64,000 nt of DNA from Azolla caroliniana (taxonomy: Eukaryota > Plantae > Polypodiophyta). Of the stretch, positions 1 through 64,000 are shown in pieces. The notes below the pieces were generated by a model that had not been told where the DNA came from, searched no databases, and worked only from the letters and a program-made list of their open reading frames with translations. The stretch covers positions 28,334,001 through 28,398,000 of the forward strand of contig JBHGNT010000002.1 in assembly GCA_043228905.1 (NCBI GenBank), read 5' to 3'. The position numbers and the translations under genes were made by a program. Numbering within the stretch: position 1 is the first letter of the stretch; every line of letters begins with the position of its first letter.

Positions 1-79
1 CCGAATTAAAAAGGGGACTTCACACGAATCATATTTCTATAATATATATAAAAATATTCGTTTTTTTTACATCTAGTTA

Positions 80-272
80 TATTTTTATAATCTATTAATG
101 AATTATTGTTCTTTTTTTAGTAAATAAATTATTTTTTCCCAAAAATAAATAAATTATTTTTTATTATATATATTTTGCAAAAACGAATGGTTTTATAATA
201 TTCTTGGGGCCATTTCATATTCTCGAATATTGCGAATATCATGTATGGAGAACATCATGCATGTGTCAATTT
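80..272. repeat. Dispersed AT-rich repeat, copy 1 (probable non-autonomous DNA transposon fragment)
   Basis: aacgaatggttttataatattctt..ggc.atttc.tattctc.aatattgcgaata recurs at ~2620-2810 (same strand) and ~50655-50740 (opposite strand). Confidence 0.6.
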
Positions 273-329
273 GTGATGTAGACCTTAAGGCTAATTGCTC
301 ATGCGTAAATGACTGCTTAGTTAGTTGAG

Positions 330-1300
330 GTTTATAAAAGTCCAAGGCAATTCTCCTCATCTCAACATCATCCGATGTTAATGATCCATCCTCCCTGTGT
401 AGTTGCCTCATCACATTCTTAGTGTGGCCAATATAATTTAGACGAAAAAAATTAGTATTAACCTTATATGCAAGATGAGCCCATTTCGCTAAGGATGCAC
501 AAAATTTTTGCTAAGCTATAACATCCTCTAATTGTTGCATTTCATCTCATGTTTGACGCAATTCAGCTCCAACCCATATAGCACATGGGTTCTTCTCCTC
601 CAACTTTTGAAGAGAGATAATCGTTCACCTAGAAGTCGATATCTTTTGTTTGGCCTTTTGTAATTGCAATCTGCTTAATCCTTAAAAAAATTTGCAATGA
701 AATGCAAAGCCTTATGCACCTTAGAAACAGTAGATAGTTGACCCCCATCTCATAGTCCATATACCCAAAACTTGACTTTTAAAAATATCACCCAAAAAGA
801 AGAATAATGGAATTTTCGTCGAGAACCTTTTATGTTTTTTAATCTTAACCAACTTCAAAATCACAGGAGCATGATTCGAGAATAGAGAACACCCAATACT
901 CCCAACTTCTCCTCCAATATCATTAAAATAATCATCTACATATATCCTATCTAGTCGAGATAGAGTAACCCCTAATTAACGTCTTATGACCTAGAAAACT
1001 ATAATGAACCACATATGAAATGAGGGGAGGTGCCAAGCATCTTGTATCCTCCGCAAGAAACACCTCTCCTAAGACGCCAATTCAGAGCCTGCAAGAACAA
1101 CATTAGAACCACCCACTCTATCCCATGAGGCCTCAATCATATTAAAGTCACCGCCCATGAACCAATATTCCAACTTACCACATGCCGGAATCCAATAATA
1201 CCTCCAATCACTACTAACCATATTACCATAAGACTATATTTTACTTGCATTTAAATGGTGTTCTTGTAACATAATTAAATCACAACTTCAAACCTGAAAT
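330..1300 (-). mobile_element. Degenerate L1-type LINE ORF2 fragment (endonuclease and linker)
   Basis: Minus strand reads WFMGGDFNMIE (~1130-1165), SRLDRIYVDD (~930-960), FSNHAPVILKL (~850-880) and the linker RQLHREDGSLTSDDVEMRRIALDFYK. Stops and frameshifts are present. Confidence 0.8.
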
Positions 1301-2619
1301 TTATGAAACTCCCTACGTATTCTTGCCTTGAATCTTCTACATAGCGCACCTCCTAATCCTTGCACATTCTATGGTGGCACCGAAAAATCCTTTCAATATA
1401 ACTACAACTAGAGTACAATAAGAAAAGGAATATGGGCTCATGGGCCTAGATATTTTAGATGTAAGGGTAGAATTAATCTCCTTCACATCATAGTCTTGAG
1501 ACGGAGTATGATGTGGATGCATTCCATGTAGCATGTTGCTAACATCAATGAGTGGATAAGGAAAACAAGTAATGTAGCTTCAATTTACAACACCGATAAA
1601 GTTCATCACCGGTTTGTGTTACGAAAACAAGGTCCAACACTGTTAATCAATTAAACAATTATTGTACCATGTAATCAATTAAACGCATTGCAAAAGTAAG
1701 AAAGTAGTTGTAGGGAATTAAACAATACCATGCAACCTAAAGTTTTCAAAAAGTTTGCTTATATGCTCAAACATCGAATATAAGGAGACAATTAACATGG
1801 TGGAATTGTAGATGCTACATGAGCGTCCTATATTGAGGGTACAATTTCTTTTGAAAAGTTATATGCTTGAACTTGACCATATGTAAGAAGTTGGGACCAA
1901 CTTGGATAATCCATGGGATGGATGGATGCCTGTTACAAAAGTCTCCTCTATTGACATTGCTAATTTACTTACAAAAAATTGCTTATATACATGGTTGTGA
2001 CTGAATGTGAGAAGGTAGCATCTAACTTGGATGTGTTGTGACCTGATGTGAGAAGGTAGTGTCTAACTTGGAAAGCGAGATGTGATTATGTATTTAACAA
2101 TGTTCACATACATCTCAAAACTATGCTTATTGAATTCTAGATGTTATTTGTCCACACACTACGTGGTCAATATGATAATCTACAGGGTTCGGATAATGTT
2201 CTGTGGCAATGTCAAGTGACCATTAAGAACCAATGGCGAGGACTTCACTTATTTTTAGATACAACTATTAGTCCGAAGTGGAATTATGCCATACGGTAGA
2301 TTGACATATTCGTAGTATTGGGGTTTCCTATTCGAATGCAAACGAATACGAATACGAATGCATGGTCAAGTATTCGTTTAACCAAATAGAAAAGAAAAGA
2401 AGTGTACATGAACTCCCTCTTTAGTTTCCTAGGATATATAAAAAAGGTACTTCACAATAAAAAGGGGACAATAAAAGAGGGACTTGAAAGTTGACACTAA
2501 TAAATTTTTATAGTAAATGTAAAAGTATTCATTTTATTTTTAATAAATAAATAAAATAAAATAAAGGTTCATAAACGCTCCCCTTTTTTATTTGACAATA
2601 GTGATAAAGGAGAGTTAAT

Positions 2620-2810
2620 ACTAATCATATTTTTATAATCTATTAATGAATGACTGTTCTGTTTTTAGTGAAGTAAATTTATTTATTTTGTATATTTATT
2701 TTGTAAAACGAATGGTTTTATAATATTCTTAGGGCTATTTCGTATTCTCAAATATTGCGAATAGCACACATGGAGAATATCACGAATATCACGCATATAT
2801 CAATCTATGG
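2620..2810. repeat. Dispersed AT-rich repeat, copy 2
   Basis: Aligns by eye with 80-272. Confidence 0.6.
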
Positions 2811-3189
2811 CCATAGTACTATAGAATGAACCATACGTATCATATGTACATTTGCATTCGAGAATGATTCAATCAAACGTGTATGGTAAATCATCTCGAA
2901 GTTGGATTGGATTGGCTATGGTCTATATTATATATTGATTCACTCTCAATCCCAGTAAGTGGACTCTAATCCATTGTGAACCACTAACATAAGTATGGTT
3001 GTGATATTTGCATTGTATCACATGCATACCTTTGGGATGCTTCTTAAGAATCAAGACATCTCTATCCTCCTCACTTTAGAACTTTACAAAAAATTGAGTA
3101 TGAACTATAGAGATTGAATCAAAATATGTCATTATAAATTATAATCAAATGTTCAAAAACTCATAAAACGTATATTCGAGAATATGAAG

Positions 3190-3720
3190 AAAACATGACA
3201 TAGGCAGTAGTACCATAAGAACTTACCAATAGGGTGAGCTAATTTCTAATAACAAAGAAAGAAAAAAAAGAAAAAAAGAAGGAACATGAGACTAACATAA
3301 AAACTTTGCCATGACATGACACTAACGAGAGAATATGAGAAAATTGGGAGTTGAACCCAATATATAAGCAATAGTAGCATGACAACTTACCACTAGGTTA
3401 AACTACATTTTAATGATAAGAAAAGAAACAAAAAGGAAAAAACTAATATAATACTAACATAAAATTTTGCCATGCCATGACACTAACGAGAGGATATGAG
3501 AAAATTGGGAATTGAATCCAAGACATAAGCAATACAACTTACCACTAGGTTGAACTAATTTCTACTAATAAGAAAAGAAAAGAAAAGAAAAAAAACTAAT
3601 ATGACACAAACAGAAAATTAAGAAGTGAACCCAAGACATAGACAATAATGGCACAACAACTTACCACTAGGGCAAGCTCAATTATAATTGTATTTAATGA
3701 AAAACAAAAGGGAAAAAAGA
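3190..3720. repeat. Degenerate tandem array, ~4 units of 120-170 bp
   Basis: Recurring ttgaacccaa..ataagcaata..aacttaccactagg followed by A-rich tracts. Confidence 0.65.
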
Positions 3721-3794
3721 AGCACACATTTTCCCCTTTTAAACGTGTTCGTTTTCAAACGTTTGAATGCTTATACGAACACGTATATTACGTT

Positions 3795-4204
3795 CTATCG
3801 GTTCGGTTTCTTGGCCTTGAAACCAAACCAAACCAAACTGTTTAAATTTTATGAAGCCATTTAAACCAAACCATTGATGAAAAATTTAGAACCAAACCAA
3901 ATCAGTTTATCATAAATCAAAACCAAACCAAACCTATAAACCTATAAACCTATAAACCTTTAAACCAAACCACATAAGCCGAAACCGCTAAACCGTGAAA
4001 TTCAAAACCAAACCGAACCGAAACTGATAAACCGATCAGCCGCCAAACCATGAAATTCAAAACCAAACTGAATCGAACCGAAACCAAACCGGATCATAAT
4101 ATTTGAAACCAAACCAAACGGTTTATTTATCTTTGAACCAATAAATCGTTAAGCCATGGCTTAACGGTTCGGTTCGGTTTGACCCGAAACTGTGCCCATT
4201 GCTA
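3795..4204. mobile_element. hAT-like MITE with AAACC-rich interior; left end not resolved
   Basis: Right end gcccattgcta and the interior match the complete MITE at 59397-59911. Confidence 0.65.
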
Positions 4205-5284
4205 GGCCACCATACCATAGTACGTAATATACTCGAATGCATTGGCAAACATTCTTTTTCATACGAATGAAAACGAATGCGTATGTTATCAAAACATTCT
4301 TATGTTTCTTTTACACTTTTTACCTTAACTTTCTTACCTTGAATAAATATTACCTTATAATAAATAATGAATACAAACGTATGGTATTTACCATACTTCT
4401 ATGGGTGTTTACCATACTCGAATTTGAAACATTCTCAAATGCGATTGCATGTATGGTTCATACTATGTGCCACGCCTTCTTTTCTGTTGGATAGCTGATA
4501 GTACTGTTGTACTTGTTTCATATATGGATATCATCTGTTTGATCAGATGCTTATACTAGCTTTTGTATCTTACAATAAGAAGCGAGATGAAATGTCTCCT
4601 TATGTTTTCTCTCTATATAGTTTTTCAAGTAATATACTAAGGTGCATCTTTGTTTTAAAATAAAAAACTTGGATGTGTTGTATTAGAGTGGTATATTGAG
4701 TGATTGAGGTTGGGAAGCATTCTTTAATAGTAGTATGTGCTTCACATTGGAGTGCAAAATGCCTTTCATCATCCAACCCTTTCAGTCATCACACCAGGAA
4801 AATACAATTTACACTCTAGTAAACCTCAATATGTTCCATTTCAAATGCAAGATCATGGCCATTTGTGTTTTGACAATTAGGTTGTGTGCTATTATAATCA
4901 AGGGTTTCTATATCATATAACCTTCTCCCACAACTATTTGTCCCATGTTGAATTGCCTCCTCATCACAATCTATAACCCATTCTTGAACTACCCAAATGT
5001 TACTTCGAGTTAGGCTTGCATTGATGACTATACCAATAAATCAATGCTCATTAAGTGTGCTTCTTATTGCAAGCATGAGTACACAATGGTAGCTATTCTT
5101 CATATATATTTTCTATTAGCGTCACTCTACACCATATCCACACATTAGAAACTTTTGCCTATCTCAAGATAGCAAGCAACATACAAACAAAGATAATAAT
5201 GGGAAATAAATGCTCTTACAATTATTTAAATAAAAGTAAAGCCTCTCATGATTATGTTTTAGATGAGATTTTAGTTTGAATACG

Positions 5285-5572
5285 AGCCTCTCGTTGCGCA
5301 CCCGGTTTACGCACCCAGTCTACGCACTTGTTTACGCACCCAATGTTGAGCTTGTATCTCAACACAACGAAGGAGCTGAGATGGGCCTACTAACCAGGCA
5401 AGCCGACCAAGGAGGACGAGGTGCGCAGAACCGGATGGGTCGTGGGAAGCAGAACTGGACCAGACGAGGAGCGCAAGCAAGGCGGGAGGAGGTCAGAAGG
5501 AGCCGAAGGAAAGGACCGGCCACTACAGACACTGACACCACGATCCGACCTCAAGTTGAGCTTGAGGGGGAG
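5285..5572 (+). repeat. Duplicate of ~18020-18306: end of copia-B LTR, copia-A 3' region and PPT
   Basis: Near-identical to 18020-18306, including the junction tctcaaca|caacgaagg and the PPT gagggggag (5564-5572). Confidence 0.9.
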
Positions 5573-6042
5573 TGTTGAGCGAGCAAGCTCAACTGGATCC
5601 GGATCGGTTAAATAAGCTAGAGCCGGATCGGTATTCAGAACGGAGAACCAGATCGGTGTCCAGATGATATCTGGAACTAGGAGCCAGATCGGAGACCCGG
5701 ATCGGATTGACACCGATCGGCCGTTAGATGCCTACGGATCCAGCCTAGTACGTAGGCATATTTTTGGGAGTCAGTGACAGTCGCTCGTGTGAGCATTGAA
5801 GTACTTGTCAGTACTTCTATCAGTCCTCTATGGACTTGTATAAAAGTGCTCTTTGAGCACGTTCTATGTATAGAGTTACAAAGTGTTATTTTTTAATAGA
5901 GTTTTATGTTCTGCTCTCTCTCTCTCTCTCTCCTGTGTATGCTTATTCTCTGTGTTAAGCTTCCATTAAACCTTCTTCTCTTTAATGTTACTATCAGGAA
6001 AGAATTCAGTTTGGCATACGCTTCTGCACGCTAACTTTCACA
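5573..6042 (+). repeat. Copia-A left LTR
   Basis: TG..CA ends, ccggatcgg sub-repeats, tataaaa, (CT)n, followed by a tRNA-iMet PBS. Confidence 0.92.
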
Positions 6043-6136
6043 TGGTATCAGAACGAGGTTTGAGAACCTCTGCAACCGACGAGCGACTAATGAAGACAAA
6101 CCCTAACACCCGGAGAAGAACATAAGAGAACCTAAG

Positions 6137-9100
6137 ATGGACAGAGGAATGGCAAGTTCATTTCTAACAGAAAAGCTCGACCGGAGCAACTATGCATCCT
6201 GGTCATATAAAATGCACCAATACCTGTTGGGGCATGGATATTGGATCTATGTGGAAGGAACCAACGAGGTAGCACCGAAGCCAGCACACAAAGACTTCCC
6301 GGCATGGGAACAATGAACGAGCCGAGTATTGTATTGCCTCGCGTTCGGTGTGCACGATCAGATGCTCGGCTACATGAAGGATGCAAAAACGCCAAAGGAG
6401 GCCTGAGAAAATCTTCGGAAGATTTTCGCCGCGAGTACCACAACCTGTAAGTTGCAGCTCCGAGAGGAGCTGAACAACATCCGACAAAGAGATATGTTGG
6501 TTACAGACTACACCACTAAGATAAAGGAGATTTGTGACGTGCTCGGGTCCATCAATGTGACGGTGGATGAAGACGAGATCTGTCTTGGTGGTCTTGCACA
6601 ACGGTACGGGCCAATCTGGATGGCAATTTGCACCTGGGAGAAATCACCGTCCTTCTTTGACTTACAATCAATGTTGATGGTCGAAGAAAACTACGCGAGT
6701 GGGTCGAGGACCACTCAATCGAACAACCGGATGCTATACACGAAGGCGGATCGACCCCGTGGGCATGGAGGACGAGGTGGGTCGGCACCCAATGGTGGCG
6801 GCCAGCAAGAGCAGAATCGAAGGCATAAACCCAGTGCCGGAAACCGGCAAGGAAAAGCTGGCATGGAGTGCTGGTATTGTGGCAAGAAAGGCCACAGAGA
6901 AAACGAGTGCTGGAAGAAGTGCGCCGATTCTGATAAATCCAGGTCCGGCAAAGCTCGCACTACGCAGTAGGATCAAAAGGATCCGGAACTGGGAAGACCA
7001 GAAAGGGGCCAGCCTTTGTGATGAAGCACAAGGCCAACTCGATGAAGATGACCACTTCTAGACAAGAGGAAGTCTGGTACGTTGATTCCGGAGCATCTAA
7101 TCATATGACGAGCCATGAAGAGTGGTTCTTGTTTTTAGAGAAACGGAACAACCGGGGATTGTCAAAACCGGAGACGACACCCCTCACCCAATTGTGTATG
7201 TCGAAGAAGTCCCTTTAAGCCATGTCAGACAAAAAGGGAAAGCTAATGAATGTATTACACGTTCCGACTATCACAAAGAACCTGGTATCGGTCAGACAAA
7301 TAGTCGACCAGAGAATGCAGGTGCGGTTTACACACCTTAGATGCTTCATCGAGGAAGAAGGTCGGATAATTGCGCAAGGGCATAGAGAAGGGAGGATGTT
7401 CATCCTCAACATTAATGACGTCGACACCGCTATGTTTGCCAAAGGACAAAAGATTGAATTGGACATTGATCTCTGGCATAAGCGGATCGGCCACGTCAAC
7501 TACCGTAGGCTTCAAGATCTGCAATCGAAATAAGTTGTGTTCGAATTGCCAAAGTTTAGTGGCCAGAAGGTACAAATATGTGAAGCCTGCCAACTCGGGA
7601 AGCAACACCGCCTTCCATTCCCCACCGAACGAAACTGGAGCCGTAACAAGTTCAATCTAATCTATTCGAATGTATGGGGACCGGCACAGAACGTTAGTCT
7701 TGGTAGGAGTCGATATTTTGTCTCCATCGACAACTACAGCCGGCACACATGGATCTACCTCATCGAGAAGAAAAGCGAAGTCTTGACTGTTTCCGAAAAC
7801 TTCAAAGCTTAGTCAAAAGGGAGACGAGAGGAAGATCAAGTGCCTGCAGTCGGATGGTGGAAAAGAATACTTTTCCGGCCAATTCAACAGTTCTCTGCAT
7901 TAGAATGGAATTCGGAGAGAATTGAGCTGCCGATACACACCGGAACAAAATGGTGTGGCCGAGAGAAAGAACCGATCGATTGTCGACGCGGCAAGGGCAA
8001 TGCTAGAGGAGAAGAGCATGCCCAAATTCTACTGGGTTGAAACACGTTTGGATATTCGGTAGCATAGCATATGTGCATGTACCGAATGAGAAGCAGAGGA
8101 AGTGGATCTGAAATCGGAGAAGTGCATACTCGTCGGCTACTCGCATGAACAGAAGGGGTATTAGTGTTATAACCCCCAAACTAAACAGGTCTGAGTAAGC
8201 CGAGATGTCGAGTTTGATGAATCGGCATCATGGTACTCTCTACCGACTCCAACTTCTGACCCGATTCCTAAAGATGAGGGTGGTGAGCCCGAAGAGGTCC
8301 AGGTAGAAGATGATGACTTCGGTACTCTAGATGAGAGTCCGATCTCATTCCGGCTAAGTGGGCTGAATGAGCGACTGAGTCGGGATGACCAATCGGATGA
8401 AGAATCAGCAAGTAGGGGAGACTCTGTTATGCTCTCCCCGCACAAGGAACTGAGGAGACGATTCACGCGCAAAGAGAAAGGGAGAAGAAGATGCCAGAAT
8501 ACGATACCGGCAGTGAAGGGTCGGATCGGAATGAATCGGACCCCGGAAAGGAAGAAGGTGGATCTTTAGAAAGGAAGTCTAAAACTGGCCAAGAAGGGCC
8601 TCAAACCGGGTAATGAAATGTTACATCGGTCAACCCGTCAAAAGAAAACCGTCATGAGGTACGGATACAATGAGTACATGGCGCATCTCTATGCGTACAT
8701 GACAAAGGTGGCGGAAGTGCGTGATCCGGAGAGCTACGCAGAAGCAACAAAGGACGCAAATTGGCATGTTGCTATGGAGGAAGAAATGCATGCACTTGAT
8801 GCCAACGACACATGGGACCTGGTTGACCCTCCCTGACAGTGTAAACCGATCGGTTGCAAATGGGTATATAAGGTGAAGTACAAGTACAATGCCGATGGTT
8901 CGGTCAACCGGTACAAGGCCCGGTCAGTGGCACAGGGATATGAACAGACCCACGGAATCGACTACGATGAGACCTTCGCTCCGGTAGTGAAGATGAAGAT
9001 GGTTCGTGTGGTACTGGTTGTTGTTGCGGCAAGAGGATGACATCTTCACCATATGGACATGAAGAATGCGTTTCTTCAAGGTGACCTTGAAGAATGGGTC

Positions 9101-9830
9101 TATATGATCCAACCCCCCGATTTCCAATTGGAGATGAACAAGTCGGCAGTATGCCCACTCAAGAAGTCACTTTACGGTTTAAAGCGAGCCCCCCGAGCTT
9201 GGAATGCGAAGATCACGCACCGGTTATGTAAGATGGTGTTTGCGGCCTCGAAGTTCGACTTGTCACTTTTCATCCGAAAAGGTCCGGACGGTCCGATCTG
9301 TACCCTACTATATGTTGATGATTTAGTCATCACCGAACCCGGACTGGATGAAATCGGCATAGTGAAGTCCCAACTGTCAGAAGCATTTGAAATGAAGGAG
9401 CTGGGGGACCTTCATTATTTTCTTGGAATTGAGGTGATCTAGACCCCCGATGGCATATTGCTCTCACAAACACACTATGTGTTGAATATGTTGTACAAGT
9501 TCGGCATGACTGTATGCCGACCGATCTCCACACCCCTAGTCCGGAACCTGAAGCTATGTCCCGACTCCGGACCGGCTTGCGATGAGAAACGGTTCCGACA
9601 AATTGTCGGAAGCCTCATATACTTGTCAATCACTCGACCCGACATCAATTACCTGGTCGGAGTGATCAGCCAATTCTTGTAGAATCCGATCGTCGAGCAC
9701 CTTCAGTGCGCACACGAGATACTCCGGTATGTTAGCGGCACGAAGGACTAGGGACTATTATACCGACACAGTATAACTGGTAAGCTGGTCGGATATACCG
9801 ATGCTGACTGGGTTGGTAATGCATCGAATC
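6137..9830 (+). pseudogene. Copia-A gag-pol, disrupted; most of RNase H deleted
   Basis: KLDRSNYASW (gag), CWYCGKKGHRENEC (Zn knuckle), WYVDSGASNHMT (protease), LWHKRIGH..CEACQLGKQ (integrase), MDMKNAFLQG/LYVDDL (RT), GYTDADW (RH start); many frameshifts and stops. Confidence 0.92.
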
Positions 9831-11910
9831 GGTTCAACAGTTGGATTCGGAAAAGTCGGATCAACTAAAGACCAAGCGAACGAGAAAGCAACGGAAGTCG
9901 ACACCGACACGGAGGAACCGATGGGTCGACAAACGTCGGAGTTGTAGTAGTTGTGAAATGTTACGTGCGGAAGCTATACGAAACACAGAATGCTGACAGA
10001 AAAAATAGGTTTAATGGAGAGCTTAAGACACAATGTATGTAGGAGAGATAGAGAGAGAATGAACACACAGAAAAACTAAAAAACAAATAATGTGTGAAAC
10101 TCTGTACATAGGATGTGCTCAGAGAGCACTTTTATACAAGTCCATACGGACTGACATAAGTACTGACACTTACTTCAATGCTCATAACTGAGCTCCTACA
10201 CTAACTCCCAAATATATTCCCTCGCGGAATATTTGTTCAACGGCCTCCCGGTTTCCCGTACAGCTACGGCCTCTCATTGGGCACCCAGTCTACGCACTTG
10301 TTAACGCACCCAATGTTGAGCTTGTATCTCAACACTCCCCCTCAAGCTCAACTTGAGGTTCCGCCTGCTCTTCCAGATCTCTGCTACGGCTTCTCCTGGC
10401 TTCACGCCTCGCTCGTGCTCCTCGACCCGTTCGATTCCACGCGCCTCGACCCTTATGGTCCGCTTATCTGCTCTCTCGTCCACTTCCGGAGTCTTCCACA
10501 GAACCACCTTTGGCTTCTTCAACGGACACTAAATCGAATTCATCATCTGAACTTCTGCTCCTTTCCATGGTCTTGCGGAACTTTTCTCCCCCTCAAGTTT
10601 GGCACGTCGAGGTGTCGCAACCCAAGCGCACCTGGCGGAACTTGTCTAGACCAAAGGGCTTGGTGAAGATGTCGACGTTTTGCCGATCCGTCGGAACATA
10701 CTGATGTTCGACTTCACGTGAGAGGACACGCTCACGGACAAAGTGGTAGTGCACCTCATGTGCTTAGTCGGGGTGAGGAAGACAGGGTTCTTCGCAAGTT
10801 GGATGCTGCTGAAGTTGTCATAGTAGATCGTCGTCGGACCGGACACCTCCACCTACAAATCCTTAAGTAGCTGCTTCAGCCATATGGCTTCGCACATTGT
10901 GAAAACCGCTCCTCGATACTCGCCCTTTGTGCTCGACAGTGCAACTGTCGGCCGCTTTTTCCTACTCCACGTGATCGCAGCGCTCCCAAGGGAGAACGCG
11001 AAACCGGATTTGGATCGGCGATCGCCGGCGTTTCCGGCCCAGTCGGCATATGTATAGTTGACTAGCTGCACAGCAGTACCGGTCCGATATAATAGCCCTT
11101 GGTCCTTAGTGCCAGTGACTTACCTGAGTACGCATTGCAAGCACTGAAAGTGCTCCTCGGTTGGCTGCGCCATGAACTGACTAATCAAGCCAACCGGGTA
11201 ACTCAGGTCCGCCGGGTGATAGTCAAGTATATGAGGCTTCCGACAATCTATCGAAACCTTTTCAGGTCGCAGACCTTTCCGGAGTCAGGGCGAACCTTCA
11301 CGGTTCTGTCCAGAGGAGTTTAGACGGACTTACAATCTGCCATCTCGAACTTGAAGAGCATACTCAACACATAAACGTCGTTGGCTAATCAGTATGCCTT
11401 TAGGGGTTCAGATCACTTAGATCCCGAGAAAGTAATGAAGGTCCCCCAGGTTCTTCATATCAAATGATGCCACAAGCTAGAGCTTTACGCGGTCAATTTC
11501 ACTTAGGTCGACGCCGGCGATGACCAAGTCATCAACATAAAGTAAGATACTAACCGGCCCAAGTCGACCTTGTCGGACGAACAATGAAGAGTCTGATTTG
11601 AACGTCGCAAATCCCATCCGACGCAATTACTACGTGATCTTCGTGTTCCAGGCACGCGGGGCTTGCTTTAGTCTGTAAAGGGATTTCTTCAACTGGCATA
11701 CCTCCGAAGTGTTCGTTCCGAAGTGAAATTCGGGGGGATGTACCATGTACACTTGTTCCTCAAGCTCACCTTGCAAGAACACATTCCTTACATCCATCTG
11801 ATGTAAGTGCCACCCCTTCGCCGCAGCTACCGCAAGCAAAACACGGAGGATCGTCATTTTCGCGACCGGCGCAAACGTCTCATCGTAATCGATGGCGTGT
11901 TGTTGCGCGT

Positions 11911-12647
11911 TGTCGTGAGGATTTTCGGCCATGGTGACAAAACCCGAGCGGGAGGAATAAAACAAGATGTGCAACATTGCACGTGAACTTAGGAAAATTG
12001 TAACATAGGAATAATAGACAAATGTAAGGAGGAAAAGTAAGATGTAAAGGTATAAAGGTAATGTGCACTTTGTAGACTAGAGGGAGGCACATGAAGTATG
12101 GGTGTAGGGAGTAGTGGGCATTGAGTATGTCGGTGAGAGGAGAGGGAGTTAAGACCCATCAATCTCACATTCTAAGATCGAGGTCAAATGCTCTCCTTTG
12201 AAAGAAATGGGATTTGACCACTCCTTTTTGTAATGTGCCTCATCCCTTATTACTATAAAAGGGAGTGAGGGGTCACTTTTAAGGGGCTTCCACCTTTTCG
12301 GTTTCTTTGGGTTTCCATTAGGGTTTCGGAATTTTGGGTTTTAGGATCTCGTTTTAGGGGTTTCATTCGTCTTCTTCTTCTTCTTCTTCCTTTCCCCTAT
12401 CCGGTTAGGGTTTCATCTTGAGGGTTTACATTCGGCCTACATGACAAAGGTTGTAATTGGTGTGGTACTTTCCATAATGTATCTTGTCTTGTTTAGATCT
12501 TATTCTCTTGAATCTTAATCTCTCAAATCTTAATCTTTCTCTTCCTTCTCGGTTGAACTCCCAAGCTTCTCTCCCTCCTCTTACTCCCTAGTCCAAGACC
12601 CCCGTGGTCCCGTCCTATCCGACACGCACACGCGGATTTCCGTGACA
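11911..12647 (+). mobile_element. Solo LTR (737 bp) inserted in copia-B RT
   Basis: TGTCGTG..CGTGACA ends; splits LVAKGY|[12 protein letters not shown]; tataaaagg at ~12255; flanks gcgt/acat look like a CpG-decayed duplication. Confidence 0.8.
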
Positions 12648-13977
12648 ACATAGCCTTTTGCTACTAACCAGGCCTTGTATCGGTTGACCGAGTTGTCGGT
12701 GTTCTACTTGACCTTGTACACCCACCTGCATCCAATCGGCTTTACACCCTTGGGGGCATCAACCAGGTCCCAGGTTTCATTCTCCGCAAGTGCGTTCATC
12801 TCTTCCTCCATGGCGGCACGCCAGTTTGCGTCCTTTGCCACTTCTACGTAGCTCTACGGCTCACACACTTCCGCTACACGTGTCATGTACGCATAGTGAT
12901 GCGCCATGTACTCGTTGTATCCGAACCGCACAACAGGGTTCTTCTAGTGGGTAGATCGGCGTAATTGCTCATTAGCCGATATTGAGGCCTTTCTAGCCGA
13001 CTCGGGCTTCGATGGTGAAGGCCCATCATCGCTCTTCTCAGAGTCGGATTCCCGTTGATCCGACTTATCCCTATCCGTGTCATACTCTGACATCTTCTTC
13101 TTTCCCTTTTCTTTGCGCATAAGCTGTCTCTTTGGCTTCCGGTGCGGGGAATGCACAACCGAGTCTCCACTACTCGTCGGCTCTTCATCTGATTGGTCAA
13201 CCCGACTCGGTCACTCATTCGGTCCACTTAGCCGAAATGAGATCGGACTTGCTTCAAGAGTTCCGACTTCGCGTTCATCAGGAGGCATCTAAGCCTCGCT
13301 GACCTCATCTTCAGAACTCAGATTGGAGTTGAGGTCTGGGGTCGTAGGCAAATACCAAGACGCGGACTCATTGAACACAACATTGTGACTTACGCGAGCT
13401 TGTTTGGTTGGGGGGTTGTAACACTTATAACCCTTTTGTTTGTCTGAATAGTCGACCAAGATACACTTCTCGTCTTTCGCATCCAACTTCCTCCGCTTCT
13501 CCTTCGGCACATGCACATATGCGATGCTACCGAAAACCCTCAAGTGTCGTAGATTCGGCTTCCTTCCGAAATACTGCTCATATGCCGACACTTTCTCCCC
13601 GATCCGATTCTGGATGTAGACCGTGTTTCGGACCACTTCAGCCCAATAGAACTTGGGCATGCTCATTTCTTCCAGCATTGCCGGCGCCGCTTCCACAACC
13701 GACCGATTCTTCATTTCGGCTACGCCGCTCTGCTCCGGTGTATACCTGCAACTGAATTCGCGCCGAATTCCCATTTGTTGCAGATAACTGTTGAATTGGC
13801 CGGAAAAGTACTCTTTTCGCCATCCGACCGCAGGCCCTTGATCTTCCTCCCTATTTCCCTTTCGGTAAGATTTTTGAGGTTCCGAAAACAGTCGAAGACT
13901 TCGCTCTTCTTTTCGATGAGGTAGATCCATGTGTGTCAGGTGTAGTCATCGATGAAGGAGACGAAATATCGACTCCC

Positions 13978-15968
13978 TGTTGTCGGGGTGGGGGGGTGAA
14001 GCCATTCTAGGCTTCACCCCCTGGCTTCACCCCCCTCCCAAGGGGATTATGATAGGGAGAGAACTAGAGAGAGAGAGACAAATAGAAAATGACACAAATG
14101 TGAGAGGCAAAAATGTATATATTCATTACATGCCCATAAGGGGTTTACATAATACATCCAATGTAACGGTTACATAACCGTTATAAATAAGACCATTACA
14201 CATTCTTGTACACATGCACAATTATGTGCATGTGTCCATACACATACTCATCCTCACACACTCATTTACTTTACACATACACATCAACCACATCATTACA
14301 CCTGCCCTTATGCCTCCCCGTATATTCTTACGGGTAACACATGGCACGTCTGTGGGACAGTGCATTGCACGGTGAACCCACTCACCATGGCAACTCTTCT
14401 CGACCAGAACTCCATCGATCGTCTCAACGGTCGGAAATCCCTCGACCGGATCACTGCTCTACGATCGATAACTTCCATCGGAGCTTTTCTTGACTCAAAC
14501 CTTCTCGTTCGGTCAACACAAGTCGCGATTGGATCATACGCCAATCGGCTAGTTCAATGTGGCACGGGTCGTGAAATCGTGTTGTGCGTTTTGTGTATTC
14601 TTTCTTTCACCATGTGAGTTGTGTTTTCGAAATTCCATAATTTGTACCACTTATTTTTTCGAAATTCTAGTTTTTACCCTCATGTTTTTAAATGTTTATT
14701 TTCTACCCTCCGTTTTCTGAAATTTTTTCTTCTGCACTCGAGCTTCTGAAATTCGATGGTATGCCCTCGAATTATTGAAAATTTCCTCTTTGCCCCCCTT
14801 TCTCTTTCTCTCTTTCTCTCTTGCTTTCTTGTTTTCTTGTTCTCCTCTCTGTTTGTCAATTTCGTTTTCTTCTTTATCTTCTTCATCGTCTTCTCTACTT
14901 GTTGCTTCTTCTCTTCTCTCTTTGTTGTTGTCTATTCTTCTTCTTCTCTTTCCTTCTAGTAGCAGCCACTGCCTCTTCCATTGTTTCAGCTTCTTCTTCC
15001 CCTTCTTGTTCTTCGTTTTTTCTCCTTCTTCTCCTTTTTTGTCTTTGTCCTCCTCTGATTTCTTCCTTTTCTATATGTTGCTTCTCTATCTTTCTCTTCT
15101 TCCATCGGTCATCTATGGCCATTTTCGTCCGTGGTCGTCCTTCTATCTCTGCCAGCCGTGATTGTCGAACACTCTCGACTCGATGATCGTCACCGTCTGT
15201 ACGGCCGACTCTATCGGCCGTTGGCTCGGCCGCCACTGTTCGGTAGTTGTTCGGACAGTAGGCTCTCGGTTCGGCCATGTCTTTCAGGATACCTATCGGA
15301 CTTCGGCCATCTTTTGGCAGCTTTCGGACTATCTTTCCAGCTCTGTAGCCGTCAATCATCGTTCATCCTCTCCGTCAGACGTCGACCGTATCTCGGTAGG
15401 CTCTTGCTTGACGTTGATCTCTCAACTGATTCTCAGCCCAATCATCTCTCGGCCATCACTTGGCCGTACTCTCGGCCGCACTTGTCGGTCGTACTCTCAG
15501 CCATGCGTCTCGGCCATATTCTCGCGCCGCCAGCTATCCCCGTGTGGTCGATTGTCCGAATGTCTCTATAGTCGTGGTTTTCTCCATCACCGCCGTCTCT
15601 CGGCCATCGTCATTCGTCGTCACTGTTCGTCTATCCGGCGGTCGGCTCTGTCCACTGGCTGTGTAGGTCTTTCTATGGCCGTCTCTTTCCTCGTCCTCCT
15701 CTTCTTGGTAGTCGGCTCTATGCTTGGTTGTGGTTCCTCACTCAAACCTAGAAAGTGTTGTTGGGGAAGGGGTTTATATAATACATCCAATGTAACGGTT
15801 ACATGACCGTTATAAATAAGATTGTTATGCATTCTTGTACACATGCACAATTATGTGCATGTGTCCATACACATACTCATCCTCAGACACTCATTTACTT
15901 TACACATACACATCAACCACATCGTTACACCTACCCTTATGCCTCCCCGTATATTCTTACGGGTAACA
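13978..15968. mobile_element. Small non-autonomous LTR element (1991 bp) in copia-B integrase
   Basis: Perfect 5-bp TSD ctccc (13973-13977 and 15969-15973); TGTTG..GTAACA direct repeats at 13978-14339 and 15756-15968; PBS-like tggcacgtctgtgggac at 14342; no pol motifs. Confidence 0.85.
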
Positions 15969-18306
15969 CTCCCGCCAAGACTCATGTTCTGTGTTGGTCC
16001 CCATACATCTAAATGTATCAAGTCAAGCTTATTTCGGCTCCGATTACACTTGTTGGGTAAAGGAAGTCGGTTTCCCTAGCTGGTAGGCTACACAAATTTG
16101 GGCCTTTCGACCATTGAATTTTGGCAATCTGAACACAACTTGTTTCGATTGCAGGTCCTGAAGCCTTTGGTAGTTGACGTGGCCTATCCGCTTATGCCAC
16201 AAGTCAATATCCGACTCGACTTTTTGTCCTTTTGTGAACATGGTGGTACCTACGTCATTGGTGTCGAGGATGAACATCCTCCCATCTCTACGCCCTTGTG
16301 CAATACCTTGGCCTTCTTCCTCGATGAAGCACTTGAGATGCGTGAACCGGACTTGCATCCCCTGGTCGACGATCTCTCCGACCGACACCAGATTCTTCGT
16401 AATTGTCGCGACGTGTAACACATTCATTACCTTCTGTTTTTTCCCGACGTGGCTGAGGGGAACTTCACCGACATGTACGATCGGATGCGAAGTGTCGTAT
16501 CCTATTGCGACTACTCTCGATTATTCCGGATTTTCCAGATATGAGAACCACTCTTTATGGTTCGTCATATGGTTTGACGCTCCGGAGTCAACATACCACA
16601 CTTTGTCTGATTTCGGGGTGGTCTTCTTCATCGAGTTCGCTTCGTGTCTTGTCACGAAGGCTGCCCCCTATTCGACTTTTTAGGATACTTCGCCGTAGTG
16701 TGTCCGCTGCCGATTTCCTTGTTTGGTTCGTCTGGATCCGGATCCGGTTTTCTCCAAATCGGCGCGCTTCTTCCAAGACTCGCTCTCCTTGTGGCCCTTC
16801 TTGCCACAATACTAGCATTCCACGGTGTGTTTCCCTTGCTGGTTCTTGTCCCCTCCTCGATTTCCGCTGCTTTCAGAGGGTCCGGAATTGTTGTCGGCAT
16901 CACCACAATGCCTTCTTCCTTGTTCCCGTCAGCCGCCTCCATTGCGCGCCGACTCATCTCGTCCGCCACGACCACGTAGCCTATTTCCCTCCGTTTACAA
17001 GATCTTGATGTCGGCATGCATACTCGTCGACGCACCCGCGTGATTCTCCTCTACAAGGAGCCTTGACTGCGAGTTGAAAAACAATGACGTATTCTCCCTT
17101 GTACAAATAGCAATTCGGAATGCTCCGAACTTCGACGCCAATCCTCCGAGGTAGATCTGCACCATTTCGCCCTCTCAACGTTCACATCGATGGAGGCAAG
17201 GGAATCGCAGATATCCTTTATCTTGGTGGTGTAGCCAACCACCGTCATGTCGCGTTGACGCACATTGCCCAACTCCTGTCGGAGTTGGAGCTGCCTGGTT
17301 GTGGTGCTTGCTGAGAAAATCTTTCTCAGATTTCCCCAAGCATCCTTCGGCGTTCTTGCATCCCGAATGTAGCTCAAGAGTTGTTTTCTCATACAGGACG
17401 CGAAGCAGTAGAGATTTCTGCTCATCGACTGTTCCCAGGCCAGGAAGTCTCTATGTGTCGATTTGGGTGCTGCATCATTCGCTCCATCGACATAGCTCCA
17501 GTATCCATTTCCTAGAAGGTACGGGTGCATCTTGTACGACCAGGATGCGTAATTACTTCTATCGAGCTTCTTAGTTGGAAGCGAACTTGCCATACCTCTA
17601 TCCTTTTTTTTTCTTTCTGATCTTCACCAAGGTTAGGTTTTCTTTTTTTTGTTTCGAGCTGAAGTCGGTTGCAGAGGTTCTCAACCCTCACGCTCTGATA
17701 CCATGTGAAATGTTACATGTGGAAGCTATACGAAACACAGAATACCGATAGAGAAAATAGGTTTAATGGAGAGCTTAAGACACAATGTATGCGGGAGAGA
17801 CAGAGAGAGAATGAACACACAAAAAAACTAAAAAATAAATAATGCGTGAAACTTTATACATAGGATGTGCTCAGAGAGCACTTTTATACAAGTCCATACG
17901 GACTGACAGAAGTACTAACACGTACTTCAATGCTCATAACTGAGCTCCTACACTAACTCCCAAATATATTCACTCGCGGAATATCGGTTCAACGGCCTCC
18001 CGGTTTCTACACCGCTACGGCCTCCCGTTGCGCACCCGGTTTACGCACCCAATCTATGCACTTGTTTACGCACCCAATGTTGAGCTTGTATCTCAACACA
18101 ACGAAGGAGCTAAGATGGGCCTACTGACCAGACAAGCTGACCAAGGAGGACAAGGTGCGTAGAACTAGACGAGTCGTGGGAAGCAGAACCGGACCGAACG
18201 AGGAACGTGAACAAGGCGGGAGGACGTCAGAAGGAGCCGTAGGAAAGGACTGGCCACTACAGACACTGACACCACGATCCGACCTCAAGTTGAGCTTGAG
18301 GGGGAG

Positions 18307-18780
18307 TGTTGAGCGAGCAAGCTCAACCGGATCCGGATCGGCTGAATAAGCCATAGTCAGATCGGTATCCGGAACGGAGAACCGGATCGGTGTCCGGATG
18401 ACATTCGGAACTAGGAGCCAGATCGGAGACCCGGATCGGATTGACACCAGTAGGCCGTTAGATGCCTACGGATCCAGCCTAGTACATAGGCATATTTTTG
18501 GGAGTCAGTGACAGTCGCTCGTGTGAGCATTGAAGTACCTGTCAGTACTTTTATCAGTCCTCTATGGACTTGTATAAAAGTGCTCTCTGAGCACATTTTA
18601 TGTATAGAGTTACAGAGTGTTATTTTTTAATAGAATTTTATGTTCTGACCTCTCTCTCTCTCTCTCTCTCCTGTGTATGCTTATTCTCTGTGTTAAGCTT
18701 CCATTAAACTTTCTTCTCTTTATTGTTACTATTCGGAAAGGAGCCGGTTTGGCATACGCTTCTGCACGCTAACTTTCACA
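18307..18780 (+). repeat. Copia-A right LTR
   Basis: Direct repeat of 5573-6042, preceded by the PPT. Confidence 0.92.
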
Positions 18781-21700
18781 ATAGTCTTGACAAGTATAGA
18801 ACTAGGTTTTATTGGTATATATAATATAATAACAATCTTCAATGCATATGACTTATTGTCAAGAATTTTGATGAATTAATATTCTTGGTCATTCTCCTTG
18901 CCAGTCAAAGTCCTCTCAATAACTTGTTTTGCAAAATGTTTTGAACTCATGGTAGGTAAGTATTGCAAGTCACAATGGCAATCAAAAGTAATTTGGACCT
19001 TCATTTTATGATCACAAACTTGTGGAAATCACCCTTTATTCTTGTTCTCCAAAATTTAGTCACCTCGGATGATGGTAATGGCTAGATTACATTGTGATAG
19101 CTATACATCTGCATGATTGTAAAGCATTTTGATGAACTTTGTCAATCATTTTTCTTTGTTTCTAGTGAAAGATTCCCAACTTGTTATTTGGAAAATGTAG
19201 TCACTTTGAGTGAGTAGGTAATAGGCCCCTAGGTGTGCATACTAACATTTGGGTTTCAACTACATATACTGTAGAACTTCATTTTCAGATAACTATGAAC
19301 TCATGCACATCTTTCTTTGTCCTTAATATCTAAATGTTGTCACCTCCAACATAGGTAGATATTAGGTTCCTTAAGGAACAAACGTAAGTGACAATATTCA
19401 ACAACATTGTAGAACATCTTGAGAATATTTTGTACTCAGGACCCAAGAATTTGTTTGGGCATGCAAGTGTATATGAGTTTCTCATGCTATGTTGAGCTTA
19501 TTTCTCAACCACAATAAGTGTTCGATACATGATGGTATAGATCTATTAATATTCCTAGAGCAATTACCATTTCATGTCAGTTATATTCAACAATTGTAAT
19601 TATGGTATTTGTTTTGCACATAATTAATGTTAATTATAACATTCAACATTTGTAATTAACAATGTGATTAATGTTCATTATAGTTAATGTTTATTACATT
19701 AGAACTAATTACAATATGAATCTCATTGCATAATCACATGGTTGATCACTCTAATTATGAGACTAAAGATGATAACATTAAATTTCTACTACCCTTATAT
19801 TTTTGTGAAATGCCCTTGAGTTATTCAATATTCCACCAAATGCCCCCATTTTTGCAACATTGCGTCCCACACATATAGCTCATGTCTTGTCTATTTTAAT
19901 ATTCTATAGATTTTGAGAAAAGAGTGGTATAATACACCACTTTGTTTAGAATGTCATGTACGCAAGGCACCTTAGATTAGAATCCAAGAATGTTCATATG
20001 TCAATTGATTTCGTCGTAATCGTATATCTGTATAAAATGTCATTTGTCAAAGATTGCAAGTTTTCATGTCATGCCAAAAGTGTAAAAATAAATCAGCATG
20101 TCATAAAAATAATTAAATAAGGCTAACAAATAAGGTTGGCAGTTAAATCAACTTGAAGACCTCCAAAATCTGCCCTTTACTATTTAGATAACATTATCTT
20201 AGGTACATCAATGACGACAATGGAATGACAATAGACCCTTTGAAATACATCACACATAATGCAAGAATAATTAACTCTTGGAAATATTTCTTTTCTTTGT
20301 GGCCATCATGTATAGTGCAATAATAATTAACTTAGAATAAGAGTGAGGAATCATCTTGTGATTAAGGGCACATCAATTATATCCTAATTTGGTATCTTTC
20401 ATAGCCACATAAAAATACATTAGCATCACCATGCCTACTTGTTTCTCCACAAACCACCCATTGTAGAAAAGTGTTTAGTTTACTATATTGAAGGCTTATA
20501 TATGCCACAAGTAATAAGGACACATGTGACACCGTCATAGGCCACTTCCTTATAATAACGTGTGATATGTTGTACATGGGCATTTGAAGAGGACGTTAAC
20601 AAATTTCATTGTCTAAGCCTAACATTTTAGTTCTAAGAGAACTTTTCAAGGAAACACACAACTAGGAAACTTACTTTCTATTGATTATGAATCAACTTGA
20701 CATAATTGCATTGTAAATAACCCTTAATTCATTCATGATCTCCACCATAAGACCTAGAGCTTATTTAACCAATCAGGTTACCTAGAATTATATCAATTGT
20801 GTTTCCATTCATGCACTTTAATAGATTGGGACACATAGAATTATGTCCACATTAGAATTGTGTCCAATACATGTACACACACATACGTACATTTAGCAGA
20901 TTGAAATTTTGTTTTTGAGTACACCATTAAAATTCAAGACCTTCATAACCAAAATCAGATGTTGCACATGGAATTTTCATTACGGTCTCATTACAAAACA
21001 ATGTAAATCTTACTATACAAAAATATAAAAACGGGCAACTTGGAGATAAAAACATTATTATATGTGGCATGTTGAATAGTGTTGTTTTTTCATCCAAATA
21101 TGATGTTTGTAAACTCTACACTTAAAATCAAGAGACCAAGGGTATAATAATGGGGAAACAAAGTTAACGATGAAGAGATATAGAGTATGTATAGTTATGT
21201 GGACCAATTACATAATTTTACAATCAACTAACGAAAATGAGCCACGATGTTTCTTGACTATGAGTAAATAAATGAATTCAATGGTTAGAAACCAGTTTTC
21301 AAGAGTACTAGGTGATTTTAACTCCAAAAGACCTCTATGTTGTTTTGAAATTAGTCATGTTTTGCCTTGATTTATAAGTTTACCAATCATGTTCATAACG
21401 TTTAAAATATAGAGTTTCTTCACGTGCTTTTTACATGTCTGTGCATTTGTACAAGGACTTTGAAACCTTTTGTTTTGAAGCAATCTTGAAATTTCACAAC
21501 TTTTCCTTTTAGACTAAATGTTACCAATTTGGTATGTAAACCTATAGCTTCTAACAAAGATAGCTTTCCAAATTTAATACAACCCTAAAGTATTTGACTA
21601 GAAAATAGTAGTTACCTAAGTTCATTGTTGGAGTCGAAGGTAGTGATGGATTTGAACAATGTCTAGTCTAGTGGAAAATTTAGATGTGGAAGATGGGATT

Positions 21701-22736
21701 ATTTCTAGAATTTGTCTTTCACGCTTGGTTTTGAGCATAGAGACATATCCACAAGTTGAAAGATAGGTAGCTTTGGGATATATGTTTCCGGAAATTTCAT
21801 GATATCAAATTTTCGTGAAATATCAAATAAGCAATACGATGTCACGATAAGTCAACCTAACGTAATCGTTTATCTCATGGAGGGAGTGAACTTAATTAAT
21901 GTTAATGGTGTATGATAATAATATATATATATGTTAATTGATTGTTGGTTTTATAGAATGTAAGCTGACCTATGCTAGAATAGTTAGATCGTGAATGAAC
22001 ATAGTAAGCAATGAGCACATGGAAATATGCTGAAAACCTTGCCATCTTTTTTATCCTCAAATCATATGATATTGGCCCCATTATTTCACTTTTAAGAATC
22101 TCTTAAAGAGACTATATAGGTTACATGGTTCAAATATTCTAAAATCATACATATGCAATTTCATATCACAACAATGGCATATAATAAGAGTGGATAAAAT
22201 ACATTCAATCACATAAAGATTGTATTTTATAAGATTCTATGAGATATATCTTAGGCGCCACCTGAATAGAGAAGTCATAATAAACTCACAAACTCAACTA
22301 ATTGACAAAACTTACTAGATATCATAAATAATATAGTGCAAGCTTGCTTGAATATCTAGGATGGATAGTAACCATGAGCTAGTTTGTAATTACACAGTGA
22401 CAAATTCATAAAAGCACCATTTATAGTATAGAAATTCCTCTCAAGGACGCTCTCAAAATTATGTACTCATTCCTTAAGCTTCAAAACTATATGATAATAC
22501 ACAAAGTCAAACCCCTAGAATGCTTAAATTGATATTGAATATCCATGTTATTTTCTACAATACATTCCTCCTACCTCTAATTGGATGTAGATATTCAAAG
22601 GCTAGTCCATGTGAGGTGCACGTCGTAATCTGAACATTGTGCACCTTAGCATAAATTCATTCAGTAATTTGCGGTGAGACAAGAACTCCTTGTGAGAATA
22701 ATATATTTGCGTCGTTTATCATGACCCAAACCTTCT

Positions 22737-22745
22737 CTATATAAT
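22737..22745 (+). promoter_or_regulatory. Putative TATA box of the SLAH gene
   Basis: ctatataat about 75 nt upstream of ATG 22817. Confidence 0.4.
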
Positions 22746-22816
22746 TAAGTTGTTGTCCAATGTACAATGTGGAAATCTAGAACAAAGCCCATCCTCAAGT
22801 ACATACACTAAGATAC

Positions 22817-25496
22817 ATGGAGGAAGGAAGCATTAATATTAACATAGAACATGGGAGCTTAGAAGATGTATATAGAGAGTTATCCTTCGAAGCCAACCTT
22901 TCCTCTTTAAGCTCTCAAGACAAGATTCCCCCTAATTGTGTCGTGGATGTTGAAAATTGTGACATTGTAGTTGGATCATCAAATATCAACAATATCCCTC
23001 TAAATATAGTTGATGTAACCAAGAAATCATATAAATTCAACTCAATCAAGCAAAAGAAGGGCAACTATGTGAAGAAACAAAAGTCATATTCACAACCTAA
23101 TCCTTATCATGCACATGATGATAAATTATATAGTACACATTCCGGCCCTTTGCCAAATATAGGCTCTAAGCCAAGCAATTATGATCTTAATAGTGGTGAT
23201 AATGAGGGATATGCTATCTTTAGGACAAAAGCACCATTGCTAGAGCGTCGCTTTTCTCGCCTTAATTCAAATCGTCGTGGTCGTCGTGTGGAAGCTGATG
23301 GCATTCGTGCTTCATCCTCATGCCCATTTGAACCCAATGCGGAGAGGTACTTTAGTGCACTTCAAGGACCAGAACTAGATGTATTGAAGGTAATATCCAT
23401 CCTTTCATGTAATCCCTCATGTTTTTTCAAAATGGGACTAATCATACCTAGGATGTTTGTACACCTTACTGACAACATAAAGCACAAATCCTAGTATCGA
23501 GTACATGTACAAGTTTCAATTCCAAACTATGCGGGGAAAGAAGTCTTCATTAAGCATTGAAATATTTGTTTAGACAACCACACACCTTGCAAGACACATG
23601 TGATATCATCTTGGAAAAAACATAGTGTTATCACAATTTGAGATATATTAGATTGCTCTAAGTAGGAAGCATGTAGATTCAACGAAAGTCCTTGTAAGAA
23701 GTGTCATGCATAATTGCATTCATATACTTATGCATTGGGGGATGGCTAATTTAGGTTCAAGTAGATGTTACCAAACCTTGTTGTATACCTTATTTACTAG
23801 AAGTATCTTAGTGAGGCTATTGTAGAACAATTGAGGATCTGGCCCTCACTAATTTGGAGTTGTTAATTTTAAAGTTACAAATCTTTTATCGAAAAAACAA
23901 CTTCGAAAGTTTTGGGGATTGTACACATCTTTTCTATTAGTCGAGAGAAAATCACTTGAAAATATTCCGAATGGTCAGAAGAGCTCCAAGATGGATGGAG
24001 GTCAACATTGTCCTTATGTAGAGATTCAGATTAGAATCGTTATAGACATGACTAGTAGGCATGGCATGGCATGGCTAGATTGAGATATTATTATAAACGT
24101 AGACATACAAAGCTCATGCTTCTTTCTGGTGATCTACAAACATGATGTTAGGAATCGGAGGATACATTGCTCTCGGTTGAGCAGACATGGCCATTCTTAT
24201 TGCGCTTCCCGATCGGATGCTTCGGTATCTGCCTCGGCCTCGCTAGCCAGTCCATCTTGTGGAAATCTCTTTCGACCACGTCGACAATGCTCTTCATGCA
24301 CATCCCGAGCTTCATCCATCTGACTCTATGGTGCTTAGCACTCCTCACATTCATATCAGTATTCTCGACATACGCACTCAAATGTCTCTTCTACTTCGAA
24401 GCTGTGCGGCGCGAGTTCTATCATCCGGTGCGAACGAATTTCTTCTTCGCGCCATGGATAGCATGCATGTTTCTGGCATTGGGGGCTCCTCCTCATGCCA
24501 TGGCTACAACCATACATAGCTACTTGTGGATTACAGTCATCACACCCGTCTTCGTACTGGAGCTCAAGATGTATGGACAATGGCTCTCGGGCGGTGAGGG
24601 CCGTCTCTCCGAGGTTGTGAACCCCTCGTCACAATTATCGCTCTTGGCAAATTTTGTGGGTGCTCTCCTGGCTGCTAGTGTGGATTGGATAGAGGTAGCC
24701 ACATTCTTCTGGGCTGTTGGCCTAGCACATTATGTGGTCTTGTTCGTTACTCTATACCAAAGGCTACCGACTGCCGCTGTGATTCCTAAGGATCTTCACC
24801 CAGTTTTCTTCTTATTTGTTGCTGCCCCGAGCTCAGCAAGTGTCGCGTGGGCGAAAATCGTTGGAGATTTTGACTTAGTGTCAAGAATTACCTACTTCAT
24901 TGGCTTGTTCCTTTACTTATCTCTGGTAAAATCTCTTTGTTACATATAGATATGTATGCATGTATGTGGATTTGTCTAGTTATTTCATTATATCCAAAAC
25001 CAAAACAAGTTTTGTTCTATTTGTAGGTCGTCCGAATCAACTTCTTTCGAGGCTTCAGGTAGATCTCAAAGCTTGGTTAAAGCTACATACATATAGTATA
25101 CTCTTACTTATTTAAGACAAGCATGTGAGGGAGATTAGTTGAGTTGGACCTCTGATTATTTGTTTCTTATACACCAAAATGAAATGGTTTTTCTCCAGGT
25201 TCTCTATCACGTGGTGGGCATATACTAGTCCAATGACTTCAGCTGCAATAGCCACAATCCAATACTCCCTCAAAGTTAAACATCATTTCACACAATTCAT
25301 GGCTTTAGTGCTCGCTTGCATATCATCCCTTACAGTGCTCTTGATTTGCATTCTAACCATTCTCCACATCTTTTACTGGCGTGATATGTTTCCTAATGAT
25401 GTAGCCATTGCAATCACTAATGAGCGCCGACAAAAGAAGTGGTCAGAGTTTGATCCAGAATTAAATACCACATCAGTATCTCTTGAAGAGGCTTGA
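22817..25496 (+). CDS. SLAH: S-type anion channel, SLAC1/SLAH family; exons 22817-23389, 24152-24925, 25027-25058, 25199-25496 (558 aa)
   Basis: All introns are GT..AG and phases join in frame (573+774+32+298=1677 nt). Family motifs: RYFSALQGPELD, WPFLLRFPIGCFGICLGL, VRREFYHPVRTNFFFAPW, YGQWLSGG, LFVTLYQRLP, LHPVFFLFVAAPS, VRINFFRGF, FPNDVAIAIT. Confidence 0.93.
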
Positions 25497-28400
25497 GCCC
25501 AAATTACAAAAGCACCAAGATCAACACAGTCCCAGCATTTATTAACAAATTTAAAGATGCTGTAACCTTCTACTAACAATTTAAAATGTAAATCAATGGA
25601 GTAGTTGACATGCTAGTGAAACACTTGAGAGACATGGTAATATGGGCAATCTATTTATTTATCGTCTAGAATATCTTTATATATGCTATTAATGCATGTC
25701 ATGTTTGTTTATCTCCAATGCATTGTGAGCCTATGATTTCCTCAAACTTTGAACTGGTACCATGCTCTAATCGAGTGGTACATGTATATTATACTCATTA
25801 CAAGTAGTCGTGTGTGAAGATGGATGCAAAGGGTGAGAGACCGAGCTGGTCTCATGAATGAAAGAGAGGGCAAACTGCACATGAATGCCAGATAAAGATG
25901 AAAGATAAAGCAGACGATTGGGCATGAACCATACACAAACATAAACTTTCGCATTCAATATGTATTCAAATCAGCATTCAATATGTATTCAAATCAGCCT
26001 TACAAACATTCGACGAAAGAAGTGGTCTAGAAAGTCCCTCAAGGGTAACTTAGTGGAGGTCTAGCCCTAAGGAAAGGGTCTATCTAATGTAGACCAAAGG
26101 ATGGCCATGAAGATCAATTTGAGAAACATAAGCTCCTCATATTCCTTATAGATTACCTGGACAATTATAGGCGATTTTGAAAGATTTGTATCCCTCCTGT
26201 AGCTCTCCATCATGCTATCAAAACTTTCCGGCTTCATGACTTTCTGAGATTGGTTGTCACACCATCACAATTACATTCCAGACTTTCAGATAAATTTTTT
26301 GAAACTCCCTCAATCTCATTGTTTCCCGATACTCTTTTTTCATAAGCATTTCTGGATTTTGGGTCTCATTTCTAGAGCTGCCATCCAATTTCTGAATTGG
26401 GTTCTATCAAATAACCTATTTCTCAAGAATTCCGTTTCTTCGAGCACACTTCTGAGGCAATCACTGTATGAATGTCTCTGGTTGCATGATATTTCTGTCC
26501 ACAATTTTTTTTAAAAAAGCAAAAACAAATCCTGTGCTTTTGAGAATAGCTTTGTACATCCTGATTTTTTGTGGGTTTTCACCTCACATTGTAATATAAA
26601 GCATTGCTAGAAATGGGATTTTTTACAAGAATCGGCTAGCTTTGGGTCATTAGAATGTGTTTCGTATCCAAGCATAACATGAATGGGCTGATTGTTTTAC
26701 TTCATCAAATTTTCAACTACCACCATGTGAGGATGACACACATCCTACATGATTATAGGTCTAGCCTAAATTTGGTATGGAAATTCATGTACAACTCATT
26801 GTGAAGGCCAATTTGGGCATATATAGTATATGAAAAAGACACTTGTGGAAGTGTGCCCCTAACCATCCTGCGCAACGCATTGCATTTCTGAGTTGCTTCT
26901 CATTTGCTATTATTTGGACTTGCAAAAATCAACTACGAGATTCATGACCAAAAACTTCTGGATGTTTCTCGATTCTTTTAAGCAATGTCATTACCTCCTT
27001 GAATATTCTTCCCGCTAGATTATTGTCTACAATAACCATGAGAATATCACACGTATTTTAAGCATGCTTGAGTCATAAGTTATCTATCAATAGATCTAGA
27101 GGGCATGATTTCCCATTTGCTTTGACTTCTTGATCGTGTAATGTTTGAGGGATTGTGGCTTTCCAAATGAAATTGTCGGCAATCATAAACCATAATTCAT
27201 ATTAAAAGTTTCGCAGAAACTTTGAAAATTCCTATTGTTGACAATCCCATACTTCAAATCCAAGAAATTTAAGCTCAACTTTCCCTCCATTTCCATAAGT
27301 CTCAAGCCATACCCAAGAAGGTTGCAGATTGTCATCGTTGCAACTCTCACGAAATGAACACGTGTGGGAGGGCATGTGTGGTTATTACAACGTAATGTGA
27401 AGACCACCAAGGAGTGTTACAAGCTAGATTATTAATTTTTTGGTTTACTTGTGATCCTTGGTCTAATCAATGGCATTACGTGTTATATTCATTGCTATCA
27501 ACATATGCATCTCCATCTAGTATTCCATAGATCTTGATGTTGTAAACATGAGCTATACTACCTCGTGGGTTGGTTAGGTTTTATGCCCATTGATCAGTTG
27601 AAATATACAAATTTGGTATCTTGGATGTATTGCAGCTTTTCATGATGTGTTAAATATGTTTATTTTTCAAGGAAGGACAATTGATTGTTGATTGGCTGTG
27701 TAATAATGAAATGGTCTAAGTCTCAATCAAATGTTTACCATATTAATGACATGCAACCTATGATTCAGATGTTTTGTAGTCATCATTGTTCCTATGGTAA
27801 GGTCATTCAAGAGAGCTATTGAAGATTTTGAACTCTCTCTCACACAGCTTTGGCATTTAAACTCGGCAGCGCTTTCTATTCAAAGTGGTTGGCTTAGATT
27901 AGTAATGAATATGCATTTCTTATGTTTTTATTGATGAACTAAGTAGTTAATTAGTTTTGAGAATGTAGGTATAATCTTTCAATTAAAAAACTTTAATTAA
28001 CTATTTGAGGAGTGAGAGTGATTGCATATTCACCCCACTGATACACTCGAGTGACATTGACACCCTCTTTTGCATGCCAGACAAACTATAGGGTTTTACC
28101 CCACTCAAGCTTTAACATTATAATTTATGATCAGACGACGAATCTCCGAACCTATGTTACTAGGGCAAGCACCCATAAAACTTAACATAATCACATGCAT
28201 ATATTACTCTCATCTCAAACAAAATGTGGCATCCATTGCTCAATGCTTTATGTAAACATTAACAAAGATGGAAAACAAAATTTAAGATTTGAATATCAAA
28301 TTGGCCAAGTCCGTGGTACATCTTAATATGGCTACAGAAAAAATAATGAGGTTATGAGAGCGTGTAGAACACATGGTTGTATTGCATAATCTATTCTTAG

Positions 28401-28613
28401 GAAAAAGCTAAGAGTTCATGCACAAAGACCGCATTTTTTTCACATAGAGAGTTTTTACTACAAAGTAGTACCCCCAAAAGATTCTAAATTTAAGTGAGCT
28501 AAGATTCCATATTTAACAAGGGGGCCTGGCCTGTACACCTTCCTTTCATAACATTTAGGTTCTCTCTTCTCCAAAAGACACAAATTTGATCCTAATCTTT
28601 TAATATAACTAAG

Positions 28614-28720
28614 GTAGGCATTTTCCCTTCTCCCAAAATAGATTCAATTTGCTCTCCAATTTCACAAATTTGGCATTTTCCCTTCTCTCAAAATAGATTC
28701 AATTTGTTCTCCAATTTTAC
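28614..28720. repeat. Two-copy tandem repeat, ~56 bp
   Basis: ggcattttcccttctc..aaaatagattcaatttg.tctccaattt occurs twice. Confidence 0.7.
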
Positions 28721-29901
28721 ATGCTTGTCTGTAACATCAATCTAGTCACTTTTTGCCAATTTAGTTGATTTCAAACCTGGTCAATTCCCAGGTGAACCCT
28801 AACACACTTTTCCCTCCCTTCTAGAAAGACCATGTGTTGATTATCATGGCTTCAATTGATTCCAACAGTTTGACCAACTACAAATATCTTATATTTGACC
28901 AGTACCGCCACACTTTTACTTTGGATTATAAAGATAAACAAGGCTGCTCATTATTAGAGGATTACATATTTGAAGTCTTGTTCAGATGGAGCTCCTAACA
29001 AGGCAAAGTGGACATCCCTATCTTAATGCATGGATTTGTGCTTTTTTATGTGGGGATGAGGCCTACAACTAACGAACTTGGTCCATTCTAAAATGCCTCC
29101 CTACATATGACTCAATGCGAGTGATTTCCAAATTTCCAAGATCAAAAAATTACACCAAACTCAAAATTTGTGCGTTTTGGACATTGATCTAATCACGAAT
29201 GAAATTTATGGAATCTCAAACGTTTCTCTAATAAAATTCGTGAAGAGTTGTTGGGTTTTCTATCTTTCTCGAGGCCAAGATTCAAAGTGATCTCCGAAAC
29301 ATCGAGTGCAAAAAATAGATAATATTTTAAACTAGACTTTTTCCCAAACAATCATGCTCTGTTTCTTTGGGAACAATCAATCCAACATGGTGTCAAAATT
29401 TGAGCATGGTGTAGATTCAGAGTGAGGTCAAGTGTTTGACACGATCAAGAATGATCGAACCTTTGACCGATCAAACATGATCAATCATCCAAATAATAGT
29501 GGTTCAAGTGTGAGACTAGGAATTGATTGATTAATGAGTGCGGTAAGTATCAAAGCTTGTTCGATTGGCGCATGGAATGAGTGTGGTATGAAGGAAGTCT
29601 CGACACTTGGAAGGATGGATGGAACATGTTCCGTGGAAAAGGAGGAGGAGAGGAGGGTGTTGAACTAGTCTTGGTACATAAAGAAGAAGTGCAAAGACTT
29701 GGGACTCTACATACATACTGATACACCATAGTATGTATGTGTGTATGTATAGTGAGACTAGGCCCTCCTCCTTCGGTCTTTTCTTCTATCTTTGGTTGAA
29801 TTTGGAATGAAATGCGCTTAATTATTCAGCTTTTTGGATTCCTTCGCCCTGACCAAGTATATGCCATATCCATCTCTGTTTTTCAGCATCGCTTCTGAAG
29901 C

Positions 29902-31269
29902 ATGCATATGGTGGACACAAACCCTCCTGCAGGGCTTACAAAACATGGCCTTATGTTGCAACCTATTATAGATACAAACCCTAACCCTAATACGAAAAAT
30001 AGCCCTAGTATACAACACCACCTCCCAAACCCTAATTATAACCATACCCTCACAAACCCTATGTACGATCCTCATCCTAACACTGACCCTAACCTTCACC
30101 CAAATCCAAAGCTTGAGTATTATAATCCTAATCCTAAGACTAACCTTGATCCAAACCCTAACTACAATCTTAATCTTAATCCTGTCCCTAGCCCTAACCC
30201 TACACACCGTCACATATCATCGGTATCAAAAGCCACACCATTATCACTATCAATGAGTCCCCGTGATAATTTTTCGGCGTCAATATGCCGGTCTCTCGGC
30301 CCTCATGGCAAAGTGCTTCTTAAACATTCTGACCGCTTCGACACAATGTCCGCCTTAGACATCATGCGTGAATCGGTGACCTTAATCCGTGCAGATTCGA
30401 CCATCCACATGTCCATCATGGCCATCTTGATCTTCCCTTCCTCCATTTTTCTCCTCTCTCGTGCATCGCTACACTTAATGGTAATGTCTAGCCATTTGTT
30501 GTCACCCATTTCTCGAGCCATGGGTTGGGCTAGCTTTCTCTATGGCTCCCCCATGGGATCTTTATATGAGTCGCTTTCCCATCCCATTGTTTACTATGCA
30601 TTGGCCGCCCCTATTCTCTTCACCATCATGTTATTGGCAAAAGCAAGTATAGCCTATTCCATTGCTTACACATATTCGGAAAAGCCCCATTCACTTGTCA
30701 TTGCCATCACGACCGGTGCTCGGGCATGGAAACGTGCCTTTTCGACATGCTTATGGAGTTCCTTACTTCTTTTCGGATGTGGTTCTATCGCCTCAATCAT
30801 TTTCTCGTCCATAATCAGCCTTCTACATGAGTTGAGATTCTCCAGTGACCTTATACTCCTTACGAAGCTCGCCTTGGGATTATTTTACTCGGTCATATTT
30901 GTGCACATCGTGGTAGTTGGAAATCTTGCGAGCACCATCTCGATCCTAGACGAACGATCAAGTTTCATCGCGCTTGTGGAGTCTTTCCACATGATTAAAG
31001 GGAAAATTCACGTTGCGTTGTCATTGTTTTTTGTTTCAACAATTACCACAAGTATGGTAGAAAGCCTATATGAATATAGAGTAATTGGTATCCCACCAAG
31101 TAACTATGCTATAACCACAGGTTCAAGAATGTGGGAAGGGCCATTGCTCATGTTCATGTACTCATTTTTGTTGCTTCTCGATGTCGTCATGGGGACTATA
31201 CTCTATTTTGTGTGTAGATCGGAGAATGTTCAACTCTTTAGTCCCCAAGTCGACTCATTTGATGTTTGA
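29902..31269 (+). CDS. Intronless multi-pass membrane protein, At1g26650/At1g69430-like, with Asn-Pro-rich N-terminus
   Basis: 455-aa ORF; MSALDIMRESVTLIR, IKGKIHVAL and GSRMWEGPLLMFMYSFLLLLD..YFVCR match the family as recalled; several hydrophobic segments. Confidence 0.85.
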   Translation: MHMVDTNPPAGLTKHGLMLQPIIDTNPNPNTKNSPSIQHHLPNPNYNHTLTNPMYDPHPNTDPNLHPNPKLEYYNPNPKTNLDPNPNYNLNLNPVPSPNPTHRHISSVSKATPLSLSMSPRDNFSASICRSLGPHGKVLLKHSDRFDTMSALDIMRESVTLIRADSTIHMSIMAILIFPSSIFLLSRASLHLMVMSSHLLSPISRAMGWASFLYGSPMGSLYESLSHPIVYYALAAPILFTIMLLAKASIAYSIAYTYSEKPHSLVIAITTGARAWKRAFSTCLWSSLLLFGCGSIASIIFSSIISLLHELRFSSDLILLTKLALGLFYSVIFVHIVVVGNLASTISILDERSSFIALVESFHMIKGKIHVALSLFFVSTITTSMVESLYEYRVIGIPPSNYAITTGSRMWEGPLLMFMYSFLLLLDVVMGTILYFVCRSENVQLFSPQVDSFDV

Positions 31270-32334
31270 GATTTGGAAAGCCCACAGTCATATCAAACAA
31301 GCTTTCGGAAGTTGTATTATGGCCATGAAAGTTAAGGTAGTACCTAGGGGTAGCTCCAATACACAACTACAATTGGAATTCCCTTTGAAATGAATAAATT
31401 TTGTAAACTATGAACGAGGGAATATAAGTCCCATTATCCAATATACATTTCATCAATTCACATAAACTTAGTACACATTTACATAATTAATATCATTTAT
31501 GGTTTGATTCAATGCCCAATCAAAAGTGCTTCTCCTAGCTATTGGAATCCAACTTTCCCAATGGACTAACATTTCCTCTTAAGACAAATTCAGGTCCTAG
31601 TTTTGGATGGACATAAATCTAGTAACCAGACAACTACATTAGACACCCAAAATGGGAAACCCTTGAAACTTCAATGACTTTTCTTATTATTAATGTGATG
31701 TATACATTGAACATTCAAAATATATCTCATGATATCTTCATGTTACTCGCAAATGTACTGTTTGTCCCTTCCTAAGAATAAGATCTATAATTCATGATTT
31801 TACCTTGTACAACACTCAAAATCGTGGAAAAAAGGTATCGTTGCTTTTACTTCTATCTTAGACACGAATTTTTACATCTCTTTGATACTCTTTTGTTGGC
31901 ATTGTAGCCATATATAGGTATGCAATAAATTGATTTCAAATGTGCATTCCTAAACAAGCTTGATATGTGAGGTTTTCTTCATCTTTCAAGTTGGGCATGC
32001 ATCTCAACAATGAACTTCGTTGAAAAGCATCTTGGAAATATGGTCATTAATATTAGCTTCTAGGGTGTAACTTGGAGTACACAAAGACATGATGATCTTG
32101 ATCTTTTTACATCTTTAAGGCAATAGACTAATGCCCGATGATGTTAAATATCATATCCCTATTAGGTTTAACATCCAAGAAATAAATAGATAGATAGACA
32201 GATAGATTCTGTTATCGTCTTTGGAGGTCAAATATAACCTATGAGACCAAAAATATTACATTTCACGTAATACATGTGAAAGTGAGTAGCGAATCTCAAT
32301 GTTCAAGAACTTTACAAATGAATGTTGCATTTTG

Positions 32335-32705
32335 TAATCTTGTTACTAGACACCAATACAATGAGTATTTTGTTTAATTTACACATAATGACCATGCTTC
32401 ATAGATAGAGATCATTTTTTTCTCTTTTTAAGATTTTGGGGATTGAGTCATAGTTGGAATATTTACAATGCTTTCAAGTTGATTTGGCAGTTTTGCTAAT
32501 TAGAGTGAGAGAGATGTGGTGGATTTTGTGATCTTGTTACTAGACACCAAGACAATGAGTATTTTGTTTAATTTACACCTAATGACCATGCTTCATAGAT
32601 AGAGATCATTTTTTTCTCTTTTTAAGATTTTGGGGATTTAGTCAAAGACTCATAGTTGGAATATTTACAATGCTTTCAAGTTTATGTATTTGGCAATTTT
32701 GCTAA
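32335..32705. repeat. Tandem duplication, ~195 bp period
   Basis: atcttgttactagacaccaa..ttggaatatttacaatgctttcaagtt occurs at ~32337 and ~32531. Confidence 0.8.
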
Positions 32706-32819
32706 CTAGAGTGAGTAAATGAGATTCTCTCTTTGGTGGACTATTCTTCCTATCTATTGGTGCCGACACTAAATTGTGTTCAAGTATCATTTTAGTTTCA
32801 CGTGCAATTAATATACATA

Positions 32820-32821
<2 letters not shown>

Positions 32822-32893
<72 letters not shown>
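32822..32893. repeat. (TG)n(AG)n microsatellite
   Basis: Direct reading. Confidence 0.95.
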
Positions 32894-35800
32894 CAATGAC
32901 TTTTACAAACACCTTCATGGTTGCAAATCATTAAAATGTTAATTTTATTAGAACTTAGAACACTATAGTATTACATAGAAAATTGTCTAAAAGGTATCAA
33001 ATTATCAATAATAAATTGTCGTTGAAAATTAAACATATTGTGCGTGTCCCAATATTTAAGTCATCATGAGAAGTTAGAATACAACCAATTTTTTATCTTT
33101 CAAGTGATTTATTGAAGCGAATACACTCTATTGTTGCATACATAGGGAGGTCAAGTGTGTGTGTGCCCATACATATATAACACATAATAGTAGCATCACA
33201 TTTTAAAGGTATGTAAATAATTGTGCCCATACATATATAATACATAATAGTAGCATCACATTTTACGGGTAAATAATCTCCCAATGCCTTGAACTAATTT
33301 ATAGGATGTGACAGTATCTAGCTTTGATTGAGATCCATTTCATTCAAGTAGAATGTGCACGCAATAAAAATCTAAGAAAGTTTAAACTCTTATCCACATT
33401 CATGACTTCGTCATGTCTACAAATGCACATGTTATAATGATTTTGTAATCTTAGATACGTGTAGTTAATTTCTCTTGAATTAGATGGAAACAAGGATTGT
33501 CTCATGTGCCATTTGAGAGAAAGACTTGTACAAAGTAGCACATGTTGGCTTGTGAGGGAGACAATAATTCATTTGCTCGATACACTATTACTCATAATGA
33601 TAAATCTAGAAATTGATATTAACGCAAATTATTTTACAATATTTTCAAAGATATGTGTCTCAAGCAACACCACCAAAAATAATAGAAGAATTGTGCTTTT
33701 CATATACTAGACAATAACGCATGTACGTAGCTCTAGAATAGAATGCATGTGCATATGTACTTAAGGAATGTCGTGAGATCCAGGTTGTGAATATCATTAC
33801 CTTATAACTCTCCTAGATCTAGATTTTACAATGTCTCAAGGACACATCTAGATTTTACAATGTTTGAAGGACACCTTTATTCGTTCAAAGGTGCTTGCAA
33901 AGATGTAGATTAGTGGTTCGAGAATTAGAAGATGAGAAAGTTTTGAAACTTGATTATGATTGCGGGTGACACAATTGTGATTGATGTGATCGACTGTAAG
34001 CAAAGGATCATGATTGAGAATCTACTTATATGTACGTAACATCTAATACTTGTGTGAGAGTTGGTTTGGTAGATTTTACTCCCTTTAAGAAGTTTTGGTT
34101 AGGGAACCCTTTTCATTTTGTAGATTGTACACATTATTTAGAGAGGGCAAGGTCTCAAGTGAACATCAACCATTACACATTAAACATTTCTTGTTTATTG
34201 AAGCCCAATTCAACCACAAAGATGAAATGAGGTATTTTGAGAGGCCACAATTGTGTATCCTCCTCAAATTAAATGGTGAGGCAATTTGAACGTGTACAAC
34301 TGAAGATTCGACTATTGATAAATATGGAAGTTTAAACTATTTTATTTCTAACTAATATCTCAGAATATTCTTCGTTAAATATTAAACTAATGAAATATAC
34401 TCAACTACTTGGCGTCATGTGTATGGGGGTAAACAAATGTCTATGAGTCCCCTATAGAACAAATTTCCAAATGTTGATCCACTTGGATTGTTAGCAACCT
34501 TAAGAAATGTATATGGATAATGGTCCCATAATTATCACATTTGTTAGTTCTTCTTCATTGGAATTGCACTCAAACAATGGCATTCGTGGTTAAAGAAGGA
34601 TATAATCATTTCAAATACCTTGGGATGCAATTGCTTGGGCCGTGAAAACATAAGGTTGTTATCAAAAGAAATTTGGAGGGTGGGGCCATGAGGGCCTCAC
34701 ATTTGTGGAATGTTTTTGTCTCAAATGCAATTAATGTCTAACTAAGAAGAAGGATTGTATATCATTTTCATATACACTAAAGAGATTAGTGAAGGTTTTA
34801 ATTGTACTATACCGTTTAGATATTCAAAAGCAATATATCTTAGAGATTATTTAGTGGCAAATGATGAATCTTGCTTCTAAAGCATCTCAATACAAAATAT
34901 AGCTTGGAGAAAAATAACAATGAAGTTAAGTTTTTGCATATTAACCAACATTTTCCAAAGGGTTTGGGACATATCATGGATCCCAACCAAACCATTCAGT
35001 GGTAAGCTTTGCCACCTTGATTTCTAATAGAGTCATAACATTGATATCAAATGTGACCTTGACCTTAAGAACCTTCTCCATATTTGGAGGGTGTTATTCG
35101 ACATAATGAATTACACTCTTGATTATTGCATACTTTCTCATCTTTGTAATACATCATCTCACAATTTAAGGGCTTTACCATAGTCAAACAACCTCAAAGC
35201 ATCAACTTAATTAAGTGAGAATTGAATATGTAAAATGATGCAATAAAGTCTATCACTTTATCACCACCAGAATTAACAACTTAATGTATTTTAAAATAAC
35301 ATGAACATATCTAAGGAGTTTAATATCATAGTTAAAGGGTGAATGCAAGTCGATTCACATATATATGACCATAGTTAGCAACATAAAAATATTTGAGGCG
35401 TTTAATGTTAAGAGTATAGTGCTATGAACATAGTTGATGAGAACGATTACTTATCAATCTAGTTAATGGCAATAGTGCAACAATTACTTAAGTCGATTAT
35501 GTGAAATGAATAGGAAGATTTCGTTCAATGCACCACTTGCATTGTTGTTTTTTTCCCAAAAAAACACTACTTCGCATTAGTTAGCAAATCACTTGCATTG
35601 TTAATGAAAACCCCAACCAAATTGGGAATGGCTAGACTAGAAACATTTGTGTAAAGGAACAAAATCTAACAACAAATATACATTTTTTTCTCATTATTTC
35701 CTATTAATTCATGCATGAAATGGGAACTTCAACCATTACCCAAAGAACAATATCCTTGTACCTAGTGAGAATCAAATGCATCAAAAGAATCATCACATGC

Positions 35801-36161
35801 ATGTATATTTTGGAATGTCAAATATATTGCCATAAGTACCTTGAGCCTTGTTGCCATATCCATCAAAAGCGAATGGATCACCAAAGTTTATTGCAAGAGT
35901 GCATGGTCTTTGTTGCTCAAGGTATTTGAACTGTATAGGAACACAAAAAAAGCCAATACTAGCCAAATGCATTCAATTATATGGAGGTCATTTTAGTGTG
36001 TCATAAATGCATGCAATGTTGGCATATACATATTTATATTAATATATATATATATAGGCAACTTGAACCTCTATAAAAAATACAATGAAAGTTAAGTAAG
36101 CTTGAACTCAAAACCTATACCTAACAAAGATAAACATGCCTAGAAGAATTTACAAGTTAGA

Positions 36162-36162
36162 G

Positions 36163-36212
<50 letters not shown>
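36162..36212. repeat. (CT)n(CA)n microsatellite
   Basis: Direct reading. Confidence 0.95.
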
Positions 36213-36214
<2 letters not shown>

Positions 36215-39200
36215 ATTAATAAGCAACGTTAGGCATGACACGGGGGTTTGGAACTATAAGAAAGCATATACAATTAAAATATAATGAGAATTCACATTAT
36301 TTATTTATGATCTCAATAATACTTATTTGAATGATTACAAAAGCGATCCAAAATTTGTTATGTATACAATTGTAATTTGTAACTATATTTGTGCAAGTAA
36401 GTATGTATGGGTGCATATGATCTTCATTAGTTGATTAGTACAACACTTGTGCGCATCCCAAGCCTGCCCAATAGATTATTGTCAATGATTATCTATATGA
36501 TTAATTCCATAAAAATGAAGCACTCAAACTAAGTATTATTATAATATTGTAGAATGTGCTCCAAATATTAATAACAAAACACATATTTATGATGAAAGAG
36601 TATGTATGCACTAGACAGGCTTGAGTTGTGCACAAGTTTTGGGCTCACCAACACCTTGCAACCAATACTTGAGTTAACAAGGTATCAACTTCTATCAACT
36701 TATATAAGAGATCAAACTTAGAGAGAAAACTTAGAGAGAGAGAGAGTAGAGATTATTTTCCACAAACCACCATCACTTGGAATCATCTATCATCATTGTT
36801 CATCATCAACAACTTCCAACATCATTTGTCATGTATGACCATCAACATCACCCATCATCATCATAAATGCATGCATGCATCGACCATGACCCAAACATAG
36901 ACCCAAAGGACGTGAAAAGGACAAGGAAGCCAACCCTTTCAACATAACCCTACACATCATGTATATAAAAATGAGTTTTAAGACAGCCCATCACTTTATA
37001 TTTCTTATTTTATTTTATATTTTATATTTTATCAATTTTTAGTCAGATTGGTTTTTGGAAGTTCAGCGCTATAGGTAGTAAAACTTGGACCCCATGCCAT
37101 TGCCCATACTTTCATACAACCTTGGGATTCACAAAAGAGAAAATGAAATAAAAACCAACCTTTTACTTACCGTTTGCCATTTGTGGTGAAACTTTAAGCC
37201 TCCACATTTCCTTTTGCTTTTCATAAAACTTGCAAAGCCAGCACTCCCCCCTCCTCTATAGCCTGCCTACCTATGGGTAGAAAGGCAAAAAGTAGATTGA
37301 TTCTATTTGCCTCTTCATATCATGGTCAAATTAGAATACTTTGAATGCTTAACACTTTGGATTCTATGGGGATACTTCCAAATAACTTTGCTAGCTAGTC
37401 TTCTAAGTGGATATTTGTTTATTTTCCCATAATTCGCTTTAGACATCTTGACAACCATGTGAATGCAAGAGACATTGCAAGTCGGGTGGCCAACCGCATA
37501 AAGGATATCCTTGCAATAATCACTTGATCTATCTCCAACAATATTTTAACACTCATGGTTCAAGTTGTGTACACTCAATTTTCATTAATGATCTTGTTAT
37601 TGCTCTTGTAGAAAGGCCATCTAATAAATTTGGATGAATTTCTTGCTCAATTGTAAGTAAATTGAACTCACTTTATCATCATAAATATTTTCACATAAAT
37701 CAAAGTAACATGTTTTCTCTAAACTATTCTCTTTTTATTGGTCATACTAGAAAATGAGTAAAGTAAAATCTAGACGATATGCACATGAATACTTTGTTTT
37801 TGGGTTTTAAATGCATCATTTTATTTTTAGGGCTAATTGCATGAACACAGTCCGGTGTAAGAAACAAATATGTCAACATATTTATTATAGAGTTAAAATG
37901 TACGTAAATGGTCATTATGAATAAAGTTCGCAATTTAGAATTACTCAATACATACAATTTAAGCTTCTATAATATCTTCAATTATTATCAAGTATGAAGA
38001 AGATCTTAGTCTAATCTCATGTTAGGACATTTTAATAATTTAAAGTAATATTTGGAACTCGGTAATATCGACAAAGCATATTCTGACTACCTTTCATTCT
38101 ATGGAATAATTGTTACCTTCACATAAGTATATATAGAAGAACCAAGACCTAGAATTTGTGAGATTTTGCTTTTACCTTTCAACTTTTTAAATAGAATTAT
38201 ATGGAGAATGTGAGTGGGATTCATGATTCAACAAATTTGTGTAGTAAAAATGTTGACTTTTGAAGTATATTAGTCCATATTTTTGTCACAAAAAGTTGAA
38301 AGCTTTTATCGTTAACAACGAAAGTTTGTTTTTTGAATGGGTACTTGCATATGCATATCACAACATTGTTATTTTGGCCAAATAATTTGTTTTACACTAG
38401 ATGTGTATATGCATATGAGAAAGATGGTAGACTTGTATCAACAAAATAATGGAAGGTTACCATGATGAGATCCATGAGTCCACTCCCCATCAAACAATCA
38501 AAACATCTATTGTGGAAGTTGGTGATAGCAACAAATGGCATCAATTCACAAGGTTCCATCATCTCTCACTCTACCCATAATCAATATTGGTTCTCGCCCA
38601 CTTTTACAATGCAGTTTTGTCTGATGTTATAATTGGCCATGTATGAAGTGTTCGTTGTGTTAGCCTCATCTACTCAATGATTGGGTCTACTACAATTCAA
38701 GGCATTCATGGCCTACATTCATTGCCATATGTATACTTGCAACATTTTGGGAGTGAAATTGTGATTGAAATTGGAAGCCAAACCCTTTCCTTTAGCTCTA
38801 GCGATCCCAAAAAACATTGACAACTGAAATGCACTAGTTATTGGCATTGACAACACCAGGTTTGTGAATAAGGGTTAAGTTTAACCATTCCTTTGATCAC
38901 ATGTGGGGCCGTACTTAGTCTTAGGAAATCTAGAACCTAACATTCTACTATGGATCGATATGTGTTTGAGATGGTGATTTGGCATTCTCGTGTCTTGGGA
39001 ATCTACAAGAAGGGTGTGAAAGATGCAAGTAGAACCACAAGAACCTGAATCTAGGAAGATGGAATTGAAAACTTTGCCGATGAAGGTTTGTGGGAGTTGG
39101 ACAGGTGTGTCTACGCATGCAAGTGCTTATGATGATCTTTTGCCTTCAGTTCATACTACATAATATGCGTGTTTAATTAACGAAGTGTGTGTGCATTTGC

Positions 39201-41684
39201 ATTCTTGCATGTGCTTGTAGATATGTCTAAGTGTGACTGCACATGCAAATGTATACATATAATGTGGATGTGTTTTTTTGTTGGTATGAGGTCTCAAGAG
39301 CACATTTTTGTGAACATGTGTATGTGTATGTTGTGCATGAAGTGAATTGTGGGGTGACACTTGATTCCATGTGGCTTACATGAAAAGAGATATTTGCAAG
39401 TTCCACGAATCATTGGATAAGCATATTCTTCTCAAAGAGAGCCTTATTGGATACTTTTCTCCAGTTAAACCATTGCAGAAGCTGAAGAGCTTGTTAGGCG
39501 TACATGAGACTACATCTATGCACATTTCGTTGTCGTGTTGCCAATGGTACGCAGTAGAAACCACCTCCAAAGCGAGTAATTTATCTAGTTAAAAAATGTT
39601 ATTTTCAAATAAACACAGAGTGAATTTCGAACTCAATACCCTTCTTCCTTGAAGCAATGTAAATATCACTAGAATGAGGTTACTATTTTTTCACTTCTCC
39701 ATTACTACCCACAAATAGAGGCCCAATTATTGCCAACACGTGTTGTGTGCACTTCACGACATCACGAGAAAACAAAAGCTTCACCAAAAAGTCATGCCAA
39801 ATTGGCCTACATGTCATGCCTATTGAATCAACTTGTCAATGATTGAGGAATTTCGCCGTTCCTCTTCTCCTTTGAAGATTCTTCCCTAAAAGAAGTTAAC
39901 ATTTGATATTAACTAGCAAGAAAACCAAACATGTAAATATAAACATATACAAAGAGAATATTAACAAAAATAAACACAATGAAATTACAATAGTTTGGCA
40001 ATATGATTCAAATTATTTGGATTGCATAGTTTGGAAATCCATTTTGCAAGTATGGAAAGATTAAAAGAAAGAAGACATAAGATCATTAGAGTGTCAAGGG
40101 GTATCTTGAGTTTGGACATGGCAAATCCATTATTGATAACTAAGTTGGCTTGGTCATCTTAGGCCTCCCACTCACTACCCCAATATTTCATCTAATGATT
40201 AAGCTGGACAATAAAAAATTTCTAATTCTAATTCTTGAGTGTTCAAATCCTAAAAGTTCCAAAACTCAAAAGTTTAACAATGACCTCTTTTGCTCATTAT
40301 ATATAAATTTGGACCTCTCTTGCCGGACGAAAATAGTATCTTGTCTCTTTTAACATTCATCATTGGTTCTTCTTCTAAAAATGCAAGTCTTGGTCTCATC
40401 CTTTATGGGCTCTTGGTTTTGGCAAAATGTTCGTTGTTGTGTTTGCAACACTTTCTTGTCCTCGTTTATGCATTATATAGAACACTTTTCTCCGTTCACA
40501 CACATACACACACAAACATCATGACACCAATGCTACAAACTCCGATTTTGATGTACATATATAATAAAGGGTTGTACGTTGGTGCCGAACCCCGGTTGAT
40601 AGGTCCCGTTAGTAAGCATTGGGCTTGAGGATGTTGAGATTCAATAAGCATCATGTTGTATTGACAATAGTTCCTTGAGTGAAGGCTAAAGTTACAAATG
40701 ACACATTGGACTTGTTGCATATCACACTCTCTAGAGTGAGGGCCTAATGTCAAGGCATAGTTTGAGGTGACGGAGGGGTGGGAGATGCCAAAGGTTTGCA
40801 GAGCTTGTATTGATCATATAAATATCACTTTATTTTGGAATGAGCGTCATTGTTTACCTCACGATGAAATGAACAAAGTTTGGAAAGATGTTTGAGGCAC
40901 ACATCACTAATGTAGCAATGCCTGGTTTCAATTATGTTTAAGTGGTGGTTTTTAGAAAGAAAACCCACCCCTAAGGTAGTGTGTTGTTAGTCATGTATAT
41001 TTTTTAAAATAGAGAGGGAATGTGGAAAGATGCTCTTTCATCAAACATGGAAATTGCCAAATATCATATATCAAATAATTGTATTGATTAAAGTTATATC
41101 TCTTATTTTTGAATGAACATGTCTTTGAGAGAGCATAGTGAAATTTATAAACATGTCTCTAAGAAGGGTTTTGTTGATATCTAGAGTGAATGGAGCATCA
41201 AAGATTTAACTAACACATGTTATGTATTCTAATGTTACATGGTTTTGGACTAACTTATACCTAGAGGCGAGGATAGTTTCACAAGAACATAAAGGTTGAC
41301 ACATTGTTTCCTTGGGGTTATCAATCGATCCACTAAACGTCTTTATTTTGTGCGTGTGCAAAATGTGTTGTATTGATGTTGTGATGACTATGTGATACAC
41401 AAAAACTTAAGGGTGAAATATTGGATCAAACACATTTACAACAAACAATTTGGAATGTTAATTGTAGGTTAATGTAAGCCGATAAATAACACACCAAAAG
41501 GATATTCAATTATGAAAAACACATTGGCCAAGCAATTTTCCTACAAAGTAGTTGCAATTATGAGACATATGCCACAACATTGTTAACTAAATTGAGTTTC
41601 TAAGTTTTATAAAGAGATATGCATTGTTTACGAATGGAGCCTAGTACAAGATTAGACTAGCTTAAATATGGCTACAACATTAGA

Positions 41685-42389
41685 TCAATCAAATTGTTGA
41701 TGTGGTGGATCAATACAACCCCAATAATTATATGGTGGCGAATTAGGGGGGGAAGGGATGATGTGGTTTATTTCTCCGGATGTGAGGATGGTAGATTCTA
41801 GATTGACCATCATTCGATTGAAGATGGTGATGAAGAAATCAAAAACTTCTTGTTGTGAACGATGGGGAACTGGGTCAATCTCAAACCTCCAAGAGACAAT
41901 AGAGGAGCAAGAGGCAATGGGGGCATCAACATTGGGTTGTCGGCAAGAGTATTTTTCCATGTCAGTGCAAGTGTCAATGTTAGCATGTTGAACAGATAGA
42001 TGAGCGACATAACCCTTAAAGCCGTAGCTGCTATCAAGCATAATGTAAGATAAGGAGCGATGGGAAGGAGAGAAGTCGAGGAGTTTCTCAAATACCCATC
42101 TCTCTGGGGAACCATCGGGTCGACGACCCCCACCCGCCACATATCGGATGCATCCAGGGACACCATCATGGCCCTCAACAATCTCGCACACTTCAACATT
42201 GGGGAGCCATTGGTGAAGGCCCCCAAATGCCGAAATAGTAGCCCAAGCAGCATCAGGACTGCACCCTAGGGCGAGAACCCGGTCCAAGGACATGCTCCAT
42301 TTTGTCACATCACTACAGGATGAAGCAACATCAGAGACAACAAGGGTTATCGGGTGTGATGGGACCCCGCACATAGTGGAGCTACTCAT
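41685..42389 (-). CDS. SRPBCC/polyketide cyclase-dehydrase family protein, lachrymatory-factor-synthase-like (234 aa from first ATG)
   Basis: AAWATISAFGGLHQWLPNVEVCEIVEGHDGVPGCIRYV, WVFEKLL, SLSYIM..GFKGYVA, VSWRFEIDPV. The ORF-track start at 42455 is GTG; first ATG is 42389. tatataaaa on the minus strand at ~42514-42522. Confidence 0.85.
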   Translation of the reverse strand: MSSSTMCGVPSHPITLVVSDVASSCSDVTKWSMSLDRVLALGCSPDAAWATISAFGGLHQWLPNVEVCEIVEGHDGVPGCIRYVAGGGRRPDGSPERWVFEKLLDFSPSHRSLSYIMLDSSYGFKGYVAHLSVQHANIDTCTDMEKYSCRQPNVDAPIASCSSIVSWRFEIDPVPHRSQQEVFDFFITIFNRMMVNLESTILTSGEINHIIPSPPNSPPYNYWGCIDPPHQQFD

Positions 42390-43719
42390 GATAGGTAGTC
42401 CAATCAAAATGGATGCTTGGTTCCTATGGATAGATTTGATGAATGAAAGCAACACCCTAATTGTGCTAATGTATGCATATGTGTAATGGATGATGCATTC
42501 CTAGGACCTCATCTTTTATAATAAGAAGTCTTTGTCTAAGTCCCAAACAAAACAACTCTTTAAATATCATATATTGTTATTGTACTTACTTGGAGTGTAT
42601 TTTAATATAGTACAAACTTGGAGCGTGGTTATTAAAATACACTTGGAAATTGAAGACACTGATAAACGTGAAATGGAATGCGTGCAATCGTGCTAAAATT
42701 TTATACATTATTTAGTTAGGAAAACCACAACCTTATTTATGTACTAGTTGATTGATTTTAACATTTGTTATATGGAACTCAAAGAGTCTAAGAGAACAAA
42801 ATTTGGAGACTTTTCATTTTCGTTTTGGTTTTTTAATTCTTCTTTTTTGATAGTGCACCAAAAGTAAGGCCCACGTTCATATACATACATGTACAAATGA
42901 GAATAAATAAATATATAACAAAACAATAGTTGGAAAAAGGTAAAAAGGTGAATACCTTTCTTTGTCATGGTAGGAGGCCTAACAGAGGTGACACGGCATG
43001 TGGTTCTACCGTTGAGCTTGGAAAACAAGGAGCTTCTAGATGCATTTGATCTTGAGGCTACCATAAACTTCTGATGGGTGATAAGGCATTACATCATCAC
43101 CGATAAAACCAATTGGTTAATGAAGCCGTAACTATTTAGGATACTATGTTGGATCAAAACACATTAAGGCATACATGTCTCAAAATGTTGCCAACTACCA
43201 ATTGGACCAATTGCTACCGCTTTGGCTTTCCATAATTTAATGTCCACCTTTGTGCTATGGGTCTTAGTAATAACTTAGAAAGTTATTAATGATGGACAAT
43301 GCATAATAATGATTGTGAGCACTGAGGTAGGTGTCAATGCCAATCAACTTCATTTATCCCTTACAAAAACAAGAGCAAACCCGAGGACCGCCCTACAATT
43401 AAGATGGTTCTTGAGGTGTTTTCTAAAGTCACCTTCCCTTTTCCTTGCACTATTGCACAAAAGACACCAACATCACCACAAATATTTGACCTCTTTTGAA
43501 GTTTTGGGGGACTTTGAAGTAGCTTTAGAGATACTTCAATGTTCAAGTCTCGAATCAAGAGAAATCAAACATTTCTTGAAAAAGTAAAAAAAAAACTCAA
43601 ACAATGCATTTGTACATGACGTGAACTTGTCTTTTCTGAATATAGTTTTCAAGATGTGACCCTTTAAAACCACGTGCATAAGTAGTTACAAAATGCATTG
43701 TACAACTAGCAACAGAGAT

Positions 43720-43942
43720 GCAAATATGGTGTTCCATATAGGTTGCATGACATCTGGCCCACCATAGCCTCTATCATGCTGTGGAAGATTTGGAAATCCG
43801 GATGCAAAGTATGTCTCTCGAGAGAAGAAAGTCAACCAAAGGAGACAATCACTACTCTATTGTATAATCTGATAACAAATATTTGAGCTCAATATGAAGA
43901 ATTAGAAGGCTCTTCAGACACGACGGAAGCTGCAATACTTTC
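43720..43942 (+). mobile_element. Probable LINE 3' remnant interrupted by the chromovirus (continues ~50256-50400)
   Basis: Reads HDIWPTIASIMLWKIWKSGCK, like the LINE C-terminal W-x-IW-x-x-RC motif. Confidence 0.4.
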
Positions 43943-44507
43943 TGTCATGATATAGAATGGTATAGCTTCAAAAGGATTCAAACCCATGACCTTGTGTCAC
44001 ATGGATCAAAGCCTTACCATTAAACTATACATTGTAATACAAAGAATATTATTTCCATTTATTATTTCACTAGGAAATCCATGTATATTCTAGATTTATC
44101 TGGAACATTCTAGAAATATCAAGAGTACTCCTAAGCACACTATAAAAAGAGGCACATGGCATTATTAAGAACCAATTTGGTTCAACGCCAATCTTAAGCC
44201 TCCTAACTATTCTTGTATATTCTCTTCATATAATATAATATATCGTTTGTTATCATCAATCTCTCTCTCTCTTCCAAGAGTTCTACACCTTTTTCCCTCT
44301 TAGTACTAATCCTCATCTCTAGTACTAATTCCCTCTCTGTCTTAGTACTATTCTTGACAATACATCTTTTCCCCTCTTAGTACTAATCCTCATCTCTAGT
44401 ACTAATTCCCTCTTTGTCTTAGTACTATTCCTAACAATTTGAACCGAATTTGTCATCCTCTTATTCCTCCTTTCCCGTCACACTAAATCCTCTTATCCTC
44501 TTACTAA

Positions 44508-47500
44508 ATGGCAACGGTTAGCACTCAAGAATACCAATCCGTTTTCTCGGAGCTCCAATGCTTAAAAGAAATGTTTGTAGCACTAGAACAAGAAAATCAA
44601 CGTCTAATGGGGGATTTTCAACAAGTAGCTCTAGAAAAACAACAACACGGGGAGCTGATGTTACGTGTGCAACAACTTGAAGTGACTATTGTGTCATTAC
44701 AACAACTCTAAGGATCAACCACTCAAGGGACTCCCAAAGAACCCAAGATCGGTCTTCCTATTAAACTTGATGGGACCCGATCACAGTTTAGAGGATTTCT
44801 TAATCAGGTATGTGTAATGATTCAAATGCATCCTTCTTGATATCCCACCGATGCATAACGAGTGGGGCTAGTAGGCACACTACTAAGTGGCACGGCTTTA
44901 GCATGATTCGCCCCCTTGTTAGAAAAAAAATCTCCTTTGTTAAATAATTTTGAAGAGTTTATTAGCGAGTTTAAAGCCTATTTTGGAGATACCGAATGCG
45001 TTAGGACGGGAATCAACAAAATCTGAAGATTGCGTCAAGGTGATTGGTCGGCCTTAGCTTATCTTGCGTATTTCCGTCTTCTCACCACTGATATTCCTTG
45101 GAATGACCAAGCATTAATGGAACAATTTTGTTATGACCTACGTAATGATGTCAAGGATTTACTCTTGACCTTCCCTGAAGAACCAAAGTCATTGACTGAA
45201 GCAATCAGTCGCGCGGTACGATGCAATAACCGCCTTTTTGAAAGACGTTGAGAACGTCAGTTCCAAATGCCGAGGACAAGATTGGACCCACTTACGCTTC
45301 AGTTATAGCAAAACCTTTCCCAAGGGAGTCATTTAATGCGTCTCCAACAAATACTCCCACTCCAATGGACATCGACACCACACGTTGTCGCGGACCACTA
45401 TCTGAAGAGGAAAAACAACGACACCAAGCAAATCGATTATGTCTTTATTGCGGTGGATCGGGGCATATTGCAGTGAACTGTCCCCATCGGCTGAGAATAC
45501 AGGTAAATCAAATATCCACTAGTACTAATAGTACTAAACATGAGTCTATTTCTCTAGGCGTGTCTGATAGTCCTAATAGCCCAAGCCTTTCAAACAAATT
45601 TGAAATCCTTAGTCAACTAGAAGAAGAGTTAAACGATTAAGTCCAACCAAAATAGGAGCCATTTGGTTGGACAACTCTAGATCTGTGCAGCCCATTAGTG
45701 GTTCCATTCCCTTTAAGCAAGTTAGCAATGTCTTCCTAGCTCAAGTAACAATTAATATTAAAAGTATCTCTCCAATACATGTCTTAGCAGTCCTAGATTT
45801 CGGAGCTAATTCTTGCTTCATGGATAAGAATTTTGCCCAAGCTCATCAAATATCCCTAAGAAAACTCCCTTGCCTAGCCTCTGTAGTAGTCATTGATAGT
45901 CGCCCCATTGCTTCCGGAAAAATCGTAGAAGAGTCAGAGCCAATTAGTGTTGTCCTAGATAATTTGACATGTGTAGTATCATTCAATATAATTAGTAGTC
46001 TAGAACATCCCATTGTTTTGGGGTTACCATGGTTCAAGTTACACAATCTAGACATAGATTGGAGAACAAGAGAAATCTGGTATTGACAACCTCGAGAAGC
46101 TGCTCATAAGGTTTCAACCATTTCGCTACATCAACTGCGTAAAGAAGGAGGCTAGGAATCAATGTTTGTATTCGCAGTATCAATAAGACCTTCCAACACC
46201 ACTAAAGAGGAATCCATAGTTAAACTTCTAGAGAAGTACCGTCATTATGCCGACGTGTTTGATAAGGTACAAACCAATACTCTTCCTCACCGTCAACCGT
46301 ATGATTGTTCCATTGATTTACAACCAGGAAAAGAGCCACCATGGGGACCAAACTACAACTTATAACCAACCGAGCTAGAAGTCCTTCAAGCCTACATAGA
46401 GGAGAATTTGGCGAACGGGTTCATTCGACATTCGAAATCTCCAACCGGCGCACCCATTTTCTTTGTCAAGAAAAAGGGTGGATCACTTCGTCTCGTTGTA
46501 GATTGTCGCGGCTTAAATAAGGACACCATCAGGAATAGGTATGCACTTCCCCTTATCTCGAGTCTTTTAGAATAGGTTAATGGTGCAAAATTCTTCACAA
46601 AGATCGACTTACGATGTGCATATAACCTCGTACAGATCCGACGGGGAGATGAATGGAAAACCGCTTTTCACACCCGATACAGGCACTTAGAGTATATGGT
46701 TATGCCATTCGGTCTTACCAATGCGCCAACAGTCTTCCAGCACATGGCAAATGATATATTCCGAGATCTCTTGGATATTTATTTGATCATCTATTTGGAT
46801 GATCTACTAGTTTATTCGAAGACTCAAGAAGAGCATGATTCTCATGTACTATTAGTACTAAAACGGCTTAAAGAACATGGTCTTTATGCAAAACTGGAAA
46901 AATGTAGTTTTGACTACAATCAGGTGGAATTTCTGGGCTATGTTATCTCCTCGGAAGGCATCTCCATGGATCTCGCTAAGGTCAAAACGGTGGTAGAGTG
47001 GCAAACTCCCTATTCGTTGCGAGATGTGCAATGTTTTTTAGGCTTCGCAAATTTCTACCGCAAGTTTATACAGGACTACTCAAAGCTTATTTTGCCTCTC
47101 ACACAACTAACCAAGAAGGGGCGGTCGTTCGTTTGGTCTAAGGAAGCGGACACGACTTTTGTAAGTCTTAAGAAAGCATTTACATAAGCTCCTATTCTAG
47201 CTCATATTGATCCGAAAAAATAGTTCATCATGGAGGCAAACGCGTCGGATTTCGCCCTTGGTAGCATTCTGTCACAACAAGGTGATGATGAAAAACTACA
47301 TCTTGTGGCTTTCCTCTTGTCGCAAGTTTGACGCCGCCAAAATCAACTACAAGATACATGACAAGGAGCTATTAGCAATAGTGGAATCTTTTGCACAATG
47401 GAGGCATTTTTTAGAGGGATCTTCTCATCAAATCACTGTACTTAGTGATCACAAAAACCTTGCCTATTTCCAGAATGCTTGTGTATTAAATCGACGACAA

Positions 47501-49680
47501 GCTCAGTGGGCCCAATTCCTCACTCGTTTCGACTTCAAAATTACACATTGTCCTGGGAAGTAGCAAGGGAAGGCAGATGCATTATCATGGTGCTCGTATT
47601 TAGCACCTCGTCCTGGTGATCCAACATTCGATAATCAAAAGCAAGTCATCCTGGGACCAGCACGACTACAAGCAACGTGGGTTTGTGACACTCCCTTGGA
47701 TTCCCGTATTATTGAGACCATACGTGAAGACTTGAAGACAAATGCTTTTGCTCAAGCCATTTTAATGCAAATTGATTCCTCGCGGCAACCTATTCAAAAT
47801 CACAACAACCAGGTATGGACTATCGACAATTCAAATGTCATGATGGATTACTATTCTTTAAGAAACTCTTGTATGTTCCCAATGGTTCTTGTTGCCTTCG
47901 AGTAGTCCAAAATTTTCAGGACACATATACAACTGGACATTTTGGTAATACTAAAACATTGAATTTAGTACAACGATCATTTTGGTGGCCTCATATGCGA
48001 TGATTTGTCGAAGACTATGTTCAGACATGTGATACATGTTGTAGAGCAAAGATGCCAAGGCATCATACCTATGGTGTTATTCCTTGGGGTAGGACTAGCC
48101 CTAACACATGGTGTCCCTGTAAGACACTTCACCAAAGGGTGGTGCTAGTGGGGTAGGCGTAGATCGTGATACAAACGTATTCCTAACCGGCTACTAACCA
48201 ACGTGGTTAAGGATCGTAATACATGTGTAAGATAGATTCTATTAAGCACAAAACAGTAATTAACTAAAGCTTCAAAGATTAAACAAGATGTAGAACAACA
48301 ACACTTTCATTAATAGACTGCTATCTGATTAGAATCTAACTGGGTCCTTTTATAGGTCACCGGCTTTGGGTATGAACCGGTGCCAATTGACAACCAGCCA
48401 CGAACCGGTCCGGATCCGGATCGACATACCGATTCCGGGTTCGTCCGTTCGCTTCTCAAAATATATCATAATTATAGGTAACAACTCCTGGTTCTAAAAT
48501 AATTATCCATTTCCCATTCTGGACTTTATCCGGCTTTTAAGTCTTTGCCAGGCTTTTAAGTCTTTGCCGGTCAACATATGGTTTATTGGAACCATTGCCA
48601 CTTCCAAGCAAACCGTGGCAGTCCATTTCTCTAGATCTTATCACAGATCTTCCAGTTTCAAAGGGATTCGATGCGATCTTAACAATAGTAGATCGATATA
48701 CTAAGATGGCACATTTCTTGCCTTGTACTAAGGCAATCGCTAGTGAAGAAATCGCTGAAGTTGTCATCGTGAGGTATTTCGGCACCATGGCCTCCCGGAT
48801 AGTATCATCAACGACCGTGGACCTCAATTCGTCTCGAAATTCTGGAAGCATCTCTTCAAAATGCTTAAGGTCAGTTGTAATCTCTCATCCGGTTATCACC
48901 CTCAAACAGACGAACAAGCAGAACGAACAAATCAAATGTTGGAACAATATCTTTGGTGTTTTTTAAGCTATCAACAAGATGATTGGGCGGATGGGGGCAG
49001 ATATTCTCCACTTTGCCGAATTTGTTTACAATAACTCTATCCACTCATCGACTAGGGTTACACCATTTAATGCTTATACAAGCTACCATCCTTGATGGTG
49101 TGTGCTCGAAACTCTAGAGTTACCCACAAATCCTCGTGCAGAGGATCATTTGGAGCGGCTATGCAAGATACAAGCAGATCTATCTACCCATTTACATCAA
49201 GCTCAACAAACACAGAAGGCTTATGGGGATTGTCATCGACTTCCATCCTGTTTTGACATTGGAAATCAGGTATGGCTATTACGACAACATATCAAGACTA
49301 CTCGACCATGCGATAAATTGGATTATCGACGATTAGGTCCTTTTTGTATTATCGAAAAAATTAATGATGTCACTTTTCGTCTTGATCTACCTCCACAACT
49401 ACGGATACATCCGTTTTTTCATAGTTCTCTCCTTGAACCCGATCAAGGCAACACTATCCCGAATTGTATTACACCACCTCCACCCTCAATCGAGCTTGAA
49501 GCTGGACCAGAGTACGAAGTTGTTGCCATCCTCAATTCCAAGATTGTTCGCAACAAGCTCTACTATTTGGTCGATTGGTTAGGCTATAGTCCAAGAGAGC
49601 GTACTTGGGAACCAGTCGAGAATATAGTAAATGCTTGAGCTCTTATTGAGGACTTCCATCGGCAATATCCCGACAAGCCA
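44508..49680 (+). pseudogene. Chromovirus gag-pol with chromodomain, disrupted
   Basis: [90 protein letters not shown]. Confidence 0.93.
48075..48576 (-). mobile_element. Solo LTR (502 bp) in chromovirus integrase
   Basis: TGTT..AACA ends, perfect TSD tatgg, splits RHHTYG|LLEPLP; cctataaaagg on the minus strand. Confidence 0.88.
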
Positions 49681-50046
49681 AGTCCTCCATCTAAGACAAC
49701 TCGTAACACTTGTCGTCTTAAACGGGGGTAGTGTCATGATATAGCATGGTATGGCTTCAAAAAGATTCAAACCCATGACCTTGTGTCACGTGGGTTGAAG
49801 CATTACCATTACCCTATACATTGTAATACGAAGAATATTATTTCCATTTATTATTTCACTTAAGAAATCCATGTATATTCTAGATTTCTCTGGAACATTC
49901 TAGAAATATCAAGAGTACTCCTAAGTATACTATAAAAAGAGGCACATGACATTATTAAGAACCAATTTGGTTCAACGCCAGTCTTAAGCCTCCTAGTTAT
50001 TCTTGTATATTCTCTTCATATAATATAATATATCGTTTGTTATCAT

Positions 50047-50087
<41 letters not shown>

Positions 50088-50654
50088 CCAAGAGTTCTAC
50101 ACCTTTTTCCCTCTTAGTACTAATCCTCATCTCTAGTACTAATTCCCTCTTTGTTTTAGTACTATTCCTGACAATATATCTTTTCCCCTCTTAGTACTAA
50201 TCCTCATCTCTAGTACTAATTCCCTCTCTGTCTTAGTACTATTCCTGTCACTTTCCTTTCAACAATCATGGTCAGATTTGCCCTTGGGGGACTATGTAGA
50301 TGGCGTGCCAAAGTGTTGTTACACCACACCAAAATGGTTATATTTGCCCTAGCAGCCCAACCAGGAAGTTACATGGTATTTTTTTGAAATTTTGCAGGTG
50401 ATAGGATGATAAACGCATATTGGGGCACTGTGGTAGATAGAAATGTTGAATGTCTATGATTACATTTCAAGGCACATGTTGGAGTGTAAAGGCACTCTAC
50501 CTAAATAATGGAAAATGCCTTTCTCTTTAAAAACAATTTATGCTTTTGATATCCCTGATGATTTTATAACAACTAAAAACTCTAAAATGACTCTTGAAGC
50601 CCCGAAATCAAACATGTTATAAGTTTGTGTTGAGTATAAGTTAATACCTTGGTT

Positions 50655-50740
50655 ACATAGATTGACCCATGCGTGATATTCTCCATTCGTAATATTCGAG
50701 AATAGAAAATGGCCCCAAGAATATTATAAAACCATTCATT
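50655..50740 (-). repeat. Dispersed repeat, copy 3 (inverted relative to 80-272)
   Basis: aatattcgagaatagaaaatggccccaagaatattataaaaccattc is close to the reverse complement of ~186-232. Confidence 0.6.
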
Positions 50741-50869
50741 TACATATACATATAGACACATAAATATATACATATACAGTGTACATATATATATTATGAT
50801 ATATGTATACACACATATCATATACATGCATTGTTACACTATACACATATCTGTATATATATACACATA

Positions 50870-51515
50870 AATATATGAATTAATCAAGAGATTGGGGATG
50901 AGACCAAACTAGCATTGGCACCAAGAAATCGTTGAAGAAATCATTGAGATGAGGAGAGAATTACTGAATTTCAGCCAAACCATAATTTATATATGTGTAT
51001 ATATACACACATACATATATGAATTAATCAAGAGATTGGGAATGAGACCAAACTAGCATTGGCACCAAGAAATCGTTGAGATGAGGAGAGAATTACTGAA
51101 TTTCAGCCAAACCATAATTTATATATGTATGAATTAATCAAGAGATTGAAAATGAGAACCATGTAGCATTGGGACGAAGAAATCATTGAAGATTGGATAA
51201 AGAAGAAATCATTGTCAAGATGAGAAGAGAGAATTATCGAATTTGAGCCAAACCCTAATTTCAGGGAACAAGATGGGGGAGAGGAGACAAGTATGTAGCG
51301 TCACACAGGAGGAGGCGAGGACGTAGCCGAACCCTAATTTTCAGGGAAGAAGATGCAAGAGGAGGCAAGTATGTAGGCGTCACATAGGGAGGGGGCAAGG
51401 ATGTAGCGAAACCCTAATTTTCAGGGAACAAGATGCAGGAGGAGGCAAGTATATAGGTGTCGCATAGGAGGCGAGCGGGATGTAACCAAACCCTAATTTT
51501 TAGGGAACAGGATGT
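50870..51515. repeat. Two adjoining tandem arrays: 3 units of ~110-140 bp, then ~4 units of ~80 bp each with aaccctaatt
   Basis: atgaattaatcaagagattg three times; aaccctaattt(t)cagggaa.aagatg four times. Confidence 0.8.
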
Positions 51516-52161
51516 TGGCTGTTTGAGCTATTCATGTTCCATGTTCCATGTTCCCTGCAGGTCATTTCCTATTCGCTCCCTGTTCGCTGCTCACTGAATA
51601 CATTTTTTTAGAAGTTAATAACAAAAAGGAATTTTTTTGAAAGACCCATGAGGTTCATTTAATAGCCAACCATTGTATTTAGACACTTCAATGCTCAGAA
51701 TATCACACAAAGGCTCTTGGTTTTTGCAAGTTGTAAGTCCTATATGTAGTACATAAATTAAAGTACTCGTAATTGAGCCCTTCAATGCACTTATTATAAT
51801 GTTGGTGTTTGTAGTAAGTACCCACTTGGAAATATTTGAGCTTGGTAATTTCAAGGGCGATACACCGACATATTTCAATTTCAAATTCAGGTTCTCTCCG
51901 ATTCGATTATCAATAACTCAATACCATAAATATATATACATATAGTCATATAAAATATTCATTGTAAAGTGTACATTTAAGACATGTTTTGTTTCATATT
52001 TTGTTATTGAGTTTGTTGAACTTTGTAAATATATATAGTCACACAAAATATTCATTGTAAGGTGTACATATAATCATAGAATGTAATGTAAGGAAGTGAG
52101 AGGCACATGAACAGAAATAAGGAGAGTTCCAACTGCTTTGTAATAGATAATAAGTTGGGAA

Positions 52162-52632
52162 TAACAATCGACAACAGTTCGGTTTGAGAGGGTCCAAATC
52201 GAACCAAACTATGAAACCGTAAAACCGAACCGTAAAACAATTTTCAAACCGTTAAACCATTAAACCGTAAAAACTACGGTTTCGTGGTTCGGTTCCGGTT
52301 TTCAACATAGGTCCAAATTTTAATTTTTAATTTTTTAAAATTTATAATATTTCATTATTTAAAATTTTAATTTTTTAAAGATGTTACTAAAATGTGAGAA
52401 TAATTCTAAAAATGAAAAGATTGTTTAAAAACAAATTTTAATTTTTTTTAAAATTTTTAAAAAATAAAATAAAAAATCGTTAAACCACGGTTTTTGTTGT
52501 TAAAACAGAACCTAAACTGAACTGAACCATTTTTTAAAACCTAAACCTGAACCGAACTGTTGAAACTGTTAAGCCGTTAAGCCATAGTTTCGCGGTTCGG
52601 TTCGGTTCAAACCGAACCATTGATGATTGTTA
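52162..52632. mobile_element. hAT-family MITE (471 bp)
   Basis: TIRs taacaatc../..gattgtta; 8-bp TSD gttgggaa (52154-52161 and 52633-52640); AAACCG sub-terminal motifs. Confidence 0.88.
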
Positions 52633-53619
52633 GTTGGGAATACATACTAGAATATAACTAAAGGATTTAAGTGCTATAGCAACTAGAGCATAATACTACC
52701 CTCAGGGTTAACTGGTTTGGCCAAACCGTTTAAGCCTTAACCAGTTTGGCCCTACGCGGTTCAGTTCGGCTTGAGCATTGCCAAACCAAGCCTAAAGCGT
52801 TTAAGGAGGCTCAAGCTTGAATTGAACCAAATAGACCTGCCAACCCGTTTATAAATGGTCTAATGGCTCAGTTCAAGCTTGAGTTGAGCTGTTGCCGACC
52901 CTTAATGGTCACATTTGTATTCATGCCAAATAGGGTTGGCCAACATTGTACCTCCTTAGTGTAGATTTTCTAGCAAATCTCTTGGGAATGGCTCCCTCTC
53001 TTTTCTTACCAGTTGAAACGCAAATCAATCCTAGTAAAAATATCAATCATCGTGGCATCAATTTGAGGTGGGTGTGAAATCATTCGTAGGAGTTCCAAAT
53101 ATTTGGAAACCCTAAAGACCACTTCTCGGTTCATTTGCAACACTAACGAGGATTGCAAAGTAACATGAAAAATTGAAAATCCTAGGGATTATAATATCAT
53201 CACACTTCCATGTCAATACAATGCAAAGAGTGATTGGAAAACAAGTCTAAACTTGTAAAAGAGGATATGCTATTGAGTTCTCTAGCATTTTGTAACTTTT
53301 TCTGTAAAAAGTAATACATTAACTTGACAAAATAGTCTTTTGAAGGAAAGGAACATGATCCATCATTAGGCAATGTTTGGTTGACTAAAAGTCTAATCAT
53401 CAAATAAGTCATTCATATTTCACCAACAAAAGGTTAGTGAAAAATGTTGAGATTATGGGTGTTTTTTATTAGAGTATATATAGGGATATAATGTGTGGAT
53501 AAGCTAATTGGGCTAGAAATGGTTGTAAGCACAAATGAATTGTGAAGCTAGATTGCATAACGGCAATTACATTTTTCTAATACTTGAAACAAAATTTCCT
53601 TAAAAAAGTATACGAAATC

Positions 53620-55899
53620 TGTTGAGAGTCGAAATCAACTTCCCATAATAGTAATAGGTTTCACACTAGCTCATGGTCATACTAGGCTAGTTTTGTAAAT
53701 AGTGAAAAGGGCACTTGCCCTAGTTTAGTTGGTATTTAAACCAACCCCTTGTAACTTAGTTATTGTTGGAAGTATTTTTGGTTAATGTAATATACAATCT
53801 TTTATCTCTGTCTTAAGCTCTCTCTCTCTCTCTCTTTGTCTTACGTGCATTACACCACTAGCTCCATTTATTTACATGGTATCAGAGTGTGTGGTTGCTT
53901 AATTGAATCTATTAAACTGTGTTGTGGTACACGCCGACGATCAACAGAGAAGAAATCAACATAATGAACACTCAGATGGGAAGCGCTCTTCCTACTGAGA
54001 AGCTTAACAGAACGAACTTTGCATCTTGGGAATGCAAGATGCATCAATACCTTGTCAGACAAGGTTACTGGAGTTACATTGAAGGAGCTCACGAAACTCA
54101 ACCCAACCCAACACACGCCGACTATCCTGTTTGGGAGCAAGCCGCAAGCCGCGTGTTGTATTGCCTTGCATCATGCGTTCATGATCATATGCTTGGCTAT
54201 ATTCGAGATTTGAAAACACTAAAAGAAGCTTGGAGAAACCTCAAGAAGATTTTTGCGGCTAACACAGCTTCACGAAAGCTCTAACTTCAATAGGAGCTAA
54301 ACAACATGCAATAGAAGGACATGTTGATCACATGTTATACCTTAAAGATCAAGGAGTTGTGCGATGCCCTCGATTCGATTAATGTCATAATCGACGATGA
54401 CAAGATGGTGCAAATATGCCTCGGAGGCTTAGCACCCCGATTTGGCTCGATTAGATCGGCCATCCTTGCAAGGGAGAACCCTCCTTCATTTTTCGATCTC
54501 CAATCAATATTGTTGGTTGAGGAAAGTCACTCCTGACAAAGGAGTAACGCACCAGAGGGTCATATGCTCTACTCCCAGTCAGATGATAGAAGAAATTTCG
54601 GCCGTAAATAGAGGTCGATTCAAACAAGCTGTAATGGTCGACAGACTCGAGAGCGTAACTCCCACCAATGGCAAGCGGACAGGAACGGTCCCAGAGAGTT
54701 CGGAAGAAGGGGGAGTCATCATGCTGGACCAAGCAATCGTAATACCCCGATCGACTGCGAGTACTGTGGAAAACATGGCCACTACGAAGAGGAGTGTCAG
54801 AAAAAGGTATGAGACTCAGCTTCAACTAGCCGACAAATCATGAATTACGCATCGAATTCCGACTATGACAATCGTTACGAAATGTTTATAAATTACGCCA
54901 CAAATTCCAACTACGGAGATTGTGGCGGAATGTTCGTAATGAGGCATGAAGCACACTCAATGTCAGCACAGGCCTCAACGAGTGCCTCCGCCTCAAATAA
55001 CGTATGGTTTGTTGACTTGGGAGCATCCAACCACATGACGTCTCATGAAGATTGGTTTCGGGAATTACGAAAACCTGAACGACCCGGATATGTCGAGACC
55101 GGCGATGACACGACTCATCCAATACAACATATCGGGAACGTCCCATTCGGAAACAATGGCAAACAAACCTATCTCAAGAACGCAATGCATGTCCCTACCA
55201 TCACGAAAAACTTGGTCTCGGTCGGCCAGATTGTCGAACAAGGAATGCAGGTACGATTCAACAATGATGGATGTTTTATCGAAAGAGGAGATCAAGTCGT
55301 AGCTGACGACCGTTGTGAAGGCCGTATGTTTGTCCTCGAATCGAATGAGGTAAAAACAACTTGGAAGGAGTCGACCTTTTATGCCAACAGCCTTAGGGGT
55401 TGACAAGCTCGGGCAATTCACATCAGACCTTGGTCTCACAACATCCACATTGCCGAGCTTGAGGGGGAGTATGACATGTACGTAACACAGAACGATACAC
55501 CACATGCAACGATACGTGAGTATGCAACACGTAGTTAATCAAACCGAGCACGAAGCCGAAAAGCCGAACAATCCAATTTGAGGATTACAAACGCCAGAAG
55601 CTGAATTCCGAAAACCAAACTGAAACAACCTTTCGACAGATGGAAGTTGTGTTCGAAGGGGCGTGTTGAGAGTCGAACTCAACTTCCCATAATAGTAATA
55701 GGTTTCACACTAGCTCATGGTCATACCAGGCTAGTTTTTTAAATAGTAGAAAGGGCACTTGCCCTAGTTTAGTTGGTATTTAAACCAACCCCTTGTAACT
55801 TAGTTGATGTTGGAAGTATTTTTGGTTAATGTAATATACGGACTTTTATCTCTCTCTTAAGCTCTCTCTCTCTCTCTCTCTCTCTGTTTGTCTTATGTG

Positions 55900-55940
<41 letters not shown>

Positions 55941-55986
55941 TCAATTATCTTCCACTACATTACACTACCAGCTCCATTTATTTACA
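53620..55986 (+). mobile_element. Internally deleted Ty1/copia element C
   Basis: LTRs 53620-53876 and 55664-55986; PBS tggtatcagag; flanks aaatc/aaaac; gag (TEKLNRTNFASW, CEYCGKHGHYEEEC) and protease (WFVDLGASNHMT) joined to the RNase H tail near 55370. Confidence 0.9.
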
Positions 55987-56299
55987 AAAACATTTTTTTT
56001 TTGTCCAAAAAGAAGCTACTTTCCCATTAGTTAGGAGCTCAGATTATTGTAGAAAGACTATACAACCTTCTAACTGAGTTCAAGACTATGAGACTACGTA
56101 CATATCCTTTCAAACTGACTACTTAATATAAGTAGGTAGGTATAGCTATAAACTAGTGCCCTTCATCACTGGCCAGTACGAGTTGGATCCTGTGGCCTAC
56201 AAGGAACAGAGGGTGGGTGGTGGGTAGGAAACAACCAGCGTGGGGGCTGGTAGTTTCCCCTCGGGCCGTTTCTTCCTTACATACCACAGGGTGAAGCGT

Positions 56300-56970
56300 A
56301 TGATCAACATCCAAGTCTCCTGGAACTAAAGGGGATGTAGTCCTCCAGCCTCTCTCAAATCGGGTCTTGACATGTTTACCTCTTGTGCATTCGTAGCCCC
56401 AACTGTCTCCATGGATGGTGTCTGTCTAGCTATCAACCAAGAGATTGATCCAAGCGGCTGCACCCACAATGTTGTTCCTTCCACTTCGCAGGTAGCTAGG
56501 AGGCGAGTCACTTTGTTCCATACCCTTTGAGCTTGAGGGCAATCCCACAAATAGTGTCTCATAGTCTCAATAAGTGAAGAACAAAGTGGGCAAGCTATCG
56601 GGCCGCCACGTTTACCTAGCCATTCGTTATGGTTAATCTGCCACCAAAATAGCTTGATCTTCTCAGGCACGTGGAGACGCTAAAGACCCTTCCAAAAGGT
56701 ATTGAGCACCTCGTTAGGGATGCCTAATGTTCATCAGCCATTGCGTAAGGAACCGTCCAACTCTAGTTGTATAGCCCGGCCCAATTTAGTGCTATAATCG
56801 AAGAAGTGGTGTAGTTTGCCACCGTGTTTCCACATGAAATCCGCTGGGTCTTATTCTAGTTCCACGAGGGGGTGACAACCGTAGAACTTCCAGTGGGGTT
56901 GCACCTTAGCAACATCATGGTCCGTCTTCCAGTTATTTACTAGCCTACGCCACCACTTGGATTGGGTGCC
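56300..56970 (-). mobile_element. LINE ORF2 C-terminal fragment (zf-RVT)
   Basis: PEKIKLFWWQI..CPLCSSLIETMRHYLWDCPQAQRVW. Confidence 0.8.
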
Positions 56971-58667
56971 AACATTCCATTTTATACATTATTTGGTATA
57001 CATGTCGATGGAAACAACAATAATGGTAATTGATGTGCATTTTATATCACATATCAATCAAAGTGACAAGAAGAAAAGTATTTATTCCTTGCAACCCCCT
57101 AACTAACCCTCATTTACATTGCCTTTGACCATATCCTAGATGATAATGTTGTCATATCAAAATATGTCCTACAAAGGTAAGCATGTTAAAACATTCTTAT
57201 ATTTTTGATAATTTATAAACATAAAAATCCCCACAACGTTCCTCCATAAGAGCTTACCAAATCATGCATTTCAAGAAATCGTTGTGGCTTGTGGTTGCCT
57301 CAAGACACCCAAGGAACTAACAATGTTACATATTTGTGAAGCTCAATTCCATGACCCTTCTCTATTTGACCCAAACCAATATGGACCAATATGAGTTGAA
57401 TCAAGTCATCCATATATGAATGCACTTGGAATTAAACATAACTAACTTAGTTATATTGTACATGATTTGAAGATCGTAGGTAATTCATAAGCAACCAATA
57501 ACTTGTATTCATTGTTATGAGTTCTCATGTGAGGCCCATGCTCAATGCCCCATAATCAAAAGATCATGCATACCAAGTTTGCTAATTGATCCTAAAACTA
57601 TCCTAGTCATTTGAAATATATATCGTCCAACACTTTGGATGCTCAAGAAAATATCTACTAAACTAAGATATGGAAGACTGTTGTAGAATACATTCACTTA
57701 AATAAGACATATAGCTTCGCCAATTCTTGTTACTTTTATAGAAGTTTGCACTCATAATTAGGTGCTATGATTCATGAAGATGTATATATAGCTTATGTAT
57801 AAACCCCAAAAATGATAAGAAATCACAATAAGAACATTCATAACAAAATCCCAAGTGATGAATGCAATCTTCACCTTTAGTTCACATGATGCTATTCAAG
57901 CTTGATACACTGAATTTTTAATGCATACAAACTTGGTGAAAGTCATTTGCAACCCCAATGAAAGATCTTTGTGATAATCATATGATATAGAAGGATAATT
58001 CTTAGAACACATTCACTTTTGGACATAAAAGAAACCATAGCTTATGTGTTGACACCAAAGCTTAAATCAAAGAAGGTTGCTTGATGGAACTTGGATCTTA
58101 ACTAGTGACCGAAATGGGTTCGGCATAACAGGGTGGCTAATACGCAAACCAACATTTTGAAGGATGTGCTTCACATTAGCACGACACAACTCTTAATAAA
58201 TTAGTGAAGAAAGTAGAATATGTTGATCCTTTAAAGCTTTGAGTGCACTCAATCATGCCACACAAGTATGAATACATCACTTGATATGTTTATCTCGTCT
58301 TGATACCATCTGTTCATGACAGTCAAACACAATTTGTGTCTATATAACAAACTGGTGCAAGATATAGACACCGGAACCTCAAGCCAAATCATGATCATGT
58401 GAGTGGTTCCTAACTTGCCTAGCAAGTTTGAAAGCTCTGGTAACATGGGTAGCAACAATAAAAAAATCATCACGCATATGACGATAATTCAAATGGGTAT
58501 TATTTGAAACACACATGTGTGGATAGCCTTAATGCATGCATATATGTAGCCACCTCAGCTCATCCAATGAAGGATTAGGAGTTCCACCATCATAAGGATA
58601 GGATATATATACATAATATCACATCAAGGGACGGAAACCCCTTATGCCCATCCACTTTTAACCCTAG

Positions 58668-58830
58668 TGTTTTAACCATCTTCGGATGTGCTAAAGGACG
58701 ATTGAGACTCAATACTGAAATGGACTCTCGACACACCGTCTACTTTTAACCCTATAATTGTTTTAACCATCTTCGGATGTGATAAAGAACAATTGAGACT
58801 CAATACTGATAGGAACCCTCAAGACACCTT
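58668..58830. repeat. Two-copy tandem repeat, ~91 bp
   Basis: gttttaaccatcttcggatgtg.taaag..c.attgagactcaatactga occurs twice. Confidence 0.7.
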
Positions 58831-59396
58831 CCATAGGTATAGAGTTCAAGCGTAGACAAGACACCGCCTCTCGATGTGATCGTAGAGAAGCATAGTAAGG
58901 CGCAGGGCTAATATTAAGGTGGATGATATATGAAAAAAAGCGGCTTTGATTCACTCGCGTATACATACGTTAAACAAGCGTTGTGGGTGAAGAAGCTTCC
59001 TCCATGGATTTGTGAGGTAGAGAGCCGAACAATTTCTCTGTATCCGGCTTTGACGAAAGCAGAGGAGATCGACGCCACCGTTGTGAGGTGAGAATGAGGA
59101 GAAAGGGGAGGAAAGATGGTCATGAAAACTTCAAATCTGTCAATAAGAGCACCCAATTGTTGTTTGAAATGGCATATCCATGGCTATAAATATAAGGAGG
59201 ATGGATTTTGTTTGCCATGTTTCATGGAAAAAGGAAAGACGGGTAGAATGTGAGATCATACTAAGAACAACAAACTAAGGAAGAGGTTATACAGAGAGAA
59301 AGCCAAGCCATACTTCAGTGTTAAATGAAAGTCAGAGCTCAGTAGTTACTAGTATACTTCACTGTTAAATGAAATTCAGAGCTCAGTAGTTACTAG

Positions 59397-59911
59397 TAGC
59401 GATGGGCCCGGCCCGGTTCAGTTTTTTTTCCTTAGAAACCAAACCAAACTGAACCAAACCATTTATATAAAACAAAAACCAAACCAAACTGTTTATGAAC
59501 TTTCAAGCCATTAAACCAAACCATTTAAGAAAAAGGAATCAAAACTGTTTAGGGAAAAGTTGAAACCAAATCGAGTCATTTAATAAAAAGTTTAAACCTA
59601 ACCATATTAAAGTTAAACTAATTAAAAAATTAAATAAATAAAAATATACTAAATTAAATAAGCATGGATTAAATCAATAAAAAACATTAATTAAACCATT
59701 AAATTACATAAACATTTAAGGGATAAAAAAAGTTAGCCCAAAAACCTATAAACCGATAAACCCCAGTTTCAGAACCAAACCGAACTAAAATCGAACCGTT
59801 TATTAATAATTAAAACCAAACCAAACCATTTAATTATTTTGGAACTTATAAACCTTTAAACCATGGCTTAATGATTCGGGTTGGTTTGAGCTGAAATCGG
59901 GCCCATTGCTA
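59397..59911. mobile_element. hAT-family MITE (515 bp)
   Basis: TIRs tagcgatgggcccg / cgggcccattgcta; 8-bp TSD gttactag (59389-59396 and 59912-59919). Confidence 0.9.
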
Positions 59912-61892
59912 GTTACTAGTAGTAGGTAGTAATAGTAGTACATACTTCAAAGGGACAACATTGTAATTTGTAACAATGCTCACATGGTACATGTGGATGC
60001 CCAAGTAGCTTGCTACTTGGAGTTATTTGATACTTTCTAAAGATGCATGCCTATTACTCCCACCGTTAGCCTAAGAAACGTTCCTTATGTGGCACACTTC
60101 CCTTTCATCTCCACTCAATTGTTAGTTTGGCTCACCATCCCAATGATTTCTTTACGGGGTAGAATTGTTATTTACAAAAAAATATACAGGGGTGGGTGGA
60201 TTTAATCTTAATTACCCTTGCGTTTCCATTTAAGAAATTTCATCCAAGATTTTATTGAAGGAAAAAACACTAAAATACCCCTAAAGGTTTTTCTTTAATC
60301 CCCCCCTCAAATTACGCATTTTTCTTGGTTATTTCTATGAGTTAGTTCCCTTGGCAAAGTGCCAAGAGAGCAACAATATATACATATGGTGATTTCGTCC
60401 ACCTCCCCTTACTTTTAGTAATGGTGAGGAGGGCAGTGTGGGAGATAATGAGAACCCAAGGGCACTTTATTTCGGGAAAATAAATTATAAGGGAAAGCGC
60501 AGGAGTATTTCCGAGATTTTTAACTTTCATCTATTCGACGGGTAAGTATGTATGTATGTAATGGGAACAAACCAAACGAACGGATTTGCAAAACAATATC
60601 CCCGAATTAATCCATAGCCTCTTTTTCTCTCTAGATTTATTTGAGAAATGAGACGGAAAAAATCGACGGTACAAAATTCTCCTATTTTTGCTTGCTACTA
60701 GTTTTCACTCCCTATACACACATACACATTACAGTCTACAGATACTCTTATTCAGATCCTGGTAGAAATCTATGGTTTCATCCGGTTGATCATTCCAGAA
60801 AGTTATTGTGTGCTTCTTCGGTGAAGGTTCACCTCACCTTAAGCCATTCTCCATTTCTCGATAATTCCCTGATTTTCTTTATTTTCCCAAATGACCCTGA
60901 GTTTTTGCTTTTTAACCCATGCCCTCGGGCACCCCAAAACACAGAAATATTGTTTATGCTACTGTTGTAAGCAATTATTTATGCAAGCTCTCTCATTTCC
61001 ACAGGTATTCAGGAAATCTGTGGGCATCTGTTCATCATAGAAGTCAGGTGAAAGGTGTGATTGAAATCCACAACAAACCCATGGTAGTTTTTTCAATATT
61101 GCAATATGGCCCTCCAGGAAATAACCGAAATTCATGGGCGTTTGTCGATCACAGCAGTTAAATGAAAGAAAGCATGGTTGAGATCAGCAGCTCGCCCATC
61201 ATAATTTTATCGATATTGCAATATTCCCCTCCTTGAGTATTGGATTCAGGTATCTTCTTTCATGGTCCTTTTCAATGCATGATGAATGTTGTAGCACTTG
61301 TCTAAAGGCATTTAGTTTTTAGGATTTTCCATTTTGAGAAGGCATATGATATCTGTGGAATACGCTAGTTTCCGCTTGGATCCTGTGAATGAAGTCCATT
61401 GCTAAAACAATATGTGGATATAACAGTGGGAACGTATAGATATTTTCTTAGCTTACATCAGAGTTTGGTATCATTTTGGCATGGCCTATAAATGATTTAT
61501 TTTTTTCTTTTTTGTGTCTAGGTATAGGAAGCATATGTCTGGCTGCACAGAGCAGTTTTGTCTAATTTGAGATCAGTAAAATTTAGTCGGCCCAAGGGAC
61601 TTCGTATGTGGCCATGATTATGAGACACACCTTTGATTGTTGAACAGGGGCTTTTCTAGGAGTTATCAAATGGCTCCAGACAAAGAGAAAAATCCTGAGC
61701 CTTAATCTCTGAACACGTCATGGTACATGGTCCACACCAACTCAGTTCCCCGATAGGTGACGTTTTTGTCCCCAAATGGAGCCACAGATGTTGTCACATG
61801 TACATTGATCTTTTAATGTGTAACGAAGGCTTAAGATTGTGGTATTATATAGACATCCAAGTTTCCAAGGTTCTTGGAAATACAACTCACAA

Positions 61893-64000
61893 ATGGCATC
61901 AAATGTCTCTTCTCAAGTAGTGCTCTTATGGAGAAAATACTTTACGGATCCTTCGCAATGGGTGGATCACAAAAGGATCAAGGTTAGTATATTGGTGTTT
62001 TGCCTAATTATTTTCTTGCTTGTTTTAGATATAGAAAAGACTTATGTTTTGGCAGACTAGCGCAAGATGCCCAGATTTTATACATAAAATTACAAAGGAT
62101 TCTTTATGGATTCATAGTGAGAAAAATCCTTTTTGGGTTTTTGAAGAGATGAAAAAGAGAGTCGAGACAAACAAAGAAGAACTTGGCGAAAAAGAGAGAA
62201 ACAATCGGAATGACTATGATAATAAGGAGGGTATTGCTTATGTAGAATTGCTTAAATCTTGTGCTAGAAGGAAGGACCTTGTAAAAGGTACTAGTATACA
62301 TGATGATATTCTTGAGAAAGGATTGCTCGTAAAGTTTCCTTATTTAGGAAGCACTTTGGTGAATATGTATGCGAAATGTGGCGCTTTGGCAAAAGCACAA
62401 CATGTACATGATGAGCTTCTTGTTCACAATGCAGTCTCTTGGAATTCTCTTATTGCGGGGTATGCTCAACAAGGGCAAGGTAAAGATGCATTAAAGTGTT
62501 ATGAATTCATGGAAAGAGATGGTTATTCTCCGGACGTCATCACCTTCACGTGTGTATTGAAAGCATGTGGTAGTACACGAGCAATAGAGAAAGGCAAGCA
62601 AATTCATAAGGAGATTGTTAGCAAAGGACTCTTGATAAAAGACCCGCTTCTTGGCACTGCTTTGGTTGATATGTATGCAAAATGTGGCGATATGGGGAAA
62701 GCATCACAAGTATTTGATGAACTTCTTGTTCAAGATGTTGTCTCTTGGAATGCGTTGATTGCAGGATATGCCCAACAAGGACAAGGTGAAGAGGCATTAA
62801 CTAGTTTTGAAAGGATGGAAAGTACTGGTGTTTCTCCAAATGTGATCACATTCACTTGCATCTTGAAGGCATGTGGCATTACAGGAGCGATAGAGAAGGG
62901 CAAACAAATCCATGATGAGATTGTCAATAAAGGGCTGCTCAAAAAAGATAACGTTCTCAGAACTGCTTTAGTAGATATGTATGCAAAATGTGGCGATCTA
63001 GGAAAAGCACGGCAGTTGTTTGATGAACTTCTTATTCGAGATGTGGTCTCTTGGAATACCCTAATTGCAGGATATGCACAGCAAGGGCAAGCTGAATGTG
63101 CATTACAGTCGTACGAGTGTATGCTTAAAGATGGACTTTCTCCTGATGCCATCACATTCAATTGCATATTGAAAGCATGTGGCTGCATAAAGGCACTGGA
63201 TAAAGGGAAAAAAATACATGAAGAGATTAAAAGCATGGGATTGCTAGAGAAGCATACAATCCTGGGCAATGCTTTGGTAGATATGTATGCGAAATGTGGT
63301 GAGCTTATAAAAGCCCAAGAGGTTTTTGATGAGCTTCGTGTACAAGATGTAGTCTCTTGGAATGCATTGATATCAGGGTATGTACAACTGGGGCAGTGTG
63401 ATGAAGCGTTGAACTGTTTTCAACGAATGCAACGTGATAATATGTCTCCAAATGTGATCACCTTCATTTGCATCCTTAAGGCCTGTGGTAGTATAGGAGC
63501 AATTAATGTAGGAAAGGAAATTCATAATGACATTGTTCATACAAGATTGCTGGAAAAAGATACTGTCCTGGGAACTGCTCTGGTGGATATGTATGCCAAG
63601 TGTGGTGAGCCAGGAGAAGCATATGAAGTATTCAAGGTACTTCCTATGCGTGATATTGTTACATGGTCAGCACTCATCACTGGGTATGGCCAACGAGGCT
63701 TGGGTCAGGAAGCTTTAGATTGCTTTGATAGGATGCGAAACGAGGGCCTTTCTGCTGATGCAGTCACCTTCGTTTCCATGTTAAAGGCATGTGGAAATGA
63801 AGGAGACATTGGCAAAGGCAAACAAATCCATCACATCATTATCAGTGAGGGACTATTGAAGGAGGATGCTGTTTTGGGTAACGCTTTGGTAGATATGTAT
63901 GCCAAGTGTGGTGAACTACAAAGAGCACAACAAGTGTTTGAGGAGCTTCCTGCACGGGGTGTAGTGTCATGGAATGCTTTAATTGCAGGGTATGTCCAGC
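61893..64000 (+). CDS. PLS-class pentatricopeptide repeat protein with N-terminal OSB/PDF-like motif; exons ~61893-61982 and 62056->64000; cut off by the window end
   Basis: Frame appears open from 62041 to the end. LV(D/N)MYAKCG recurs at 62365, 62671, 62977, 63283, 63589 and 63895 (306-nt period) with VSWN.LI.GY and ITF.C.LKAC motifs. GT..AG intron 61983-62055 is phase 0. Start codon uncertain. Confidence 0.88.

Follow-up and report, generated by a model that had tools for sequence, protein, structure and literature searches.

The gene described here lies at the end of a 64,000-nt stretch of the Azolla caroliniana genome (hereafter, the window), and Table 1 gives its features. The original prediction was that an intron hides the fusion of an OSB-type PDF single-stranded DNA (ssDNA)-binding motif with a PLS-class PPR array. 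The 73-nt intron has an AT content of 71% and is inserted in phase 0, between donor AAG/gttagt (61982/61983) and acceptor tggcag/ACT (62055/62056), and the only frame remaining open across the join is that beginning at ATG 61893. An exact 73-nt skip with GT..AG ends was found in contigs from relatives in three of four runs (X13, X14 and X4); these runs, from two coded organisms and two studies, are not recorded as RNA, and the relatives are about 93-96% identical to this gene in this region. A contig from the fourth run begins at the boundary of the same intron, and contigs beginning at 62054 were observed in three of the four runs. The skip-bearing runs behave like cDNA, in that four more GT..AG introns, located further upstream, are missing from their contigs as well. 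The in-frame join proposed at 61982/62056 was therefore borne out by transcript-type contigs.

Table 1. Features of the PDF-PPR gene, in window coordinates
Feature	Position	Strand	Basis
Multi-exon 5' leader, likely untranslated	60799..61892	+	GT..AG joints in contigs of relatives
Leader introns	60827-61004, 61048-61157, 61250-61521, 61723-61852 (alternative)	+	Contigs of relatives
Coding exon 1, starting with ATG 61893 (-3 A, +4 G): 11 residues, then first half of PDF	61893..61982	+	
73-nt phase-0 GT-AG intron	61983..62055	+	
OSB-type PDF motif, 50 aa, intron-split	61926..62148	+	OSB-only profile
Charged linker, 28 aa	62149..62232	+	
PLS-class PPR array, exact 102-aa period, six triplets within the window	62230..64000	+	

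We infer the presence of the leader intron at 61250, because extra sequence inserted in the relatives obscures its joint. No upstream in-frame methionine was present in any of the 16 splice combinations of the leader. The relatives have frameshifting indels at six leader sites, with none of those listed lying within 61893-62330. ATG 61893, 11 residues ahead of the PDF motif, is therefore the likely start codon. Translation from ATG 62149 is disfavoured, because the exon 5' of this codon is conserved and spliced in frame. Elsewhere in the window, a gene for a SLAC1/SLAH-type anion channel occupies positions 22781-24946 (+), with a frame at 24152-24946 matching Pfam SLAC1 (7e-34) and a possible N-terminal exon at 22781-23491. 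Broken pieces of LTR retrotransposons lie at 6407-6967, 16047-17623, 45613-49635 and 54813-55400, and comprise copia-type gag and pre-integrase sequences and a chromodomain-bearing gypsy-type RT/SH3 element. An open frame of 456 codons, rich in Pro, Asn and His and with no Pfam match, extends from 29899 to 31266 (+).

Read beyond the window, the gene (locus L031) encodes a protein of 1,243 aa consisting of the PDF motif, the 28-aa linker, 10 L1-S1-P1 triplets with a spacing of exactly 102 aa, and an L2-S2-E1-E2 end, the P motif of the tenth triplet being P2. With its 10 triplets, P2-L2-S2 end and Pfam PPR matches, this protein belongs to the PLS class, and the PDF-linker-PLS architecture of the spliced product withstood testing; at least six repeats of PLS type had been claimed, and the window alone holds six triplets. 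The C-terminal 157 aa are 46% identical, through the E region, to the PDF-PLS-E-DYW protein P0056 of Diphasiastrum, although the Pfam E_motif model gave no score at 1e-5 for this protein. The proposed reading beyond position 64000 for E/DYW domains revealed the former only: E1 and E2 are present, but the frame stops immediately after them, at window-equivalent position 65695, and no remnant of a DYW deaminase (HxE, CxxC) was detected downstream in any of the three frames. As this member has no DYW domain, a deaminase would be needed in trans. No match to an OB-fold or SSB domain was found in the coding frames, and only 11 residues precede the PDF motif in the splice model, with no evident transit peptide.

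The assignment of the N-terminal domain was assessed with an OSB-only HMM built from 24 PDF repeats in 12 SSB+PDF proteins. The spliced peptide scored 64.7 bits, with 21.5 bits for exon 1 alone and 34.9 bits for exon 2 alone, versus a best score of 13.3 bits for 2,000 shuffled peptides (1,963 scored), and the proposed similarity to OSB PDF motifs is upheld. Of the two half scores, that of exon 1 is less affected by bias, because some of the 12 proteins of the profile were retrieved with the exon-2 half as the query. This half matched 44 proteins at E ≤0.001 among 1.84 billion representatives, nine with a Pfam SSB domain, two with PPR arrays and nearly all of the others with tandem PDF motifs; a word-based homologue search with the same half gave no match. 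Six proteins (P0005, P0014, P0015, P0019, P0034 and P0043) carry 4-11 tandem PDF repeats with no SSB or PPR match, which suggests that there are PDF-array proteins outside the OSB family. The fused PDF of this gene retains W5, F9, P12, W15, D17, the PDF core, LW and PxWV, whereas R19 and K22 are missing when it is aligned to the profile. Retention of the hallmarks W5, F9, P12, K22, PDF, LW and PxW is 84-97% among 75 fern domains, versus 80-97% among 100 from Diphasiastrum. There is no Pfam family model for the PDF motif, no sequence in the PDB matched the PDF alignment, and the Atlas yielded no usable lead. The AlphaFold model of a Pteridium PDF (pLDDT 86.8) is compact, with a helix, three short strands and a second helix; fold searches with this model yielded no clear structural counterpart, with E values of at least 4.3 (Foldseek) and a best Z of 2.9 (VIA-align), which does not imply a new fold.

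This gene is one of many in the same genome. In a survey of this genome (G000; 523 Mb, including the 149,725-bp plastome), the exon-2 half gave 87 matches, mostly in frames of 500-1,460 aa, and four further queries added few. Of the 99 loci retrieved, 95 were examined after the removal of four duplicate copies, and 70 were resolved as PDF+PPR genes. In 65 of these, a phase-0 GT-AG intron interrupts the PDF at the identical boundary, and a PLS array follows the PDF (a split PDF was called when it scored at least 8 bits above the reverse-complement control); the other five are intronless. Of the remaining loci, 17 have a PPR array without a resolvable first half of the PDF, and eight have no counted array. 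Ten loci have DYW-like tails, mostly degenerate. The single OSB gene found in this genome has two PDFs, both split at the same boundary as the fused PDFs. Two further PDF genes contain this intron: L041 (G000:C1:6312937-6315646) has no SSB match, and L051 (G000:C13:13443956-13444292) is followed by a frame without a PPR array. The PDF loci account for 26 of the 150 best C-terminal relatives (from 4,939 first-look candidates), and among 20 close relatives outside the locus list, 18 have no PDF and two have broken remnants. The genome contains DYW genes of both the HSE and HAE types and cox1 copies interrupted by in-frame stops, a combination that we read as that of a hyper-editing fern. A link to U-to-C editing was not supported: none of the 20 top-scoring DYW genes examined, HAE/KP-like genes included, carries a PDF, and the fused DYW domains are of the HSE type.

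The original prediction had proposed searching other seed-free plants for the co-occurrence of PDF and PPR, and the fusion was indeed recovered from the ferns Adiantum and Pteridium and the lycophyte Diphasiastrum, and also from several species of Sphagnum, although these proteins are not named as such. A profile search gave 565 matches; among the 120 listed, PPR domains are present in 51, of which 47 are Diphasiastrum proteins, and in none of the entries from seed plants. Many of the Diphasiastrum fusion proteins have two or three tandem PDFs. P0050, P0056 and eight of the 47 Diphasiastrum clusters have HSE[KR], CxxC and a DYW or NYW end, and, judged by these motifs, such ends are of the C-to-U type. 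Of the metagenome loci (80 in all), 43 combine the PDF match with an in-frame PPR array, and for 67 the nearest of 13 named reference proteins was from Sphagnum, with best identities of 59-72%. The moss-like loci are mostly intronless, with L253-255 and L259 retaining an intron at the same site.

In a tree based on 54 columns, 30 fused PDFs from fern, clubmoss and moss, including that of this gene, were separated from all OSBs (92/87, unstarred), and a second, intronless set of fern PDFs fell elsewhere. The simplest reading, a tentative one, would be a single ancient capture of the PDF, plus possibly a second, in which a PLS-E-DYW gene acquired the pair of PDF exons of an OSB gene ahead of the divergence between mosses and vascular plants. 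The tree of C-terminal sequences, too weak to tell a single origin from several (it was quickly built, with mis-cut rows and no PDF-less moss or clubmoss PPRs), places PDF-less genes among PDF-bearing ones, a pattern that would be expected, faulty C-terminal extractions aside, if the PDF were a passenger, fixed once by chance 5' of a PPR gene, multiplied with the expansion of the arrays and now disappearing. The broken remnants in two of the 20 close paralogues and the 17 loci without a resolvable first half point in the same direction. However, pooled dN/dS, an estimate favouring the PDF by discovery bias (the members were found through this motif) and obtained with synonymous sites near saturation, was lower for the PDF than for a PLS triplet, both among the closest fern pairs (40 pairs; 0.14 versus 0.33) and among 20 moss-like loci (0.12 versus 0.27). 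These values indicate that the fused PDF is under purifying selection. They also speak against the passenger explanation, which we regard as unlikely, as do the retention of the hallmarks in fern domains, that of the PDF itself in moss, clubmoss and fern, and the two or three tandem copies in many Diphasiastrum proteins.

The N-termini of the fern proteins are short: 60 of the 70 fern members have no more than 25 residues between the first in-frame methionine and the PDF, although upstream coding exons were modelled for the present gene only, and organellar import is therefore not evident. The PDF might accordingly be seen as a tryptophan-rich mini-domain that takes the place of the transit peptide in the fern clade and whose docking partner would be an OSB protein, the import machinery or a DYW donor. 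The pattern of residue conservation is compatible with such a module, as the basic DNR/KHK positions have drifted in ferns (K31 retained in 16%, K33 in 55% and R19 in 72%), with conservation of the aromatic core. However, PDF-less close paralogues (18 of 20 loci) appear, by eye, to be equally short of a presequence, and most of the moss-like and Diphasiastrum members have both a leader of 40-140 aa, presequence-like by eye, and a PDF. We regard an interaction or import role as unlikely. A very large PLS-E clade (L140-L159 and most of the PDF loci) appears to begin at the first L motif or at the PDF, with no recognizable transit peptide, raising the question of how its members enter organelles.

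We favour, with a confidence that we would put at about even, the explanation that the PLS-E PPR protein with an N-terminal PDF is an organellar guide for C-to-U RNA editing, in which the PDF would provide a single-strand nucleic-acid grip without sequence specificity. Through the PPR code, the array would recognize some 30 nt, and a DYW deaminase would be recruited in trans. PPR proteins bind from 5' to 3' in their N-to-C direction, and the PDF would therefore lie 5' of the editing site, where it could hold upstream RNA or exposed nucleoid ssDNA, such as the displaced strand of an R-loop, and thereby lengthen the dwell on nascent transcripts. The PDF would be helpful yet dispensable, which would account for its frequent loss in fern paralogues. 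The editing-guide explanation is favoured by the splice, homology, E-region, DYW, intron, tree and dN/dS results given above, and by further observations. The PDF is the ssDNA-binding part of OSB1 (PMC6963530 and PMC4166229). Water ferns have many PLS and few DYW proteins, which suggests editing in trans, with deaminases recruited by PLS-E proteins that lack DYW (PMC12548569). Among the members that could be parsed (17), the P/S positions show canonical code pairs in 160 of 174 cases. The binding of RNA by the fused PDF is a guess, given that AtOSB1 and AtOSB2 are reported to prefer ssDNA to dsDNA or RNA (PMC4166229, PMC6963530 and PMC6451138).

The best sites for the 17 members in 140 kb of plastome and a 60-kb cox1-bearing contig revealed no excess of C at the position expected to be edited, four bases after S2, and no code-matching site with a C there stood out; T was found at this position for up to nine of the 17 members in the 60-kb stretch under two settings (shuffled share 0.27-0.32). 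A 493-kb contig (G000:C27) contains five equal-scoring copies of cox1 with in-frame stops, and is possibly a repeat-rich or misassembled mitogenome. One plastome site matched the 20 P and S motifs of the protein at 19 of 20 positions (G000:C1503:39128-39157, +), a score equalled by seven of 1,500 motif-order shuffles under each of two schemes. The frame antisense to this site is presumably psaB. The site is not an editing site, because an A occupies the position where the edited base would lie, and it would be better accommodated if the fusions were sequence-specific organellar ssDNA binders, in which the array reads ssDNA, the PDF provides affinity, particular sites are marked for the control of recombination, for replication or for transcription, and the DYW forms could deaminate DNA. 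The PPR code is also valid on ssDNA, with a lower affinity (PMC13041630). However, the match is one of about 100 protein-by-setting tests, with self-chosen code weights and unscored L motifs, and no other member gave a comparable match; E and DYW:PG-type ends are, moreover, the usual anatomy of RNA editing. We consider the match a weak lead, and sequence-specific ssDNA binding unlikely. When the genome was searched for exact occurrences of the PPR-code pattern, 64 were obtained, mostly in one nuclear repeat, versus 3,514 for the reversed control, and this search was therefore rejected; a stretch similar to the plastome site, at G000:C3:4376113, matches this pattern exactly.

The PDF+PPR fusion is real, expressed, conserved and, it seems, undescribed, and the multiple genes that carry it define a class of seed-free-plant PPR proteins of the editing type. 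The original statement that no functional description of this architecture was known agrees with the full texts searched, in which none was found. A 2026 kingdom-wide survey of editing-factor fusions does not mention OSB or PDF in its accessible portion, and the available text of a 2026 OSB survey, which kept solely proteins with both a PDF and an OB-fold (PMC13393729), does not mention PPR. The fusion thus exposes a blind spot, to which the lack of a Pfam model, the dual requirement of the OSB survey and the annotation of fern PPRs from open frames (PMC6786969, in part) all contribute. As a wider proposal, which we consider tentative and somewhat doubtful, organellar DNA and RNA editing would be physically coupled in seed-free plants by PPR proteins of an ancient class that has expanded repeatedly, either because an ssDNA-binding domain keeps editing at the nucleoid, or by sequence-specific reading, in some members, of organellar ssDNA, with deamination in the forms bearing a DYW domain. 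It is still being asked how, in hyper-editing ferns and lycophytes, thousands of editing factors locate their targets ahead of translation (PMC10226603), and the MORF proteins that assist editing in seed plants are missing from these plants (PMC13386178). The presence of a DNA-maintenance module on dozens of editing-type PPR proteins per genome renders a coupling between nucleoid and editing directly testable.

The fusion shares with OSB1-4/PTAC9 the hallmarks of the 50-aa PDF and, in this genome, the same intron inside the motif, but it has no OB-fold or SSB domain, it carries its PDF at the N-terminus, ahead of a PPR array, and it is present in at least 70 copies versus the one OSB gene found. 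It resembles the PLS-E editing factors (motif classes of Cheng et al.) in its L1-S1-P1 triplets, P2-L2-S2-E1-E2 end, canonical code residues and lack of DYW, but differs from them in its folded N-terminal PDF, the conserved intron 5' of the array and the lack of an evident transit peptide. Finally, like RRM-PPR proteins such as PPR4 and the RRM-E, RRM-DYW and MORF-P fusions (PMC13386178), it combines a general nucleic-acid-binding module with a PPR tract; these fusions are mostly P-class or single cases with RNA-binding domains, whereas the PDF fusion places a DNA-maintenance module on PLS editing-type proteins, with dozens of members per genome.
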